Source: Leptolyngbyaceae cyanobacterium (GTDB lineage: Bacteria; Cyanobacteriota; Cyanobacteriia; Phormidesmidales; Phormidesmidaceae). Taken from it: DNA of 64,000 nucleotides. The notes beneath the pieces were generated by a model, which ran no database searches, was not told the DNA's origin, and saw only the letters and a list, made by a program, of their open reading frames with translations. The position numbers and the translations under genes are program-made. Shown here in pieces: positions 1 through 64,000 of the stretch. The stretch lies in the NCBI GenBank assembly GCA_965263355.1, contig CBDHHL010000056.1, positions 608,001-672,000 of the forward strand. The letters run 5' to 3'. How positions within the stretch are numbered: position 1 is the first letter of the stretch; each line of letters opens with the position of its first letter.

Positions 1-214
1 CAACGCCTAATTTGCACTGCTCGTTCCACACACCTAACCGAATTAGCAGATTAGCATTCCTGGCCCCTGTCTCTCCACCCGTTGGGGGCATAACAATTAA
101 ATCTCCTTGTGCCGTCCGTTCTAGTTTCCAATCTGGATTTGCTCGACACAGATCATAAAATTGATCGGATGTAAACGAAGCCGTAGCAGGCATTCTCAGG
201 ACAGACTGTGCCAT
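1..214 (-). CDS. Uma2/DUF820 family endonuclease-like protein, N-terminal part (runs off window)
   Basis: Not in ORF track. Manual translation from ATG at 214: MAQSVLRMPATASFTSDQFYDLCRANPDWKLERTAQGDLIVMPPTGGETGARN, the typical cyanobacterial Uma2 N-terminus (LERTAxGxLIVMPPTG). Confidence 0.85.
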   Translation of the reverse strand, partial: MAQSVLRMPATASFTSDQFYDLCRANPDWKLERTAQGDLIVMPPTGGETGARNANLLIRLGVWNEQCKLGV

Positions 215-288
215 AGTTAAATCCGATGAATACTAATGGCATTTTAGCGTTTGCAGACTAAAGGTTCACCCATCGAAATGCACTCCCT

Positions 289-319
289 TTCTGAATTCTG
301 AATTCTGAATTCTGAATTC
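289..319. repeat. Heptamer short tandem repeat (TTCTGAA) x4, STRR-like
   Basis: ttctgaattctgaattctgaattctgaattc read directly. Confidence 0.85.
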
Positions 320-360
320 GGACCTAGCCAACGTTTCCCGGCTGAAGTTGATACCCGGCC

Positions 361-1539
361 TTACTCATCCACACCCCAGGCATCTAGCAGAGCCGTTGCC
401 CGTTCCACCTCAGACTCGTTATCTTGTTCCTCGTAGAGTTCTTTTGCTTTTTGTAGAGCATCGATCGCGGCATCCCGACGACCCTGGCCCCAAAGCGCTA
501 AGCCTAAGTTATAACGAGCACCGGCATCCTCAGGAAACTGCCGGACAATTTGGCGATAGGAAATGACCGCTCGAATATATTGCTTGCGCTCTAGCAACAA
601 TGCCCCAAGGGAAGCCTGGGCAGGGACAAAACTAGGATTAGCCTCGACGGTTTCCTCAAAATGGATAAATGCCGCATCTATATCGCCACGTCCTTCCAGC
701 ATCAGTGCCAGTTGGTAATGGCTTTCCCAATCCCGAGGATTGGCGGCAATGGCACGACGTAAGGATTCTTCTGCCTGACGGGTGCGGCCTTGATGGAGCC
801 AGATTTTGGCCAGGTTGCCATGGATACTGCCCCGGCGATTATCAATGCGCAGGGCCCGCTGCAGAGGGGGTAGCGCATCTTCGTAACGCTCTTGTTCTAT
901 GTAAAGTAGCCCAATGGCTTCGTAGACTTGGGCATTATTGGGCGATAGCCGCGCGGCTTCTTCCAGTGAATTGAGGGCCAGGTCATACTCTTCTAACCGC
1001 AATAGCATATTGCCTAACCCCAAAAAGGCGTCGAACTCCCTGGGGGCCATGCGAGTAATGGCGCGATAGGTATCAGCAGCTTCAGCGTAACGCCCTGCTT
1101 GATAGAGGCTCAAGGCCAGTCCATAGCGAAAGGATACATTGCGACTATCGCGGTCAATGGCCTGACGATAGCTTTCTACCGCCAGTTGAAAGTCTCCTTT
1201 TAGAAACTGCAGATAGCCAATTCCTGAATGCAGCCGAGCATTATTGCGGTCAATGGTAAGGGCCTGTTGATAGGCTGCGATCGCAGCCGAATAATTTTCG
1301 TTATCCACATTTCGCTGAGCCTCCGTCAGCAATTCCGCCACCCGTTCCTTTTCATAATCCGACAGCTCGCTAAGCTGCACATCAGTCTGCCCATCAATCA
1401 GAATTTCACTCTGAGCCAGCAGTATAGGAGGACGCTCAAAAGCATTGGCAGCAGCCAATGGCAACAGCCAAAGCATCCCCGCCAGGGTGGCCACCAGCCC
1501 AGATTGGCCGGGTAGTACTTTAGGTATTGCAATTGACAT
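361..1539 (-). CDS. Tetratricopeptide repeat protein with N-terminal signal-like segment
   Basis: Multiple TPR consensus repeats (A..Y..AL..D..N, YNLGLAL) and a hydrophobic N-terminus. Confidence 0.9.
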   Translation of the reverse strand: MSIAIPKVLPGQSGLVATLAGMLWLLPLAAANAFERPPILLAQSEILIDGQTDVQLSELSDYEKERVAELLTEAQRNVDNENYSAAIAAYQQALTIDRNNARLHSGIGYLQFLKGDFQLAVESYRQAIDRDSRNVSFRYGLALSLYQAGRYAEAADTYRAITRMAPREFDAFLGLGNMLLRLEEYDLALNSLEEAARLSPNNAQVYEAIGLLYIEQERYEDALPPLQRALRIDNRRGSIHGNLAKIWLHQGRTRQAEESLRRAIAANPRDWESHYQLALMLEGRGDIDAAFIHFEETVEANPSFVPAQASLGALLLERKQYIRAVISYRQIVRQFPEDAGARYNLGLALWGQGRRDAAIDALQKAKELYEEQDNESEVERATALLDAWGVDE

Positions 1540-1599
1540 CGATGTAGTCTCCTAACTCACTCCGTCGTAATATGGACGGTGCTGCTAACGTGATAAGCA

Positions 1600-1923
1600 A
1601 TGATTTTAGCAACTACCGATACACTTCAAGGACAAAATATTAAGCAATATTTGGGAATTGTCACTGCCGAGGTAGTTTATGGTAGTAACATGATCCGGGA
1701 TTTCTTTGCTGGTATCCGGGATGTTTTAGGGGGACGTACAGGATCCTACGAGCGTATTTTTGAACGGGGTCAACAGGACGCCCTCAAAGAATTAGAGAAG
1801 CGTGCCCAGCAGCTGGGGGCTGATGCTGTCATCGGCGTTCATTTAAAGACTGACACGATTAACCTGGATGAAACTGGGGTGCTGATGTTGATTACGGCCA
1901 GTGGAACGGCGATCAAGCTTTAG
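1600..1923 (+). CDS. YbjQ/UPF0145 family protein
   Basis: MILATTDTLQG...RDFFAGIRDVLGGRTGSYE...LGADAVIGV...ASGTAIKL matches the UPF0145 pattern. Confidence 0.92.
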   Translation: MILATTDTLQGQNIKQYLGIVTAEVVYGSNMIRDFFAGIRDVLGGRTGSYERIFERGQQDALKELEKRAQQLGADAVIGVHLKTDTINLDETGVLMLITASGTAIKL

Positions 1924-2224
1924 GTCGGGAATGGGGAATTTCGATAGCCTTTGCTCCGTCTGCACCGACGCAGTATTAGGCTACTTGGGCAGAATCACCA
2001 ACCGTGACTAATGCTGAGTAACTTCACCAAGCGCTTCTTGCAGAATTTCATCACTAACACCATGCCATTTCAGACTGGTAATTAATATAAAGACAGTATC
2101 TCCCTCCAAGCGCTCTAAATCAGCCCGAAGACCTTGTCCAAATAGGTACGAGCTAGAGATTGATATCCCGAAACCCCGAGTATTGTCGTCCCCTCTGACA
2201 TCAACTAAATTTTGAAGCTCAAGA

Positions 2225-2259
2225 AAGCCCCCTCGAATCTTAAAGGTTCGAGGGGGCTT
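2225..2259 (-). terminator. Intrinsic terminator downstream of the RTX gene
   Basis: 13-bp inverted repeat aagccccctcgaa / ttcgagggggctt about 60 nt after the stop, followed by a U-rich tail on the minus strand. Confidence 0.75.
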
Positions 2260-2321
2260 ATAAATTAGCCGACCAAACTGAGAGAGGGCTAACTTAGCAG
2301 CCCTATTAGGCAAGTTATTGA

Positions 2322-5300
2322 CTACACAAACGTAAACTGTTGACTATTATTCAAGTTCAGACTAGATGCATTAACTCCTTCAACGACACCAATCAAGTCA
2401 CCTGAGAAGCTAATACCTGCACTGATAACGCCATTAAGTGTCACATTAGAGATAAAGTAATCCGTAGCACTCCCTACCAGCTGAATGGTGTCAACAATAT
2501 CACCTGGAACATCAAATATGTCGAAGTCTGTAATAATGGCATAATCTAGATTGCCAAAATCATTGTAGAAGACTTCGCCAAGGCCGCCTTGCCGCTCACC
2601 CAAAACAAATATATCTTGGTCGTTGATATTCCCACTTGTGAGCGTATCAATTTCGCCACTTCCCCCTGCAACAAAGCTAGTACCATTTAGAACATCATTA
2701 CCAGATCCACCATTGATTAGGTCATTGCCTGCCCCACCGAAGATGAAGTCATTACCACCTAGACCATTCAGTAAATCATCGCCGTCTTGACCATCGAGGA
2801 CATTGCTACCACTGTTACCGATAATTGTGTCACTGACTTGGGTGCCGATCACTTGCTCAGTATTAATGATCGTAGTCGTGCCTCCAAAGCCTGTAAAGGT
2901 GTCAGCGGATAGGTCAATGGAGACTGCTTCGGAGAAGGTAACAATTGAACTCAGGTCAAGGGTGTCAAACCCACTGCCACCATTGACGTTGTCAATAAAC
3001 TCGCCATCATTGATAACAATGGTGTCATTTCCACCACCACCGTTAACAAAGTCTTCGTCCAGCCCCCCACTCAGGGTGTCATTACCGGCACCTCCATTAA
3101 TCGTATCGATGCCAATACCACCGGCAATCAGGTCGTTTCCACCCTGACCATCGAGAACATTGTCGGCATTACTGCCCACAATGGTGTCACTGACTTGAGT
3201 ACCGATCACTTGTTCAGTATTAATGATTGTGGTCGTGCCCCCAAAGCCTGTGAAGGTGTCATTGGATAGGTCAATGGAGACCGCTTCAGCAGGCGTAACA
3301 ATTAAACTCAGATCAAGGGTGTCAAACCCATTACCCCCATTGACGTTGTCAATAAACTCACCATCATTGATAACAATGGTGTCATCTCCACTGCCGCCAT
3401 TGACAAAGTCTTCGTCCAGTCCCCCATTGAGGGTGTCATTACCGGCCCCCCCATTAATGGTATCGATACCAATACCACCGACAATCAGGTCGTTTCCACC
3501 CTGACCATCCAATAAGTCATCACCATCTTGACCATCGAGGATATTGTCGGCATTATCGCCCACAATGGTGTCATTAACTTGGGTACCGATTACTTGCTCA
3601 GTATTAATGATTGTGGTTGTACCCCCAAAGCCTGTGAAGGTGTCAGTGGACAGGTCAATGGAGACCGCTTCAGAGAAGGTGACAATTGAACTCAGATCAA
3701 GGGTGTCAAACCCGCTGCCGCCATTGACATTGTCAATAAACTCGCCATCATTGATAACAATGGTGTCATCTCCACTGCCGCCATTGACAAAGTCTTCGTC
3801 CAGTCCCCCATTGAGGGTGTCATTACCGGCCCCCCCATTAATGGTATCGATACCAATACCACCGACAATCAGGTCGTTTCCACCCTGACCATCCAGTAAG
3901 TCATCACCATTTTGACCATCGAGGATATTGTCGGCATTATCGCCCACAATGGTGTCACTAACTTGGGTACCAATGACTTGCTCAATGTTAGTAATCGTGG
4001 TTGTGCCTCCAAAGCCTGTGAAGCTATTGGTGGACAGGTTAATGGAGACTGCTTCAGCAGGCGTAACAATTGAACTCAGATCAAGGGTGTCAAACCCACT
4101 GCCGCCATTGACGTTGTCGATAAACTCGCCATCATTAATAACAATGGTGTCATCTCCACCACCACCGTTGACAAAGTCTTCATCTAGACCTCCATTCAGG
4201 GTGTCATTACCGGCCCCTCCATTAATCGTGTCGATGCCAATACCACCCGCGATCAGGTCGTTTCCACCCTGACCGTCGAGGACATTGTCGGCATCATCGC
4301 CCACAATGGTGTCACTAACTTGGGTACCAATGACTTGCTCAATATTCGTAATCGTGGTCGTGCCCCCAAAGCCTGTAAAGCTATTGGTGAATAGGTCAAT
4401 GGAGACCGCTTCAGCAGGCGTAACAATTAATCGTGGTACCAATGACTTGCTCAATATTCGTAATTGTCTGTGAAGCTATTGGTGGTCAAGGGTGTCAAAC
4501 CCACTGCCGCCATTGACGTTGTCAATAAACTCGCCATCATTGATAACAATGGTGTCATCTCCACCGCCACCGTTGACAAAGTCTTCGTCCAGTCCTCCAT
4601 TCAGGGTGTCATTACCGGCCCCCCCGTTAATCGTGTCGATGCCAATACCACCCGCGATTAGGTCGTTTCCACCCTGACCGTCGAGGACATTGTCGGCATC
4701 ATCGCCCACAATGGTGTCACTAACTTGGGTACCAATGACTTGCTCAATATTCGTAATCGTGGTCGTGCCCCCAAAGCCTGTGAAGCTATTGGTGGACAGG
4801 TTAATGGAGACTGCTTCAGAGAAGGTGACAATTGAACTTAGATCAAGGGTGTCAAATCCACTGCCGCCATTGACGTTGTCAATAAACTCGCCATCATTGA
4901 TAACAATGGTGTCATCTCCACTGCCGCCATTGACAAAGTCTTCATCTAGACCTCCACTCAGGGTGTCATTACCAGCACCTCCATTAATCGTGTCGATGCC
5001 AATACCACCCGCGATTAGGTCGTTTCCACCCTGACCGTCGAGGACATTGTCGGCATCATCGCCCACAATGGTGTCACTAACTTGGGTACCAATGACTTGC
5101 TCAATATTCGTAATCGTGGTCGTGCCCCCAAAGCCTGTGAAGCTATTGGTGGACAGGTTAATGGAGACTGCTTCAGAGAAGGTGACAATTGAACTTAGAT
5201 CAAGGGTGTCAAATCCACTGCCGCCATTGACGTTGTCAATAAACTCGCCATCATTGATAACAATGGTGTCATCTCCACTGCCGCCATTGACAAAGTCTTC

Positions 5301-6884
5301 ATCTAGACCTCCACTCAGGGTGTCATTACCAGCACCTCCATTAATCGTGTCGATGCCAATACCACCCGCGATCAGGTCATTTCCACCCTGACCGTCGAGG
5401 ACATTGTCGGCATCATCGCCCACAATGGTGTCACTGACTTGGGTACCAATGACTTGCTCAATATTCGTAATCGTGGTCGTGCCCCCAAAGCCTGTAAAGC
5501 TATTGGTGAATAGGTCAATGGAGACCGCTTCAGCAGGCGTAACAATTAAACTCAGATCAAGGGTGTCAAACCCACTGCCGCCATTGACGTTGTCAATAAA
5601 CTCGCCATCATTGATAACAATGGTGTCATCTCCACTGCCACCGTTGACAAAGTCTTCGTCCAGTCCTCCATTCAGGGTGTCATTACCGGCACCCCCGTTA
5701 ATCGTGTCGATGCCAATACCACCCGCGATTAGGTCATTTCCACCCTGACCGTCGAGGACATTGTCGGCATCATCGCCCACAATGGTGTCACTGACTTGGG
5801 TACCAATGACTTGCTCAATATTCGTAATCGTGGTCGTGCCCCCAAAGCCTGTGAAGCTATTGGTGAATAGGTCAATGGAGACCGCTTCAGCAGGCGTAAC
5901 AATTAAACTCAGATCAAGGGTGTCAAACCCACTGCCGCCATTGACGTTGTCAATAAACTCGCCATCATTAATAACAATGGTGTCATCTCCACTGCCGCCA
6001 TTGACAAAGTCTTCGTCCAGTCCTCCATTCAGGGTGTCATTACCGGCCCCTCCATTAATCGTGTCGATGCCAATACCACCCGCGATTAGGTCATTTCCAC
6101 CCTGACCGTCGAGGACATTGTCGGCATCATCGCCCACAATGGTGTCACTAACTTGGGTACCAATGACTTGCTCAATGTTAGTAATCGTGGTTGTGCCCCC
6201 AAAGCCTGTGAAGCTATTGGTGGATAGGTCAATGGAGACTGCTTCAGAGAAGGTGACAATTGAACTTAGATCAAGGGTGTCAAATCCACTGCCGCCATTG
6301 ACGTTGTCAATAAATTCGCCATCATTGATAACAATGGTGTCATCTCCACCGCCACCGTTGACAAAGTCTTCATCCAGTCCCCCATTCAGGGTGTCATTAC
6401 CGGCACCTCCATTAATCGTGTCGATGCCAATACCACCCGCGATTAGGTCGTTTCCATCTTGACCATCAAGGACATTGTCAGCATTATCGCCAATGAGCGT
6501 ATCATTGCCTTGAGTCCCAACGACTTGTTCAATCCCAGCTATGACTGTCGTACCCCCTAAGCCTGTAAAGGTACCAATAGATAGGTCGACAAAAACGGCT
6601 TCAGAGGAATTCACAATTGGGCTCAGGATGAGACTGTCAAATCCAGTACCGCCATCAACGTTGTCAATAAATTCACCATTGTTTATCAAGATGATGTCAT
6701 CCCCGGCACCACCGATAACAGTATCAACGTCAAAGCCACCAGCAATTGTGTCGTTTCCGGAATTACCGTTAATTAGGTCAAAACCAATGCCACCTAAAAT
6801 GAAATCGTTACCGCCTTGGCCATTGATTTCATTATCATTACTATCGCCAATAAGGAGATCATTCAATTCAGTCCCTGTTGTCAT
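2322..6884 (-). CDS. Large RTX/hemolysin-type Ca2+-binding repeat protein, interrupted by one in-frame stop at 4476-4478
   Basis: GGxGxDxLxG nonapeptides in ~119-aa units. ORFs 4476..6884 and 2322..4454 are in the same frame. C-terminus (...LNLNNSQQFTFV) resembles type I secreted cyanobacterial RTX proteins. Confidence 0.85.
2790..6700. repeat. Intragenic tandem repeat, about 11-12 units of 357 bp (some 384 bp)
   Basis: Near-identical blocks; antisense ORFs recur at 4690, 5047, 5404, 5761 and 6118 (357-bp spacing). Confidence 0.9.
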
Positions 6885-7366
6885 GATTGCAATCCTTTTA
6901 CTTTTGTGTGTCGAGCAATAGATTTCTAAGTATCGTGACCTGCAATAGTGCGTGTCTCTGACACACTGATACTAAGGAGAATGCCGATATTACACAGTGG
7001 AAATAACTGAATAACTTAATAACCAAATCCTGATAGCTGGATTGCCGAAAACTACAAGTCAGAAGCTGCAATTTGTGCTAAAGCAAAAAACTATACGTCG
7101 GGGCAGTTCTTTACTTTAAGGTGCGATCGCACCTACTACCATCAATAGCAACGTTACGTAGCCCAACTACTGAGGGAGTTCAGGCCTAGAACGCCTCTTC
7201 ACTGAGAAGTCGTTTAAGAAAATTCATGTTCTAATATAACCTTGACCCTGACCTTGCCGTAACTCGTACTACACCTGAATAATAGCGATGAAGGAGATGG
7301 AGGCAGCCGCTTTTAGGAGGGGATGTATGGCTAGACCTAACTATGGACCTCAAACTCAAAAACGGA

Positions 7367-8184
7367 CTAGTGCATTGTCAAAGCTTAATTTTAGGGTAAA
7401 CGGAAGCTAGTTTACAACGAGCATCATCGACCTGCATCTGCCAGTCAACTCCCCGTTACCTGTTGTTGATATCGTTCGACCAAGCTGTCGTTTCAACCCG
7501 TAGCGTCTCGATGTCTTCAAAGCGTCTACCATCAATACACTGTCGAGTCATTGCACTCAACTCATTTTCTGCGATGTTGAGCCAACTGCCATGCTTCGGG
7601 GTATAACAAAATTCGATTCGCTGGACCAGTTGTCGCGCTCGTTCAGGCTCGAATGCTTCGTAAAAAGCCCCTTTAGTGTGAGTATTGAGATTGTCACATA
7701 CCAATTGTACTTTCTCGCAATCGGCATAGCGGTTCTCCAGTATGTGAGCCACTTCAAGCGCCCAATCCACTTTGGTGCGACTCGGACGTACACTCACTTG
7801 CCGCCAACCGGCTAACGGCTCAGTAAACATGAAAATACTCGCTGTCCCGGCTCGTTCATACTCATAGTCAATCCGTTTGCCGTGGTTAGCCGTGGCCGGA
7901 AGCGGGGGACGACTCTCTCGTTGAAATTGAACGGGTTGTTCATCCATGCAAATCGTCGGACGGGTTGGGTCGTAAGGCTGAGCATAAACATCTTCAGTAG
8001 AATCTGCGCTCGACGCACTTTCTGACTGCTACCCTTCAGCTTTTTGATCACCTCTTGTAACTGATGGCGCTCATCGGGAGTTAGACGGACAATGTACTTT
8101 TTCTGCATGGGATTCCGGTACCCTGCCTAGAGCTTACCGGAACACTCTCAATAACCCTAATTTTTAGTCTTGACGCTGCACTAG
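7367..8184 (-). mobile_element. IS630-family insertion sequence, internally deleted and inactive
   Basis: Imperfect terminal inverted repeats ctagtgcattgtcaaagcttaattttaggg (7367) and revcomp ctagtgcagcgtcaagactaaaaattaggg (8184), both at CTAG (TA target). Transposase motifs CMDE, CDNLNTH and TPKHGSWLNIAENE. Confidence 0.92.
7378..8108 (-). pseudogene. IS630 transposase pseudogene
   Basis: N-terminus MQKKYIVRL...RRAQILLK is joined out of frame near 7995 directly to ...DVYAQPYDPTRPTICMDE (most of the DNA-binding region missing). Premature TAA at 7456, after which the frame continues RGVDWQMQVDDARCKLASVYPKIKL*. Confidence 0.88.
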
Positions 8185-8208
8185 GCTTAAACGAGCGTTG
8201 AGCTTGGA

Positions 8209-9363
8209 TTAATTTGGTCGCCAGATATAGGTGGCAGCCTCTTTAGAACTTGAATTTTGTAGTTGTGTCAGTAAAGCTACTTGATTAGGCTCATGTTCAG
8301 CATTGAGAAATAATTGCTTAATAATATCTCCATGTTTTGTAAATAAAATCTGTTCAGTAGGTGTCAACTGTTGATAAATCCTTTCTATAATTGTCTGAAC
8401 ACCAAAACTAGCCAATGACCATTGAATATTGGTTAGAGAAAAGACTTGTATGCAGAGAGGCAATAACTGTTTCTCAATAACTGATACACTGTCTTCCAAG
8501 ATGCACAGCCAGATATATGCCTGAAACATGTTCAAATCCCGTAAGCTAGAGCTTTGTACTGCTGCAGATTGCAGTCTGCCTTGACAGCTAATGTGGTGAG
8601 GGAACACACTAATTGCCTGTTGATAGGTAAATGCCGATATAGAATTTACCCTTGGCATCATTTTTTTTACGAGAGCGATTGATTTGGTGATATCAGTTTT
8701 AGATACGGCAACTGAGCAGATTCGTTGCCATGGCATGCATATAAGTTCGTCCAAGACTTGTAGATAGGGAACGAGCCAAGTGCACTCATAGGGAGTGAGA
8801 TGGCTCAAAATGCGTTTGCGCGTGAGATGCATTTGGGTTGTCATAAACCCAATCATATGTCGGTTGATAGATGAAAAATAAATGGCTTTAAGTTCTCTAA
8901 TCAGAGGGCCTACCGTCAGTATTAGATTTTCAAAGCGAGGTATGACTAAGGCCGCTGCTTCTAGTTTGCCCGTGTCTGATTCGAGGACATGTATGTATTC
9001 AACAACTGGTGAAAAGATAAAAGACTTTGCATAACCGTCAATCAACGCCCTATAAATTTGCTCGATTTTAATACTGAGCTTCTGTAACTCCCAGGCATCT
9101 TGGGAAAGAGCTTCTGTTCTTGATAAAAGTTGGCTTGTATCAACGGTAGCTAAGGCACAGTCTAATTTTAGGCGATTACTAATTGTTTGAGAAGTAGCTA
9201 GGCGAGCATCATCGGCAATTGACGATCGCAACCGCTGTTCCACATGTCTTCTAACATGACTAGAAATACTCCCTAAGTCTGGCAGGTAGCGAGCAATCCA
9301 TATCTTCAGTAATTCGTTATCAACGTCAGTTCCTGCAGACTGAACTTTCTTAAGTTTATGCAT
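8209..9363 (-). CDS. Hypothetical all-helical protein, cyanobacterial type
   Basis: 384-aa open frame; no family recognised with confidence. Confidence 0.75.
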   Translation of the reverse strand: MHKLKKVQSAGTDVDNELLKIWIARYLPDLGSISSHVRRHVEQRLRSSIADDARLATSQTISNRLKLDCALATVDTSQLLSRTEALSQDAWELQKLSIKIEQIYRALIDGYAKSFIFSPVVEYIHVLESDTGKLEAAALVIPRFENLILTVGPLIRELKAIYFSSINRHMIGFMTTQMHLTRKRILSHLTPYECTWLVPYLQVLDELICMPWQRICSVAVSKTDITKSIALVKKMMPRVNSISAFTYQQAISVFPHHISCQGRLQSAAVQSSSLRDLNMFQAYIWLCILEDSVSVIEKQLLPLCIQVFSLTNIQWSLASFGVQTIIERIYQQLTPTEQILFTKHGDIIKQLFLNAEHEPNQVALLTQLQNSSSKEAATYIWRPN

Positions 9364-10223
9364 TCTGAAGAAAATTGGTATGTTAATAAATAATCTACGC
9401 TGTGATATGACTCCATTTAGTATGGTGCGCGGGAGTATCTCAGCATAACTCGCACAATGTATATAGTTACTATCGATCCTTTAATATTGTCCATATCTAA
9501 TAAATATTCTCGAGAAAATGCTTAGAGTGAATATAATTTAAGCTAAATTGGTTGAATTGAAAATTAATGATTATTGCGAACAAAAATAATTTTCAAAGAG
9601 TTAGTTTATAAACAGTATTAGCCGATACTGCTAAATGTGAATAAGGAAATGGGATATCAATTTAAGCTGGGAAATCTTGGTTAGGACTGAAGCCGGAAGT
9701 CGAAAAGGAAAGGCATTCCTAATTCCTAATTCCGAACTCTAGATTCCTGAGGAAATCGTCCCGCTTTATGTTGGTACCCAGGGAATGCACTAACTGATGT
9801 AATCTCTGTGAGGGTGAATTTATCACCATCTCCTACATGATCAAATAGTTCGAGTTGTGAATTAAATGCATTACTTTATATACAATCACCTTGCCATATG
9901 GTTTAGATAGGCAATGCATAGGTAAGAATATCTTTTTAAATTCTTGATATACATACTTTATAATTTAAATTTTAAGTTAACTATAAGGATAAAAAACATA
10001 GTCGTGTACAACTAGTGGTGATTACATACTTTGTTGTATATGTTTTGAATGTATCTGTCGCTACTTTTTGCCTTTAAAACTGTGTTTTTAGTCAATAGCA
10101 TGTCTGCGATATATAGACGTCTTATACTAGTTTATGAATTGCATCTTTTGTCTAAAGTTGCTCGACGATACTAATCTGTCCTAATGTAGTTGAATTTATC
10201 ACTCTAAACTTAGTAGGAAGCCA

Positions 10224-10270
10224 TGGGTTGTTTCATAAGAAACATAGGGCACAACTTATAAAACAACCCA
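10224..10270 (-). terminator. Hairpin downstream of the DUF4278 gene, possible terminator
   Basis: tgggttgttt-c-ataag ... cttat-a-aaacaaccca inverted repeat. Confidence 0.5.
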
Positions 10271-10321
10271 AATCCCCTTAAGGATATTCCAGGCTTCATT
10301 TGAAACTAGAGGATAAATGCA

Positions 10322-10558
10322 TTAAACAACTTGGGCAAGATTAACAAAGTACAGCGGATGCTGGTAGGTATTACCTTGATAGGTTAGGGCTACCACTTGA
10401 TCAATTGATGAAACTGTTTTAGGTCGCTCAATTGGAGGCGTGTAATCGTATTGCTGACCGCGATAGATGAGTTTGGTTTTGGGTTGATCGTTAACAACAA
10501 AATCAAATTGGATAGGGGCTGGCATTTCATAAGTGCTGCCGCGATAAGTAAGTTGCAT
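10322..10558 (-). CDS. DUF4278 domain small protein with three L(T/I)Y(R/Q)GxxY motifs
   Basis: MQLTYRGSTY, KLIYRGQQY and ALTYQGNTY; AGGAG RBS upstream. Confidence 0.85.
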   Translation of the reverse strand: MQLTYRGSTYEMPAPIQFDFVVNDQPKTKLIYRGQQYDYTPPIERPKTVSSIDQVVALTYQGNTYQHPLYFVNLAQVV

Positions 10559-10626
10559 GGATAGTCTCCTAGTAAGTTGAAATCGTTTGAGAATGTTAGA
10601 CTGGACTCGCTATATTCAGTTAATAG

Positions 10627-10710
10627 TTAAAATTTGCGCTGATAGCTATTGCCTCGGTAGGTTAGGGTTACTACTTGGCTAGCTAATGCATCAGGCAGCT
10701 CAATAACCAA
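10627..10710 (-). CDS. Unannotated small DUF4278-like ORF, or frameshifted tail of the sigma factor
   Basis: TTG start gives LVIELPDALASQVVTLTYRGNSYQRKF*, similar to the C-terminus of the neighbour (DQVVALTYQGNTYQH). The frame is open up to 10755. Confidence 0.55.
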   Translation of the reverse strand: MVIELPDALASQVVTLTYRGNSYQRKF

Positions 10711-10721
10711 GTTGTGAATTT

Positions 10722-11381
10722 TTAGTTGTTTATTTTTGATGGTTGTGACATCGACTCAGCTGCAACAATGGTGGTGTTAGAAATGCCTGCAAGGTACTGC
10801 TTAAGTTGTTTACGCAAAATGGAGCGAGCCTGCTGAATACGCTTACGGGCGTTATCTTCTGAGATTGATAGTTGTTGGGAAATGTCTTTGTAGGAACTCT
10901 CTTTAAGAAATTTCAAGACAAATGGTTGATGCAGTCTGGGAGGGAGTTCTGCAATAATTTGCTGTAGATAGGTGATTAATTCCTGTCTGAGCAAAGTTGT
11001 TTTAGGAGAAGATGTACTAGTCAAAGCAATGGCATCTGTCACTACCTCTTCAAAATTGTCTACACCAACGGGTTGGCGACTATGGGCTCGATGTAAGTCG
11101 ACACAGAGGTTATGGGTGAGACGGGTTAACCAGGCTTTGGGATTGGTAATTTTGTCAGCATATTGAGGCCATTTGGCTCGGGCTTTAAGCATTGCGTTGC
11201 TCAAGGCTTCTTCGGCATTGGCTTGATTGCCACCCATCCATTGCAGGCAACGGTGGGATAAATAGGACTGATGCTGGAGCCAGACAGGCCAAAAATCCGG
11301 TTGTTGGTTTGAAGTACTTGATTCGATAGGAACAGTAAGGGCCAGCGGTGGACTGTAAACGGGAGCGGTTAGAGTCTTCAT
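10722..11381 (-). CDS. ECF-type RNA polymerase sigma-70 factor
   Basis: Region 2 (AEEALSNAMLKA..KAWLTRLTHNLCVD) and region 4 (LPPRLHQPF..SYKDISQQLSISEDNARKRIQQAR). Confidence 0.9.
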   Translation of the reverse strand: MKTLTAPVYSPPLALTVPIESSTSNQQPDFWPVWLQHQSYLSHRCLQWMGGNQANAEEALSNAMLKARAKWPQYADKITNPKAWLTRLTHNLCVDLHRAHSRQPVGVDNFEEVVTDAIALTSTSSPKTTLLRQELITYLQQIIAELPPRLHQPFVLKFLKESSYKDISQQLSISEDNARKRIQQARSILRKQLKQYLAGISNTTIVAAESMSQPSKINN

Positions 11382-11552
11382 TAATTAGGGCAACGAATGA
11401 ATCTATGCCCTTACGTTAGGTAGGGGATCTACCCCGATTCAAATTGCCCCAGTTATGCTGAAATGCTTATATAGCAATAGTTAAAACAATTCTGAAGACA
11501 TGCTAATTAGGATTATGCCCCGAACTTTATATGGTTAAGGGCATACACGTAA

Positions 11553-11746
11553 ATAAGAAAAAGGATAGAGGCTGCATGGCTGCATCATCGATTTACACAG
11601 ATCCATCCATTCCAGGATGGTAATGGACGAGTCGCACGCTGTCTGGCAAACCTTGTGTTTATTCAAGCTGAGTCGTCAAACGATTTAAAGATTGGCTAGA
11701 CGACATCATTGTTACAGGTCTAGAATACTGGAATAAAAGTTTGTAA
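11553..11746 (+). pseudogene. Fic-domain protein remnant
   Basis: Not in ORF track. IEAAWLHHRFTQIHPFQDGNGRVARCLANLVFIQAE contains the canonical HPFxDGNGRxxR motif. No start codon; joined out of frame to a probable C-terminus RFKDWLDDIIVTGLEYWNKSL*. Confidence 0.85.
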
Positions 11747-11762
11747 CGCTACATTGCCTTGC

Positions 11763-13448
11763 TTATACTATCAAGTCAGGATGAATACCCTGACGAATTA
11801 CTAGGTCATCTTTCAGTTGTTGTAATTCCACCAATGTATTTTCCAAAAGTATTTGCTGCCCTGCCCATTGCTTTTGTGATGGTGGCATTACAATCGATTG
11901 ATAGAGAATAGGTTTGACTGTTGTTTTGTACGTATCGATAGCCGTCAGGGCAGTGTCAGAAAAGTGAGCCAGGTAAGCACGGGCTGCATCTCGGCTAAGC
12001 TCAGGCGAAATTGTTGGTTCTGACTGGGTCGATGCTTTGTTTTTACGTCCAGCTTTGTTGATCAGGTGACTAGCGCCCCCCAAAACAGCGGCACCCATGG
12101 GGCCACCAAGTACCCAGCCAAGACCTGTTGCGATCGCAACCGGAGCCACGCCATCATCTCGTTTTTTCTGGGGGTCATCCAATTCAGGTGGGGTATTTGC
12201 GGTCTCATCCGGCGACTGCCAACCTACCCATAAATCCACCGGACACGGTTGTTCAAAAAAATCGCAGGCCTTATAAACCCATTCAGTGACAGCCCGCTTT
12301 TTTTGTTTCCACACCGGCTGTAATGTCTCTTCTAGCCACAGTGGTGCTGTGCCCTCCTGCAGTGCGGTAGCAAACCCATACTGATACTGATCCAACAAAT
12401 TTCTCAACCGCAACCAGTCCTGTAACTCAGTCACACTTTGCTGAAATCCCTTTTGCAATAGCTCCAGGGCTCGCTGTTTAATCGCCGCTCGCCGACTGTC
12501 TGGTTGCAGCATTGTCTTCAGGGTATGCAGTTGTTGTTGCAACCCTTGTTGCACCTGGGAAATTAAAGGCAACAATCGCGGCAACCGATGTTGAGACAGT
12601 TGAGGTTTACGCACCTGAACCAGACTGTGCAATGCAGATTCTAACGCTGGTAGCCCCGCCTGGGTTGCCGCCGCCATATTACCCTTAAGCCGAGCCCGCA
12701 AAGCAGGCAACGCATCCACCCCATAAAGATTACTCACCCCATCCGGCAGGGTAGCTCGAAAATCTTGGGCTAAAAATCTCAGACGATACATCACCTGTTT
12801 ACGATCCTCAGGCTCCATAAGATTGAGAAAATTCACCACAAACAACACTGTGGTAATGCCCCGATCTAGCAACCAGTCTCGCAAATGCTCCCGTTCTGTC
12901 AGGGTCATTAACTTACGGCCATCCAATAGCTGGATCACCACATCGGTCTCCAGCAGCTTGGCATAAACCAACTCATTTTGAGCCTGCCGATCATCGGTCC
13001 CCGGCAGGTCCACCAGCTCCACCCCCGATTGCAAAAATGGATGGGGACATGCCACCGCCACCGCCGCCACCTCCTGACGCATATGCCGCTGGTCATCCAG
13101 GGTGGCATACCGTTGCAAGATATCTGTACCGGGTTCTTTGAGTATTGTGCCATCCGTAAGGGTAATACAGCTGGTCAGTTCAGCCCCATAGGTGACTGTA
13201 ATCGCCGCCCCAGTGGTGGGAACCAAATCACTGGGCAAGGTTTTCTCACCCAGTAGCGCATTGAGGAGAGTCGATTTGCCATAGTTAAACGGACCAAAAA
13301 CGGTGATCCGCAGGGTAGGATTGGCGATGAGATCGCACTGACTCAACAGATTGTTTTTAAGCTCAGCATTGTTGTTGTCCAACAGCCCTACCGCTTTTCG
13401 CAGCGTCATTAGAAGAGACGTTAGTGATTCAGAGGTAGCCATTGTCAT
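11763..13448 (-). CDS. Bacterial dynamin-like GTPase (shorter partner)
   Basis: G1 GPFNYGKS, G2 PTT, G3 DLPG, G4 region VVNFLN; hydrophobic paddle VAIATGLGWVLGGPMGAAVLGG. Confidence 0.9.
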   Translation of the reverse strand: MTMATSESLTSLLMTLRKAVGLLDNNNAELKNNLLSQCDLIANPTLRITVFGPFNYGKSTLLNALLGEKTLPSDLVPTTGAAITVTYGAELTSCITLTDGTILKEPGTDILQRYATLDDQRHMRQEVAAVAVACPHPFLQSGVELVDLPGTDDRQAQNELVYAKLLETDVVIQLLDGRKLMTLTEREHLRDWLLDRGITTVLFVVNFLNLMEPEDRKQVMYRLRFLAQDFRATLPDGVSNLYGVDALPALRARLKGNMAAATQAGLPALESALHSLVQVRKPQLSQHRLPRLLPLISQVQQGLQQQLHTLKTMLQPDSRRAAIKQRALELLQKGFQQSVTELQDWLRLRNLLDQYQYGFATALQEGTAPLWLEETLQPVWKQKKRAVTEWVYKACDFFEQPCPVDLWVGWQSPDETANTPPELDDPQKKRDDGVAPVAIATGLGWVLGGPMGAAVLGGASHLINKAGRKNKASTQSEPTISPELSRDAARAYLAHFSDTALTAIDTYKTTVKPILYQSIVMPPSQKQWAGQQILLENTLVELQQLKDDLVIRQGIHPDLIV

Positions 13449-13476
13449 TAAGCCTCCTCAGCCTCCCATTGCTCCT

Positions 13477-15549
13477 TTACTCTACCGCCAACAAATACTG
13501 GTATACCGACTCTAGCTGCTGATACGCCGCATTAACGTCCCCCTGAGCCGCCTTGAGTCTCTGGGTTTCAGCATCTCGGTTAATCTCACATGTCTCTTTT
13601 TGCTTGACCAGGTTATCTAATTCCGCTTTGCGACTAGCAATATCTAGGTCAATGCGCTCCATTACTGACGTTTCGTAACTCTCAAAGCCGTCATACACCG
13701 CATCATAAATAGTCTGCCACTGTTCATCAGCAATCTTTGGTAAATGCTTGACCAGCTCCTTTCTCATGGCCTCAGCCAGTTCCTTGCGAGCCTGATCTAT
13801 CTGTAGTGCGCCAAACCCGAGACCAACAAGTACCAGCATTAAGGGTGCTAATGTGATGCTAAAAAGAGCTGATGCAATCAGGGCAACACTGCTAACGGTC
13901 AGAAAGTTGAGCAAAATACTTTGCCAGTCAAAACCAGTCGCCGCTAAGGCCACACCAGCCACATTGCCAGACGCTAGAGAAATTAACCCCATGGCCCACC
14001 TGGCCCAGTTAGGTGAATCATCTTCACCCAAACTATTGGGCAGTTTAACGGTATTCTGACCCGTGAGTTTTGCGGTCATACGGTCGGTAATTTGAGCATA
14101 GGACGCCCCATACTGGGCTGCATTTTTGGCCAGTTGCGCAAAGGCTGCATCCACATCCTTTTCAGCCGTCCGTGACCATTCATAGAACTTATCGTTAAAG
14201 TATTGCTCAAAGGCCTGCTTTAACTCAGCACTAAAGCGACCGCGTCCACCGTCACTAATAAACTCTCCCAGATGAATCTCGGGTTGGTAACGGAGAAAGT
14301 CTTCTTCAAAGGTTTTCTCCATATTGATCATATAAGTACGAAAGGAATTGGCAACAGCAGTAGATTTGCGATCGCACATAGACCGAATATCCGCCCGAAA
14401 CTGGTCGCGAATATCCGCCAACTGCTTAAACTCCGGCTCCACCGAATCAATCCGCTGCTTCAATTCATCCACATCCTGATTTAGCAACGGTAGCCGCCGC
14501 TCCAGGGCTTCCGCAAAGCGGCTTTGGGCCTGACGGCCCAGGATACGGGCCTGACGAAACTCAGCCACCGCCCGTTCTTGGGTTAAAAATCGATTAAGGG
14601 CATCAATAAATGGCGGGAAGCCAGTCCCTTCTAGGGACGCATCTGGATTTTTGAGGCGCTGGCGCAACGCATTGCGGGCGGAAATAGCAAACACACGCTC
14701 ATCGTACCAATCCTGTCCATCGATTTGGCAATAGTCCTCAAGCTGGGTATGAAAGACTTGATGTAACCTAGCTTCAGCCGCAGCAACCGCTTCTGCATCA
14801 TCAGGGTCCAATAAACTTTCCTTGACCTGGTCCCAGGCATTAATCAAAAAGAAAACCGACAGACCTCGGTCCTTTATATAGTTCTCCAGGTAGCGACGCT
14901 CTGTCAGGGTACAAGGCTGTGTAGCCCGTAATACAAATAAAATCGAGTGGCAGTTATTGATATAGCCCAAAGACAGCTCATTGCGCGCTTCCGTATCATT
15001 AAGTCCGGGGCTATCAACAATTTCTATGCCTTTTTCCAATAGGGGCAGCGGATAGTCCACCACCGCATGGCTGATATCAGGAAAGGCCAGCTCCTTATTA
15101 GCCTCTAATTGCTTTGCTTCGCCTGGGTCAATGGTGTAACGCTGTTTAAATTCTGCAAAATCAACGGATTCAGCCGCACGGTCATCAACAAAATGGACCG
15201 TTACCTTCTTCTCAGGGCCGTAGCGTAGTACCGTCAGCAGAGCCGTACAGGGGTTGACATCGCTGGGTAACAGGTTCTCTCCAATCAGGGCATTTAAGAA
15301 CGTACTTTTCCCACGCTTCATATCCCCCAGCACCAGCAACCGAAAGACACCGCGACGTAGATTTTGACTGGCGGTTTCAATATCCTCAATCGTTTGCCCT
15401 AGACCTAACCCCCCAGAGGCATCAGCACTGTCTGCTTCGGTATCCGTCAGCACTTGGGTGAGCTTGGTTAAACTATCTGCCATCCGCTGGCGTACCTGGG
15501 CAACACGATCCAGATCGCTAAAGAAATCAGTCGATTGAATTGTAGGCAT
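13477..15549 (-). CDS. Bacterial dynamin-like protein, BDLP1 type
   Basis: GDMKRGKS, NPCTA, DSPGLND and INAWD motifs plus a membrane paddle; 690 aa, like Nostoc BDLP1. Confidence 0.93.
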   Translation of the reverse strand: MPTIQSTDFFSDLDRVAQVRQRMADSLTKLTQVLTDTEADSADASGGLGLGQTIEDIETASQNLRRGVFRLLVLGDMKRGKSTFLNALIGENLLPSDVNPCTALLTVLRYGPEKKVTVHFVDDRAAESVDFAEFKQRYTIDPGEAKQLEANKELAFPDISHAVVDYPLPLLEKGIEIVDSPGLNDTEARNELSLGYINNCHSILFVLRATQPCTLTERRYLENYIKDRGLSVFFLINAWDQVKESLLDPDDAEAVAAAEARLHQVFHTQLEDYCQIDGQDWYDERVFAISARNALRQRLKNPDASLEGTGFPPFIDALNRFLTQERAVAEFRQARILGRQAQSRFAEALERRLPLLNQDVDELKQRIDSVEPEFKQLADIRDQFRADIRSMCDRKSTAVANSFRTYMINMEKTFEEDFLRYQPEIHLGEFISDGGRGRFSAELKQAFEQYFNDKFYEWSRTAEKDVDAAFAQLAKNAAQYGASYAQITDRMTAKLTGQNTVKLPNSLGEDDSPNWARWAMGLISLASGNVAGVALAATGFDWQSILLNFLTVSSVALIASALFSITLAPLMLVLVGLGFGALQIDQARKELAEAMRKELVKHLPKIADEQWQTIYDAVYDGFESYETSVMERIDLDIASRKAELDNLVKQKETCEINRDAETQRLKAAQGDVNAAYQQLESVYQYLLAVE

Positions 15550-15586
15550 TGTAAAACCTCAGGTAGTGGGTATTCGTACAAGCGCG

Positions 15587-15910
15587 TTAACCTTTATCCC
15601 GGTCGCTTTCTAGAAAGAGCTTATAACCGGCCCAGCCGATACCAAATATTAAAAGTAATGTGGCTAACCAGGTGGCTAACTTGACAGCCACAATCACACC
15701 CACGACGATCAAGCCAAATTTTGCAATTTTAGGTAGGCGCTTGTACCAGGGGCGACCTAGAGTCTCTGTCTGCTTTGTAGTCGGCTGCACTGGTGTAGAA
15801 TCCTCTAGTTCAGCCTCCAGCTCACGCAAACGCATCTTAACTTCGCGTTCCTTAAGCTCTGCTTCCCGATTTTTGAGTTCTTGCTCTTTTGACTGATGAT
15901 CAGGATTCAT
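15587..15910 (-). CDS. Small coiled-coil plus two-TM membrane protein, first gene of the dynamin operon
   Basis: Charged coiled coil ELKNREAELKEREVKMRLRELEAEL followed by two hydrophobic helices; ATG at 15910 preferred. Confidence 0.8.
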   Translation of the reverse strand: MNPDHQSKEQELKNREAELKEREVKMRLRELEAELEDSTPVQPTTKQTETLGRPWYKRLPKIAKFGLIVVGVIVAVKLATWLATLLLIFGIGWAGYKLFLESDRDKG

Positions 15911-16235
15911 GGATTTACAAAGGATCAACCACTGCTTTCCAACATAGTCGTTGTTTTCAGCACCCGCAACCCGTTAACTCCCCCTATGGGCTATGGACAA
16001 GGTTCAAACGTATTGTCATTGATAGAGAAAACCCTAAGTAAATCCAAATCACCGTTTATACAAAATCCGTATAAAACGTTTATTATTGATACGTAGTGTT
16101 TTGTAGCATTTGAGTAAGTAGACTAGTTCAATCCTTTATGTAAGATGCCAATAAGCTGTTAGCTCTCTATAGATCAGCAAACTCAATCTTGACGGACGAC
16201 TACCTATTCATGATGTTTTTGTCACTGCTACATTA

Positions 16236-18080
16236 ATGAAATTATTCCAACAGTTTCCGACTCTCCTGGAAGATCAGATCGAATATTCCTCAATGGAATT
16301 GCCCAATCAATTTCCAATCCTTTTAGAAGGGATGTTCGATGACCTACATGGGCCCCACCTTGACCCGAATCAAATCTCTGCTGCCCCACACTCTCCTGAC
16401 GAAAGTCCATATTCTCAAAGCTATTCCATTGCCGAGGTTAGTGATGGCGGATCTGGGCTGGCATCTGCCGAGGTTAGTGATGGCGGACCTAGACTCGCAT
16501 CAAGGCAGAATAGGCCTCAATCCGATTTAGGTTTTACATCCTTAGAATTTCAATTTTTAGAACATAACGATACTATTTCAGACGCAGTCGATACGGGAAT
16601 AGTGGGTCCGGGGAACTTTTTTGCGTTTACTGGCATTGGTGACAATCTGTCGTTAGCTCCAAACGATGATGTCGATCTATTTGAGCTACAGCTTACTCTG
16701 GGTGACAACCTGGTGGTAGATATCGATGCGATTACTATCGGGTCTAACCTCGACTCTGTTCTGAGTATTTTTGATTCTACGGGTACGCTAGTCGCCCAAA
16801 ATGATGACATTGACATCTTGGATTCATTTATTGACTTCACAGCGACCGCCACCGATACCTACTATATTGGTGTGAGTAGTTTTGCCAACTTTAGCTATGA
16901 TCCCTTTGTGGAGGGTAGCGGTGTTGGTAACAGTAGCGGCTTTTATACTCTCACTGTCGATGTGACCGCTGCCCCTAGTTTAGAGCCTAACGATACGATT
17001 CCAGACGCAGTCGATACTGGAATAATGGGCTCGGGTGACTTTTCTGTTGTCTCTGAAATTGGTAACAATCCGTCCCTAGCGCCAGAAGATGATGTAGATC
17101 TGTTTGAGCTGCAACTCGATGCAGGGGATCAGTTAATAGTGGATATTGATGCCGATGCTCTTGGGACCGGTCTCGATCCTATACTCACCGTATATGACTC
17201 TGCGGGTACGCTAATTGCTAAAAATGATGATTTTGATGGCTTAGACTCATTTATCGACTTTACAGCTAGCACCACTGATACTTATTACGTTGGTGTGAGT
17301 AGTTTTAGTAAAACTGACTTTGATCCCTTTGTGGAGGGTAGTGGTAATGGCAACAGTGCTGGTGCCTATACTCTCTCCATGGAAGTCAATGATGCGTCTA
17401 ATATAAGCGACTTTGATATAGAGCTTGTCTTTTTCGATGATTCTTTAACGCCTAGTCAACAGACTATTTTTGCGGCGGCAGCTAAGCGTTGGGAGCAAAT
17501 TATCATTGACGATATTCCTGATGTTTTTGTAACCGGGTTTGGGTTAATTGATGATGTTCTCATCGGGGCAAGTGCGCCTTTGATTGATGGTGTCGGTGGA
17601 ATCTTAGGTCAGGCAGGGCCAATCGCTCTGCGTAATGATGGGTCATTCTTGCCATCCATTGGAGTCATGGAATTCGACTCAGCAGATTTAATCAATCTGG
17701 AAACAAGCGGTGCCCTCGAAGATGTTATTTTGCATGAAATGGGTCACGTTCTAGGTATCGGTACGATATGGGAGGCCTTAGGCTTGTTGACTGGAGTTGG
17801 CACCGATGATCCAAGGTTTATCGGTGCTGGTGCTACGGCAGAGTATAACGATATTTTTGGGGTTGAAGAGTCTAGTATTCCCGTAGAAGCTGATGGCGGT
17901 CCAGGGACAGCGTTTGGACATTGGGACGATGAGCTTTTCTTTAACGAGTTGATGACCGGGTTTCTTTCCCCCGGAGACAACCCGTTGAGTCGTATTACCG
18001 TTGCATCTTTAGGAGATTTGGGCTACGGGGTTGATTTAAGTGCGGCAGATCCCTACACTCCCCCTAGCGTCTTTGGATAA
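16236..18080 (+). CDS. Zinc metallopeptidase (leishmanolysin/M8-like) with two PPC-type domains
   Basis: Duplicated EPNDT..DDVDLF..LDS.L...D..G.L.A.NDD domains; HEMGHVLG zinc motif, downstream GHW and ELMTG. Confidence 0.85.
   Translation: MKLFQQFPTLLEDQIEYSSMELPNQFPILLEGMFDDLHGPHLDPNQISAAPHSPDESPYSQSYSIAEVSDGGSGLASAEVSDGGPRLASRQNRPQSDLGFTSLEFQFLEHNDTISDAVDTGIVGPGNFFAFTGIGDNLSLAPNDDVDLFELQLTLGDNLVVDIDAITIGSNLDSVLSIFDSTGTLVAQNDDIDILDSFIDFTATATDTYYIGVSSFANFSYDPFVEGSGVGNSSGFYTLTVDVTAAPSLEPNDTIPDAVDTGIMGSGDFSVVSEIGNNPSLAPEDDVDLFELQLDAGDQLIVDIDADALGTGLDPILTVYDSAGTLIAKNDDFDGLDSFIDFTASTTDTYYVGVSSFSKTDFDPFVEGSGNGNSAGAYTLSMEVNDASNISDFDIELVFFDDSLTPSQQTIFAAAAKRWEQIIIDDIPDVFVTGFGLIDDVLIGASAPLIDGVGGILGQAGPIALRNDGSFLPSIGVMEFDSADLINLETSGALEDVILHEMGHVLGIGTIWEALGLLTGVGTDDPRFIGAGATAEYNDIFGVEESSIPVEADGGPGTAFGHWDDELFFNELMTGFLSPGDNPLSRITVASLGDLGYGVDLSAADPYTPPSVFG
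16430..16501. repeat. 36-bp in-frame tandem duplication
   Basis: Encodes AEVSDGGSGLAS / AEVSDGGPRLAS. Confidence 0.8.
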
Positions 18081-18101
18081 TCTAGTAAGTAGATGGTTCC
18101 A

Positions 18102-19574
18102 TCACGGAATTATTGTCGCATTACTGCCTGCCTTTTCATCCTTCAGCGGTATCCTCAAGCCTCGTCTAATCAGCGCAAACAGATCAACGGCCCCTTGAGA
18201 ACTTTGAGAACCGCCTGGTCTCAGATAACAAAGCCATAGTCCAATTGCACCCCAAGCCAATAAGCTCAATAAAAACGTTGAGGCAACCACACAGCCGCAC
18301 CCTAACAATTGATAAAGGGTTTGTTGAGCCACAGGATACACGCGAGTAAATTCGAGGGAAAAGTCATGGGCAAACAAACCAACCGCAACAGTCCCCCATA
18401 CACCACAAAACAAATGGATGGGAATTACATTGACCGGATCATCGATTCGTATGAGGTGCGATCGCAACAAACTCCCCCCAACCGCCACCAGGATGCCACC
18501 GACGGCACCAATGATACAGGCATCTAAGATAGAGACATAGGCTGACGATGCCGTAATACTGACCAGTCCACCTAAAATGCCGTTGATAATAGATGACAGT
18601 TTTACTTTATATTCCGTCGCCAAAAGACTGTATAAAAGACTGACTAAACCACCAGCCGTAGCCGCAAACATTGTCGTCATGATGACATGGGGAACATAGT
18701 CGAGAAATCGCGTAGAGCCCCCGTTAATACCAAACCAACCGATCCATAAAATCAAACATCCCAGAGTGGTAAACCCTGGATTACAAGATTCAAATTTTTC
18801 CCCCTGTAATCCATAGGGAAAACTGTCTGTGCTGGCATCATAGCCGAACTTTCCGGCCCTAGGATTTAGCAGCCAGGTACCCACTAATGCCGCTGTTCCA
18901 CCCACACAATGAATCACTGTTGAGCCGGCAAAATCATGGAAGTTGAGTGAGCTTGCCAGCCAGCCATGTTCACTCCGTACCCAATACCCCATCAGGGGAT
19001 AAATAAACCCAACGAAAACAAAGCTAAAGAGAATAAATGCCCGGAATTTTATCCTCTCAGCAATAGCCCCAGATACAATGGTGGCAGCTGTTACCGCAAA
19101 TGAGAGTTGCAACAGAAAAATAGCTGCAAAGGATCGATTTCCCCAAAAGGTTCTTAAATTCTCAAATCCCTGGGGAAACGGGTTTTGATTGATTTCAGAT
19201 GGAAATAAAGAATTTATAAATAGTCCGAGTTGGCCAAAAACAGGATTGCTACTATCGCCAAACATCAACCGAAATCCAAAAATAAAAAATGCCATTGCTG
19301 AAACGCAAAAAACAAGTAATTTTTTGGAGAGCCGATTGGTTGTATCAGTGTGGCAAATTCCTGCTTCTAACAGGGCAAATCCAGCGTTCATAAAAAATAC
19401 CAATAACGCTGCCATCAGCATCCAGATCGTATTGACGGCTGAAAACAGATCGTTAGCGACTGGGATTTGGCTAATGGCGTCTTGGGCAAATGCCTGAGGT
19501 GAGATAACGATTAAAAAAGTAAGTGTGAGTAAAACAAACCAGTAGATTGAAAACCGCTTGAACAAAATATGCAT
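18102..19574 (-). CDS. amt: Ammonium transporter (Amt family), divergent
   Basis: FMNAGFALLEAG, IVSGAIAER, HDFAGSTVIH, IDDPV..IPIH motifs; ATG at 19574 preferred. Confidence 0.88.
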   Translation of the reverse strand: MHILFKRFSIYWFVLLTLTFLIVISPQAFAQDAISQIPVANDLFSAVNTIWMLMAALLVFFMNAGFALLEAGICHTDTTNRLSKKLLVFCVSAMAFFIFGFRLMFGDSSNPVFGQLGLFINSLFPSEINQNPFPQGFENLRTFWGNRSFAAIFLLQLSFAVTAATIVSGAIAERIKFRAFILFSFVFVGFIYPLMGYWVRSEHGWLASSLNFHDFAGSTVIHCVGGTAALVGTWLLNPRAGKFGYDASTDSFPYGLQGEKFESCNPGFTTLGCLILWIGWFGINGGSTRFLDYVPHVIMTTMFAATAGGLVSLLYSLLATEYKVKLSSIINGILGGLVSITASSAYVSILDACIIGAVGGILVAVGGSLLRSHLIRIDDPVNVIPIHLFCGVWGTVAVGLFAHDFSLEFTRVYPVAQQTLYQLLGCGCVVASTFLLSLLAWGAIGLWLCYLRPGGSQSSQGAVDLFALIRRGLRIPLKDEKAGSNATIIP

Positions 19575-19847
19575 AGCCCTAAAGAGCAATAATTCGGACG
19601 ATTCGCTAGATATAGGCTGCAATCATTGATTTTTGACCATCAAGATGTCCCCAAAGCAGCCGAATTTCTCATCTTTTCCTTATGAGCCCAAAAGTGTCCG
19701 GAACGCTGACAGATGCTGAACAAATTCTTTAAATTCTGTGGGATTAGGCATCGTAGGCAATAAATATTTTTTCTTTATCTGTATTGCCACGTAAAGTAAT
19801 GAACGGGATAATGGGCGGGCAAAATTATCTGAAACTCCATAATTCCT

Positions 19848-20855
19848 ATGACTAGTAATCCACCGAAGTACAACGTTTATGGTCTTGGTAACGCTCTGGT
19901 GGATATAGAATGCGCCCTATCGGTGGAAGCCCTGGCTGCCATGGGTATGGATAAGGGCGTTATGACGTTGCTGGATGAAGCAGTCCAAAATAGTGCGATC
20001 GCACAGCTTAAAGACTATAAAGCCAAACGCTCCTGCGGGGGGTCTGCCGCTAACACCATCATCGCCATCAGCCAACTCGGTGGTAAAACTTTCTACGGCT
20101 GTAAAGTCGCCGATGACGAATATGGTCAGTTTTACACCCAAGACTTAGTCGATTGCGGCGTAGACACCAATCTAACTAGCCACGCCCCTGCCGCTGGCAT
20201 TACGGGTAAGTGTCTCGTTTTAGTCACCCCTGATGCCGATCGCACCATGGGCACGTTTCTCGGCATTTCATCCCAACTGTCTGAGGCAGACCTCAATCCT
20301 GATGCCATTGCAGATGCTGAATACACCTATATTGAAGGATTTCTTGTCAGCGGTGAAAATAGCCAACAGGCCGCCATTAAAGCTAGCCAGTTGGCCAGGG
20401 CTGCCGGACGTAAAGTGGCCATGTCCCTATCGGACTTCAACATGGTGAAGTTCTTTAAGTCAGGTCTGTTAGAAATGATTGGCGATGGCGTAGATATGCT
20501 GTTTGCCAACGAGTCCGAAGCCCTATTGATGGCAGACACCGACGACTTTGCTGCCGCCATTGAGCACACTAAAACCCTGGCTAAAGCCTTTGCCATTACC
20601 CGAGGTCCCCAAGGTTCCATCATTTTCGATGGAGAACAGGTACTGGAAATCGCCCCCTATCCAGTCGATGCCATTGACACGGTCGGTGCTGGTGACATGT
20701 ACGCCGGAGGGTTGCTTTATGGCATTACCAATGGATTAACCTGGCCCCAGGCTGGGCAATTAGGCTCCATGGCCTCAGCCAAGCTAGTCACCGCCTATGG
20801 CGCAAGAATGGCAACGGAGGAGCTACAGACTGTATTAAAACAAGTAGTTGGGTAA
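19848..20855 (+). CDS. PfkB family carbohydrate/adenosine kinase
   Basis: GNALVD, GGSAAN, RTMGTFLG, FANESEA and DTVGAGD motifs. Confidence 0.92.
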   Translation: MTSNPPKYNVYGLGNALVDIECALSVEALAAMGMDKGVMTLLDEAVQNSAIAQLKDYKAKRSCGGSAANTIIAISQLGGKTFYGCKVADDEYGQFYTQDLVDCGVDTNLTSHAPAAGITGKCLVLVTPDADRTMGTFLGISSQLSEADLNPDAIADAEYTYIEGFLVSGENSQQAAIKASQLARAAGRKVAMSLSDFNMVKFFKSGLLEMIGDGVDMLFANESEALLMADTDDFAAAIEHTKTLAKAFAITRGPQGSIIFDGEQVLEIAPYPVDAIDTVGAGDMYAGGLLYGITNGLTWPQAGQLGSMASAKLVTAYGARMATEELQTVLKQVVG

Positions 20856-20866
20856 TAGGCATTTTC

Positions 20867-21055
20867 TTACCCTGCAGGGAAGGCACTGTAAACCTTGTGA
20901 ATGCCTTCCCAGCCATCTTTCTTACCCGCATTTTGTCTAGCAATTTTCTCAGCTGATTGAACACTTGTGGCATGAACTGACACCAATGTTTTAGTCCCCC
21001 ATTCAGAAACTAAAACATAGTAAGACCGTTCATTCGAATTCGATTTAGACAGCAT
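20867..21055 (-). CDS. Small hypothetical protein
   Basis: 62-aa ORF with a GGAG RBS upstream, filling the intergenic gap. Confidence 0.55.
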   Translation of the reverse strand: MLSKSNSNERSYYVLVSEWGTKTLVSVHATSVQSAEKIARQNAGKKDGWEGIHKVYSAFPAG

Positions 21056-21224
21056 CGTTAATGCTCCCGGCGATCACACAGATAACTCTGTGTATTGCTC
21101 TAAAATTTATGCATATTCATCAAAAATTTACCAAATTCTAAAGCAGGGAAAAAAAAATGGCAGCATGGGTCATACCCCCTAGGAAGGTGGGCGATAGGCA
21201 TCAGACCAGGCGGTTGACCACACC

Positions 21225-21917
21225 CTAAACAGGCCGTCCATAGCGGGCAGCCGCAGCATTTTCTAACCAGGCCCACAGCTGATCGCCCTGGGAAAAGTGC
21301 CACCATTCATTGGGATGCTGACGAAAGCCAGCGGCCTGCATCGTCTGGGACAATAGTGTTCGATGGCAATGAAATGTTTCTCCATCGGGGTTGTCAGCAA
21401 AATGACTTGGGTAGGAACGCTCAGAGATTTCATCAATGGCAGACCCCATATCGACGACCTGCTGCCGAGCATCTACGAGGGTAATGTCGATAGCGGCCCC
21501 GGTGCTATGGGGGGGCGGAGTAGCCGGATCGTGGCTGGGAGCTGCCCAAAACTGATAAACCTGGTGAAGGAGATCGTCTTTGGGCGCATTTTCCTCTGTA
21601 TTATCGGGGTGTTCAGTTCGCCAAACTTGCAAGCATTGTTCGTAGGTGTGATTCACCATAAACTGCTGCACGGCAATGGGACGATAGGCATCAAAAATTT
21701 GAATCTGCCAGCCAGGATTCTGGGTCTGTAAATATGCTTGGGCCTGAAATAGCGATCGCAACACCCCCTCACGCAGGTAGTACGGAGAACGATCTCCGTA
21801 GGGTGCACCCAAAACAGCATAAGGGTGGGGATCAACAATAGCAAATCGATCCAGGGGAATGGGAACCAACGATTCACCGCAGTCTCGAATTGGAATACCT
21901 TGGTAAGGTTTCAGCAT
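21225..21917 (-). CDS. D-Ala-D-Ala dipeptidase (VanX-like, peptidase M15)
   Basis: FDAYRP, PPHSTGAAID and EWWHF motifs. Confidence 0.92.
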   Translation of the reverse strand: MLKPYQGIPIRDCGESLVPIPLDRFAIVDPHPYAVLGAPYGDRSPYYLREGVLRSLFQAQAYLQTQNPGWQIQIFDAYRPIAVQQFMVNHTYEQCLQVWRTEHPDNTEENAPKDDLLHQVYQFWAAPSHDPATPPPHSTGAAIDITLVDARQQVVDMGSAIDEISERSYPSHFADNPDGETFHCHRTLLSQTMQAAGFRQHPNEWWHFSQGDQLWAWLENAAAARYGRPV

Positions 21918-21918
21918 C

Positions 21919-22557
21919 TCACCTAACCCCGACTGGCTGTTTTACCATTTCAACAAAGTTTGCCAACAGCTGCAGCCCTGTTTTAGCCGACTTCTCGGGG
22001 TGGAACTGAACAGCCATCAAATTGTCTTTAGCCACCGCTGCCGTCACCGTCTGACTCCCATGGGTAACCGTGGCCGCAACAATCGTTGGATCGCTTGTCT
22101 CTGCGTAATAAGAGTGGACAAAGTAAACCCACTCCTGGGAGGAAATTGTTGTCCAAAGGGGATGCTCGGGCTGGGTCAGGGTCAGTTGATTCCAACCCAT
22201 ATGGGGAATGGTAATGCCGGCCTCTGGCTTAAACTTACGTAGGGTCCCTTTGAGCACACCAATGCCGGGTTCCACACCTTCTTCCGAGGCTTCAAACAGT
22301 AGCTGTAGGCCGACGCAAATGCCCAGAAAAGGTTTACCACTGGCGACTACATCACGGATGGGCTGGGTGAGGTTGCGATCGCACAAATGCCGCATTGCCG
22401 GATCAAACGCGCCCACACCCGGTAGTACCACACCATCCGCCCCGTGGATCACCTCCGATTGGTCAGTTACTATTGGCGTAGCCCCAGCAAACTCCAGCCC
22501 CTTACAGGCCGAGTGCAGGTTTCCCATATCGTAATCAATCACAGCGATGGTTGGCAT
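21919..22557 (-). CDS. hisH: Imidazole glycerol phosphate synthase subunit HisH
   Basis: IDYDMGNL, LPGVGAF, GICVGLQ, PHMGWN, YFVHSY and QFHPEKS motifs; start MPTIAV at 22557. Confidence 0.97.
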   Translation of the reverse strand: MPTIAVIDYDMGNLHSACKGLEFAGATPIVTDQSEVIHGADGVVLPGVGAFDPAMRHLCDRNLTQPIRDVVASGKPFLGICVGLQLLFEASEEGVEPGIGVLKGTLRKFKPEAGITIPHMGWNQLTLTQPEHPLWTTISSQEWVYFVHSYYAETSDPTIVAATVTHGSQTVTAAVAKDNLMAVQFHPEKSAKTGLQLLANFVEMVKQPVGVR

Positions 22558-22633
22558 AGTCCCTCTGATAGGCGATGACGGCTCTATAGTTGACTGCTCT
22601 ATAGTATCGGCTTGATTGAAGGATGGGTAGGAC

Positions 22634-23137
22634 ATGGCATCACCGATATTAATCACCAGTTTTCGTCCCTGGAAAGCACATCAGGAAATTAATACCAGCG
22701 ACCTATTGCTAGCAAGAGTGGCCACAAAGCTGCCAGCAAATACGGTTGTATTACGGTGGTTACCGGTAAATTTTGACCTGGCACCGATGCAGGTGATTAA
22801 CCATATTTTTCAGTATCATCCTAAGGTTGTGATCTGCTGTGGCATGGCAGAAACACGTCAAACACTCACCGTAGAACAGTGGGGCACCTATAAAGACAGA
22901 CGACTCGCGACACCGATTAATCTGCAAACCTTGGTTAAACACACAGTTCACACCCACATTAGTAATGATGCTGGCAACTTTGTCTGTAATCGGCTCTATT
23001 ATCGAGTGCTGCATCATCTTAGGCCGCACTCTTCTAGCGCTTTGTTTGTCCATGTGCCATTGATCACCCCAGCCAACCAGGCCGTGGTTGAGTTTGACTT
23101 TCTAAAAATTGTTGACTATCTAAATTCAATCCTTTAA
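22634..23137 (+). CDS. Pyroglutamyl-peptidase I (peptidase C15)
   Basis: ILITSF.P, SNDAGNFVCNRLYY (catalytic Cys) and FVHVP (catalytic His). Confidence 0.88.
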   Translation: MASPILITSFRPWKAHQEINTSDLLLARVATKLPANTVVLRWLPVNFDLAPMQVINHIFQYHPKVVICCGMAETRQTLTVEQWGTYKDRRLATPINLQTLVKHTVHTHISNDAGNFVCNRLYYRVLHHLRPHSSSALFVHVPLITPANQAVVEFDFLKIVDYLNSIL

Positions 23138-23229
23138 TCACCCCCATTGTGCAATCAAGGGCCAAGGGAACCGATCAATTCTCCTGTATAATCCCTCTGC
23201 TCCCTTTCCCTGTGCTTTCTCTGCTACCC

Positions 23230-24567
23230 ATGTTGCCTCTGCCCTTCATTGCCCAAGCACCGCCCTCCCCACAAATCGTTCGCCCTCAGGAAGTCAGACC
23301 GTTACCGGCCCAGTTGGACAAGGTGCCAGTATTTAACAGCAACAGTCCTGAGCTGATCGGCGAGCCGGGAATTTTACTATCCACCTTTCCCCCTGAGGGC
23401 ATGGCGCAGCCAGACGCGCATTTGGATTTTGCCTTTGTAGGACGATTTGATGTGTTTGCTCACCATGTATATAGAGCAGACGATCCTGACGATCTCAGGT
23501 CTATGTATGTGGCAGTTTTAGTGCATAACCCTGGGGTAGAAACAGTGACGGTCAATGTGCTGGCTGGGGCTAGCTATCTGAGCCAGCCGGATGCACCATT
23601 TATTCCATTGCCCAGTGCGGTTCCCTTTTCGCCCCGCGACCCAGTATTTGCTGGACCGGGTAGTCGCGCTATGGGGGACCTGATCCAAAATCGTCGTCAG
23701 GCTATATTTCCATCGCAATTAGTTGTGCCACCAGGGGCCAGTGCACTATTAATGAATGTCCCGATCCCGGTGGCTGAGCTGGAGCCTCCGCTTAATGGTC
23801 GCTCCACATTGCTAGAGTTAAACAGTGACGGGCCTGTATATCTGGCGAGTTTGGCCAAGCCAGCCATCTTAGACGGCAATGAGAATGAGTTTGCACCGTC
23901 CTTAAACCAGTGGCAAACCCTATTAGAAACATCAGGGTTGGCGGGACCTCGCGATCGCACCCCCACCCCCATCACTGACAATCCAGACCAGGTAATCTAT
24001 GGTCGTGTGGCCGGTGTTGCCCAGGGCTCCAGTTGGACTGCGACTGTCACAGACCATGATGACACTGATGTCCTGACCATTCCAGCATCAGGAAACACCA
24101 TTTCCTATGGCATTAGTACACTCTATGTTGGACAAATGGGCACTAACCAAAACCAAAGCGCACCCATGCTTGTCCGTTATGACGACACAGCCTATCAAGC
24201 CCATGGCAACTATGGCATAGAGTACAATCTGGCATTTCCACTCCATAACGCCACCGATACCCCCCAAACCATCACCATCGCCCTTGAAACCCCAATCAAA
24301 GAAGATACCCTCTCAACAGCAGGTCTGCAGTTTTTCGAAACCCCACCCAACAGCACTTTTTTCCGAGGTCCAGTTCAGATTAGATATCGCGATGATGCTG
24401 GTCTACCCCACATTCGCAATATTCATCTAGTACAACTACGAGGACAACAGGCTGAGCCTCTTACTACATTGACCCTGCAACCGAGAGAAAAACGACGGGT
24501 AGAGATGATCCTACGCTATCCACCTGACTCAACACCGCCCCAAGTAATCACCATCCAAACACAATAA
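23230..24567 (+). CDS. DUF3370 family protein
   Basis: QEVRPLP..LD.VPVFNSNSPE...GILLSTFP, AHGNYGIEY and YPPDSTPPQVITI; ATG at 23230 preferred over GTG at 23149. Confidence 0.85.
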   Translation: MLPLPFIAQAPPSPQIVRPQEVRPLPAQLDKVPVFNSNSPELIGEPGILLSTFPPEGMAQPDAHLDFAFVGRFDVFAHHVYRADDPDDLRSMYVAVLVHNPGVETVTVNVLAGASYLSQPDAPFIPLPSAVPFSPRDPVFAGPGSRAMGDLIQNRRQAIFPSQLVVPPGASALLMNVPIPVAELEPPLNGRSTLLELNSDGPVYLASLAKPAILDGNENEFAPSLNQWQTLLETSGLAGPRDRTPTPITDNPDQVIYGRVAGVAQGSSWTATVTDHDDTDVLTIPASGNTISYGISTLYVGQMGTNQNQSAPMLVRYDDTAYQAHGNYGIEYNLAFPLHNATDTPQTITIALETPIKEDTLSTAGLQFFETPPNSTFFRGPVQIRYRDDAGLPHIRNIHLVQLRGQQAEPLTTLTLQPREKRRVEMILRYPPDSTPPQVITIQTQ

Positions 24568-24849
24568 TGAGTGGCAAACTATGCAATAAAATCATCCCAT
24601 GATGAAGAAATAACACTAGGTCGGCGTATGTGTAGCTGAACTTACAATTAGCGTCGCCTTAAATAGGGAAGATCCCTAGTATGAGTCTAACTTTCGAGTT
24701 ATGCTCGTAGTAGAAGACGCAGGTGTATTCCACGAGTACTTCATCAATATCGGATTAATCAATTGGTGAATTCTCGGATAGTTCTTAGAATGGGACATTG
24801 AGCACCGTCTGTACGAACCCCTGCTAAATATGGGGGATAGATAGCAAGC

Positions 24850-26172
24850 ATGTCAAATACATCCATTGTTGGTCAGCTAAACCACAAAATTCAGAAAGCG
24901 AAAGAGAGCTTATTCACCGGAATTCTTGCCATTGGCACCAACGCAGAAGAGGTTGAATGGTTTCTATATTTTCTCGTTGGTCAAATTGTTTGGGCGAATA
25001 CTCGTACCCATTCGAAACGTCGTTGGCATAGGCAATTTCTTAAATATTCTGCAAACCTGCGCCCACAAACTATTAATGACATTGCCCATCATCCTCAAAA
25101 CTACAAGGCGGTGGCGCAGCTTGTCATGCAGCAAAAGTTTAGTCGAGAGCAGTTTTCTCAAATAGTCGTAGGCTGCATATCCGAAGTTTTATTTGATATT
25201 ATCCACCAGGCAACCCTGGCCTATAGCCTCTCAAAGGCTCAGCTTACTTATAAAGTTAGCACCCGCAATGGAGCCAACTTTCCTTGTATTGGTCTACATC
25301 GAGAACCTGTTTGGGATCAGGTCAAACAAGACTGGCAAGTCTGGCAACAGGCAAAGCTGATTGATTATTGTCCAAACCTAGCCCCTGTTATTGTTCGAGC
25401 TGACATCCTCAAAGAGCGCACTTCCGAAGCTACGTATCAGGACTTAGGAAAATTAGCCAATGGCCAACAAACTTTGCGAGACTTAGCTGTACACACTGGT
25501 CAACCCCTGGTCACATTAACTCAATCACTGGTTCCCCATATACGTCGGGATTTGATCAAACTGGTCAAAGTAAATGACTTGTCATCGAGTAAACAGTCCT
25601 TACAACGGTCCGTACCAACGTTGGTAAGATCTACTGTTAACAAAAATAGCTTAACTAATGGGTCAGCATTAAAATCTGGTTCCTTATGTGTTGTCGGGTC
25701 AGGCCCTGTAGCCAGCAAATTTAATCTGCCTAGAGACAAAGCCGTTGTTGCTTATGTCGACGACAATCCAGCCGATAGTCAAATCATGGCCAGTATTTTC
25801 CAGGGATCAGACTATCGATATGTCAATATCCCAGACCCATTACAGGCGCTTCCCAAACTGTTAGCGCTGAAACCTCAGCTCATTTTTCTTGACCTGGTTA
25901 TGCCTGTGGTCAATGGGTATGAGCTATGTGCTCAGATTCGCAGAGTCTCAGCACTTAAAGAGGTTCCCATCATTATCATGACCAATAACGACGGTATTCC
26001 TGATCGGGTACGCGCTAAGGTTGTTGGTTCCAATGGTTTCTTAGGCAAGCCCATCAATCCGAAGCGGGTTTTAAAGGTCGTTCTTAAATATCTGAATTCC
26101 AAACCTGTGGTATCACCGGGCCTAGCTCATTTTCATGGCAATCTACTGCCGACTGTTAGCGGGTCCGTGTAA
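24850..26172 (+). CDS. PatA-family response regulator (PATAN/DUF4388 plus C-terminal REC)
   Basis: N-terminal FTGIL..W.LYFLVGQIVWA; C-terminal VDDN..FLDLVMP..NGYELC..FLGKP. Confidence 0.88.
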   Translation: MSNTSIVGQLNHKIQKAKESLFTGILAIGTNAEEVEWFLYFLVGQIVWANTRTHSKRRWHRQFLKYSANLRPQTINDIAHHPQNYKAVAQLVMQQKFSREQFSQIVVGCISEVLFDIIHQATLAYSLSKAQLTYKVSTRNGANFPCIGLHREPVWDQVKQDWQVWQQAKLIDYCPNLAPVIVRADILKERTSEATYQDLGKLANGQQTLRDLAVHTGQPLVTLTQSLVPHIRRDLIKLVKVNDLSSSKQSLQRSVPTLVRSTVNKNSLTNGSALKSGSLCVVGSGPVASKFNLPRDKAVVAYVDDNPADSQIMASIFQGSDYRYVNIPDPLQALPKLLALKPQLIFLDLVMPVVNGYELCAQIRRVSALKEVPIIIMTNNDGIPDRVRAKVVGSNGFLGKPINPKRVLKVVLKYLNSKPVVSPGLAHFHGNLLPTVSGSV

Positions 26173-26229
26173 AAGATCAGCAATGGTTAATTGCCTCTGA
26201 GTCTAACGCGTTTAATTCCTTAAGCCAGA

Positions 26230-27633
26230 ATGATTTCCCAACCGATAACCCGGCAACCACCCCCCCCCTGTTTTCAGCAGGAAGCGGCTGAATTACTTCA
26301 GCAAATCGGGGCTGAACTCCAGCAGTTGCATCAGAATTTTAATCTCCAAAAATCCCATCGCCTAATGCACCTGGCCCATACCCTCAAGGGTGCCGCTGCA
26401 ACTGTGGGCTTAGACGGGATTAAAACCACAACCCAAGCATTGGAAAATGCATTTAAAGCATTGTGCACTCCAGATGCTCGCCTTACCGCCCCAGTGTACG
26501 AGTTACTGCTTGAGGGGTACAGATGCTTGGCATTACTCCTCTCAGTCCCCCTAGCCAACAATCAAATTAATGAGTCCAAGGTATTGGACCGGATGACAGT
26601 TATTGTTGCAAAATTGCAACAAATCCTAGGGGATCGATTTGGTCAAACCAGCTATTTACCCACCTCTGCTCAGCTTGGTGTCGATGTGACTCAATCGATT
26701 TTTGAAAACGGTGTAACTGAATATTTAGATGAGCTAACCAATGCGTTGGCAAACCCTGACCCTGATTTTCTAGGGGAGTTATTGCAAGTTCAAGCAGATG
26801 TATTTATTGGTCTGGGAGAATCTTTAAACTTACCGGGATTTGGCAAAATTGCCCAAGCTACTCTAACCGCCCTAAGCCAACATCCTGAGCAGGTTATACC
26901 GATTGCTCAACTGGCTTTACATGATTATCGGGCTGGTCAGGCATATGTGCTTAATGGCGATCGCAACCAGGGCGGTACCCCCAGCCCAGCCTTAATCCAG
27001 CTAGGCACTTGTCAACAAACCCAACCCAATTGGGTTAAAACTCTCTGGCAGCGGTTAAATCAACCGATTTCACCTTTAAATCTGATACCGCAAGTAAAAC
27101 CATCTCAGCCAGGGCCAGCAACCACCAATCAAAAACAGCCCCTAAGCCAGCTATTTCAACAGTGCCATAAAGAGTTGAATCAGTTAACCCAGCAACAGGG
27201 TAAACCTGTTGTAGTCAAGCTTAAGGGAGAAGATGTACGGCTTGATCCAGCTATTGTCAATCAGCTACAGGCCCCACTTCTGCACCTGACGCGCAATGCC
27301 TTTAACCATGACATTGAGATACCTGTTGTGCGCCGACGCCAGGGCAAATCAGCCGTGGGTAAAATTCAACTAGCCGCCAAACAAGCTGAGCAGTATGTCG
27401 TGATATGTGTTTGGGACGATGGCTGTGGACCCAACCCAGAAACCATTCGCCAGCAAGTACACCCTCATATTGAGGCACTTAAGGGCATTATTACCGCCGC
27501 CTATCACCCAGGTAAAGGCACCTGTTTTACTTTAACAATTCCTGCTAGTAGCGATTGGAAGTGCGTGACTCAAGCACCCTACGCTTGCTCACGACAACCA
27601 ATGAGTCAAGAGAATGCCAATTTTTCAAGCTAG
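26230..27633 (+). CDS. Hpt-domain protein with degenerate CheA-like ATPase region
   Basis: AHTLKGAA Hpt motif; LLHLTRNAFNHDIE, DDGCG and PGKGTCFTL; no CheW or REC domain. Confidence 0.82.
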   Translation: MISQPITRQPPPPCFQQEAAELLQQIGAELQQLHQNFNLQKSHRLMHLAHTLKGAAATVGLDGIKTTTQALENAFKALCTPDARLTAPVYELLLEGYRCLALLLSVPLANNQINESKVLDRMTVIVAKLQQILGDRFGQTSYLPTSAQLGVDVTQSIFENGVTEYLDELTNALANPDPDFLGELLQVQADVFIGLGESLNLPGFGKIAQATLTALSQHPEQVIPIAQLALHDYRAGQAYVLNGDRNQGGTPSPALIQLGTCQQTQPNWVKTLWQRLNQPISPLNLIPQVKPSQPGPATTNQKQPLSQLFQQCHKELNQLTQQQGKPVVVKLKGEDVRLDPAIVNQLQAPLLHLTRNAFNHDIEIPVVRRRQGKSAVGKIQLAAKQAEQYVVICVWDDGCGPNPETIRQQVHPHIEALKGIITAAYHPGKGTCFTLTIPASSDWKCVTQAPYACSRQPMSQENANFSS

Positions 27634-27782
27634 AGGAACTGCCAATTAATACCATTCCAAGCCACGTTGAGCGCATATACGACGCCATGAAAACGCCACA
27701 TACAACTACTATTTTTCGCCGTCAAACGGCTCCCCCATTACAAGAAAAATTTAAAAACTTCCAAAATGAGAATTCTGTCTAA
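27582..27782 (+). pseudogene. Probable C-terminal remnant of a NUDIX hydrolase
   Basis: LTTTNESRECQFFKLEELPINTIPSHVERIYDA resembles the NUDIX C-terminal E...FF...LP segment; no Nudix box or N-terminus is present. Confidence 0.45.
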
Positions 27783-27888
27783 ACGAGTGAATACGTCTGG
27801 CATGACTCTCAAAACTCTTACTCTAAGATAAAATCAGGCTATCTGATAGCTTAAAAACAGTACTGTAGATACAGTTAAACTAGCTGGT

Positions 27889-30800
27889 CTAAGCGCTCTT
27901 CGACTTACGTAGCATCTGAAACCACTGATGTAACAACAACACCCGAATTCGATAACAATCATACCCATCCGGATGCTCTGTCTGCTCAATGATGCCAAAA
28001 TTCTGCAGTACGTGCATCGCATCTAAACACTGAATCTCCGAAATATTTAACTTCTTAGCCAAGAACCCCAACAGCGTCCTTGCCCGCAGCCAGCCATCCA
28101 TATTATTAGACGTCGCCGTCATAATACTCAAAGCATTCAAAACATGATGCACCCTAGGCTTTGACTTATAAGACCTAAGCTCACCAATCATGGCATGCTC
28201 GACATAGGCTTTTAACGGCTGGTCTCGGAAAACTTTTCTCAAATGCAGCTGAGCAAACACATAGGTTATCTGGCCCGTTGTATTCACCTCAGGTTGTGTT
28301 TCGGCCTTCCTCACCAAAAAGCCCGCTACCTTTCTCAGCAAAAATGGATGCCCACCGCTAAGTCTGTGGATCGCCTGTATCGTCTGGCGATCAAAGTCCC
28401 ACTTCATCAAACTGCCAATACCATTGATTAATGATGACGATTCTTGAATAGAAAACGGTTTTAAAAAAGACTCCTTAAAAAATCGATGCAATGGATTTTT
28501 AGCCGTCTCAGAAAAGTTCCACTGCTTAAGTCGATTACACTGAGGTCGTACAGCCGTTACTACCAAAGAAACCAGCTGCTCTTTTTGGCTCAAAGCATGT
28601 AACGAACTAAATACAAAGTTGAACTCTTCGGCTTTCTCTTCAAATTTTTCGTTAGAGCTTGGAAAAAGCTTATCTAAATTGTCCAAACAACATAGAATAG
28701 GAAGCTCATAACCTACACCCTCAAGATCCTTCGCGAGTCTCTTAAAGTGCTGTTGGAACTCACGTGATGCCTCTTTTATCGGTTCATCACCTTCAGATAG
28801 GAGCGACGGCTTTTCTAATAAAGGATTTTTACCATGAACCAATGAATAAAGGTTTTGCAGAATATCATCCAGCAGCTCACAGCCATAACCAATCTCACTG
28901 TACTTCTGCAAATCCATATAGATTAAAGGGTTATCCTGACACATCAGTGATAGCTGATGAATAACCGATGATTTACCGGATTTGCGTAACCCAAAAATAC
29001 CTACGCTTTGGTTATTTTTTAGATCAGTTGCCAGTTCTACCAACAACTCTGTGCGACCAAAGAAAAGTAACTTATCACGGATAGGTTTCTTACATTTAAA
29101 GAAGTCAGTTGTGTCAGTGTATTGAATTATGTGGTTAGATAAAACCTCTTTGCAGTCATCAGCATTGGCTAAAACCCCCTCTGCCTCTGCCAAAGCAATG
29201 GGTACAACGTTAAAGTCTTGATGTACCCTCAAGTCTGCAATGAGTGCTCTCGATGCGGGTTCAGGTAGCTCTTCATATAAGATAATCCCAGTTAGGTTGG
29301 GATTATGGGTCCTAATTTCATCAGATTTTTGAAATAATGTATTGATATCGTTCTCTGTCAAATGCTCTGGCACTACAGAGACCAAGAAGGGAGGCTTTAG
29401 CCCAAATTGCTCCGGCAATTCGGTAACGAGTAAATTGTGTTCGTCTTCCTGCTTGGAAATTGCACCTACCTGATCCAAGAAACTATGGGCTGTCAACATA
29501 GCAGACCGGTAGCTGCCCACAGTCAAGGACAGAATTTGCTCTTCCACTGATGCCCAAAGCTCAGGTGAGACGCGCTTTGCTTCTTGTCGACATCTCAGCA
29601 TCAGCAATGTCACGTATAAGCAGTCTTGACAGGCTTTAGCTTCATTCCGAGACAACATCAGCCATGATTCGTCCACCTTTAGAATGCCAAGACATACTTG
29701 CTTGAGTTCTTCTACAAACTTCTGATGAATGTGGCTAGGAAATTGGGTGCCTGGTATATTCAAGCTCAGCCGATTTAGCTGTTCAAATAGTGTGAGAAAA
29801 TCAGATCCTGAAAAAATCTCATTCTTTTTTAAATCTTCATCAATAGACGCTCGCTGATCATGGCTTTTGAGATACCGCATACTGCGAACACTAGCCCGTT
29901 TACGAATTGTATTGGCTAAGGGCTTGGCTAACTGAACGGCCTTTTTAAGTTCAGTCTGAGTACGATTTCTAGTAGCTGTATCGCTGAGCTTACCGGTTTT
30001 CTTAACCTGTAAAACAACGCTTTGAAATGTATTGATTAAATGGGTTGTCAGGGTTAAATCACTGGATGCCCTGAGATTGTAGATAAAGGGTTGTAGCAAT
30101 GCTTGAACAACTTCCAACTCCCCTTTGAGCTTAGAACTCTGGGCTAGAATACGGCTATAGTGAAAAGCACGATAAAGGGCATTGGCTCGCTTTTCGATTA
30201 GCTTTTCTGGTGCGGGTTCATCTGCGGTTACCTGAGCCGCCCACATCCACAGTGAACTAAGCTTTTCCGTATTAATGTACCCTTGGGCAACCTGGTTAAG
30301 ATAAAGCAACAGGTCAATAATGTTGCTCTCATCGTATTTGAGACCAGCGATCAGTAGAAAAACTTCTTCCCAACGTTTATCGTTGGCATATTGCCGCACC
30401 ATCTTTGAAAGTGCCTGGTTACTATAGTTTTGGTGGATATACTTAGCAACCAGAAATTCCTGAAACGTTAGGTGAGAGAAGGAATAAATGCCCTTAGATT
30501 GCTCGACTAAAATACCTTGCTGGATTGCGATCGCATCTAAAATTGACTCCCCACTCAAATTACTAGGCGCGTTCAGCTCCCTTAGTAAAAAGTCTCGAAT
30601 ATGCTCAACTAAATTGACCTTAGTAAATAACAGTTTATCTTCCTTAAAGGCTTTATACGCAATCTCAGCCAGCAATTTCTCCTCTAGCTCTACATGCAGA
30701 CCCTCATAAATCCCTTCCTTTGAAACCCGCTTTTCATCAAACCATTTCTCTAACAGAATGCGTAGGCCTTCATGATAAAGAATACTTCTGTTACCAGAGA

Positions 30801-31770
30801 ACGTGAAAGAACGGCTGTAAACCAAACATAAGAAGGTTAAAAGCAATGGCGTTCTGGCCAGCTCTCGCACAGCCACATTATCGGATTTGCGAATTGATTT
30901 CCAACACTTTGCGGCCGCCTCAGTCCCCCCCTCGCCATCGGCAGAAAACCAGTTGTAGATAAAGTTCTTGATTTGCTCGTGACCATTACCCGCCAACGTT
31001 ATTTCTCGAAAGCTGGGGGATGGACTCCGATAAGCCGCCGCTCGACAAGATATCACGTAGCGATTTTTTTGATAACGTTCTACAAACGCTTCAATTTTAT
31101 CCAGAACCTTATGACGACCGGTCGATGAAACTTCGTCTAAACCATCGAATAAGATTAAAAACTGACCTTTCTTGAGGAGCTTTTCAGCAATTTCTGAGCT
31201 TTTTGGAAAATCAAATAACTCCAATTCATTAGCAATATAACCTTGAAAGCCAATTGTCCCCTCAGTAAACTTCTTCAAGTCAATCCAAATCGGAAAACAT
31301 CCGTGGTGAAACTCACTTTCGCTAACAGCTTTAATGGCTTCCAAACCAATTTTGCGAAGCAATGTAGTTTTCCCTACTCCTGGAGAGCCAATAATTGACA
31401 AATACTGTTGCTCATTAGCCACCCCTATGGCTGTTTTTTGAGACGATGAACGTGACTGTAGTTTACGATCCTTTCGAGTACGACAGGCTTTTTCCATATC
31501 ATCAATAGACATGGAGTTATTGATTTCGCTTTCTTCCAAGAACCGGACGGGAACGTAAACCGAATCCAGGCTTACGGACCTACTCATACCAAGTATTTTC
31601 AGCTTCCCGTGACGTTCTCTAAACCTATCCACATAGGCCTGAGAAGCAGACAAAATAGCTTGCCTCGTCTGTGTATTAGGACGCCTTCTAATTAAGCCAA
31701 AGAAAAATCCTCCCCTGCTCCTCAAGGCATCAATAATTAAACTCGCTAAAGATTGGGCCTCTGCAGACAT
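27889..31770 (-). CDS. NACHT (STAND) NTPase fused to a second AAA-type P-loop NTPase
   Basis: GSPGVGKT / ILFDGLDE / ISCR / TPLLL / FSHLTFQEFLVA (NACHT), then FFGR / GLRKSGKSS / LCCLDNLD / SGGHPFLL (second STAND-like ATPase). Confidence 0.9.
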   Translation of the reverse strand: MSAEAQSLASLIIDALRSRGGFFFGLIRRRPNTQTRQAILSASQAYVDRFRERHGKLKILGMSRSVSLDSVYVPVRFLEESEINNSMSIDDMEKACRTRKDRKLQSRSSSQKTAIGVANEQQYLSIIGSPGVGKTTLLRKIGLEAIKAVSESEFHHGCFPIWIDLKKFTEGTIGFQGYIANELELFDFPKSSEIAEKLLKKGQFLILFDGLDEVSSTGRHKVLDKIEAFVERYQKNRYVISCRAAAYRSPSPSFREITLAGNGHEQIKNFIYNWFSADGEGGTEAAAKCWKSIRKSDNVAVRELARTPLLLTFLCLVYSRSFTFSGNRSILYHEGLRILLEKWFDEKRVSKEGIYEGLHVELEEKLLAEIAYKAFKEDKLLFTKVNLVEHIRDFLLRELNAPSNLSGESILDAIAIQQGILVEQSKGIYSFSHLTFQEFLVAKYIHQNYSNQALSKMVRQYANDKRWEEVFLLIAGLKYDESNIIDLLLYLNQVAQGYINTEKLSSLWMWAAQVTADEPAPEKLIEKRANALYRAFHYSRILAQSSKLKGELEVVQALLQPFIYNLRASSDLTLTTHLINTFQSVVLQVKKTGKLSDTATRNRTQTELKKAVQLAKPLANTIRKRASVRSMRYLKSHDQRASIDEDLKKNEIFSGSDFLTLFEQLNRLSLNIPGTQFPSHIHQKFVEELKQVCLGILKVDESWLMLSRNEAKACQDCLYVTLLMLRCRQEAKRVSPELWASVEEQILSLTVGSYRSAMLTAHSFLDQVGAISKQEDEHNLLVTELPEQFGLKPPFLVSVVPEHLTENDINTLFQKSDEIRTHNPNLTGIILYEELPEPASRALIADLRVHQDFNVVPIALAEAEGVLANADDCKEVLSNHIIQYTDTTDFFKCKKPIRDKLLFFGRTELLVELATDLKNNQSVGIFGLRKSGKSSVIHQLSLMCQDNPLIYMDLQKYSEIGYGCELLDDILQNLYSLVHGKNPLLEKPSLLSEGDEPIKEASREFQQHFKRLAKDLEGVGYELPILCCLDNLDKLFPSSNEKFEEKAEEFNFVFSSLHALSQKEQLVSLVVTAVRPQCNRLKQWNFSETAKNPLHRFFKESFLKPFSIQESSSLINGIGSLMKWDFDRQTIQAIHRLSGGHPFLLRKVAGFLVRKAETQPEVNTTGQITYVFAQLHLRKVFRDQPLKAYVEHAMIGELRSYKSKPRVHHVLNALSIMTATSNNMDGWLRARTLLGFLAKKLNISEIQCLDAMHVLQNFGIIEQTEHPDGYDCYRIRVLLLHQWFQMLRKSKSA

Positions 31771-32115
31771 AGTAGGACGATCATCCAGATTTCAGAACTC
31801 TTAGTGATGATTTTTACATGAGACTATACTGTGAGTCTACCGTGAACCCGGTAGAAACCGCATGCACTATTTGACCTAGTAAATAACTCTATTTGATAGA
31901 AGCCTTTACTCAGATAGTAAACGGTAGCTTGGCCTGGGGATGTCATCACACATTGGCTCAGAGCGATTGAGCTATGAGGTGGTGTCCTAGACGGTAAACC
32001 ACCAAAGATTAGGGCACTGTAAGGATTCAAGTTAGCTCCTATCGTAAGACTCTAGGGGTGGGATATGCTCATCCCTAACGATATATTCGCTACAGACTAA
32101 TCAAGGAAGTCGTAA

Positions 32116-33086
32116 ATGCAGACACTAAGGCAACGGGTAAAAACCATTGTTTTGCTGATAGTTGGCATTCTATTATCAGCGATTGGCCAGGCCCAGGCCA
32201 CACCAATAGATATCCCTGGAACCAGCGTTTCCTTAGAACCACCGGCTGGATTTACGATATCTGATAACTTTGCTGGGTTAGAAAATACCGCAAGTGGCTC
32301 AACCATTACCATTAATGAACTTCCATTCGAAGCCTACGAAGAAGTTGCTACGGTGTTTAGCACTACAGAAGCAGCAACTGAGGCATTAGTCAGACAGGGC
32401 ATCATCATCGAAGCGCATACTTTGCTAGATATAGGTGAGAAACCCAGGTTCCTTTGCTAAAAGGCACTCAACAGGCAGCAGAGGGGGAAATCACCAAGTA
32501 TTTAACCCTGTTTAAGGGAGAGACAACCGTATTGGTAACGTTTAATATTTTTAACCCAGCCCGCATCACACAAGAAGTTGTAGAAACAACAATCACATCG
32601 ATCACCCTAGCCACTGCCCCAACCATAGAAGAGAAAATTGCCCAACTCTCTTTTATATTTCAACCAGCAGCTCCTTTTAACATTTCCAATGTGATCGGCG
32701 GCTCAGGTGTTTTACTCACAACATTCGAAGGCACCGATCCATCTGGGATGGAGCCTATCGTAATTATTGCCAGGGGACAAAACATCATTTACGACCAAGA
32801 TGCAGCCGACATATCAGAAGATTTATTACGCGGTACTAGAGGATTATCATTAGCCAGGATAGTGCAACAAGAGTTTGTCGAATTTGCCGGTGGTAATGGT
32901 TATTTGATTGAAGCAGTTTGTCGAATATAGATTGAAGCAGGACTAACCATCATTCAATATACTTATGTACCGGCTAATGGGCACTACATTCGATTACTAG
33001 CAACTGGCGAAAGCAACAGGCTTACTGAGGTGTTGCCTACTATAAAAGAGATCGCAAATTCAGTTGTGGATAGACAGAGCCCATAG
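32116..33086 (+). pseudogene. Exported hypothetical protein broken by a frameshift (~32440) and an in-frame stop (32928-32930)
   Basis: Signal peptide ending AQA. The frame shifts to ETQVPLLKGTQ; after the TAG the same frame continues IEAGLTIIQYTYVP...VDRQSP* to 33086. Confidence 0.75.
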
Positions 33087-33333
33087 CCCTAGATGCTTGA
33101 AATTCTTGCTAATATAGCTTTAATGTATGAATATTGGAACTCAATGCCTCAAATGCTCCCTTAACAATTAAACATCTAGCCGTACTTTTTAAATCACTAA
33201 GGGTCACATCTGACTAATGAAATTAGCTAACTCCTTGCCATACACAGATCTAAAGCTTTTTTGTAGAAATAGCGAGCGGTTGTTCGCAGAATGTGGTTTA
33301 GCTGATGAACTAGGTTAGTTATTTTCTAAGCTC

Positions 33334-34974
33334 ATGGCAAGCTTAAATTATTACTACAGTGTGCTCGATTTAGTACCTGGCAGCACCCAAGAAGAGATTA
33401 AACGAGCCTATCGAAAACTGGCCCAACAGTGGCATCCAGATAAGTTTTCCACAGAACCGGAACAATTAAAAAAAGAAGCGAGAAAAAAGTTTGAGTTAAT
33501 CAAAGAAGCTTACGATAACCTGATTCAATTCTCTTCCGCAGATACATCTAGTTTTAGCCCCAAAATCTCAGTTCGTCCCCCCAGCGCTGAAGAACAGTAC
33601 AAAACAGGCATCGCTTATCTGCAGGCGGGTAAACGAAAACAGGCAATTGAGTGCTTTTCCCAGGCAATTCGTAAGCGATCTGGCTATCTCAAAGCCTATC
33701 AGGCCAGGGCGTTTACATTTGAGCAACTGGGTTTAAATTTGCAGGCTAAGGCGGACTTTGATAAGGTCGCTGAACTCAAGCGGTACGCTTCAGCTCAAAA
33801 CACTGAGGCCAGTTCCCTAACTGATGCTGAAATTGCCTTCCAGAAAGGCTTGGTCCAGTTCAAGTCGAGAAAATATGGGGCGGCAATCGAGAGCTTCACT
33901 ACAGTCATTGGGCTGAACCCTAAACATGTAAATGCCTATCGCTATCGCAGTCAGGCTTATTTTCGTCGTGGCTATGACAAGCAGGCTGATGCGGATTTCA
34001 AACGGATGCGTGACCTGGAGCAACAATCTAATGTCTCCAATTCCAGTAATGCTTATACCCATCGGTCAACTAAGGTGCCTACCTGGCGATGTGTTTACAC
34101 CCTGGCGCGCCATACGGATGTGGTATCTGGGCTTGCGATCGCACGCGACGGCAAAAAGCTAGCCACCAGCAGCTATGATAAAACACTACGGCTGTGGAGC
34201 ACTAAGACCGGCAGCTTATTAAAAACCTTTAATGACCACAGTCAAGCCATATATTGTGTTGCATTCAGCTGGGATAGCAAACTAATCGCCAGCGGTAGTG
34301 CCGATAAAACCATCAAAATCTGGGATGTCCGCACAGGGGAGTTGCTACGGTCGTTCGGTAATTTAATTGCAGGCCATTCCGATACCGTTACTGCCCTGGC
34401 ATTTAGCCCCAATCACCAATTTTTAGCCAGTGCCAGTCTAGACAAAACCGTTCGCCTCTGGTCAGTCAAAACCGGCAAAGAAATTTATGTCCTTAAGGAC
34501 TATCCAGGATCAATTTTAACCCTGGCCATGGGTTGGGATGGCAAGGCAATCGTATACGGAGGTAAAAGTAATACCCTCAGCATGCGTCATACTAAAACAG
34601 GCAAGCCGATTCGCTCTTTTCCCACCGATGATCAGCCTAACCGATCTATTGCGCTGAGTCGACAACGTTTTCTCTTAGCGGTAGCTAATGGAACAGAGAT
34701 TGCTATGTGGAATCGACAGTATCAAAAAAAGTTGTTTGAACTTAGAGGCCATACTGGAGCTGTCAGTTCTCTGGCCTTTAGCGCTGATAGTGACACTTTA
34801 ATCAGTGGCAGCTACGACAAAACAATCAAGCTATGGAATACAAACACTGGCAAAAATATTGATACGCTGGCGGACCACCAGGCAGCTGTCTGTTCCGTTG
34901 CCTGTAGTTTAGATGGCAAACTAATTGTCAGCAGTAGTGCCGATAAAACCACTAAAATTTGGCAACAGATATAA
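33334..34974 (+). CDS. DnaJ domain, TPR and WD40-repeat protein
   Basis: J domain with WHPD, two TPR blocks, about seven WD40 repeats (SGSADKTIKIWD). Confidence 0.92.
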   Translation: MASLNYYYSVLDLVPGSTQEEIKRAYRKLAQQWHPDKFSTEPEQLKKEARKKFELIKEAYDNLIQFSSADTSSFSPKISVRPPSAEEQYKTGIAYLQAGKRKQAIECFSQAIRKRSGYLKAYQARAFTFEQLGLNLQAKADFDKVAELKRYASAQNTEASSLTDAEIAFQKGLVQFKSRKYGAAIESFTTVIGLNPKHVNAYRYRSQAYFRRGYDKQADADFKRMRDLEQQSNVSNSSNAYTHRSTKVPTWRCVYTLARHTDVVSGLAIARDGKKLATSSYDKTLRLWSTKTGSLLKTFNDHSQAIYCVAFSWDSKLIASGSADKTIKIWDVRTGELLRSFGNLIAGHSDTVTALAFSPNHQFLASASLDKTVRLWSVKTGKEIYVLKDYPGSILTLAMGWDGKAIVYGGKSNTLSMRHTKTGKPIRSFPTDDQPNRSIALSRQRFLLAVANGTEIAMWNRQYQKKLFELRGHTGAVSSLAFSADSDTLISGSYDKTIKLWNTNTGKNIDTLADHQAAVCSVACSLDGKLIVSSSADKTTKIWQQI

Positions 34975-35241
34975 GCCAAGAGAGGGAGGTCTTAAGCACA
35001 TTATTAAATTGAAGTAACACACTTGACAGGCTTTGCAGATGACAAGAAATGATGACGATCTTGGAAAAGAAACTCACTGTAGTCAGCTAAATCATCTAAG
35101 CCTAGGCAATTCAGTGCTATTTCTGCACTCAACCAAAACAGAATTTTCAAAAGAAATTTAGGCCAATGAATTTGCATGATCCGTTGTCGCTTGTAAATAC
35201 TAACCTGCTTGCTAGAGAGTAAGCGCCTACTTGAGCAGACG

Positions 35242-35739
35242 TTAAGCCGTCAAGGGATTAATGCCCATCTTGCCAACGATAAGGCATAGGACTGCAATCT
35301 GTTGATTAAAGCCCAGTGTCATGAGTTTATTTAGGGCTGCAGTTGCTGGTGCAGATAACTGATAGTCTTGCGGCATCGGAATAACATCTCCGAAGCACAT
35401 CCATTCGGCTAACTGATACCAAAATGCCAACTTGTTGTTGCTAGTCAGACATCCGTAATCACGAGTCATCGCGTTATTAGTTCCCGCCACCAAATCTCTC
35501 ATAAACTGCAACTGCTCTTCATGGGATAGATTAGCCACCTGATAGATTAAACTTCCGGCTAATTTGATCCGATCTGTTGTGTGAGAAGTCGCAGGCGTCA
35601 TCAAATCTCCTATGTTTCTATACAGAAGCCACAGGAGACCCAACTGGTCATCAATGGGTAACCGTTGGATAGTACCCACTACATCAGGAACAGCAGCAAA
35701 AATATTAGAGTAAGCGGGCTTATCAGCAGCAGTGGCCAT
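35242..35739 (-). CDS. Helical carotenoid protein (OCP N-terminal domain family)
   Basis: DDQLGLLW, LSHEEQLQFMRDL, NNKLAFWYQLAEWM, VIPMP and QQIAVL..IV.KMG motifs. Confidence 0.9.
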   Translation of the reverse strand: MATAADKPAYSNIFAAVPDVVGTIQRLPIDDQLGLLWLLYRNIGDLMTPATSHTTDRIKLAGSLIYQVANLSHEEQLQFMRDLVAGTNNAMTRDYGCLTSNNKLAFWYQLAEWMCFGDVIPMPQDYQLSAPATAALNKLMTLGFNQQIAVLCLIVGKMGINPLTA

Positions 35740-35762
35740 GGGTCAAGTATTTAGAATCTGAT

Positions 35763-35784
35763 GCGTTACATTAATTAATGTAAC
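35763..35784. promoter_or_regulatory. Palindromic TTACA-containing site upstream of the HCP gene
   Basis: cgttacattaattaatgtaacg is a perfect palindrome; shares the 17-mer tgcgttacattaattaa with the psb34 upstream region. Confidence 0.55.
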
Positions 35785-35998
35785 GTAACTTAAGTTTACA
35801 TTACAACTTGATAACTCTAATCTTTGCCCCCCTAGCGATAAGGGTGAAAATTCGTATAGATAGGCAATAATACTTGCTTTCAATGATTCGGTTATCCGAC
35901 GTCTATGATTACGGCTCTCCACATGGGCTGAAATCTGAGCAATATTTACATTAGTTAATAAATTTACTCAGATTTGTATTTGGGCCTCTAAAACGATT

Positions 35999-36658
35999 AT
36001 GAACATCCGACAGATTGAATCATTTCTTGAGAGTCCTAACCCTCAAAACAGAATGAAGGCCATTACTGAACTTAGGCATCATGAGCCCTCTATGGTAGTC
36101 CCCCTACTTAAGCGCAGCATGTATGATAAAGAGCTTTTAGTGCGCTCCTTTGTTGCGATGGGATTAGGGGCTAAGCGAAATGATGAGGGCTTTGATGCAC
36201 TGCTCAGTATTATTGAGCATGATGATGATCCGAATGTGGTCGCTGAGGCTGCTAATTCCTTAGCTAATTTTGGGCCTCAGGCCATCCCTCATCTAACTGC
36301 GTTATTTGAACAAAATTCTCACTGGCTGATTCGACAGAGTATTTTTCCCGTACTGGACTATCCAGAAAGCTTTGAAGCTCTTGTAAAATTATGCCGTTTA
36401 GGCTACCAAGACAAAGATCCAATAGTCAAACTGGCTGCGATCGCTAACTTAGACAGACTAAAGGGAACTGCTCAAGCCTCTGAAGCCTTAGCCATACTAC
36501 TTCAAGCAGCAACTGACGGCAATGCATTCATCCGAGCTAAAGTCGCTCGACTACTAATGCATTTTGATACCCCCCAGGCCCAAGCAGCCCTAGCAGAACT
36601 ACGGCAGGATTCTGATTATCGTGTCGTTAAGGTTTTTCTCGAAGCACTCATACCGTAG
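35999..36658 (+). CDS. HEAT-repeat PBS lyase-like protein (NblB-like)
   Basis: HEAT repeats (VRSFVAMGLG, DPNVVAEAANSL, WLIRQSI); about 220 aa like NblB. Confidence 0.8.
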   Translation: MNIRQIESFLESPNPQNRMKAITELRHHEPSMVVPLLKRSMYDKELLVRSFVAMGLGAKRNDEGFDALLSIIEHDDDPNVVAEAANSLANFGPQAIPHLTALFEQNSHWLIRQSIFPVLDYPESFEALVKLCRLGYQDKDPIVKLAAIANLDRLKGTAQASEALAILLQAATDGNAFIRAKVARLLMHFDTPQAQAALAELRQDSDYRVVKVFLEALIP

Positions 36659-36738
36659 TTTTTGTTGTGCATTAATGGTGCCGGGCAAAGACCTATGTAC
36701 TCTGAGTATTTGTCAGTTAATTTACATTTTGCAATATT

Positions 36739-36759
36739 TGCGTTACATTAATTAACAAT
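36739..36759 (+). promoter_or_regulatory. HLR1-like (RpaB) direct repeat upstream of psb34
   Basis: GTTACATT-aa-TTAACAAT compared with the HLR1 consensus (G/T)TTACA(T/A)(T/A)-N2-repeat. Confidence 0.6.
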
Positions 36760-36784
36760 AGAAGCAGATAAAGGGGAACTACCC

Positions 36785-36955
36785 ATGTACACCACTACTG
36801 AAGATGGCGGACGGCTTAACAATTATGCATCTGAGCCAAAGATGTATTTGGCGGAGCATCCTGAGCCTGAACAGCAGCGTCGTTACCTGTTCCAAGGTGG
36901 TCTAGCACTTTTATTTGTTGTCACTTTGTTGGTCACTGCTCTAGCTGTTAGCTAG
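36785..36955 (+). CDS. psb34: Photosystem II assembly factor Psb34 (Ssl1498 family)
   Basis: Not in ORF track (56 aa): MYTTTEDGGRLNNYASEPKMYLAEHPEPEQQRRYLFQGGLALLFVVTLLVTALAVS, with the G.LNN(Y/F)A.EPKMY.A signature and a C-terminal TM helix. Confidence 0.88.
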   Translation: MYTTTEDGGRLNNYASEPKMYLAEHPEPEQQRRYLFQGGLALLFVVTLLVTALAVS

Positions 36956-37020
36956 TCCGCTTCATTCTCAAAGTTATTTGTTCATTTGCAACGCATCTCA
37001 AATTCAGGAGACTTAACTCT

Positions 37021-37254
37021 ATGATTGGTATTTTGCTAGCCGTCATCATTGTTGGTTGGGTTGGAGCCGCTATTCTCGGTACTCAGGCTTACTTTCTTGG
37101 TGAGCAGTCCAAGCCTATTCACGAGCGCAATTTAAATTCTGACGGTTTTGAGACTATTTCCAAAGTAGTCACTGGTCGTGAGACTGACTACAACACTCGT
37201 GTAGTTCCTTTCGGTGGCGATGCTTACACGAGTGCAGCCCTTAGCAATCAGTAG
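37021..37254 (+). CDS. Psb35-related small membrane protein
   Basis: N-terminal TM with GW..A..LGTQAYF.GEQSKPIHERN; AGGAG RBS. Confidence 0.72.
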   Translation: MIGILLAVIIVGWVGAAILGTQAYFLGEQSKPIHERNLNSDGFETISKVVTGRETDYNTRVVPFGGDAYTSAALSNQ

Positions 37255-37376
37255 GTAGAATTTCGGAAGATGAGCGCTAGTTGGCGGCAGTTTGAAGCAC
37301 CGTCACTAGCTATGCTCCCGGATAGTTTTGCATATTCTTTTGTTCAGTGTCAGGCAAGTTTTAGCTAATGCCTATT

Positions 37377-37404
37377 GGCCCTCGCATTTAGTGAGGGCCT
37401 TTTG
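37377..37404 (+). terminator. Intrinsic terminator
   Basis: ggccctcgc-attta-gtgagggcc followed by ttttg. Confidence 0.7.
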
Positions 37405-37499
37405 TAGTGACAGAGACACTTTTATAAGGTTTCTTGCTGTCCATTAGTTTAGGTTACGGGTGCGCTTACCGATTTAAAGTTCGGGAATGCATACCATCG

Positions 37500-37552
37500 A
37501 GCGATCAATGTAGCGCAATCTCCTCCAAGGAGGATACGCTACATTGATCGCT
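37500..37552. repeat. Long intergenic inverted repeat (REP-like or terminator)
   Basis: 16-bp arms agcgatcaatgtagcg / cgctacattgatcgct with an inner tcctcc-aa-ggagga stem. Confidence 0.75.
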
Positions 37553-37619
37553 ACAATTTGCGTTTCAGAGAATTTGTGAGTATCTACTTTACAGCCGCAA
37601 AAAAACTAGGCAATCCTAT

Positions 37620-39698
37620 TCAACCAGGTTCGGCTAGATAGGACTGTAAGTGAGGATTCAAGGCTTGGCGGGCAGCCATGGCATGTTCGAAACGCTTACT
37701 TTGATTTTGCTGAATCAGTTTATCAAACCAGTCTCCTATAGAGTCTGGAACTGATGCAAACTGACGCCATGCTAAATCACCACTTACAGTTGGCAGGGTT
37801 AGCTGGTCTATAGATTGACCTGTCAAAGCTTGGAGTCCGATTAAACCAAGGGCATATATGTCACTACTCATGACCGGGCGACCAATACGCTGCTCTAGGG
37901 GCTGATAGTCGCGTTGCATCAGCAGTTGCTTACGGTATTCGGCAGACTGTTGGCTAACGCCAATCATGACGCGTTTACCTAGACCACTATCTATCAGCAT
38001 CATGGATGGACTTAGGGTTTCTCGACCACCAGTCTGAATAAAAGAGTCATCCCTCAATCCTGCATGGATCTGTTTGTGTCGATGAAATATCCCAACTTGT
38101 TCAAGTAAGCGGTCCATGAGCAACAGGACTGACTCCAACGGCCAAGGTGCCTGTAACTTGGCTTGTAAGAGTTGTTCCTGATTAAAGGCTTCTCCTAACC
38201 CGTGGATGATGTAGAACGTATTGTCTACTTGACCAAAGGTATATCCAGGAAATTGAGAGCGTAGAGGTTCGAATTTTTCTGTTTCCTTTTCCATAACCCG
38301 CTTTAAAAGCTCAGCGGTATCTTGGGAATAGGCTCTAAGTGTCTGCAACAGTACTAAGGAATCTGTTTGCTTATCTAGGGCAATTGAGATGGGCCCCAAT
38401 GGTTCTTGGCGAAGAAAGTACTGTACCTGATAGCGTTGTGCTGCAAATCTTGAGAAAGATCCTTTAGGCACCAATGAAATACTGGCAGTTCCTGATTGGT
38501 TACCAGGCTGTGAAGTCTCTATGGCCTTAATCGGTTGAATATCCTGGGCCCGTTTAGAGGATTGAGATAGTTGTCTGGATTCAAACTGTTCAGATGGCTG
38601 TTTGGTTGCTTTGACGATCGCAAGTTGAGTTTCAACCCTGGCAAGGGTAACAGCAAAATCTATGGGTTTAGTAATATAATCATTGGCCCCGAGTTCAAAG
38701 GCTTTGACCATATCGTCACTTTGGGCCTTTGCAGTCACCATCAACACTGGCATTTGGTTGCGGGAATAGGTTTGCCGAATACGTTTTAACGTTTCAATGC
38801 CGTCAATTCCCGGCATCATGATATCCAACAAAACTAGGGCCACGCCTTGGTTATTTTGAATGTAATCCAAAGCGGCCTCTCCGCTTTCTACCACCACTGC
38901 TTGATAGCCACGACGGTTAAGACGGCGACTCAGCATGTCGCGGTTGTCTTCGTTATCATCGACCACAAGAATGGGTAGCCCACTGAATGCATTTTGAGAT
39001 TTTTTAACTGCAGCAGGGGTTATCGGCATTTCATTATCGTCGAGTGTCATTGGGGTGATGGGGGTAACGGGAGGCATCGTCACATCTGCAGTAATTGGAG
39101 TTACTGGAGCGATTGGCGTGACTGAGGCTGTAGACGGAGTCGTCAGTGGAGTTGTGATGGGAGTAACGGGAGAAGTAGGTGGAGTGGGTGAAGTCGTCTT
39201 TGGTGGTGTAATCGGAGAGACTGAGGCAGCTGGTGCTGTAATTGGGGCCACTGGTGTGATGGGAATAACTGGCACAGTGGTCGTTTCAGAAACGGCTGGT
39301 GCTTTCGGCTTGTCTGACACTCTGTCTAGCTGTTCAGCGGATAGGAATGCCTTGATCTTGCTTAGTAATCTTTTGAGATCAATTGGCTTAGTGTCATAGT
39401 CGTCACAGCCTGCTGCCAAGGCTTGATCCCGATCACCCCGCATGGCATGGGCGGTCAAGGCAATAATGGGAACCTGCTGTGTATGGGGTTGGGCTTTTAA
39501 TCGCCGGGTTGCTTCCCAACCATCAATTACCGGCAGACTCATGTCCATGAGAATAAGGTCAAATGGCTGAGCGGATGCGATCGCAATCGCTTCAGCCCCA
39601 TCTACTGCAACAGCTAAATCATATCCACGACGACGAAGGCGTCGACTTAACATGTCTCGATTTAGCTCGTTATCTTCAACCAATAAGATTCTTGTCAT
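37620..39698 (-). CDS. Response regulator: REC, Pro/Thr-rich linker, REC, Ser/Thr kinase-like (pseudokinase) domain
   Basis: Two intact REC domains, a PITP/PVTP repeat linker, and a kinase C-lobe motif SSDIYALG with the catalytic loop degenerate. Confidence 0.85.
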   Translation of the reverse strand: MTRILLVEDNELNRDMLSRRLRRRGYDLAVAVDGAEAIAIASAQPFDLILMDMSLPVIDGWEATRRLKAQPHTQQVPIIALTAHAMRGDRDQALAAGCDDYDTKPIDLKRLLSKIKAFLSAEQLDRVSDKPKAPAVSETTTVPVIPITPVAPITAPAASVSPITPPKTTSPTPPTSPVTPITTPLTTPSTASVTPIAPVTPITADVTMPPVTPITPMTLDDNEMPITPAAVKKSQNAFSGLPILVVDDNEDNRDMLSRRLNRRGYQAVVVESGEAALDYIQNNQGVALVLLDIMMPGIDGIETLKRIRQTYSRNQMPVLMVTAKAQSDDMVKAFELGANDYITKPIDFAVTLARVETQLAIVKATKQPSEQFESRQLSQSSKRAQDIQPIKAIETSQPGNQSGTASISLVPKGSFSRFAAQRYQVQYFLRQEPLGPISIALDKQTDSLVLLQTLRAYSQDTAELLKRVMEKETEKFEPLRSQFPGYTFGQVDNTFYIIHGLGEAFNQEQLLQAKLQAPWPLESVLLLMDRLLEQVGIFHRHKQIHAGLRDDSFIQTGGRETLSPSMMLIDSGLGKRVMIGVSQQSAEYRKQLLMQRDYQPLEQRIGRPVMSSDIYALGLIGLQALTGQSIDQLTLPTVSGDLAWRQFASVPDSIGDWFDKLIQQNQSKRFEHAMAARQALNPHLQSYLAEPG

Positions 39699-39737
39699 AA
39701 TCCCCTTAATTAACCTCAGCCTACAATCACTACCGGG

Positions 39738-42611
39738 TTAATCAGATGCACTAGACACCGTATCGGTGCTAGAGACTGAATCTGTGGTGCTAGGCATTGA
39801 GATTGCCTTAGTTGAAACCATCGCCTGCAATTCATCTAAAAGCTCTTGACGATTTAGATCGGCCTTTTGATACACCCGTGCTACACCTTCTAGCTGTTGC
39901 TGATCGCTGACTGTTAATGCCTTCGCTGTCACCACAATGACCGGTATATCCTGCCAATCAGAGTTTTGCCTCAGCACTTGAATAAACTCAAACCCATCCA
40001 TTTCAGGCATCATTAAATCCAGTACAATTAGGTTAGGCCGCTTATTATTCAGGTATTGCAATGCTTCCCGTCCATTGGATGCCAGTTCAACAGTCCAGTC
40101 TTGTCGCTGCAAGAAGCGTCCCATTATCTCTCTTGCATTCACATCATCTTCTACCACTAGAATGGTAGGAGAAACTTGGTTTGCAAGGTGAGTCTCTAAA
40201 ACACTTATCAAACGCTTACGATCAATTGGCTTCGTTAGATAGTCAGCCGCCCCTAAGCTATGTCCCGTAGGACGATCATCTACAATGGACAAGAGGATAA
40301 CTGGAATTTCAGCAACAACTGGCATTTCTTTGAGTTGCCTTAGTACTGACCAGCCATCCATTTGTGGCATCATCACATCCAGCGTAATAGCATCGGGCAA
40401 GATTTCACCTGCTAGGGCCAACCCCTGCTCACCACTAGCGGCACAAACCACCTCATAGCCAGCCTCATCGAGGGAGCGACGTAAAATTTCGCGAGCATCA
40501 TCGTCATCGTCAATCACCAAAACTGTCTGTCTTGACGACTTATGGATTGGAATACTCTTCGGTTCAGTGGGCTCACTGTCGGTAGCGGATAAGGGAGGGG
40601 CAAAAAAGGCTTTACCTCTTGGATTAGTCGCCCGTACTACTTGTGGAATCACTAGCGAAAATGTAGTGCCTTGTCCATGGGTACTTTCTACGGAGATATC
40701 ACCACCCATCATGTTGATAAACTGTTTAGTAATCGCTAGTCCCAAACCTGTGCCACCATATTTACGGGTAGTAGACGCATCGGCTTGGGTAAATGCATCA
40801 AAAATCTTCTCTATTTGATCATCTTTCATGCCAATGCCCGTATCGCTGACGATAAAACGGAACCAATCTCCGTCGTGTACGGAACTATCAATAGTAGGAA
40901 TTTGTTCAACTGTTAAGGTGATATTTCCATCTTCGGTAAATTTGCAAGCATTACTCAGCAGATTAAACAAGCTTTGCCGTAGCTTTGTTTGATCGGCGTG
41001 GAGTTTGCCAATATCATCAGGACAGAAAATGGACAGATGATTGTTATTTTTATGGGCAACAGGAACAATTGTGCCAGAGATTTCCTCTACCATTTCTCTA
41101 ATGGAGAAGTCCTCCAAAAACAGCTCCATGCGTCCCGCCTCAATCTTAGACAGATCGAGTACTGAATTAATTAATCCCAGCAAATGTTTACCTGCGCCTT
41201 GAATTTTTTGAAGGTCAGGGATAAAGTCATCTTCTCCGACATCAGTTGCTTCTTCTTCCAACATTTCGCTGTAACCAATAATTGCATTCAGCGGTGTGCG
41301 CAACTCATGACTCATGTTGGCTAAAAATTCACTTTTAGATCGATTTGCATCTTCTGCCTTGACCCTTGCTTCTTCAGCCTCTTCCATGGCTTTCATAAGT
41401 TTGGTCGTCCGATCTTGCACACGACTATCCAAATCGCGATTTAATTCCATTAACTGTTCTTCAGCCTGTTTACGTTCAGTGATATCCTGCAAAAATAAAG
41501 ATAATCCATCACGGCCAGGATATCCTCTTACCTGCAACCATCGCTGTGTGGGGGCATAGTAGGTTTCGAAACTGACGACCGTTTGCTCAGCCATAGCTCG
41601 ACGATATTGTTGCTCATAGCGAGCCCCTAAGGATTCAGGGAAAATTTTCCAGAAGTCTTGATCCAAGAGGCCCTGAATGCTACGTTTAAGTACTTCTGCC
41701 GCCTGTGCATTGACATAGGTCACCTTCCAACCTCGATCAACAGCAACAAAAGCATCGGTAATATTTTCCAGAACGCTGGTGGTACGTTGACTAGACTGAC
41801 GTAACCGGGCGATCAAACTATAGGCAATTATAATAATGATTACTAAAACAACCAATGAGGCTGCATATCTATATATGACAACCTTTGTAAACGCTTCTCG
41901 GCTCGACTGATCAAAGGTAGCTTCTAGCTCACGAATATTAGTCGTTAGGGGTAAATTGACGACTTGATCCAACAGTGCATCAGCGGACGGCTTATTGTCT
42001 AGGACTGTTTGAGTCAGCTGGACTACCTGGTCTACATCTTCTGAACTAGAAAACTCACCCGAATTGAGTTTAGACTTAACCGTATTTAATTCCTGTTCGA
42101 TTGTAGTCACCAATTGTTCATCGGTGGCCATGATGTAAATCAAAACATCGTCGATTAATCGTTCAAGGTCTGCATCACTAGTATTCTTGAGCTTATTGAC
42201 TAATCCAGGTAATTGGATTAAAGCTTTTTGTAGCTCTGCATTATTCGCCTGAAATTGTTTAACCAGTTTAGTTTTTTCTTCTAAAAGCTGAGCGTCTCGA
42301 TTGATCAGACTTTGCAACTTTGTCCGATCATCTTCTACTACAAAACTGGGTATTTTTTCTGCTAAATCTTGCTGAATAGCAAGCTCCTCAGCCAGGGCTT
42401 CTTCCAGTGGCTCATCATTTCTTAGGAGTGTGTAGCGTTCTTTCAGTAGTGCTAGCTCAACCTCTGTATCACTTTGTACTTGGTTGGCGATTAAATCTGC
42501 ATATTCTTGATATCGGTTAACATCAACAGACTTTCCTTTAATCCCTAAAAATAAGAGGAGGATAAAAGCTGCGGCTACACCTGCTCCTTTAGATAAAGAG
42601 TCTTGATTCAC
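39738..42611 (-). CDS. Hybrid sensor histidine kinase (helical extracytoplasmic sensor, PAS, HisKA, HATPase, 2xREC)
   Basis: [36 protein letters not shown]; two REC domains; GTG start with GGAGG RBS. Confidence 0.93.
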   Translation of the reverse strand: MNQDSLSKGAGVAAAFILLLFLGIKGKSVDVNRYQEYADLIANQVQSDTEVELALLKERYTLLRNDEPLEEALAEELAIQQDLAEKIPSFVVEDDRTKLQSLINRDAQLLEEKTKLVKQFQANNAELQKALIQLPGLVNKLKNTSDADLERLIDDVLIYIMATDEQLVTTIEQELNTVKSKLNSGEFSSSEDVDQVVQLTQTVLDNKPSADALLDQVVNLPLTTNIRELEATFDQSSREAFTKVVIYRYAASLVVLVIIIIIAYSLIARLRQSSQRTTSVLENITDAFVAVDRGWKVTYVNAQAAEVLKRSIQGLLDQDFWKIFPESLGARYEQQYRRAMAEQTVVSFETYYAPTQRWLQVRGYPGRDGLSLFLQDITERKQAEEQLMELNRDLDSRVQDRTTKLMKAMEEAEEARVKAEDANRSKSEFLANMSHELRTPLNAIIGYSEMLEEEATDVGEDDFIPDLQKIQGAGKHLLGLINSVLDLSKIEAGRMELFLEDFSIREMVEEISGTIVPVAHKNNNHLSIFCPDDIGKLHADQTKLRQSLFNLLSNACKFTEDGNITLTVEQIPTIDSSVHDGDWFRFIVSDTGIGMKDDQIEKIFDAFTQADASTTRKYGGTGLGLAITKQFINMMGGDISVESTHGQGTTFSLVIPQVVRATNPRGKAFFAPPLSATDSEPTEPKSIPIHKSSRQTVLVIDDDDDAREILRRSLDEAGYEVVCAASGEQGLALAGEILPDAITLDVMMPQMDGWSVLRQLKEMPVVAEIPVILLSIVDDRPTGHSLGAADYLTKPIDRKRLISVLETHLANQVSPTILVVEDDVNAREIMGRFLQRQDWTVELASNGREALQYLNNKRPNLIVLDLMMPEMDGFEFIQVLRQNSDWQDIPVIVVTAKALTVSDQQQLEGVARVYQKADLNRQELLDELQAMVSTKAISMPSTTDSVSSTDTVSSASD

Positions 42612-43175
42612 TAGAATAACCTCCTAAAAATTTTATCTATATAAGGAGAATGGTCGTCGGCTTGCATGACAACTGGTGGAAACACGTAGATATAAATGGA
42701 AAGTTTAACTATTTCTAAAACTCTACTGATGATCAGTAATGGTTGATTTTTAACTATAAAAAAAATATGAGTGCCATTATCAGGCAATTATCAAAGGCTG
42801 AACTGAAATAAAAATAACTTGGTAGTGCGAGCTCAATAATACTGCCAATCTATTTGGCTTTTAAGAAATAAAGGATTAATTTACTAGGTATTTACTTTAC
42901 AGAATATCAAGGTATTACTAATGAGATAATGCCACTCCCTTGACTGTCTGGTGAAATCAGGTAAGAGTAGCGACTTAAGTTTGTCAGCACCCAATTGCAA
43001 AAATAGCAAAACTTCTTTATAGAGATGCTTAGTAATAGCAATAGGTTCCGGAAAATGTATGTCTAAAGTCAAGAACATTATATCTATTTTTACCAACTAT
43101 GGTGTGAACATCACGCACGACAATTCATTATTTTGCCAGCCCTGGCTGTTAGCGTTGAAGGCTAGAAAGTACTGT

Positions 43176-45989
43176 TCATCCAGCTACTGGGGTTCTATTA
43201 GCCTCGGTAAAGGCAAGGGTGCGAACTTCATCCAGCAGCTCCTGACGATCAAAATCTGCTTTTTGATACACTCGCACAACACCCTTTAAACGCTGCTGAT
43301 CTTTGGCAGTAAGTGTTTTGGCGGTCACTATAATAATCGGAATATTTCTCCAGTCTGGCGTTTGACGTAAAATTTCGACAAATTCAAAGCCGTCCATTCC
43401 AGGCATCATCAGATCTAGAACAATCAACTGGGGAATAGAGTTTTTAATATAGTCCAGAGCTTGCTGACCATTGGCTGCCAGCACAACAGTCCAGTCATGT
43501 TGCTGTAAGAGCCGTCCCATGATTTCTCTAGCATTGACATCATCCTCAACCACCAGAATTTTAGGTTTGGTTGACACATGAAGTCGGGACTCTAAGGTAT
43601 CGAGTAGGCGAATGTGATCAATGGGTTTAAGCAGGTAGTCAGTAACCCATAACTGATGTGCAAGGCTAGGCTCTTCAGTCATCGATAGTAAAATAATAGG
43701 TATTTGGGAGACTGCTGGCATAGCCTTAAGTTCTTGCAGAACTGTCCCTCCATTTTGGTTAGATAACGCCATATCCAAAATGATTGCGTCGGGCAGTAGC
43801 TCATCAGCTAGCACCAATCCTTGCTGCCCATCAACAGCACATGCAACGTTGTAACCGGCATCTGACAAACAGTTGTGCAGGTTTTCACAAGCCTCTGTGT
43901 CATTGTCAATGACCAATATTGTTTGTTCTAACTTTCGACCCGGAATTTCATGAATTGTCGAAATAGGTTCTCTTTCAAGCAAGCGGACAGGAGGGGCAAA
44001 GAATGTTTGATTAGATGATCTGTCCACTTGGACTGTACGAGGCAGGGTAAGGGTAAACGTTGTTCCTTGACCGTAGGTACTGTCTACGGTTACGTCTCCT
44101 CCCATCATAGAAATAAATTGTTTGGTGATTGTTAGGCCTAAACCAGTGCCACCATACTTGCGGGTAGTTGAGGTATCTGCTTGGGTAAACGCCTGAAAAA
44201 CTTTCCCCATTTGATCAGGCGTCATACCAATACCGGTGTCCGTAACTGAAAATTTCACCCAGCTGTCTTTATGTACTTGATGATTGGACTGTTCAACCGT
44301 CAGTGTAATTTTTCCGTTTTCAGTAAACTTGCAGGCATTGCTGAGTAGATTGATCAAGCTTTGCCGGAGTTTAACTTGGTCTGCGTACAGGATGCCAATA
44401 TCGCCAGGACAAGCCAACGATAGTTGATTGCCATTTTTCTGGGCTAAGGGGTGAATAGTGCCGATAATCTCATCAAGTATGGTTTGAATGCAAATATCTT
44501 CTAGGAAAAGTTCCATGCGACCTGCCTCGATTTTGGATAAATCAAGGACTGAGTTAATAAGTCCTAAAAGGTGCTTCCCTGCACCTTGAATTTTTTGTAA
44601 GTCAGGAACAAACTCCTCTTCACCAATACTAGTGATGTCTTCTTCCAGCATTTCGCTGTAGCCAATGATGGCATTTAGTGGCGTACGTAGTTCATGACTC
44701 ATATTGGCCAGAAACTCACTTTTAGACCGGTTAGCATCTTCTGCTTTGACCCGTGCAGTTTCTGCTTCTTCCATGGCACTGGCTAGTTGAGCGGTGCGGT
44801 CTTTTACCCGGCTATCTAGATCGCGATTGAGTTCAATTAGCTGTTCTTCAGCTTGTTTGCGCTCCGTAAAGTCCTGTAAAAAGATTGATAAGCCATCGGT
44901 TCCAGGGTAGCCGCGTACCATTAACCAGCGTGCAGTCGGTTCGTAATAGGTTTCAAAGCTAACGACTTGTAGATTTGTGGCAACAGCTTGACGATAGTAT
45001 TCGGTAAAGCGTTTGCCAAGAGATGCGGGTAAAACCTGCCAAAAATCCTGTCCCAATAGCCTTGGAAGCTCGTATTTGAGAATATCAGCAGCCTGAGCGT
45101 TGACATAGGTAATTGACCATTTGCGATCAACTGCAATAAAGGCGTCAGTGATACTTTCCAGTACTCTAACGGTTTTCTGCCTGGATTGCTGTAGGCGATT
45201 GATCACCCAAAAGGCAACTGTGCACAGACTGACAAGGGTCAATATATAGATAAGGTTTCGATATAGAGCAGTTCTTGTACGTGTAGCTTGCTGGATGTCG
45301 TCAAACTGCTGTTCTAAGGCTCGAATATTATTAGTCAGTGGTAAATCAAATACTTGGGTAACCAGCTTATCCGCAATGGGTTTGTTATCTAAAACCAGTT
45401 GTGTTAGCTGAGTTATTTGACGTTGTGTTGATGAACTGGCCTCAAGTTTTTGGTTAAGACGATTGAGCTTTGTTTTTATACTGACCACCAGCTTGTCATC
45501 ACCGGTTACGGCATAAAGGGACAAGTCGTCTACCAAGGCTTCAACCTCAAGCTGAAGATTGCCACTTAGTCCATTGAGTAGATTAGCTTCTTGGGCTAAT
45601 GCCGCTCTCAATTCAGCATGGTGAATTTCAAGTTGTTCAATGAGTTGTCGCTTTTCAGCTAGAAGTTCAGCATTAAAGGCCAGTTGTTTTTGTAAACGGC
45701 TTTTATTTTTTTCCGATACTGAAATGGGAATTTGCTCGGTGAGTTTCACTTGCACTTTTTCGGCGTCAAGTAAAGCTACGTTCAAGGATTGACCGTTTTG
45801 TGAGATGGTGTAGCGGATATTTTGTAGCGCTAGTTGAGTTGCTGCTTCGTCAACAAGCTGATCGGAAATCAATGCACTGTAGCTACGATACTGATCAAAA
45901 TCAACAGCAATGTTTTTAAGACCTAAAATTGATAGGACTGAGAGTGTAGCGACAGCAGGTATACCCTTTAAAAAGTGCTTTCGTCTCAC
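43176..45989 (-). CDS. Hybrid sensor histidine kinase, tandem paralogue of 39738..42611
   Basis: Same architecture and near-identical H-box; GTG start with AGGAG RBS. Confidence 0.93.
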
Positions 45990-46453
45990 CTCAGATTTCT
46001 CCTAAAAATTCAAATAAAATGTTCTGACTTATTTAATTGAGATCTGAATGCGCAATATCAACCATGATTAGGAACCTTCAGGGATATCGTCACCTGGCGA
46101 TTAAACCTGAGGCGGTAGGATGCTGGTTGTTGATTTTCCCAATGAATAATAGCTATGTTTTGCTAATTAATAGCGAGATTAGGGATTGAATAGTTTTTCT
46201 ACCAAAAACTTAGAAGTCAGAACACCCTTTAAAGAGAGCACATCCTTCTGGAACTTCAAATAGCTACCAAACTATTGTCTTTAGGGAGTTCAGCAACTTA
46301 GCCTAATTTTTGTCTGTAGTTATAGACAGCTTAACCCTGATGATGATACCTTGACACATTTTAGATCTTACAGACCTTAGGTCTGCAAATGTTGTTCCAG
46401 TGGATGTGCATTAATAACTGATGGAGCCTAATTTGAGAGAGCTGTGAAACTTG

Positions 46454-47317
46454 TTAGGCAACTGGGTCAAGGGAATGTTGTGCCCTAACGTTGCGACCAA
46501 TAGCCTGAGCAATGGGCGCTAAACTGTCTATGAGTTTGGCCATGGCCTCTAAGCTAATGGTTTGTCTGGCATCACTTACGGACTTATCTGGTTCTGGATG
46601 GCATTCAATGATTAATCCATCAGCTCCAGCTGCGATCGCAGCCCGAGCTAAGGCTGCAACCAGTTCTCGCTTACCGGTTGCATGGCTAGGATCAACCAGC
46701 ACGGGCAAGTGGATAATTTGCTTAAGGGCGACTACAGCACCGAGGTCTAACACATTGCGAGTATGAGTATCAAAGCTACGAATACCGCGTTCACACAGAA
46801 TAATATTGGGATTACCGTGGCTGGCAATATATTCTGCTGCCATAACAAACTCAGTTACCGTTGCCGCTAACCCTCGCTTGAGCAAAATGGGTTTATCCAC
46901 CTCACCCAAGGCCTTAAGTAAGTCAAAATTTTGCATATTGCGGCTGCCCACTTGTAGTACATCAGCATGGGGCATTAGCTTTTCGATCTGATGGATGGCC
47001 ATGACTTCAGTAACTACGGGTAAACCATAGCGCTGACGGATGGCGGCAAGAATATCCAAGCCAACGTCACCCAGCCCCTGAAATGCGTAGGGGGACGTAC
47101 GCGGTTTATAAATCCCCCCGCGTACGCCCTGTATAGCTAGGTTGGCGTTAGCAATGGCTTCCATTTGAGCCATGCTCTCGATAGAACAGGGGCCACCCAC
47201 GATAAACAGGTCTTGGCCACCGACGGTGATGGCAGGGGTGTGCTGGGTGGCGGGTGCGATCTCAATTTCACTGATGTGGTCAGTGTGCTGTTTAGCAATC
47301 AGTTTGGCGTCCTTCAT
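46454..47317 (-). CDS. aroF: 3-deoxy-7-phosphoheptulonate (DAHP) synthase, type I-beta, catalytic domain only
   Basis: GGPCSIES, KPRTSPYAFQG, GSRNMQNF, LLKRG, LCERGIR, DPSH and SD motifs. True start MKDAKL at 47317; the longer ORF is read-through of the repeat. Confidence 0.95.
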   Translation of the reverse strand: MKDAKLIAKQHTDHISEIEIAPATQHTPAITVGGQDLFIVGGPCSIESMAQMEAIANANLAIQGVRGGIYKPRTSPYAFQGLGDVGLDILAAIRQRYGLPVVTEVMAIHQIEKLMPHADVLQVGSRNMQNFDLLKALGEVDKPILLKRGLAATVTEFVMAAEYIASHGNPNIILCERGIRSFDTHTRNVLDLGAVVALKQIIHLPVLVDPSHATGKRELVAALARAAIAAGADGLIIECHPEPDKSVSDARQTISLEAMAKLIDSLAPIAQAIGRNVRAQHSLDPVA

Positions 47318-47339
47318 GGGTTTAGAAAGTAAGTAAAAA

Positions 47340-47660
47340 AAACAAAAAGCCCACAGCTTTTTGGGTAAACAAAAAGCCCACAGCTTTTTGGGTAAACAAA
47401 AAGCCCACAGCTTTTTGGGTAAACAAAAAGCCCACAGCTTTTTGGGTAAACAAAAAGCCCACAGCTTTTTGGGTAAACAAAAAGCAGCTTTTTGGGTAAA
47501 CAAAAAGCCCGCAGCTTTTTGGGTAAACAAAAAGCCCACAGCTTTTTGGGTAAACAAAAAGCCCACAGCTTTTTGGGTAAACAAAAAGCCCACAGCTTTT
47601 TGGGTAAACAAAAAGCCCGCAGCTTTTTGGGTAAACAAAAAGCCCGCAGCTTTTTTGGGC
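47340..47660. repeat. Tandem array of twelve ~27-bp units aaacaaaaagccc(a/g)cagctttttgggt
   Basis: Counted 12 units with no spacers. Unit 47475-47497 lacks 4 nt, the last unit is 28 nt, and three units carry g in place of a. Confidence 0.95.
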
Positions 47661-47667
47661 TCCGGGC
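47633..47667 (-). terminator. Putative attenuator terminator 2
   Basis: Transcript GCCCG-g-AGC-ccaaaaaa-GCU-g-CGGGC-UUUUUGUUU; its 5' arm overlaps antiterminator arm ACUUGCCCGG. Confidence 0.7.
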
Positions 47668-47690
47668 AAGTCAGTACAGCAAAGCAAACG

Positions 47691-47753
47691 CTACCTACCC
47701 GGTGGTGGCGTAAAAAAGAAAAAAGTAAATTGCCAGCTGTAGCAGACGATCAT
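47691..47753 (-). CDS. Putative aromatic-amino-acid leader peptide 2 (MIVCYSWQFTFFFFTPPPGR)
   Basis: Manual translation: 7 of 20 residues are Phe/Tyr/Trp; lies directly upstream of terminator 2 and aroF. Confidence 0.78.
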   Translation of the reverse strand: MIVCYSWQFTFFFFTPPPGR

Positions 47754-47811
47754 GGCGGTCAATGAAAACGGTCAAAAGAGGTAATCAAAACGAAACCGGG
47801 TACTCACTGAT

Positions 47812-47844
47812 AAAACAAAACCGCAGAGCTTACACCCTGCGGTT
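47812..47844 (-). terminator. Putative attenuator terminator 1
   Basis: Transcript AACCGCAGGG-uguaag-CUCUGCGGUU-UUGUUUU: 10-bp stem with one G-U, then a U-tract. Confidence 0.82.
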
Positions 47845-47872
47845 CACCGGCTTCCCATGCTAGCGCTCGGGT

Positions 47873-47923
47873 TCATCGCCGGTGAACCTGACTAAACCAA
47901 AAGTAAAAAAATGAGTGCTGCAT
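47873..47923 (-). CDS. Putative aromatic-amino-acid leader peptide 1 (MQHSFFYFWFSQVHRR)
   Basis: Manual translation: six consecutive aromatic codons FFYFWF; the 3' end of the ORF contains antiterminator arm GGUUCACCGGC. Confidence 0.82.
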   Translation of the reverse strand: MQHSFFYFWFSQVHRR

Positions 47924-47965
47924 GGGATGAAAATTTTTGCTAGCAATAGCTATCTCTACGTTCGT

Positions 47966-47994
47966 ACCTTAACGTGTCAAATTTAAACCGTCAA
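47966..47994 (-). promoter_or_regulatory. Candidate sigma70-type promoter for the leader-aroF transcript
   Basis: TTGACG-17 nt-TAAGGT on the minus strand, about 40 nt upstream of leader 1. Confidence 0.45.
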
Positions 47995-48022
47995 CCTGTA
48001 GAAGCGTTGCGTACAATGCCCA

Positions 48023-48068
48023 AGATTTTTTGTAGAGGCGTTGCATGCAACGCCTCTACAAAAAATCT
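48023..48068. repeat. Perfect 46-bp palindrome, GTAG-type REP-like; likely ends ridA transcription
   Basis: agattttttgtagaggcgttgca|tgcaacgcctctacaaaaaatct; a degenerate half-copy tgtagaagcgttgc lies at 47997. Confidence 0.85.
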
Positions 48069-48456
48069 ATTTCACTGCGATACATTCAATTTCGACCAGT
48101 ACATCCTTAGGTAGGCGGGCTACCTCAACACAGGCCCGAGCGGGAGCTGTAGCGTCATCAAAGTAGGTTGCATAGATACCATTCATAGTGGCAAAGTCGT
48201 TCATATCCTTTAAGAAAACAGATGTTTTAACCACATTAGCCATGGTGGCTCCCGCTGCTGCCAATACGGCACTTAGATTCTCTAAGCACTGTTTGGTTTG
48301 AGCGGCGACATCACCGTCACCTACCAGGGCTCCACTACTGGGATCCAGGGCTACCTGTCCGGAAGCAAATACCATCTCCCCTGAGGCAATGACGGCCTGA
48401 TTGTAAGGCCCAACGGGGGCAGGAGCCTGATCAGTTTGGACAATGCGACGAACCAT
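48067..48456 (-). CDS. ridA: RidA/YjgF family enamine/imine deaminase
   Basis: APAPVGPYNQA, SGQVAL, PARACVEVARLP and VEIECIA motifs. Confidence 0.93.
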   Translation of the reverse strand: MVRRIVQTDQAPAPVGPYNQAVIASGEMVFASGQVALDPSSGALVGDGDVAAQTKQCLENLSAVLAAAGATMANVVKTSVFLKDMNDFATMNGIYATYFDDATAPARACVEVARLPKDVLVEIECIAVK

Positions 48457-48547
48457 AATGGACCATAGATACCAGCCTGAGTATTTTACCGGAAGGTTAA
48501 CGACCTAAAATACCAAAGACTTAACATGCCTACCACTGTGCTGAACC

Positions 48548-49039
48548 ATGGCTGACTTTAATCGTGTGACTGAGCTTTATCAAGCATTTCCTCAAAAGTT
48601 TCGTAGTATCATGCTGAGCACAGCCAGCGCTGATGGCATACCCCAAGCAAGCTATGCCCCCTTTTTAATTGATGCAGACAAAAAAATATATATATACATA
48701 AGTGGTCTATCAGCCCATACGGCTAATCTCAAGCAAACGGGACGAGTCAGTGTTCTCTTTATCGAAGATGAAGCTGAAACCAAGGAGATTTTTGCTCGCC
48801 GTCGTCTTACCTATGAGTGCACCGCAGCAATCCTGCCCCGTGATACAACCCAGTGGCAAACCTTAATTGATCGATTTGAACAACGCTTTGGCCAAGTGAT
48901 CGGCTTAATGAAGGGTCTGCCAGACTTCCAGATTTTTCAACTGCAGCCCCAGGCAGGACAATTTGTGATGGGATTTGGAGCAGCCTATCGGGTGGGTTCT
49001 CAGGATTTAAATAGTCTGGAGCCGAGACGTCGAAATTAA
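48548..49039 (+). CDS. HugZ/HutZ-like pyridoxamine 5'-phosphate oxidase-family heme-binding protein
   Basis: PQASYAPF, YISGLSAHT.NL, IFARRRLTY and FVMGFGAAY motifs. Confidence 0.85.
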   Translation: MADFNRVTELYQAFPQKFRSIMLSTASADGIPQASYAPFLIDADKKIYIYISGLSAHTANLKQTGRVSVLFIEDEAETKEIFARRRLTYECTAAILPRDTTQWQTLIDRFEQRFGQVIGLMKGLPDFQIFQLQPQAGQFVMGFGAAYRVGSQDLNSLEPRRRN

Positions 49040-49048
49040 GCCTTTGTT

Positions 49049-49669
49049 TTAGGCTTCTGAATTTGCCAACACGCCGTTTAGGAAAATATCGGCCAGGGTC
49101 TCGGCTAACTCCTTCATATCTTGGGGGGAGTTGGCTTCATCTGCTAGGGTTACTTGACTAAAGCCTGCAATGGTGAACATGCCTAGAAAAATGCGAGCAA
49201 CGACTCGAGGATTCATGGGACGATAAGTGCCTCGGTCCATAGCTGTTTGGAAAAATGCTTCAGCAACGTCAGTCATTTTGGCAATTACTTCAGCTTGTAC
49301 CCGCTCCCGTAGCTCTGGGTGAAACTGGGCTTCCATAAAACATACCCGCAGCATATCTGTATTGGCAGACAGATTTAGCATACGCTTGCGCATCATCTTG
49401 GCAATGGCTTTATAGTTAGCCATTTCACTCAGCTCAGTCAGTAGCTCAGTTAGTAGGTCTATCCAACCACGGGTGGCAACCTCGACCAAAATTGCCTTTT
49501 TATTTTCAAAATGCCGAAATAATGTACCTTCTGCCACACCAGCAGCTTGGGCTAAATCTCGGGTGGTTGTCCCCCCATAGCCATGTTGGGCAAATAATCG
49601 TTGAGCCGCTCCGAGAATTTTCTCTTGGGTATCATCTTGGGCCGACGTCAACGGTTTACCAAATTGCAT
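49049..49669 (-). CDS. TetR/AcrR family transcriptional regulator
   Basis: HTH motif GTTTRDLAQAAGVAEGTLFRHFENK. Confidence 0.93.
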   Translation of the reverse strand: MQFGKPLTSAQDDTQEKILGAAQRLFAQHGYGGTTTRDLAQAAGVAEGTLFRHFENKKAILVEVATRGWIDLLTELLTELSEMANYKAIAKMMRKRMLNLSANTDMLRVCFMEAQFHPELRERVQAEVIAKMTDVAEAFFQTAMDRGTYRPMNPRVVARIFLGMFTIAGFSQVTLADEANSPQDMKELAETLADIFLNGVLANSEA

Positions 49670-49824
49670 AGGGTAGCGCCCTAACGGGTATTAATAAAAA
49701 CTGACGCTGTTAATCCTTTTTCAAACCAACAACGATAATCAGGGCTATAGGAGTATGACTCTATGCCTTTGGGTTATTGTCTACTGTGATCAGCACAATC
49801 AACCCATTGGTTAACAGAAGCTTA

Positions 49825-49854
49825 CATTCACCCCTGTTGTATCAGGGGTGAATG
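49825..49854 (-). terminator. Hairpin right after pfkA
   Basis: cattcacccctg / caggggtgaatg 12-bp inverted repeat. Confidence 0.6.
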
Positions 49855-49861
49855 ACGTAGT

Positions 49862-51001
49862 TTATGCCTGCGCTAACAGGATTGAATTACAGTGAATGTG
49901 GGTATCTACTATGTGGCAACTGCTATCTCCCAGGCAGATGCCCATGCCCCGAGCCGTTTTGACCAGTGTATCCTGGGGACTAACGGCCTGATACTCGGCA
50001 ATCGCCTCAGCGATGGGAACATGGACCACCTGGCGATTTTGCCAGCTCACCATGTGGTCATACTTTTCGGTGGCAATCAGATCTACGGCCTCGACGCCAA
50101 ACGCAGTGGCTAAGACGCGATCTAAGGGCGACGGTGTCCCCCCCCGCTGAACATGACCCAAGACGGTAACCCGAGTTTCAGCGCCAATGGTTTCGGTAAT
50201 CTTTTCGGCTAAATATTCGCCAATCCCCCCTAGGCGACATTGACCCAGGCGATTGGTTTGGGTCACTTTTTCGCCTGCTTCGGTACAAACGGCTTCCGCC
50301 ACAATAATGGTGGCGAAGTTGCGTTTTAGGCCCTTGATAGTTTGGCAAATATTATTGATGGTGTAAGGGATTTCAGGAATGAGGACAATATCGGCTCCCC
50401 CAGCAATGCCTGCATTAAGGGCAATATGTCCGGCATCTCGCCCCATGACCTCTAAAATCATTACCCGAGAATGGCTCGCAGCTGTAAAATGCAGCCGATC
50501 TAGAGCTTCAGTTGCAATATTGACAGCGGTATCAAACCCGATGGATCGCTCTGTACAACCCAGGTCGTTATCAATGGTCTTGGGAATACCGACTAGGTTT
50601 AGTCCACCCTGCTGGGCCAGACGGCGGAGGATGGCCATGCTGCCATCACCACCAATGCCAATCAGGGCATCTAGGCCCAGTAAATGATAGCCATCGATAA
50701 TGTCCTGGGAGCGATCGCAGGTTGTTCCATCAGGCAGAGGAAAGTCAAATGGGTTGCCTTTATTGGTTGTACCGAGAACAGTCCCTCCGGCTAGTAATAA
50801 GTTATGGGTACTCGATAGGTCAAATTCTACATATTGAGGTGGACGGGCCATCAAACCCTGGGTAGCCCGAGAGATGCCTAAGACTTCCCAGCCATAGCTA
50901 TCGGCTCGATGGACTACGGCTCGTAGGGCAGCGTTAAGCCCTGCACAGTCACCGCCACTGGTTAGTAGGCCAATTCTTTTTTTGTCCCGATGCTGTCCCA
51001 T
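49862..51001 (-). CDS. pfkA: ATP-dependent 6-phosphofructokinase
   Basis: TSGGDCAGLN, GGDGS, PKTIDND, EVMGR and LGHVQRGG motifs; ATG at 51001. Confidence 0.95.
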   Translation of the reverse strand: MGQHRDKKRIGLLTSGGDCAGLNAALRAVVHRADSYGWEVLGISRATQGLMARPPQYVEFDLSSTHNLLLAGGTVLGTTNKGNPFDFPLPDGTTCDRSQDIIDGYHLLGLDALIGIGGDGSMAILRRLAQQGGLNLVGIPKTIDNDLGCTERSIGFDTAVNIATEALDRLHFTAASHSRVMILEVMGRDAGHIALNAGIAGGADIVLIPEIPYTINNICQTIKGLKRNFATIIVAEAVCTEAGEKVTQTNRLGQCRLGGIGEYLAEKITETIGAETRVTVLGHVQRGGTPSPLDRVLATAFGVEAVDLIATEKYDHMVSWQNRQVVHVPIAEAIAEYQAVSPQDTLVKTARGMGICLGDSSCHIVDTHIHCNSILLAQA

Positions 51002-51548
51002 AATGTTCACGCTGGCTATCAAAATCGTGTTCTCAAAAGTGTGATTTTTAGACTACAGGGTTTGGGCGATAGCTATGTATATCTGCTCGGTATTCTGAAA
51101 AATAATTGATAGGAAGAAATACTCCGCAATATTTTTGTGTACCCGAGTAACAGTTTCTGTTGCTACATCAAGGGGAAAACTGACTTGAAATGTTCTAAAT
51201 AACAAACATCAAGGTCTCTGGAATTAGTCTATTAGCCAATGTATTTACCGTGTAATTGCTGATGACAACTATGAACTTCATTGGCCGCTGATCTTGCTTT
51301 ACCAAAACTTGTAGTAGCAGCATCAATCAAGCTTAATAAAGCGAGAGTAACAATATTGTTTTAGTAAATGCCTACCCCTAAGCCAGACATTTATGTTTTG
51401 AGGAGATTATAGTCAGCGTAATGGCGAATCAATCTAGAACGTATCCTTGAGAGCAGATTGATTTGTCCGGATATTGGGTCATCTTCCGGTTAGGTTAACT
51501 AATCTTTGTTAAGTGCAATAGGTTAAGGTTTTTTTACTGCGGAATACA

Positions 51549-52331
51549 ATGGCAAAGGCCATTCTAAACACTATTTCAGGCGCATTAGCAACATCGGTGG
51601 CTGTTATCGGAACAGCTGCGCCGATGGCGAGTGCCCAGGGATTTACCGGTAGTTTTGTTCCCGACCAGTGGGAGCTATTTAATAGCAGTCCGGCATTTCC
51701 TAATATTGATAATTCATTAATTACTATCGGTGGCGAGCCATTAGCTCCCTTTAATGGCTCAGTAGATTTTTCAGATGCACCTGATTCACTAACGTTATTA
51801 GGTAGCAACCAGTCGGCTATTTTGACTGCTCCAGGCTTAGCTGAATTTGGGCTGAGCTGTGATAATCCCAGCCTCCCAGCTAATTTACTATTTTTATGCA
51901 GTTCTAGTTTTACAGCGGTGTTTGTCACCGTTCCTGAAGCGCTGGATATTTCGTTTAGTTGGAACTATAAAACAACTGATAGCTTGGGTGCGGCCTTTGA
52001 CCCTTTTGGGTTTGCCATCGGCAACTTCCCGCCCACTGACCCGCAGGCTGACGGTATTTTTACTGAGCTGATTGATCGTAATGGCCCCATTGAACAATCG
52101 GGTACCACCCTTGTAGAGCTTGAAGCTGATCAAGTATTTGGCTTTCAAATTGGGACAGCTGATAACCAAGGTGGGCGCTCTGAGGCCGTTATTCGTGATT
52201 TCAGGGCAATGATTATGGAGTCTGATGAGATCGACCCGATATCAGTGCCAGAACCTACGTCAAGTGTTGCGATCGCACTACTTTCTGGTCTAGGGCTAGG
52301 TCTACGCCAAAAATCTCGTGCAGGGAAATAG
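51549..52331 (+). CDS. PEP-CTERM sorting domain protein
   Basis: Signal peptide; C-terminal VPEP, hydrophobic helix and basic tail RQKSR. Confidence 0.88.
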   Translation: MAKAILNTISGALATSVAVIGTAAPMASAQGFTGSFVPDQWELFNSSPAFPNIDNSLITIGGEPLAPFNGSVDFSDAPDSLTLLGSNQSAILTAPGLAEFGLSCDNPSLPANLLFLCSSSFTAVFVTVPEALDISFSWNYKTTDSLGAAFDPFGFAIGNFPPTDPQADGIFTELIDRNGPIEQSGTTLVELEADQVFGFQIGTADNQGGRSEAVIRDFRAMIMESDEIDPISVPEPTSSVAIALLSGLGLGLRQKSRAGK

Positions 52332-52374
52332 AACGCTTACAACTTGAAAACTAGCCAGTATTTGATCTCAACTC

Positions 52375-53616
52375 TTAAATTTCAACCTTTAGGCGTTGAG
52401 GATCTTGAACAATGGTTTTGTCAGTATCTGGGTCAAAAAGATGTATGTGTTCCACCTGTATGCCCAGGGTTAGATGATCCCCGGGGCGTGGGGGATTTGC
52501 TTCAGTTCCGTCAAGACGTACAAGCAGTGTCTTGTCATCCGGTGACGCAGCAGCGGGGGCGGTTAGGTCAACGGTGAGATAGGTTTCACTACCCAGGGCT
52601 TCAGCACGCTGTACGGTAACCGCTAAATGTTTGGGCGCGGGTACCGTCAGGCGTAAATGTTCGGGGCGGATGCCGAGGGTCAGCATCTGGTTGCCATAGG
52701 CGGCCAAAATGGGTTCCCAATGGCCGGGTAAGGTAACTCGAAATGCAGGATGAATCAGCGTCAGAGGTGGCTGGACTTTGACCGTGAGAAAATTCATCGG
52801 TGGGGAACCAATAAACGCTGCCACAAACCGATTTACTGGGGAGTGGTAGAGTTCTAACGGAGCGGCAATCTGTTGAATCACCCCCTGGTGCATGACCGCG
52901 ATGCGATCCCCCATGGTCATGGCTTCTACTTGATCGTGGGTAACATAGAGTGTCGTTGTGCCCAACTGGCGTTGTAGGGCCACAATCTGGGCACGGGTCT
53001 CGGTCCGCAGCTTCGCATCCAGGTTAGACAAGGGTTCGTCCATTAAAAACACCTGGGGGTTACGGGCCATGGCTCGACCCAAGGCCACACGCTGTTTTTG
53101 ACCGCCTGAGAGCTGTCGGGGCAGACGTTTTAGCAACGGCGTAATTTGCAAAATCTCAGCAATCGCTTTTACCCGTTTAGCAATCGCCTGTTCTCGTTCT
53201 GGCCAGTAGTGAAAACCAGGGGGCAGCAGCCGAGTTAGCCCAAATAATGCCTGTTGCCAACGGCTAATGGGGGGTAAGTCACCAACGGTGCGTCTCAGCC
53301 CAAAAGCCAGGTTGTCATAGACGCTCAGATGCGGATAAAGGGCATAGCTCTGAAACACCATGGCCACGTCACGCTGTTTAGGGGGGAGGGCATTGACCCG
53401 CTGATCGCCAATGGTAATGGTCCCGCCAGTAATACTTTCTAACCCTGCAATCAGACGCAGTAGGGTACTCTTACCACAACCGGACGGCCCCACAAGCACC
53501 ATAAATTCGCCGTCTTTGACATTCAGATGAATGCGCTTGAGCACCGTTGCTGGCTTAGCATCTGAGGATTGACGAGGAAATGTTTTATAAACGTTGTCGA
53601 TAACAACCTCAGCCAC
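52375..53616 (-). CDS. Sugar ABC transporter ATP-binding subunit (MalK/UgpC-like)
   Basis: GPSGCGKS, VFQSYALYPH, LSGGQKQR, MDEPLSNLD, YVTHDQ and a C-terminal TOBE region. Confidence 0.93.
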   Translation of the reverse strand: MAEVVIDNVYKTFPRQSSDAKPATVLKRIHLNVKDGEFMVLVGPSGCGKSTLLRLIAGLESITGGTITIGDQRVNALPPKQRDVAMVFQSYALYPHLSVYDNLAFGLRRTVGDLPPISRWQQALFGLTRLLPPGFHYWPEREQAIAKRVKAIAEILQITPLLKRLPRQLSGGQKQRVALGRAMARNPQVFLMDEPLSNLDAKLRTETRAQIVALQRQLGTTTLYVTHDQVEAMTMGDRIAVMHQGVIQQIAAPLELYHSPVNRFVAAFIGSPPMNFLTVKVQPPLTLIHPAFRVTLPGHWEPILAAYGNQMLTLGIRPEHLRLTVPAPKHLAVTVQRAEALGSETYLTVDLTAPAAASPDDKTLLVRLDGTEANPPRPGDHLTLGIQVEHIHLFDPDTDKTIVQDPQRLKVEI

Positions 53617-53625
53617 GTTTAGTTC

Positions 53626-56118
53626 CTAGTTTGGTTCAGATACCAGAATATCGGTAATGGTTTCACCACGGGCAGGCGTAAGAATGCGATCGCAGGGTTG
53701 ACTTCGTCCCTGTAATGCCACTCGGTCTATGGCCAGACAAGCTGCCCGATCTTGACTGGTCATGACCGTAAAGTCAGCTGATTCAGGTACCTCGACTAGT
53801 ATGACTAGGCGATCACCCGTTTGACTAAACTTAAATGACTGGGAACCGATGCCACCTCGGCTACTGCGATTGATGGCGGCCACCTGCATCCGTTTGGCAT
53901 AGCCCTTAGTCGACATTAGCAGCATTTTGCTATTTTTTTGAATCGGTTGGCATCCCACCACAGAGTCTCCCTTAACTAATCGAATCGCCTGGGTTCCTTG
54001 GGAATTACGACTTGTATCCGGCAATTGCTCATGGTCAATGGTAAAGCGCAACAATCGCCCACTGGAAGACGCTAGCATCAAGTCCTGGTCTAAATCAGCA
54101 ATGACCGCATAGGCCAAGTAATCCGCTGGTTTAAGTTTAATGGCGACTAAACCACGTCCAGTAATGGACTCAAATTCGGTCAGTGGCAGGCGCTTAATTT
54201 TTCCTTGGGCCGTTACCAAAATCACCTGTTGGCCCATGGCCTTATCCGTCATCAGAATAGGGGGCAAGATGGCATCTGGATCATTGCCGATGGCATCGGG
54301 CAGTAAATGTACCAAGGGCTGTCCCTTCGATTGCCGCTGAGCCAAAGGTAAATCGTTTACAGACAAGCTATAGGCTTTACCATCGCGGGAAAATAGCAAC
54401 AAATTGTGGGTGGTCCAAGCAAATTCTGTCTGAATGGTCAGGTCGTCTAACTCCGTTAGCTTTGAGGGCGGCGACTCTAGTTTTCCTTGCCGTCGTTGAT
54501 AGGTGCGGGGTGATAACCGTCGGGCGTATCCTTTGCGGGTAAACTCAACAACGGTTTCTTCTTCCTGGGCCTCTGCTGCAAGATTGGCTAGCATTTCTTT
54601 TTCTTCCGCCCGCTCGCTGGCCGTTTGCAATCGGGTACGGCGTTCATCCTTAAATGCTTTTTTGAGCTTTCTAAGATCTTTTTTCAGGGCCTTTAGGCGC
54701 TCCTTTCGATCCGATAGCAGGAGTTCTAAGGTTTCCTTTCGTGTTGACAGTTCTTCAAACTCGTTGAGTAAATTATCTTGCTCCAATCCCACTAATCGCC
54801 GTAGGGGCATGGCTAAAATTGCATCGGCTTGCCGGTCGCTTAAATCAAACTGTTCACTGATTTCCATCTTGGCCGTTGAACCATCTGGGGCGGCCCGCAA
54901 AATTTCAATTACCTCATCAATGCTGTCCAGGGCGGTCAGTAACCCTTCGACAATGTGTAGCCGCCGATCGGTTTTTTCCAGTTCGTTGGTATATTGCCGT
55001 ACCAACGTCTCTTCACGAAAATCTAGAAATGCCTGCAGCATATGCCTCAGAGGCATCTGAACCGGCTGTCCTCCATCGAGGGCTAACATAATGGCCCCAA
55101 AGTTAACCTGCAGCGGTGTCATTTTGTACAGAGCGGCCAAAATGCTTTGGGGGTGTACCTCGCGCTTGAGTTCTATAACAACCCGCATGCCATCGCGATC
55201 GCTTTCGTCACGAATATCGGCAATCCCGTCGAGCTTACCCTGGTTAACCAAATTTGCGACTTTTTCAATCCAGCCTGCTTTATTGACCTGGTAGGGCAGT
55301 TCCGTAACGATGATGGCATTACGACGCTGTCGCCCTTTACCTGGCTGAATTTCCTCAAAGCTAGCAATGCCGCGTACGGGAATACTGCCACGGCCTGTAA
55401 GATAGGCATCATGAATCCCTTTGGTGTCAGTAATTTCACCACCCGTTGGAAAATCTGGGCCGGGAATTAACTTAAACAAAGCCTCATCGGAAATGCTGGG
55501 CCGATCAATGATTGCGATTAGCCCCTCAACAACCTCTCCCAAATTGTGAGGAGGAATATTTGTGGCCATTCCCACTGCAATCCCGGAGCTGCCATTTAGC
55601 AAGAGATTAGGTAACTGGGATGGGAGGACTACGGGCTCTTGCTGAGAACTGTCGAAGTTATCAATAAAATCAACGGTTGCTTCACTAATCTCGCTCAATA
55701 GTGCTTCATGGCTTACGGAGGCTAAACGCGTTTCCGTATAACGCATAGCCGCCGGAGGATCATTGTCCACGGAGCCAAAATTACCATGGCCGTCTAACAG
55801 CGGATAACGACTGGAGAAATCCTGCACCATTCGCACTAAGGCATCATAGACCGCCTGATCACCATGGGGGTGATATTTACCCAGCACATCTCCAACGACG
55901 CGAGCACATTTTCGAAAGGGACGATCGGGGGTTAAACCCAATTCGTGCATGGCGTAGAGAATGCGCCGATGCACTGGTTTTAGGCCATCACGGACGTCGG
56001 GCAAGGCCCGCCCGACAATAACGCTCATGGCATATTCCAGATATGATCGTTGCACCTCTGTATGAAGAGAGGTGATGACAATTTGCTCATCTGAAAACGC
56101 ATTTAGCTGGTTTGCCAT
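53626..56118 (-). CDS. gyrA: DNA gyrase / topoisomerase IV subunit A
   Basis: [22 protein letters not shown] and AAMRYTE motifs with a C-terminal beta-pinwheel; GyrA-box degenerate, so possibly the ParC-like paralogue. Confidence 0.9.
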
Positions 56119-56357
56119 GATTTCGTATCCTTGAAAGCTGCCCTAGAGACAGTAATTAGCCTTACCAATGCTGTACCTTATACACAAGCGTCATGGATCC
56201 GCAATAGTTCAGATCCAAATCGATCAAGAATTCAATAGACTTGCCGACGGCTGTGTACCTGATTCATTGTTTTTTGACAGGTTCTATATTGATTTGATGC
56301 ACTAAGGCCAATGGCCGACAACGGCTATAGTAACTTTGCTATGTTCACGAAACGCCT

Positions 56358-56753
56358 ATGAAAACAGTTTTAATTGTGGAAGACGACATGATCAATGCCC
56401 GCGTTTTCTCTAAAATTTTGACCAAGCGCGGTGGCTTAGCGGTCAAACACACAGAAAATGTGGATGAGGTCATGCAAATTGCTGAAAGCGGTGAGATAGA
56501 CGTGATTTTAATGGATGTTTCCCTGTCCCATAGTATTTATCAAGGGAAACCGGTAGACGGCATCCGTATTACCCAGATGCTGAAGGCCAATAGTACCACT
56601 GCTGCATTACCAATTATTTTGGTAACCGCCCATGCTATGGATGGCGATCGCGAAAACTTTTTGCAACAGAGTGGAGCCGATGGCTATATTTCAAAGCCTA
56701 TTGTTGACCATCAGAAGTTTGTAGATGATGTTAAAGCCATGATTGGCGATTAG
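56358..56753 (+). CDS. Single-domain response regulator (DivK/CheY-like)
   Basis: VEDD, LMDV, VTAHAM and YISKP motifs. Confidence 0.9.
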   Translation: MKTVLIVEDDMINARVFSKILTKRGGLAVKHTENVDEVMQIAESGEIDVILMDVSLSHSIYQGKPVDGIRITQMLKANSTTAALPIILVTAHAMDGDRENFLQQSGADGYISKPIVDHQKFVDDVKAMIGD

Positions 56754-56890
56754 CGACAGGTCATCTATGGGGAAATGTATTTCAACTTAAACTAGATCAA
56801 ATATACTACCTAAATGGCTAGGTAGTACATTTTAAGAATCTAAATTTTCTAGTCTAAATTGCAAATCAACAAACGGAAGTCATTTCTGAT

Positions 56891-57760
56891 CTAAAGTCCG
56901 GAAATGACTTCCTGTAATCCAGGTGTACCAAACATGGCTTCAGTGGCTTTCAATAACCGATTGCCCCAGAGATTATCTGCTAAAAATTCTAAATCAGCAT
57001 AACGACTATCACGTTCTAAGGCGGCAGTAGCTGATTCTATAGCGGCTGGTCGGTTGATGTTAGCGGCATAATGGGCGGCTGCGATCGCTAATGTGGGTTC
57101 CGGTTCCTCATCAGACAAGTTCAACGAGCGTTCCCACTGCTCAATAGCTGGCTCTAACTGGCCCATTTCATAGAGAACAAGCCCAATATTATTAACGGCT
57201 GGCCAGAAAGACTCATTGAACTTGATAGCGGCTTCATACTGATCAATCGCCTTTTCATAGCGATTGAGTTTATAGTAAGCGTTACCCAAATCAAAATGAG
57301 CCCCAGCATTACCGGGTTCTAGACCCAGACCTTTTTCTAGGGCATTGGCCGCCTGTAAATACTTTGCCTCACTAAAATAAGCGGACCCCAGGGTGAACCA
57401 AATCGTGGCATCACTACTATTGATAGATTTTGCTGTTTCTAGGGCATTAACCGCTGCAGCACTATCGCCAACCTGCAAATGTAAGCTGCCCATCAACGCC
57501 AGAATTTGTGGATCCCGAGGAGCAAGTTGAGCGGCTAGCTGAATCCGGGCTAGAGCTTCATCATATTGTTGAAATTGAGCCAACTGGGCGGCTTCCTGCG
57601 CTAAGCTCAGCCCTGTTGCCGTTAATCGTTCTTCATCCAATGGCAGCGTATAGGGCAGCAATGCTTGGGCATTTACTGCACGTGCTGTCCAACCGCACCC
57701 CAACAAGGTCAGAAGGGTAGCAAGTGCAGGACGCGTAAGCTGAGATATAAGCTGATTCAT
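56891..57760 (-). CDS. Tetratricopeptide repeat protein
   Basis: TPR repeats (WFTLGSAY, HFDLGNAYY, NNIGLVLY) and a signal-like N-terminus. Confidence 0.9.
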   Translation of the reverse strand: MNQLISQLTRPALATLLTLLGCGWTARAVNAQALLPYTLPLDEERLTATGLSLAQEAAQLAQFQQYDEALARIQLAAQLAPRDPQILALMGSLHLQVGDSAAAVNALETAKSINSSDATIWFTLGSAYFSEAKYLQAANALEKGLGLEPGNAGAHFDLGNAYYKLNRYEKAIDQYEAAIKFNESFWPAVNNIGLVLYEMGQLEPAIEQWERSLNLSDEEPEPTLAIAAAHYAANINRPAAIESATAALERDSRYADLEFLADNLWGNRLLKATEAMFGTPGLQEVISGL

Positions 57761-58106
57761 AGAAAGTGGACAGGGATAGGTAAGATTTGATAAATCGTGG
57801 GCAGATAAACCACCTCCAAGTTGAAACCTGTAGATTCTTAACCGGAGAAATGTCCGTTCTGGAAGTGGTCAAGGGTTAGATACCTTCAGAAAGATTAAGT
57901 AGCAACCGCTAGAACTATCTTGGCAGATGCCTTGGGTCTACTTCATTTGAGTTGACTAGTTATCAGTATAGATACATCATCTTAGTCCATGGTTCTTACT
58001 ACTTAGGAATTTAATCTCGATGTCTAATTTACATAGTCCGTCAGCCTTCAATTTTTGGAGAGCGGGTGGGTAGAGAGTAGAGAGTGCTGCTCTAAACAAA
58101 AATCCC

Positions 58107-58234
58107 CTAGCGGTCCGTCAAGCCTAAGATTTAGAATGAGGCGAGTAAAGAGTAAAGAGTCAAAGGAGATGAAGAGTCACTCTTTACTCTTCATCAATAC
58201 AGGATCCTAATTTTTAGCGTTGACACTGCACTAG
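58107..58234. mobile_element. 128-bp MITE with IS630-type ends
   Basis: Left end ctagcggtccgtcaagcctaagatttag; right end revcomp ctagtgcagtgtcaacgctaaaaattagg, nearly identical to the IS630 end at 8184. CTAG at both ends; no ORF. Confidence 0.8.
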
Positions 58235-58235
58235 C

Positions 58236-61200
58236 TTAAAATCGGGTCTCAAACTCTAGCAAAACTCGATTTCGATCATCAAAGTTGGTTGTGCTACGAA
58301 TTGTAAATTCGTCGGTCAGTCGATAGCGCAGGTTAAATTCTGTCGGCGTATTGTCAGTCAAAATTTTGACCAGAGAGAAGGTGACGTTATCGGTGATGTC
58401 AAAGCCAACTTCTGTGGCGATATCTAGAGTAGACCCGCTATTTTCATCGCTGGAAAAGCGGGAGGAACTGGTCACTGGGAATAGTCGGAATTCGCTAAGG
58501 TTAAGGGTTCTGCCGATGAAATCCTGCAGGCTATTGAGCAAGGCCCCGCCAAAGAAGTTAAGTACCCCCTGCCCCGACTGTAAGGCAGCCACATAGCTAC
58601 CACTGAGTAAGTTAACGATTTCCTGTCTAGACCGGGGGGGAGAGCTAGAAAATTCAATCACAGCATCGCTAATGTCTGAGAGAAATAAACTTTCTAGCAA
58701 GTTACTCGTGCTTCCTTTGTAGCTAGCACGGATACGAATAGTTTCCAAGCCTGTGGTGCTCTGAAACGGATCAATGGAATTATCTGCAACTTCTGATGAT
58801 GAGGCAAAGGTCGTTGCTTCCACGACGTTATTTTGCTGCGTTTCTGCCACCGAGGTGCGCAATTGAATATCGAGCAGGGGATCGGCGATCCCCCGTTCTG
58901 GGATAAAGCGGGCCGTATTATTGCGGCCCGCCAGACGGAATGTGGTGGTCAGTAGATTGATCTGCCCTGATCGTAGACGAATAGTCCCTGTCGGTTGGAT
59001 GGCTCCAAAGGGTCTGAGGGGGCCTGTAATATTTAAATCTCCCTGGGCTAGAACATTGAGTAGATTGCTCTGTTGAATCTGAATGTTATTTGCCAGAGTG
59101 ATTTTGAGGTTTTCAAATCGGGGTACAAAGGGAGAGATTTCTGGTACTGCTGGGGAGACTGCATTATTGTTGCCTTCCGGGAGGAATAGACGACCATTTT
59201 TTAGTTCTACGACGCCCCCTAGCTGCGGACCTAATAGCAAACTACCGCCGACGACTATCTTGCCTTCAACACCGCCTCTGTAAATACCCCGGAGGTCAAG
59301 ATCAATATCATTTAGCGTGACGGTGAGGGCTCCAGATGAATGAACAATGGACGATTCATCGGCTTCCCCAGGAATCGTCTCCGATGTTATTACAGTCCCA
59401 TCTTCTTCATTGGGTGTGCTGGGTGTAATAGGTGTGCCGATGTTACTACCATTAAAGGCATCAGCACCTAAGAGTGCGAGCCTAGGTCCGTCAATGATAA
59501 ATGGATAGGCCAGGGGAAAACTGCCTGCTGCTCGCAGTTGGCCATTGCTATAGGTGCCTTGTAGCTGCTTGACATTAATCTGGTCATTTTCAAAAACAAC
59601 GCTGCTGGAAAAATTGGTGAGGGGATCTGGCAGCAGGGGCGATCGCAACACGGCATCCTGCACCTCCATCGAACCACTGACCGTGGGGTTACTTAAACTA
59701 CCCCCAATTTCAAGGGATACCTGGCCTTTTCCTGATTCCCACAGCACCTGACTATTGAGAGCATTGAGTAGGGCCAAGCCTTCATCAGCCACATCCAGAC
59801 TCAAGGAAATACTGTCATTGGCAGGTTTCACCTTCATAAACTCAAAGGCATAGGGAATATCTCCCACCAGGGTTAGGGGCTGCGGATTGTTAACCTGGAG
59901 TAACTCGCCCTGTAGGATTAAACGGGCATTTTCGTATAGAAACAACCCTCCAGCCTTTGCAATCGGCTGATTGTTGATGCTGCCATCGGCCAGAATAATA
60001 TCGCCACGAACGGTAGGATTATCGAGACCGCCGCTAAAGTTGGCGATGCTATTTAACCGCCCCTGTAGTCCTATGGGCAGATTAAAGATATCCCGCACCG
60101 CTGCCACCGGTAGTTGTTCAGCCACCAGCTGCAGACTGGAACTATCCTGCTCAACCAAGGACAGGTTGCCTGCCAGGTTTACGAAAGCCAGCTGGGGATT
60201 GCCATCGGCATCTGGTGGTAATGCCGTCTCCAAACGCACGGGTTGAAGGGTGAGATTACCATTGGAGAGCTGTCCTTGGGCAATCACTCGGTCGGCCACA
60301 AAGTCCCGAGTCCAGGTCCAATCTTGACCATCGACATCAAACACAATTTCGGGCAGTTGCTGCGGTTGACCGCTCAGTCTGACCGTTGCATCAAATCTTC
60401 CTTGCAACTGATTGATGGGAGGAATAGGATTTTGCTCTTCAGCCAGGGCTACCTGATCTTGAATCTTCTGAATTTCTGCCAAACGGCGGAGCTGATCAAG
60501 GAGTGTAGCGTCAGCGTTGCCAGTAGATTGGGTCGCTAAAACCTCTGGAATGTCCGCTGGCGCTGGCTGGTTTGCCAGCCATGTGGGTGACTGGAATGTT
60601 TGGATTAAATCTTCCAGATCGATGATGGCCAGGGCTGTGAGAATATCCTTAACATCACCGTTTTCAACATCGACTTTAGCGTTGTAAGCCAGGGTTTCCA
60701 GCTGTAAATTACCGTTAAATTGATAGACGCTGTCTGCAACCTGTTCAGCGCCACAATAGCTGGGTAATGGTCTGCTATTGGTTTCTAGTTGCCCTGAGCA
60801 GGCATTAAATATCAGTTCACCCTGGTCCACAAAGACATAGCGATCGCGATAGGCTATTTGCCCCGTAAGTTGTTGCCCATTGAGATACCCCAAGCCTGGT
60901 TGATCGATAAAAACCCCACCTACCAGGGTCTGACGATTTAGATCCACGACCCATTCTCCTTGGGAAGAAAGGGTGCCCTTGAAACCACCACCTAAGCGCT
61001 CCACTGCTGGTAAGCCTAATGCTTGCAAGGGCAGATTTTGCAAGCTGGCCCTCAATAGATCACCATCGGTACGACCGGTGGCTTGGGCCCCTTGCCAGCT
61101 GACATCAAAGGCAAAATCACGCGGCTGAAAACTAATGGCAATACCATCTGCCAGCCCGTCAGGTGTTACAGGACCACTTTTCCCGTCCAAATCCACCATT

Positions 61201-63665
61201 AAGCCTGTTTGAGGTTGGTAGCTGACGGGGCCTAGAAGGACCGGATCAAACGCGATCTGATTGACCCCAAAGTCTTCTAGCAGAAGTGTGCCGTCAAATT
61301 TAGGATTGCTCAAGGTGCCTACCAAGCGTCCATTCGATAATGAGGCAAAGCCATTCAAGGGCACAGGACCTGGTAATACAGCTAGAGGATAGCGTTGGGC
61401 ATCTAGCTCAAGGGAGAAGCCACGAATGCCCTGGAACTGATTGCCATCAAACTGAGGAGAAATTACCCCTCGGGCCTGGAGCTGAGCACTATTAGCCTGC
61501 TCGATCAACAAGTCTTGCCCAGTCCAGGCAAACTGACTAGTCAGGGGTGCATCAAACCCAGCTAACTGGGGGGATAAACCGGCCAATCCGGCGGAGAAAT
61601 TTAGGTTGCCCCGGCCCCGCAGATCTACCAGGGTGCGAGCATTGATGTTTCCCTGCACGCTGACAGTGCCGCTAGTATTACCGCCTAGCTGGGAAGCAAA
61701 CTGGTTGAGGCCAATGGCAGTGAGGATAGCATCCGTTTGCCAATCGCCGTTGATCAGTTCTGCTTTCCCCTGGATCGTCCCCTCGGTTAGCTGCAGCCTG
61801 TAGTTTCCCATGGCTAACAGGGTTTCTAGGGTCATCCCTTGGAGCGGACCTGCCAGAGCCACATCGGCGTTAAGATTACCAGCTGGACCATTCTGGGCAA
61901 ATGCCCGTAAATCAATATTGTTAGCTCCAATATCGGCTTGCCAGCTATCGGTGCCAACCTTTCCTGTGCCAGTTAGGGTGCCTGCCCCTACCTGAACCAG
62001 TGCTTGGGGAATGGATAGTCCGCCGTCAGCAAAAACTGCTGTGGCCTTGGCTGGATAAAATTGTCCACCGTAGGCCAGGGTAGGCGCTTGCACATTAATC
62101 CGGGCTGCTAATGTGTCAGGGTTGCCAGTGATCGTTGCGCTGGCCCCTACCACACCTAACGTGACAGGTAACTGCTCCACGTCGTAGAGGGCTGTGAGCG
62201 CATCCCCCGATATATTGCTAACTTGAGCTTTGAAGTCCAACTCTGGTGGGCCATCTGGCAAGTTTGCCAGGTTTAGAACTCCATTACCAGTAAGCTGACC
62301 TCCCAGTTCCGGTGTAGCGCTGAGCTGGGTAACCGTGATTTGATGAAACAGTTCCTCAATGGTCTCTGCGGCTAACACCACATTAGTATTGAACTCATTG
62401 AGCACCACCCGATCAACGACAACAGGACCAATGGCTGCCACATCGGCAGACAATGTGGGTTGCAAGAGTGGTCCTGTAATGGCGATGTTGCTATCAAAAA
62501 CACCGCTAAGGGCAATGGGGGAATCAACCTCAGAACGCTCTAGAAGCTGTTCGAGGTCCACATCTGCCACCTGGGCCCTCAGATCATAGTCACCCTCCCA
62601 GTCAATGGTGCCGGTGGCAGTGGCGGTTAGATCTTCGTAGCTGCCCCTGGCTCGATCAATTGTGATAGCCGTGCCTTTAAATCTGGCAGTGGCATCAATA
62701 TTTTCAACAGTATTTCCCCAGGGGCCAGTGTTTGGTAATGAAGTTAGCTGGAGTTGACCATTGTCAACACTGCCTTGACCGTCCACAGTGATGGACTGCT
62801 CAGGCAGAAAGGTTACTGTCCACTGACCGCTAACGCGGCCAGCCGTTGCTGCAATTGGTAAATTTTGCTGCCCCATGGTTGGTAGCAGAAAGGCCATGGC
62901 TGTTTCAGCGGCGACGCCTTTTCCCTCAATGCCTAATCTGGTGACGTACTGAATCGGCTGTTGACTGTCGCCAGAAGCCACGGGATCTACAGCAACCGTG
63001 ACGTCTAAATTACCGCCTTGGGGAGGTGTGGCAATGGCATTCACCTCTACCCGTTGACTGTCTTGGTTATTGACCTTGACCGGAGCGATCGCTACGGTGC
63101 CATTTACCCCATTGACTACCAGGGGCATTGGTACCGTCCCCTCTGCTGGCAGTGGCACCAGGGTCACCTGGCTATTAACCACATCAATATCGTCCATCCG
63201 CACCTGAATAAATGGATCGTCGACGGGCTCAAATGTGGGCACATCAATACCTAGCCAGCCCTTATCCGGGTGCTGCTCTATATAGCCGTTGGCCCCAATT
63301 AACCGTAGATCAATCTCCAGCTCTCGCTGGAACAGGACTTGCAATGTACTAAATTTGACCTCTACGGCGTCTGCGGTGGCGTAGGAGGGATCGGTTGCCG
63401 TTGCGTTAAGTTTAGACGGCCCCACTCGCACACCATTAAGGGACAACCTTTCCAGCTCGCCCAGCTCTAACTCTCGCTCTAGTAGAGCAGACAGTTGTTT
63501 TTCCAGTAGCGGTGTCAGCCCTCTATTGATAAATATCCAAGCACCAAGGGCGACTGCTGAACCAATGAGCAGGGTACTTGCCCCTAGGGAAATGGCTACT
63601 AGTTTCCAAAAGCGACGACCTCCAGAAGGTCTATCTGAAGGTCTATCTGTATTTGGCGAAGTCAT
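58236..63665 (-). CDS. tamB: Translocation/assembly module TamB (DUF490) protein
   Basis: N-terminal TM anchor, long beta-rich body, and a C-terminal DUF490-like end (SSSPPRS..EIVNLL, FNLRYRL, LEFETRF). Confidence 0.88.
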   Translation of the reverse strand: MTSPNTDRPSDRPSGGRRFWKLVAISLGASTLLIGSAVALGAWIFINRGLTPLLEKQLSALLERELELGELERLSLNGVRVGPSKLNATATDPSYATADAVEVKFSTLQVLFQRELEIDLRLIGANGYIEQHPDKGWLGIDVPTFEPVDDPFIQVRMDDIDVVNSQVTLVPLPAEGTVPMPLVVNGVNGTVAIAPVKVNNQDSQRVEVNAIATPPQGGNLDVTVAVDPVASGDSQQPIQYVTRLGIEGKGVAAETAMAFLLPTMGQQNLPIAATAGRVSGQWTVTFLPEQSITVDGQGSVDNGQLQLTSLPNTGPWGNTVENIDATARFKGTAITIDRARGSYEDLTATATGTIDWEGDYDLRAQVADVDLEQLLERSEVDSPIALSGVFDSNIAITGPLLQPTLSADVAAIGPVVVDRVVLNEFNTNVVLAAETIEELFHQITVTQLSATPELGGQLTGNGVLNLANLPDGPPELDFKAQVSNISGDALTALYDVEQLPVTLGVVGASATITGNPDTLAARINVQAPTLAYGGQFYPAKATAVFADGGLSIPQALVQVGAGTLTGTGKVGTDSWQADIGANNIDLRAFAQNGPAGNLNADVALAGPLQGMTLETLLAMGNYRLQLTEGTIQGKAELINGDWQTDAILTAIGLNQFASQLGGNTSGTVSVQGNINARTLVDLRGRGNLNFSAGLAGLSPQLAGFDAPLTSQFAWTGQDLLIEQANSAQLQARGVISPQFDGNQFQGIRGFSLELDAQRYPLAVLPGPVPLNGFASLSNGRLVGTLSNPKFDGTLLLEDFGVNQIAFDPVLLGPVSYQPQTGLMVDLDGKSGPVTPDGLADGIAISFQPRDFAFDVSWQGAQATGRTDGDLLRASLQNLPLQALGLPAVERLGGGFKGTLSSQGEWVVDLNRQTLVGGVFIDQPGLGYLNGQQLTGQIAYRDRYVFVDQGELIFNACSGQLETNSRPLPSYCGAEQVADSVYQFNGNLQLETLAYNAKVDVENGDVKDILTALAIIDLEDLIQTFQSPTWLANQPAPADIPEVLATQSTGNADATLLDQLRRLAEIQKIQDQVALAEEQNPIPPINQLQGRFDATVRLSGQPQQLPEIVFDVDGQDWTWTRDFVADRVIAQGQLSNGNLTLQPVRLETALPPDADGNPQLAFVNLAGNLSLVEQDSSSLQLVAEQLPVAAVRDIFNLPIGLQGRLNSIANFSGGLDNPTVRGDIILADGSINNQPIAKAGGLFLYENARLILQGELLQVNNPQPLTLVGDIPYAFEFMKVKPANDSISLSLDVADEGLALLNALNSQVLWESGKGQVSLEIGGSLSNPTVSGSMEVQDAVLRSPLLPDPLTNFSSSVVFENDQINVKQLQGTYSNGQLRAAGSFPLAYPFIIDGPRLALLGADAFNGSNIGTPITPSTPNEEDGTVITSETIPGEADESSIVHSSGALTVTLNDIDLDLRGIYRGGVEGKIVVGGSLLLGPQLGGVVELKNGRLFLPEGNNNAVSPAVPEISPFVPRFENLKITLANNIQIQQSNLLNVLAQGDLNITGPLRPFGAIQPTGTIRLRSGQINLLTTTFRLAGRNNTARFIPERGIADPLLDIQLRTSVAETQQNNVVEATTFASSSEVADNSIDPFQSTTGLETIRIRASYKGSTSNLLESLFLSDISDAVIEFSSSPPRSRQEIVNLLSGSYVAALQSGQGVLNFFGGALLNSLQDFIGRTLNLSEFRLFPVTSSSRFSSDENSGSTLDIATEVGFDITDNVTFSLVKILTDNTPTEFNLRYRLTDEFTIRSTTNFDDRNRVLLEFETRF

Positions 63666-63741
63666 GGGGGCATGGAACTATGTTCGCGACTACTCTAGCA
63701 AACTTCCATGGTGAGGAGAGGCAAGGCGTGTCCGACGTGAT

Positions 63742-64000
63742 TTAACCCAGTCGGTATCCAAAACCACGGACGGTTTTTAAATATTTTGGTTTGCTGGGAT
63801 CTTCTTCAAGCTTTTCGCGCAACCAGCGAATATGGACATCCACTGTCTTATTGTCGCCCATAAAGTCATACCCCCAAACACGATCAATAATCTGATCGCG
63901 AGACCATACTCGACGGGGACGCCCCATAAACAGCTCTAGAATTTTGAATTCCTTGGGTGATAGATTGAGCTCTACATCATTAAGGAATGCCCGACACTCG
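63742..64000 (-). CDS. OmpR/PhoB-family response regulator, C-terminal winged helix (partial)
   Basis: LSPKEFKILELFM..PRRVWSRDQ..VWG...KTVDVHIRWLREKLE.DPS.P.YLKTVRGFGYRLG. Confidence 0.92.
   Translation of the reverse strand, partial: ECRAFLNDVELNLSPKEFKILELFMGRPRRVWSRDQIIDRVWGYDFMGDNKTVDVHIRWLREKLEEDPSKPKYLKTVRGFGYRLG

What the first reader, a model, noticed from the sequence alone, without database searches (positions are those of the whole stretch)
47340..47994. Tandem double ribosome-mediated attenuator sensing all three aromatic amino acids upstream of DAHP synthase in a cyanobacterium
Seen, in minus-strand order: candidate promoter, leader ORF 1 (FFYFWF), antiterminator/terminator 1, leader ORF 2 (Y-W-F-FFFF), antiterminator/terminator 2, then aroF. 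Neither leader is in the ORF track. Established: DAHP synthase is the first step of the shikimate pathway to Phe, Tyr and Trp, and leader-peptide attenuation (trpL, pheL) works through stalling at cognate codons. Inference: two attenuators in series give tight, multiplicative control responding to shortage of any aromatic aminoacyl-tRNA. I know of no described leader-peptide attenuation of aromatic biosynthesis in cyanobacteria, or of tandem leader-peptide attenuators on a DAHP synthase, but I could not run a literature search. Caveat: neither leader has an obvious Shine-Dalgarno sequence.
Basis: partly seen in the sequence, partly recalled or inferred. Interest (0 to 1): 0.95.

Follow-up and report, generated by a model that had tools for sequence, protein, structure and literature searches.

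The report
Tandem aromatic attenuators before DAHP synthase
Two tiny upstream reading frames packed with Phe, Tyr and Trp codons, each followed by a switchable transcription stop, sit in series before the first gene of aromatic amino-acid synthesis in this cyanobacterium and many others, a textbook ribosome-sensing control for which I found no report in this phylum.

Summary
On the minus strand lie a conserved promoter (47994-47966), leader 1 (MQHSFFYFWFSQVHRR), terminator 1, leader 2 (MIVCYSWQFTFFFFTPPPGR), terminator 2 and aroF. aroF encodes a 287-aa core-only type I-beta DAHP synthase.

Both leaders recur upstream of aroF in 79 of 80 cyanobacterial loci; the 80th has too little upstream DNA. 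Each terminator shares 4-8 nucleotides with an alternative helix. The 5' arm of that helix is the last codons of the leader. Both helices covary, including three-way covariation at the shared bases. A ribosome on the stop codon should therefore allow termination, and one stalled on Phe/Tyr/Trp codons should allow read-through. This is inferred, not measured.

The motif occurs once per genome, in 21 of 151 sampled genomes of the phylum.

It copies the loop, 3' arm and U-tract of terminator 2 and is absent from 16 close relatives.

Ten literature searches found no cyanobacterial report. Corynebacterium aroR-aroF is the closest known case. This scan has noted the same device before on other cyanobacterial genomes.

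Verdict: a new variant of a known kind.

The parts
47966..47994 (-). Promoter: -35 TTGACG (47994-47989), 17-nt spacer, -10 TAAGGT (47971-47966). Predicted transcription start near 47960.
   Evidence: TTGACR-N17-TAnnGT aligns upstream of leader 1 in all three clade alignments. The consensus scan did not list it because its -10 threshold was not met.
47873..47923 (-). Leader ORF 1, MQHSFFYFWFSQVHRR plus TGA. The aromatic codon run is 47911-47894.
   Evidence: An equivalent ORF is present in 79 of 80 loci; F, Y and W are all present in 77 of 80.
47841..47888 (-). Alternative (antiterminator) helix 1: 5' arm GGTTCACCGGC (47888-47878, the last codons of leader 1) pairs with GCCGGTGAACC (47851-47841). 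A small inner hairpin lies between the arms.
   Evidence: 96% of cells paired, 7 of 11 pairs with changes on both sides, 0 of 500 shuffles reach the observed values; the RNAalifold consensus contains this helix.
47808..47845 (-). Intrinsic terminator 1: stem 47845-47818 (GAACCGCAGGGT / GCTCTGCGGTTT) followed by a U-rich tail. It shares AACC (47844-47841) with helix 1.
   Evidence: 95.5% paired, 6 of 10 pairs with double changes. The U-run is nearly invariant.
47691..47753 (-). Leader ORF 2, MIVCYSWQFTFFFFTPPPGR plus TAG. Aromatic codons span 47741-47712.
47662..47702 (-). Alternative (antiterminator) helix 2: CCGGGTA (47702-47696, the end of leader 2) pairs with TGCCCGG (47668-47662).
   Evidence: 86% paired, 4 of 9 pairs with double changes; in the window row P = 0.99 when the 5' arm is free.
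47633..47667 (-). Intrinsic terminator 2: GCCCGGAGC (47667-47659), loop, GCTGCGGGC (47650-47642; one G-G mismatch), then TTTTTGTTT.
   Evidence: 93.5% paired, 4 of 9 pairs with double changes. The T-run is invariant.
47340..47655 (-). Tandem array of a 27-nt unit, 11.9 copies (one copy 4 nt short). The unit is the loop, 3' arm and U-tract of terminator 2. The last unit is followed by T8.
   Evidence: 11 matches, 0 expected; spacer 373 nt against 74-87 nt in 16 close relatives; unitigs break at the array.
46454..47317 (-). aroF: type I-beta 3-deoxy-7-phosphoheptulonate (DAHP) synthase, 287 aa, catalytic core only.
   Evidence: NF006421 367 bits (cut-off 335), aligning residues 27-277 to profile positions 85-337 of 338.

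Best explanation
This is a pair of ribosome-mediated (leader-peptide) transcription attenuators acting in series on one transcript. That transcript starts at a conserved sigma-70-type promoter and ends in aroF.

Each module has four features:
- a 16-25 codon uORF with a dense run of Phe, Tyr and Trp codons;
- an intrinsic terminator;
- an alternative helix that takes the bottom 4 nt (module 1) or about 8 nt (module 2) of the terminator's 5' arm;
- a 5' arm of that alternative helix formed by the last codons of the uORF, with the stop codon 0-3 nt behind it.

Inferred logic: when charged aromatic tRNAs are plentiful, the ribosome runs to the stop codon, masks the 5' arm, the terminator forms and transcription stops. 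When the ribosome stalls on an aromatic codon upstream, the 5' arm is free, pairs with the terminator's 5' arm, and RNA polymerase reads on. Full expression needs read-through at both modules, so the response should be multiplicative.

The gene controlled is a core-only DAHP synthase. In the three relatives searched that lack further paralogues (two of them the closest, the third at 70% identity) it is the only DAHP synthase found.

Shown here: the sequence elements, their conservation, covariation and geometry. Inferred: stalling, coupling of ribosome and polymerase, and the direction of the response.

The window-specific 27-nt array is most likely a slippage expansion of the distal half of terminator 2. 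Its effect is unknown.
For: - Both uORFs lie upstream of aroF in 79 of 80 loci from Leptolyngbyaceae, Oculatellaceae, Nostoc, Elainellales, a Gloeobacterales MAG and others.
- F, Y and W are all present in 77 of 80 leaders of each kind. Median aromatic residues per leader are 6 (leader 1) and 8 (leader 2).
- Only these 2 of 811 small ORFs in the window are this aromatic-rich.
- Module 1: the alternative helix is 96% paired with 7 of 11 covarying pairs. The terminator is 95.5% paired with 6 of 10 covarying pairs.
- The shared columns 117 and 118 covary with both partners: AU to GC in the terminator while UA goes to UG or CG in the helix.
- Module 2: 86% and 93.5% paired. Column 147 covaries with column 93 (UA 40, CG 27) and with column 165 (AU 47, GC 20).
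- Folding, module 1: with the 5' arm free the alternative pairing beats the terminator in 72 of 80. With 13 nt masked from the stop codon, the terminator has P > 0.5 in 80 of 80.
- Folding, module 2: the terminator has P > 0.5 in 78 of 80 with the ribosome on the stop codon.
- The promoter is conserved.
- The motif is single-copy and tied to aroF. The covariance model finds one full-length hit in each of 21 of 151 genomes. Of the further loci fetched, 44 of 47 contain aroF.
- aroF is the only DAHP synthase hit in G001-G003, and no type II enzyme is found in 5 of 5 relatives.
Against: - There is no experimental or transcript-end evidence. No RNA run holds this stretch.
- Module 2 at equilibrium: the terminator wins even with the 5' arm free in 63 of 80, so kinetic control must be assumed. 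The window is an exception, with P = 0.99 for the alternative helix.
- If 13 nt are masked from the (first) Trp codon, a terminator hairpin remains in the minimum-energy fold in 70 of 80 (module 1) and 54 of 80 (module 2). The outcome therefore depends on which codon stalls the ribosome and on the footprint assumed.
- In module 1 only 4 nt are shared, and a 6-bp residual hairpin can still form.
- A trp-like protector or pause hairpin (GGUUCAC:GUGAAYC) is 92.6% paired but shows no covariation.
- The window's leaders have no Shine-Dalgarno sequence.
- In two other genomes (L097, L103) leader 2 lacks the usual stop codon and runs into or through terminator 2.
- Coupling of transcription and translation is not established for cyanobacteria (recalled, not from a call).
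Confidence: 0.82

Rival explanations
1. The terminator/antiterminator switches are real but are set by a bound metabolite or protein (riboswitch-like or TRAP-like). The ribosome is not the sensor and the uORFs are incidental.
For: In module 2 the terminator is thermodynamically dominant in 63 of 80, so some stabiliser of the alternative helix would help. Inner hairpins lie between the arms.
Against: Start codon, frame, length, stop position and the aromatic codon run are conserved in 79 of 80 loci, while the other codons vary. No Rfam family matches, T-box included. The inner regions are poorly conserved in sequence.
Confidence: 0.06
2. The two uORFs encode functional aromatic-rich micropeptides, and the hairpins are ordinary terminators of small transcripts.
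For: The peptides are conserved over wide phylogenetic distance.
Against: Conservation is concentrated on the aromatic codons and on C-terminal codons that coincide with helix arms (VH.. = GUUCAC; SG/PG = CCGGG). The peptides are 15-25 aa. Leader 2 matches no NCBIfam family and none of the four leader-2 sequences looked up stands in the protein collection. The pair always sits directly upstream of aroF.
Confidence: 0.04
3. The modules act after transcription, on mRNA stability, processing or aroF translation, and not by premature termination.
For: No 3'-end data exist. In the window a 316-nt structured array (-138 kcal/mol for the 376-nt stretch from the leader 2 stop to the aroF start codon) separates module 2 from aroF and could affect stability or translation.
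Against: Both hairpins are followed by conserved U-runs (invariant or nearly invariant T columns) and are GC-rich, which are the features of intrinsic terminators. The median spacer to aroF is 109 nt, too far for direct occlusion of its start.
Confidence: 0.06
4. The 27-nt array is an assembly artefact.
For: Short-read unitigs of runs X1-X3 break at both edges of the array, and none spans it.
Against: The copies differ in an ordered way (C/T variants, one unit 4 nt short, a 158-nt higher-order period). Small unitigs made of repeat sequence carry 3-8 times the word depth of the flanks in three runs. These runs may be the source sample, so this is not independent support.
Confidence: 0.1

Closest known systems
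Corynebacterium glutamicum aroR-aroF leader-peptide attenuator (Neshat et al. 2014; seen only as summarised in passages of review PMC11802643)
   Same: A leader peptide with aromatic codons (Phe-Tyr-Phe) lies upstream of a DAHP synthase operon. Ribosome stalling raises transcription.
   Different: It is a single module in another phylum. It has no Trp codon, and Tyr supply had no effect. I had no sequence to compare, so homology was not tested.
Escherichia coli trpL-trpEDCBA and pheL-pheA attenuators (passages of PMC11802643; details of the 1:2/2:3/3:4 model recalled)
   Same: A uORF with cognate codons, a mutually exclusive antiterminator and terminator, and ribosome position as the input.
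   Different: Here the 5' arm of the antiterminator lies downstream of the regulatory codons at the very end of the uORF. A protector hairpin is not supported by covariation. There are two modules in series, each carries codons for three amino acids, and no Rfam leader family matches.
uORFC-13-1 motif upstream of aroF in Acholeplasma (PMC8632094, section 26 read in full)
   Same: A predicted uORF with Phe codons next to a terminator, exclusively upstream of aroF.
   Different: It is found in Acholeplasma and environmental sequences only, as a single module with a U-run coding at least one Phe. It is a computational proposal only.
Tandem riboswitches and tandem T-boxes (recalled, not from a call)
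   Same: Two complete termination switches in series on one leader, expected to sharpen the response and lower leakage.
   Different: Those sense a ligand or an uncharged tRNA directly. Here each module is read by a translating ribosome.

Membership tests
Ribosome-mediated leader-peptide transcription attenuators | A short uORF with its own start and stop, upstream of a biosynthetic gene | tested here: met
   two uORFs of 16 and 20 codons, present in 79 of 80 loci.
Ribosome-mediated leader-peptide transcription attenuators | Enrichment of codons for the end-product amino acids | tested here: met
   6 aromatic residues in 8 in each leader, the only 2 of 811 small ORFs in the window to reach 5. 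F, Y and W are all present in 77 of 80 of each leader.
Ribosome-mediated leader-peptide transcription attenuators | An intrinsic terminator between the uORF and the structural gene | tested here: met
   GC-rich stems with covariation and conserved U-runs.
Ribosome-mediated leader-peptide transcription attenuators | An alternative helix mutually exclusive with the terminator | tested here: met
   with shared columns covarying with both partners (and 32/33).
Ribosome-mediated leader-peptide transcription attenuators | The ribosome position (stalled or at the stop codon) selects the helix | tested here: inconclusive
   The geometry fits, and one search gives the expected switch for module 1 (72 of 80 against 80 of 80). 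For module 2 the alternative helix wins at equilibrium in only 17 of 80, and one search shows dependence on the assumed footprint.
Ribosome-mediated leader-peptide transcription attenuators | Read-through rises on starvation for the cognate amino acid and depends on leader translation | not testable with these tools
   No RNA run holds the stretch. This needs experiments.
Rfam leader families (Trp_leader, Phe_leader and the like) and T-box | A match to the family covariance model | tested here: not met
   no leader or T-box family appears among matches up to E = 10 over 46000-49000.
Type I-beta DAHP synthase (the regulated gene) | A match above the curated cut-off | tested here: met
   NF006421 367.3 bits (cut-off 335); TIGR01361 332.6 bits (cut-off 267.75).

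The most novel reading that the evidence does not exclude
The tandem attenuator is an ancient, vertically kept control of the entry into aromatic synthesis in cyanobacteria (it is present in a Gloeobacterales MAG). If so, it proves tight ribosome-polymerase coupling in a Rho-less phylum. In this lineage the 12-fold amplification of the 3' arm and U-tract of terminator 2 is not junk. It would be a copy-number-variable tuner: many alternative registers for the single 5' arm, ending in a T8-backed hairpin 26 nt before aroF. This would set basal aroF expression and could change by slippage.
Probability: 0.15. Interest if true: 0.85.

Novelty: new variant of a known kind. Interest (0 to 1): 0.72.

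Why it matters
Leader-peptide attenuation needs a ribosome that closely follows RNA polymerase. A specialist group wrote in 2016 that there was no reliable data on attenuation in cyanobacteria (PMC4833913, Discussion passage). My ten searches found no later report.

A conserved, covarying double attenuator would therefore do four things:
- show that this control exists in the phylum;
- give a natural reporter for transcription-translation coupling there;
- explain how a core-only DAHP synthase is matched to demand;
- identify a leader that engineers of aromatic-compound production in cyanobacteria would want to remove or exploit.

The tandem form also offers a test of whether serial ribosome-read switches sharpen the response, as tandem riboswitches do.

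Tried and rejected
- Rfam scan of 46000-49000 at E up to 10: only chance matches (miRNA models on the RidA terminator palindrome, a trpB motif at E = 6.2 inside the array).
- No whole genome is held for the window, so its genome-wide copy number and other DAHP synthases could not be checked. Relatives were used instead.
- The strict pattern GTGARCCGYAGN{4,16}CTRCGGYT recovers only 67 of 80 known sites. It gave 2 false sites among the 30 loci fetched (L091, L092: a plain hairpin with no leader and no aroF). The covariance model R1 was therefore used for the tally.
- The minimum-energy criterion for 'terminator present' counted the truncated hairpin as a terminator. It was replaced by pair probabilities at the shared base. 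Both results are reported.
- A trp-like proximal hairpin was tested and showed no covariation.
- NCBIfam scan and exact look-up of leader 2 peptides found nothing. Leader 1 is too short for either tool.
- Sequencing runs: only contigs of three runs of one study hold the stretch, and there is no usable RNA. Parts of the array without cover in those contigs say nothing.
- Earlier notes of this scan claim that a similar switch occurs in other phyla. I could not test this.
- Literature: searches found no cyanobacterial report. Subscription papers (for example Neshat 2014, Lopatovskaya 2010) and supplements were not seen.

Full report
**What is in the sequence.** These elements lie on the minus strand:
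- The RidA-family gene (48456-48067) ends in a perfect palindromic hairpin.
- A promoter-like site follows: TTGACG 47994-47989, a 17-nt spacer, TAAGGT 47971-47966.
- Leader 1 runs 47923-47873 and encodes MQHSFFYFWFSQVHRR.
- An inverted repeat follows: GGTTCACCGGC (47888-47878) and GCCGGTGAACC (47851-47841).
- Terminator 1 has its stem at 47845-47818 with a U-rich tail.
- Leader 2 runs 47753-47691 and encodes MIVCYSWQFTFFFFTPPPGR.
- A second repeat follows: CCGGGTA (47702-47696) and TGCCCGG (47668-47662).
- Terminator 2 is GCCCGGAGC / GCTGCGGGC followed by TTTTTGTTT, ending at 47633.
- A 27-nt tandem array of 11.9 copies spans 47655-47340.
- aroF runs 47317-46454. It is a 287-aa type I-beta DAHP synthase (NF006421, 367 bits, cut-off 335).

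The protein aligns only to the C-terminal catalytic part of the NCBIfam profiles (residues 27-277 to positions 85-337 of 338; against the bifunctional DAHPS/chorismate mutase model, residues 31-272 to positions 113-356 of 360). It is therefore a core-only enzyme. That the missing N-terminal parts are regulatory domains in other members is recalled, not tested.

**Chance control.** Both strands of the window hold 811 ATG-started ORFs of 10-30 aa. Only two have five or more aromatic residues in any eight, and they are the two leaders. RNA folds of the two modules are more stable than shuffles (z = -2.75 and -1.77).

**Conservation.** A scan of one genome per species with AroF returned 80 cyanobacterial loci.
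- The closest are Leptolyngbya sp. PCC 7375, Leptolyngbya sp. Heron Island J, Leptothoe and related MAGs (80-87% identity).
- The rest are Oculatellaceae, Elainellales, Nostoc, Alkalinema, Desertifilum, Crinalium, a Gloeobacterales MAG and others (65-74% identity).
- In 79 of 80 loci both leaders lie upstream of aroF in the same order. The exception, L034, holds only 102 nt of upstream DNA.
- Leader 1 is 15-20 aa and typically reads ..SYFYFWF..VH.. . Leader 2 is 18-25 aa and typically reads ..WFYGFYFWPR..SG.
- F, Y and W are all present in 77 of 80 of each leader. W is present in 79 and 80 of 80.
- In L051, leader 2 starts with GTG.

**RNA switch, module 1.** This uses alignment A1, the window plus 79 loci.
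- The helix GGUUCACCGGG: CCCGGUGAACC is 96% paired. Seven of its 11 pairs change on both sides, and no shuffle of 500 reaches the observed values. Sliding the partner drops pairing to 26-54%.
- The terminator AACCGCAGAG: CUCUGCGGUU is 95.5% paired, with 6 of 10 covarying pairs.
- The two helices share AACC. Where these A's become G, both the 5' arm and the first U's of the U-tract side change or wobble accordingly (columns 117 and 118).
- RNAalifold independently predicts the alternative helix.

**RNA switch, module 2.** This uses alignment A2.
- UUCCGGGU: GCCCGGAA is 86% paired.
- The terminator GCCCGGAAC: GUUCCGGGC is 93.5% paired.
- Column 147 covaries with both partners.

**Geometry.** In both modules the 5' arm of the alternative helix is the last codons of the uORF. 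The stop codon follows within 0-3 nt.

**Folding tests.**
- Module 1, pair probabilities at the shared base: with the 5' arm free the alternative pairing exceeds the terminator in 72 of 80. With a ribosome on the stop codon (13 nt masked), the terminator has P > 0.5 in 80 of 80.
- Module 2: the terminator forms in 78 of 80 with the ribosome on the stop codon. With the arm free the alternative pairing wins in only 17 of 80. The window is one of these (P = 0.99), because its terminator 2 has a G-G mismatch. Module 2 must therefore rely on the order of folding during transcription.
- A cruder minimum-energy test masked 13 nt from the first Trp codon. It left a terminator hairpin in 70 of 80 (module 1) and 54 of 80 (module 2). 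Stalls on the last aromatic codons may therefore not suffice, depending on the real footprint.
- A trp-like proximal hairpin (GGUUCAC: GUGAAYC, containing the stop codon) is 92.6% paired but shows no covariation.

**One transcript, two modules.**
- A TTGACR-N17-TAnnGT promoter is conserved upstream of leader 1 in all three clade alignments.
- In Nostoc-type loci the U-tract of terminator 1 is followed within about 20-30 nt by AAGGAG and the leader 2 start. That leaves no room for a second promoter.
That many cyanobacterial genes lack one is recalled.

**Distribution.**
- The strict terminator-1 pattern occurs once in each of 5 relatives.
- It occurs in 40 of 401 sampled genomes of the phylum, never twice, and 0 times when read backwards.
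- It recovers only 67 of 80 known sites. It gave two false sites among the 30 loci fetched.
- The covariance model R1 finds one full-length hit in each of 21 of 151 genomes, all of 4.7 Mb or more. It finds none in the small genomes of the sample.
- Of 47 further loci fetched (several are the same place twice), 44 contain aroF. Of those 44, 41 show both leaders by my criterion.
- L097 and L103 have a leader 2 that lacks the usual stop codon and runs into or through terminator 2. In L100 a long ORF is inserted at the leader 2 start.

**The regulated enzyme in relatives.** No type II DAHP synthase is found in 5 of 5 relatives. The attenuated aroF is the only hit at E <= 1e-10 in G001, G002 and G003. 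G004 has three further paralogues, in longer open frames (359-370 aa), and G005 one clear paralogue plus one weak match.

**The array.**
- The unit CCCAAAAAGCTGYGGGCTTTTTG(TTTA) copies the loop, 3' arm and U-tract of terminator 2.
- It occurs 11 times plus one copy that is 4 nt short, and nowhere else in the window.
- It makes the spacer between leader 2 and aroF 373 nt, against 74-87 nt in the 16 closest relatives and a median of 109 nt overall.
- A related organism's contig (X4) leaves the window's sequence right after terminator 2.
- Unitigs of three runs of one study match the flanks exactly, break at the array edges and carry higher depth on repeat pieces. These runs may be the source sample.
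- The 376-nt stretch from the leader 2 stop to the aroF start codon, most of it the array, folds into long hairpins at -138 kcal/mol.
- Only the last unit, which is followed by T8, and the short unit score as terminator-like.
- I read the array as a slippage expansion of unknown effect.
- A 394-aa ORF runs through it into aroF. This is a by-product of the 27-nt period, and relatives' proteins start at MKDAKL.

**Literature.**
- Ten full-text searches found no report of this element or of leader-peptide attenuation in cyanobacteria.
- PMC4833913 (passages) states that there is no reliable data on attenuation in cyanobacteria.
- PMC11802643 (passages) summarises the C. glutamicum aroR-aroF attenuator.
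- PMC8632094 (section 26) proposes a Phe uORF before aroF in Acholeplasma.
- PMC1173090 (passages) lists putative attenuators near tyrA. The passages seen included no cyanobacterium.
- Papers outside the library and supplements were not seen.

**Earlier notes of this scan.** Notes on other cyanobacterial genomes describe the same device and likewise found no publication. I tested the claims independently here.

**Verdict.** The finding is real, conserved, and very probably a tandem ribosome-read attenuator. It is a new variant of a known kind. Function remains to be shown.

Noticed in passing
window 47340-47655: A 27-nt unit repeated 11.9 times, copying the loop, 3' arm and U-tract of terminator 2. 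The 16 closest relatives lack it. It contains a 158-nt higher-order period and one unit that is 4 nt short.
   Followed up: partly
window 48023-48064: A perfect palindromic hairpin flanked by T6 and A6 lies directly after the RidA gene and looks like a bidirectional terminator. Unitigs over it carry 3-20 times the depth of the flanks in runs X1-X3, yet there is only one copy in the window. It may be a dispersed repeat elsewhere in the genome.
   Followed up: partly
L100 about 1590-3027: In one Nostoc-type genome the attenuator is interrupted exactly at the leader 2 start codon. The insert carries a 393-aa open frame, which I guess to be a transposon-associated gene (not tested against any library). 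aroF is no longer within 1.5 kb.
   Followed up: no
L097 and L103, leader 2: Leader 2 lacks the usual stop codon after CCGGG. It runs into the loop of terminator 2 (L097) or through the whole terminator (L103). These are variants that may work differently or be decaying.
   Followed up: partly
window 46454-47638: A 394-aa ORF from a TTG start runs through the array in frame with aroF. This is a by-product of the 27-nt period; relatives' AroF proteins start at MKDAKL.
   Followed up: yes
G004 and G005: Some cyanobacteria hold further DAHP synthase paralogues in longer open frames (359-373 aa). The attenuated core-only copy is the sole one in the window's two closest relatives (G001, G002) and in G003 (70% identity).
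   Followed up: partly

Follow-up and report, generated by a model that had tools for sequence, protein, structure and literature searches.

A predicted tandem transcription attenuator before a short DAH7P synthase gene in cyanobacteria, and the proline codons of its second leader peptide

In a number of cyanobacteria, a DAH7P synthase gene whose product lacks an allosteric domain is preceded by two consecutive leader peptides rich in aromatic residues, and the element described here very probably forms the promoter-distal half of a tandem transcription attenuator operated by ribosomes, in which the PPPG motif of the second leader is a by-product. By analogy with classical attenuators, two serial switches most likely sense the supply of phenylalanine, tyrosine and tryptophan in many cyanobacteria and thereby govern the gene for the first step of aromatic amino-acid synthesis. 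The attenuator reading has good support from conservation, covariation, the geometry of the ribosome and the gene context, all derived from sequence; the sensing logic follows the classical trpL/pheL model, and the anatomy, the conservation and the helix covariation were computed in this work.

The window (the whole stretch of DNA analysed, 64,000 nucleotides of a Leptolyngbyaceae cyanobacterium) contains the following features, given in the direction of transcription:

47966..47994, minus strand: predicted sigma70-type promoter for both attenuators (-35 TTGACG at 47994-47989, 17-nt spacer, -10 TAAGGT at 47971-47966)
47873..47923, minus strand: leader peptide 1, MQHSFFYFWFSQVHRR, with counterparts in 79 of 80 related loci
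47819..47888, minus strand: attenuator 1 RNA switch (antiterminator arms 47888-47878 and 47851-47841; overlapping terminator 47844-47819, then a U-tract)
47691..47753, minus strand: leader peptide 2, MIVCYSWQFTFFFFTPPPGR, from ATG 47753 to TAG 47691
47688..47711, minus strand: protector or pause-type hairpin (47711-47704 with 47695-47688), in which the Thr15-Pro16-Pro17 codons pair across the stop codon
47662..47702, minus strand: antiterminator 2, CCGGGUAGGU (47702-47693) with ACUUGCCCGG (47671-47662), 10 bp including two G-U pairs
47633..47667, minus strand: intrinsic terminator 2 (stem-loop 47667-47642, U-tract UUUUUGUUU at 47641-47633)
47340..47655, minus strand: tandem expansion (27 bp x 11.9) of the 3' half of terminator 2 and its U-tract, the first copy being the terminator 3' arm
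46454..47317, minus strand: type I-beta DAH7P synthase of 287 aa that lacks the ferredoxin-like regulatory domain at its N-terminus, by profile and PDB matches

The comparative set comprised 80 cyanobacterial loci with the short synthase, the best 80 of 506 confirmed. Leader counts refer to 80 sets, namely 79 of these loci plus the window, one locus (L034) being omitted as it has only 102 nt of upstream DNA. Distribution was examined in a phylum sample of 151 evenly drawn cyanobacterial genomes and paralogue content in five relatives of the window genome, and relationships were taken from a quick tree of the synthase with clade support expressed as SH-aLRT.

The synthase gene and its paralogues

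The synthase ORF is intact in the window, with its start at ATG 47317, and the product passes the cut-off for PRK08673 and TIGR01361 in the profile search. Its match to PRK13396, a longer profile, is confined to positions 93-348, so the N-terminal regulatory domain is lacking; in the PDB comparison, chains of 338 aa were matched only beyond their N-terminal part and chains of 262-272 aa from near their start. The genes located 3' of the synthase differ between relatives and the gap is mostly of hundreds of bases, therefore the synthase appears, from this gene context, to be transcribed alone. In the window the region 37620-45989 (minus strand) holds a tandem pair of large hybrid histidine kinase genes that resemble each other and then a response-regulator/kinase-like gene (translations, judged by eye), and the first of the pair also follows the synthase in several clade relatives. 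On the plus strand, 51549-52331 encodes a 260-aa protein with a C-terminal VPEP motif, a hydrophobic stretch and a basic tail, which we take to be PEP-CTERM-like.

The short synthase is present in 21 of the 151 phylum genomes. That it might be the sole DAH7P synthase of its clade was considered and ruled out, as a type I-alpha enzyme also occurs in all five relatives checked (two confirmed as TIGR00034); a long type I-beta form occurs in two of the five, and a type II DAH7P synthase in none of them. The attenuator-2 model gave no match upstream of five type I-alpha and three long type I-beta paralogues (the upstream DNA being short, 314 and 350 nt, in two), and two of the eight are preceded by an unrelated TTG-started aromatic ORF, by chance. 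A Nostoc genome contains a 110-aa open frame (L124/L128, G002:C90:76435-76737) with only the ferredoxin-like regulatory domain (PF18152), which may be either a gene fragment or a free-standing regulatory subunit.

Leader peptides and competing RNA helices

The promoter predicted for both attenuators is missing from the list returned by the consensus scan; the pattern TTGAC-N16-18-TANNNT, at most 130 nt upstream of leader 1, was found in 75 of 79 loci versus none of 400 control CDS windows, and between the two leaders the promoter pattern occurs in none of the 80 sets. Between the promoter and a Rid-family gene lies a perfect 46-nt palindrome of two 23-nt arms (48023-48068), with an extra arm at 47997-48020 that is 83% similar to it. 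Palindrome-like sequence was also seen by eye upstream in three related loci (L007, L014, L016), and the element is possibly REP-like or the terminator of the upstream gene.

Both leaders were found in 79 of the 80 loci (best 80 of 506), the exception being a contig that is too short upstream (L034). By aromatic fraction, leader 1 comes first and leader 2 third among the window's 555 ORFs of 14-30 aa that begin with ATG. The main control codons of leader 2 are Phe11-Phe14 (47723-47712), accompanied by Tyr5, Trp7 and Phe9, and no Shine-Dalgarno sequence is evident by eye before it. Phe, Tyr and Trp all occur in leader 1 in 77 of the 80 sets, and likewise in leader 2 in 77. In leader 2, the leader's own frame contains 10.4% Tyr and 7.1% Trp, versus 0.5% and 2.6% Tyr and 0.1% and 3.0% Trp in the two other frames; the signal therefore resides in the codons and not in mere U-richness. 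The distance from the last aromatic codon to the antiterminator arm is near-fixed, at 16 nt in 52 and 12 nt in 17 of 76 leaders.

The stem of terminator 2 (5 bp, a G.G mismatch, 3 bp and an 8-nt loop; -14.8 kcal/mol) shares the GCCCG of its 5' arm with antiterminator 2. Across 80 sequences it is 94.0% paired, with compensatory change at 4 of 9 pairs (45 cells), and the 7-bp core of antiterminator 2 is 94.5% paired with 10 compensatory cells; within the clade of the window, antiterminator 2 is paired in 98.8% of cells and shows no covariation. In pairing and covariation score both helices outdo 500 of 500 shuffles and all slid controls, which take no account of relatedness among the sequences. 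The fold of the attenuator 2 region as a whole is only moderately better than that of shuffles (z -1.77; equalled by 8 of 200), and terminator 2 of the window is among the weakest of its clade (-14.8 versus -14.4 to -19.6 kcal/mol). The consensus terminator scan picked up the terminator of attenuator 1, and terminator 2 is absent from its output. The RNA switch of attenuator 1 has compensatory changes at 10 of 16 consensus pairs (54 sequences).

The third helix, the protector hairpin, holds the CCGGG arm in its loop. Its 7 bp are 98.3% paired in 17 sequences (RNAalifold and pair counts), with compensatory change at two of the seven pairs (one event) and G-U changes at two, and at -7.8 kcal/mol it is weaker than antiterminator 2. 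The minimum free energy fold of the window also contains a long-range helix that joins the Tyr5-Ser6 codons to sequence beyond the stop codon. This helix was rejected as a conserved element: it is 93.1% paired in the clade, has no compensatory changes and is equalled by 94 of 500 shuffles. At E values up to 5 the Rfam search returned 12 matches, each under the gathering score and none to a leader-peptide family.

The open reading frame, the 10-bp pairing with two G-U and the overlapping GCCCG hairpin with its U-tract had been described in a first-pass annotation of this DNA, and coordinates and folding agree with that description in every respect. The same annotation held that attenuator 2 is not a recent duplication of attenuator 1, which stands: no direct repeats linking the two were found, and an attenuator-1 HMM scored attenuator-2 sequences much as it did partly shuffled controls (median 2.1 versus 1.4 bits, with matches from 51 and 45 of 80). 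Four features of a classical attenuator are present, namely an aromatic ORF before a biosynthetic gene, an intrinsic terminator (with a weak stem in the window), an exclusive antiterminator at the 3' end of the leader and, in the model described below, the stall geometry.

On the trpL/pheL scheme, when charged tRNA-Phe (and also the Tyr and Trp tRNAs) is plentiful the ribosome would reach the stretch from Thr15 to the stop codon and mask CCGGGUAGGU, whereupon terminator 2 would form and the RNA would end at about 47633. When charged tRNA is scarce, the ribosome would stall within the Phe run and melt the protector hairpin, and the stall would free CCGGGUAGGU to pair with ACUUGCCCGG, allowing transcription to run into the gene. 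Attenuator 1 would be passed first, and the two read-through fractions would multiply, giving less leak and a steeper response.

These states were modelled at equilibrium in five leaders, with 9, 12 or 15 nt masked past the first A-site base; in the available text of PMC3641672 a ribosome covers 12-15 nt from the P site. With all masks of 9-15 nt, the antiterminator persists in nascent RNA as long as the ribosome has advanced no further than Phe13-Thr15. Once any Pro codon occupies the A site it is gone (probability 0) and the terminator has probability 1.0, the reverse of a stall at proline codons that promotes read-through. In two leaders (L011, L016) the probability of full-length read-through is highest for stalls at Phe11-Phe13, where the protector is melted by the ribosome; in another (L007) the terminator prevails at equilibrium throughout, so kinetics must matter there. 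In ribosome-free nascent RNA the antiterminator dominates (P 0.68 in the window and 0.80-1.0 in relatives), so the protector is weak and termination in response to absent translation is not predicted; according to the model, loss of translation may derepress the gene and not super-attenuate it.

It is highly improbable that the switch is real and set by something other than a co-transcriptional ribosome, such as an RNA-binding protein or post-transcriptional regulation of mRNA stability, and that the aromatic ORF acts only once transcription is over. Transcription-translation coupling is described in the accessible part of PMC7858274 as not universal among bacteria, and a 2016 paper states, in its available text, that reliable data for attenuation in cyanobacteria do not exist (PMC4833913); however, the in-frame enrichment of Tyr and Trp fits a translating ribosome as the sensor, the codon-to-arm distance is near-fixed, a stop codon lies at the arm in nearly all loci, and both hairpins are U-tract terminators. 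RNA-seq contigs from four runs span the region at the locus of one relative (L129); in two runs the contigs are deeper at the leaders than within the gene, and the other two each give a single flat contig, contig depth being a quantity that cannot rank parts of a gene or show transcript ends.

The tandem repeat that extends terminator 2 separates the stop codon of leader 2 from the gene by 373 nt in the window versus 74-87 in clade relatives. Its units differ from one another, and the copy number is that of the contig sequence. A second repeat copy was found in none of 79 genome loci, and a close metagenomic relative (L106:545-640) carries one extra copy of the terminator 3' half; this copy and the divergence of the units indicate that the duplication is probably genuine. 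Among the sequences compared, the 12-copy scale of the expansion is particular to the window and would be lineage-specific. The repeat also yields a stop-free, TTG-started frame that runs into the synthase (46454-47638, minus strand; 394 aa in all); the synthase start is ATG 47317 by homology, and gene callers could misplace it into the repeat frame.

There is a modest chance that the system of the window is degenerate, the repeat and the weakened first stem making attenuator 2 leaky, or the extra U-tracts depressing expression, constitutively. In favour of this, the window alone has lost the innermost conserved stem pair of terminator 2, which 16 of 17 clade members keep, the distance to the gene is lengthened, and the consensus scan flagged two terminator-like sites within the repeat. 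However, the leader, the protector, the antiterminator, eight terminator pairs and the U-tract are intact, as is the synthase ORF, and the extra copies are very weak hairpins, folding at only -3.8 to -4.6 kcal/mol, which by these energies would be poor terminators.

The proline codons of leader 2

PPP occurs in 15 of the 80 leader-2 peptides (on the basis of the best 80 of 506 loci), all within one clade of 17 members whose other two leaders are ASPPGR variants; the clade has SH-aLRT 99 on the quick synthase tree and includes Leptothoe species and Leptolyngbya sp. PCC 7375 (locus L007). In its sister group leader 2 ends in FTPTGSG. Consecutive proline codons are not conserved across homologues, and Pro16 has once been replaced by Ser.

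In the alignment the PPP clade lacks 4 nt in the stretch that leads from the aromatic run to the CCGGG arm (12 nt, the usual distance being 16). Of the 80 leaders, 17 translate the arm as Pro-Gly, 58 as x-Gly-stop and one in the third frame, with four in which it was unlocated; since the 4-nt loss shifted the frame of the arm, Pro18 and Gly19 stem from the RNA arm itself. Thr15, Pro16 and the first two bases of Pro17 are paired within the protector hairpin. In the sister pair L011/L013 the changes Thr to Ala and Pro16 to Ser are matched by exact compensatory changes on the 3' side, so pairing was kept while the proline was lost (a single compensatory event), and in L002, L003 and L010 a synonymous change from CCA to CCG retains a G-U pair. 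Codons 17-20 are invariant in the clade, PPG (Pro17-Pro18-Gly19) being present in 17 of 17, and their third positions are frozen too, which fits a constraint at the nucleotide level.

On this comparative evidence the prolines are most likely a by-product of RNA base-pairing and carry no second signal: the 4-nt loss in one clade would have put the CCGGG arm into another frame, and pairing in the protector would hold fixed the C-rich codons that precede the arm. The first-pass annotation had suggested that PPPG times the ribosome on the antiterminator arm or adds a second input and had proposed PPP conservation in homologous leaders as a check; the restriction to a single clade, the shifted frame of the arm and the compensated loss of Pro16 all speak against that suggestion. 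A caution follows from PPP, in that RNA pairing can dictate peptide motifs at the C-termini of leaders. In another locus (L076:2817-2882) an independent frameshift makes leader 2 take the conserved arm in the third frame and end in ILRVS.

A ribosome on any of the proline codons covers the antiterminator. Pausing at these codons would thus work the same way as waiting at the stop codon, and according to the mask model a PPP pause could at most cut leak or tighten the off state. It is possible that PPG serves as a secondary, leak-reducing pause or is under selection at the protein level. It is unlikely that, within an otherwise conventional attenuator, PPPG was recruited in this clade as an EF-P- or proline-sensitive pause on the antiterminator arm that lowers basal read-through or adds an inhibitory input. 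PPG and polyproline are stall motifs relieved by EF-P according to the available text of PMC5021804, the geometry of the mask model sets a paused ribosome right on the arm, and besides the invariance of Pro17-Pro18-Gly19 in all 17 clade leaders, PPPGR was found in 7 of 7 true matches of a metagenome pattern scan that left the Pro codons free (27 matches, of which 20 were unrelated and dropped), several of the seven being near-copies of loci already in the set. Against these points, 65 of the 80 leaders lack the motif, the frozen third positions are as expected of an RNA-level constraint, Pro16 was lost once with compensatory pairing, and the ribosome is in any case parked at that position by the stop codon 3-5 codons further on; moreover, even six prolines lower an intrinsic-terminator reporter less than 2-fold in wild-type E. 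coli (PMC5021804, same text). It is equally unlikely that the marine clade kept the frameshift-born Pro-Pro-Gly as an EF-P-sensitive parking site, through which attenuator 2 would also report translation-factor or proline status and clamp entry into the shikimate pathway off; if true, such a site would be a by-product of RNA structure exapted as a nascent-peptide input.

Distribution and comparison with known systems

With scores of at least 55 bits, the covariance model of attenuator 2 matched 20 of the 151 phylum genomes (next best score 34), and all 20 matches are situated upstream of a short synthase. Each of the 21 short synthase genes has at least one of the two attenuators and 19 have both RNA modules. 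One locus carries attenuator 1 alone (L164, G043) and another attenuator 2 alone (L146, G094), therefore either unit can stand alone. In one of the 20 sampled genomes (L145:1455-1560) the RNA of attenuator 2 is intact and leader 2 has no in-frame ATG; leader 1 of this locus has a longer C-terminus.

A double attenuator in about 1 in 7 sampled genomes (21 of 151) would show ribosome-coupled control of transcription in cyanobacteria, pair a DAH7P synthase without an allosteric domain with control at the RNA level, and offer a direct test of transcription-translation coupling in these organisms. The natural single-unit variants would be useful to dissect the tandem logic, and the attenuator would be a target for higher aromatic flux in cyanobacterial biotechnology. 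A conserved double attenuator working in the manner of trpL/pheL is apparently unpublished. No report of a tandem attenuator in cyanobacteria, nor any report of attenuation there later than the 2016 paper, was found in a literature search that covered openly accessible main texts; the leader-gene tables of PMC4833913 and the attenuator database cited in PMC1173090 may include these elements. The rows of the putative-attenuator table of PMC1173090 that were available name no cyanobacterium, cyanobacteria are unmentioned in the accessible text of PMC11109978, and that of PMC7997468 mentions no such control.

In general plan the system resembles trpL and pheL of E. coli, where control codons are combined with an antiterminator that overlaps an intrinsic terminator, and the stop codon falls at the arm of the antiterminator (available parts of PMC11802643 and PMC3641672). 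These sense one amino acid with one unit each, whereas the cyanobacterial loci have two units and aromatic codons of three kinds. The closest systems in target, as far as the accessible descriptions go, are the aroR-aroF attenuator of Corynebacterium glutamicum (Neshat et al., 2014, as summarised in PMC11802643) and the uORFC-13-1 motif of Acholeplasma (PMC8632094), both of them single units and both likened here by description. In aroR-aroF a leader with Phe and Tyr codons precedes a DAHP synthase gene and ribosome stalling leads to read-through, as proposed here; it is a single Phe-Tyr-Phe leader of Actinobacteria, in contrast to two serial leaders, each usually containing Phe, Tyr and Trp, ahead of a type I-beta enzyme that has no regulatory domain. 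The uORFC-13-1 motif consists of a predicted Phe-sensing uORF and an intrinsic terminator before aroF, which also encodes a DAH7P synthase, and comes from Acholeplasma and environmental sequences only.

The serial arrangement has a counterpart in the mgtCBR operon of Salmonella, where two leader ORFs, mgtM and mgtP, follow one another and the second contains proline codons (available text of PMC3641672, also for what follows). The proline codons of mgtP are a conserved sensor at which a stall promotes read-through, whereas those of leader 2 are limited to one clade and a stall at them would promote termination. The two mgt leaders respond to different signals and are without intrinsic terminators; in the cyanobacterial tandem, by contrast, both units are aromatic and both have U-tract terminators.

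What the first reader, a model, noticed from the sequence alone, without database searches (positions are those of the whole stretch)
47812..47923. Attenuator 1: leader MQHSFFYFWFSQVHRR with a three-way RNA switch
Seen: GGUUCACCGGC at the end of the leader (47888-47878) is perfectly complementary over 11 bp to GCCGGUGAACC (47851-47841), which overlaps the terminator 5' arm by AACC. The same GGUUCA can instead pair with UGAACC at the stop codon, a possible pause hairpin. Inference: a ribosome stalled on FFYFWF leaves the arm free, giving read-through; a ribosome reaching UGA covers it and the 10-bp terminator forms.
Basis: partly seen in the sequence, partly recalled or inferred. Interest (0 to 1): 0.85.

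Follow-up and report, generated by a model that had tools for sequence, protein, structure and literature searches.

The report
Aromatic-sensing attenuator before cyanobacterial DAHP synthase
A 16-codon mini-gene rich in Phe, Tyr and Trp codons, joined to a switchable transcription stop, most likely lets ribosome stalling turn up the first gene of aromatic amino-acid synthesis; it is a textbook kind of switch, but one I found no report of in cyanobacteria.

Summary
The feature is real. It is the first of two tandem leader-peptide attenuators ahead of a cyanobacterial DAHP synthase that lacks the allosteric domain. Leader, 11-bp antiterminator and terminator are as described.

All 79 relatives with enough upstream DNA carry it; 0 of 5 long paralogs do. 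Antiterminator and terminator both covary. The short overlap looks selected: its deepest G is kept in 68 of 70 sequences across 11 amino acids.

Two corrections. In folding models the switch flips one codon after Trp, not at UGA. The stop-codon hairpin is conserved (50 of 55) but shows no covariation, is transient and cannot act as a classic protector; pausing is only a hypothesis.

A 2016 supplement lists the Nostoc PCC 7120 homolog (matched by eye) as a 150-nt, Northern-validated 'sRNA' ending at this terminator, without calling it an attenuator. Amino-acid dependence is untested.

I found no published cyanobacterial attenuator in ten searches. This scan has reported the same system before in at least five other genomes.

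The parts
47989..47994 (-). -35 hexamer (TTGACG) of the likely sigma70-type promoter
   Evidence: for position; TTGAC-17/18-TANNNT lies within 120 nt upstream of leader 1 in 75 of 80 sequences, against 0 of 70 CDS control windows
47966..47971 (-). -10 hexamer (TAAGGT); start site inferred near 47960
   Evidence: the start site itself is inference
47873..47923 (-). Leader ORF 1, MQHSFFYFWFSQVHRR-TGA; control codons F5-W9 (F10 borderline)
   Evidence: in-frame ATG in 80 of 80 sequences versus 1 of 80 in each other frame; F, Y and W all present in 77 of 80
47878..47888 (-). Arm A: antiterminator 5' arm, inside the last codons of the leader
   Evidence: begins 11 nt after the first base of the Trp codon in 70 of 79
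47870..47875 (-). Segment B (stop codon plus 3 nt): pairs transiently with the 5' part of arm A; candidate pause hairpin
   Evidence: conserved but without covariation
47854..47871 (-). Inner hairpin in the antiterminator loop; here it takes the CC of segment B and so opens the A:B hairpin
   Evidence: an inner hairpin of -2 kcal/mol or better in 75 of 80
47841..47851 (-). Segment C: antiterminator 3' arm; its last 4-5 nt are the base of the terminator 5' arm
47812..47845 (-). Intrinsic terminator 1: stem 47845-47834/47829-47818, U tract 47820-47812
   Evidence: the Nostoc homolog transcript is listed as ending here (PMC4734099 supplement)
47691..47753 (-). Leader ORF 2, MIVCYSWQFTFFFFTPPPGR-TAG (second attenuator)
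47636..47702 (-). Attenuator 2 RNA: arm 47702-47693, partner 47671-47662, terminator stem 47667-47642 plus U tract
   Evidence: equilibrium switching is less clean (30 of 79)
47340..47655 (-). 27-nt unit x11.9: the loop, 3' arm and U tract of terminator 2 repeated; not seen in the close relatives
   Evidence: leader-2 stop to gene is 373 nt here versus 74-87 nt in L001-L016; short high-depth contigs
46454..47317 (-). Regulated gene: type I-beta DAHP synthase, 287 aa, without the N-terminal ferredoxin-like domain
   Evidence: TIGR01361 over cut-off; PF00793 without PF18152, while the long paralog L082 has PF18152; PDB relatives are DAHP synthases

Best explanation
A ribosome-mediated transcription attenuator that senses charged tRNA-Phe, tRNA-Tyr and tRNA-Trp, the first of two in series. 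Transcription starts near 47960 (inferred) and a ribosome loads on the 16-codon leader. If it stalls at F5-W9, its leading edge stops just short of arm A. Arm A briefly pairs with the stop-codon segment, is released by the inner hairpin, and forms the 11-bp antiterminator. That helix holds the two lowest G-C pairs of the terminator, so only a 7-bp upper hairpin forms, too far from the U tract, and the polymerase reads on. If the ribosome moves one codon past Trp it covers the GG of arm A, the terminator stem closes and transcription stops near 47813. Shown: sequence, conservation, covariation, gene context, and a terminated transcript in a Nostoc homolog (from a paper's supplement). Inferred: translation of the leader, stalling, amino-acid dependence, pausing. 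The device would replace feedback inhibition for an enzyme that lacks the allosteric domain.
For: The leader is present in 79 of 80 related loci; the miss has only 102 nt of upstream DNA. It lies before 5 of 5 short and 0 of 5 long DAHP synthases. Antiterminator: 95.4% of cells paired, 7 of 11 pairs with changes on both sides, 0 of 500 shuffles reach the score; 27 shared changes on the tree versus 4-11 for slid pairs. Terminator: 98.4% paired, 5 of 10 pairs compensatory. The codon before Val ends in G in 68 of 70 across 11 amino acids, and Val is always GTT. Arm A starts 11 nt after the Trp codon start in 70 of 79; modelled terminator closure has median 0.13 with the ribosome at Trp (below 0.5 in 74 of 78) and is above 0.9 at the stop in 79 of 79. 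RNA-first search: 26 of 151 genomes matched; of 23 new loci, all have an aromatic ATG frame and 21 a short DAHP synthase within the locus. [quoted passage not shown]
Against: No expression or ribosome data exist for this organism, and no test of amino-acid dependence anywhere. With the U tract free the overlap exchange is nearly isoenergetic (36-56%), so read-through may be leaky. Seven sequences have lost the deepest overlap G (L009, L068, and L107, L109, L110, L112, L113 as modelled; L108 also shows it), leaving one blocked G-C pair (0.25-0.28 versus 0.97-0.98). Only 3 of 80 leaders have a Shine-Dalgarno-like motif. By eye the Nostoc PCC 7120 leader has no in-frame ATG, only GTG. The switch codon depends on the footprint assumed (codon 9, 10 or 11 for +15, +13, +11). 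The models are equilibrium folds. The sequences are related, so counts overstate independent events.
Confidence: 0.86

Rival explanations
1. The leader senses general translation speed or ribosome loading (nitrogen, energy or darkness stress) rather than aromatic tRNAs; the Phe codons are kept mainly as a U-rich polymerase pause.
For: Phe codons are UUU in 243 of 263 cases versus 154 of 345 in the DAHP synthase genes. Start-site reads of the Nostoc homolog rise from 285 to 1402 after nitrogen step-down (PMC4734099 supplement). The first base of codon Trp+2 is A in 63 of 70 whatever the amino acid.
Against: Tyr uses both codons (70 TAT, 75 TAC) and Trp is kept, so amino acids and not only U are conserved. 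All three products of the pathway occur in 77 of 80 leaders. The target is the pathway's first enzyme. Start-site reads report the promoter, not read-through.
Confidence: 0.07
2. The 150-nt terminated RNA is a trans-acting small RNA or small-peptide gene, and the terminator is constitutive; DAHP synthase is expressed by leak-through or from another promoter.
For: It was catalogued as an sRNA with 27 homologs in Nostoc PCC 7120. The peptide motif FYFW-xxx-VH is strongly conserved.
Against: An antiterminator helix that covaries and overlaps the terminator base is not needed for that. VH is explained by RNA pairing. No promoter motif lies between the two leaders (0 found). The unit is tied to the short DAHP synthase. 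A trans role besides attenuation is not excluded.
Confidence: 0.04
3. A protein or small ligand (TRAP-like or riboswitch-like) works the switch and the ORF is incidental; or the nascent aromatic peptide arrests the ribosome on free amino acid, as TnaC does (recalled).
For: Highly conserved core sequence. A conserved aromatic peptide with Trp at a fixed distance from the stop.
Against: In-frame ATG in 80 of 80 at variable distance. No Rfam family matches. The conserved letters are all accounted for by pairing. Arrest on plentiful amino acid at the control codons would turn biosynthesis on when it is not needed; arrest at the stop would only reinforce termination.
Confidence: 0.03

Closest known systems
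Corynebacterium glutamicum aroR-aroF attenuator (Neshat 2014, as summarised in PMC11802643; passages read)
   Same: Leader peptide with Phe/Tyr codons upstream of a DAHP synthase gene; stalling raises transcription.
   Different: Single leader with Phe-Tyr-Phe and no response to Tyr; here five to seven aromatic codons including Trp, two attenuators in series, and another phylum. No sequence relation was tested.
Acholeplasma uORFC-13-1 motif upstream of aroF (PMC8632094; passage read)
   Same: Predicted uORF with Phe codon(s) in a U run and an intrinsic terminator before the DAHP synthase gene.
   Different: Reported only from Acholeplasma and unassigned environmental DNA (24 sequences); no tandem arrangement described; not compared by sequence here.
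Escherichia coli trpL, pheL and pheST leader attenuators (named in PMC11802643; 1:2/2:3/3:4 layout recalled)
   Same: Control codons, mutually exclusive antiterminator and intrinsic terminator, ribosome position decides.
   Different: No conserved 1:2 protector over the control codons (dominant in 6 of 71 folds). The antiterminator arm lies inside the ORF and overlaps only the terminator base. No match to any Rfam family.
Salmonella mgtCBR tandem attenuators mgtM/mgtP (PMC3641672; abstract and outline only)
   Same: Two short ORFs with attenuators in one leader.
   Different: They sense two different signals (ATP, proline); here both leaders carry the same three amino acids.
Nostoc PCC 7120 predicted sRNA 3692672f (PMC4734099 supplement files 4 and 6; rows read)
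   Same: By eye it is the homolog of this attenuator-1 transcript, from start site to terminator 1.
   Different: Listed as an sRNA candidate; the main text has no 'attenuat', 'leader', 'DAHP' or 'aromatic', and its row carries no peptide remark.

Membership tests
Ribosome-mediated (classical) transcription attenuator | Short leader ORF enriched in codons of the pathway's end products | tested here: met
   F/Y/W block in 80 of 80; in-frame ATG 80 of 80 versus 1 of 80
Ribosome-mediated (classical) transcription attenuator | Intrinsic terminator between leader and structural gene | tested here: met
   terminated RNA of the Nostoc homolog in a paper's supplement
Ribosome-mediated (classical) transcription attenuator | Antiterminator mutually exclusive with the terminator, supported by covariation | tested here: met
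   overlap limited to 4-5 nt (3 nt in some relatives)
Ribosome-mediated (classical) transcription attenuator | Spacing such that a ribosome on control codons frees the arm and one beyond covers it | tested here: met
   (model only; footprint length assumed)
Ribosome-mediated (classical) transcription attenuator | Downstream gene belongs to the cognate biosynthetic pathway | tested here: met
Ribosome-mediated (classical) transcription attenuator | Leader is translated, and read-through depends on charged tRNA | not testable with these tools
   needs ribosome profiling and starvation or mutant assays
E. coli trp-type four-segment layout | Protector 1:2 covering the control codons, giving termination without translation | tested here: not met
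   possible in the window (barrier about 14 kcal/mol) but dominant in 6 of 71 loci, without covariation
E. coli trp-type four-segment layout | Hairpin-stabilised pause that couples polymerase and ribosome | tested here: inconclusive
   A:B hairpin at -3 kcal/mol or better in 50 of 55; a recalled pause consensus 11-15 nt downstream in 52 of 80, partly explained by inner-hairpin pairing; no covariation
Rfam leader families and riboswitches | Score above a family's gathering threshold | tested here: not met
   0 matches in the window; no leader family among 13 weak matches up to E 10 in 47600-48100

The most novel reading that the evidence does not exclude
Many cyanobacteria have exchanged allosteric feedback on DAHP synthase for a double ribosome-sensing attenuator: in three Leptolyngbya-type genomes the domain-less, attenuated enzyme is the only TIGR01361 match. 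Attenuator 1 is a minimal design without protector, in which a ribosome step of one codon past Trp frees two G-C pairs, and the stop-codon hairpin plus U-rich codons build a pause that enforces local transcription-translation coupling in a phylum without Rho.
Probability: 0.45. Interest if true: 0.78.

Novelty: new variant of a known kind. Interest (0 to 1): 0.63.

Why it matters
[quoted passage not shown] This element is widespread, has a simple testable geometry, and already has a detected terminated transcript in a model strain. It gives a direct handle on whether transcription and translation are coupled in cyanobacteria, which lack Rho (PMC13613805, passages). It would explain how a DAHP synthase without an allosteric domain is controlled, and it re-labels a catalogued sRNA. 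It bears on engineering aromatic production. The mechanism itself is classical, which caps the score.

Tried and rejected
No whole genome is held for the window. Sequencing runs: no RNA holder listed, so nothing on expression either way. Contigs could not give the repeat's copy number. Rfam: no match. Plasmid collection: no match. A classic protector (Trp-Phe codons pairing with the stop segment): not conserved as the dominant fold. Covariation of the stop-codon hairpin: not above shuffles (54 of 500 reach the score). Chance or assembly artefact: rejected by conservation and reads. The equilibrium model for attenuator 2 switched cleanly in only 30 of 79; my script took the wrong-frame ORF as leader 2 for the window itself, so its row there is invalid and leader-2 tallies include that one wrong ORF. 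In one search, 2 of the 4 failures at Trp (L021, L076) come from picking a second, late Trp. Literature: ten searches and term look-ups in PMC2965389, PMC11109978, PMC1173090, PMC7997468, PMC7858274 and PMC10287535 (passages only) gave no cyanobacterial leader-peptide attenuator. The paper on runaway transcription was not held, so its claims on cyanobacteria are unchecked. Subscription journals and most supplements were not seen and may hold a prior description.

Full report
Observation. On the minus strand the ORF 47923-47873 reads MQHSFFYFWFSQVHRR, and 47888-47878 is the exact complement of 47851-47841. The terminator at 47845-47812 has 11-12 pairs and a U tract. Alone, such an inverted repeat (0.9 expected per 64 kb) or such an ORF (1.5 expected) is not remarkable, but the window's only two aromatic-rich short ORFs both lie in this leader. 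Contigs of three runs from two samples cover 47626-48052 without a difference.

Context. Downstream on the same strand come a second leader (47753-47691) with its own terminator, a 27-nt tandem repeat, and a 287-aa type I-beta DAHP synthase. It lacks the ferredoxin-like domain PF18152 that a long paralog carries; that this domain mediates feedback inhibition is recalled. The named relatives are cyanobacteria, the closest Leptothoe/Leptolyngbya-type. A promoter motif (-35 at 47994-47989, -10 at 47971-47966) precedes leader 1 in 75 of 80 sequences and in 0 of 70 control windows.

Conservation. The scan kept the best 80 of 506 relatives. Of these 79 have the leader; L034 has only 102 nt upstream and was dropped. 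'Of 80' below means these 79 plus the window. In five genomes, 5 of 5 short enzymes and 0 of 5 long ones have leaders (one long locus had only 214 nt upstream), and in three of the genomes the short form was the only match. A covariance model found one match in each of 26 of 151 phylum genomes, a lower bound as only 27 candidates per genome were scored. Of 23 loci new to me, all have an aromatic frame from an ATG and 21 have a short DAHP synthase within the locus; L092 is followed by another long ORF and L116 has a decayed terminator.

Structure. Alignment A1 holds 70 of the 80 sequences; I left out 10 near-duplicates. The antiterminator is 95.4% paired with 7 of 11 pairs changed on both sides, and no shuffle of 500 reaches its score. 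On the enzyme tree 27 changes are shared between partners against 4-11 for slid pairs. The terminator is 98.4% paired with 5 of 10 compensatory pairs. The codon before Val ends in G in 68 of 70 while encoding 11 amino acids, and Val is always GTT: these letters form the pairs that overlap the terminator base, so the small overlap appears to be under selection.

Switch geometry. I folded the transcript with the ribosome-covered part held unpaired. With the U tract withheld, as in the polymerase hybrid, the two lowest terminator G-C pairs form at 4-15% while the A site is on F6-F8 and at 97-100% from S11 onward; the flip comes at codon 9, 10 or 11 for footprints of +15, +13 or +11. With the U tract free the same pairs form at 36-56%, because GGUU of arm A and GGUU of the terminator exchange at little cost. 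Across 79 distinct sequences the arm starts 11 nt after the Trp codon start in 70 and 13 nt before the stop in 77. Closure is below 0.5 at Trp in 74 of 78 and above 0.9 at the stop in 79 of 79. So the decision falls just after Trp, not at UGA. L109, with a stop at the codon before Val, fits this. Against: L009, L068 and a clade of five to six new loci lack the deepest G and block one pair only (0.25-0.28 versus 0.97-0.98).

The third state. Arm A can pair with the stop segment at -3 kcal/mol or better in 50 of 55 distinct sequences, and the energy largely vanishes if TGA is swapped. Leader 1 ends in TGA in 75 of 80 against 20 of 80 for leader 2, and L105, which lost the stop to TGG, keeps the pairing by eye. 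But the helix shows no covariation beyond shuffles. It is the main nascent fold with a stalled ribosome (65 of 71) and converts to the antiterminator over about 2 kcal/mol once the inner hairpin forms. It is therefore no protector; a pause hairpin is plausible and unproven. A protector over the Trp-Phe codons is possible in the window but dominant in only 6 of 71, so the outcome without translation is open.

Outside evidence. [quoted passage not shown] The text says all 14 tested RNAs had the predicted size. By eye it carries the aromatic codons, arm, inner hairpin and terminator of my Nostoc loci; I did not score it. The main text never mentions attenuation or leaders. Row 174 is an antisense segment over leader 2 ending at the same terminator. 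This supports promoter and terminator function, not regulation. By eye that strain's leader has only a GTG start.

Comparison. It works like the E. coli trp and phe attenuators and meets every testable feature of classical attenuation, but not the four-segment protector layout, and it matches no Rfam family. Leader control of DAHP synthase is known from Corynebacterium (PMC11802643, passages) and predicted in Acholeplasma (PMC8632094, passage); tandem attenuators from Salmonella mgtCBR (PMC3641672, abstract). PMC4833913 states there are no reliable data on attenuation in cyanobacteria (passage). Ten searches found no later report; subscription journals and most supplements were not seen. Earlier agents of this scan reached the same reading in at least five genomes; I had formed it before that look-up and do not count it as support.

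Verdict. A real, conserved attenuator, confidence 0.86 for aromatic-tRNA sensing. It is a new variant of a known kind, with interest 0.63.

Noticed in passing
window 47340-47655: The loop, 3' arm and U tract of terminator 2 are repeated 11.9 times (27-nt unit), each a weak hairpin plus U run, lengthening the gap to the gene to 373 nt versus 74-87 nt in close relatives. Short high-depth contigs suggest it is multi-copy in reads.
   Followed up: partly
window 47753-47636 (-): Second attenuator. In Leptothoe-type loci its leader ends PPPGR-stop, 4 nt past a stop in another frame that matches the SG-stop ending of other cyanobacteria.
   Followed up: partly
window 48023-48068: Palindromic element (28-nt perfect core 48059-48032) just after the ridA-like gene; related copies sit on many other contigs of the same runs, so it is a dispersed repeat.
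   Followed up: no
window 48456-48067 (-): Rid family hydrolase gene upstream on the same strand; the same neighbour is found in 15 of 15 close relatives checked and in 0 of 3 distant ones.
   Followed up: partly
window 47893: The first base of codon Trp+2 is A in 63 of 70 sequences although the amino acid varies; unexplained.
   Followed up: partly
window 47911-47894: Leader-1 Phe codons are 92% UUU versus 45% in the enzyme gene; could aid pausing or sharpen starvation sensing.
   Followed up: no
L109:1480-1600, L105:1480-1600, L116:1480-1600, L092:1480-2000: Natural variants: premature stop before Val (L109), stop lost to TGG (L105), decayed terminator without the enzyme nearby (L116), and another long ORF between attenuator 1 and the expected gene (L092; transposase-like by recall, not tested).
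   Followed up: partly
G001, G002, G003 (loci L083-L085): The short, domain-less enzyme is the only TIGR01361 match in these three genomes, while two Nostocales genomes have two or three long copies besides it.
   Followed up: partly
window 2823-6491: Long 357/384-nt coding tandem repeats, probably a large repeat protein.
   Followed up: no
window 39738-42611 (-) and 43176-45989 (+): Two divergently oriented paralogous hybrid histidine kinases with similar domain order (read from the translation only).
   Followed up: no
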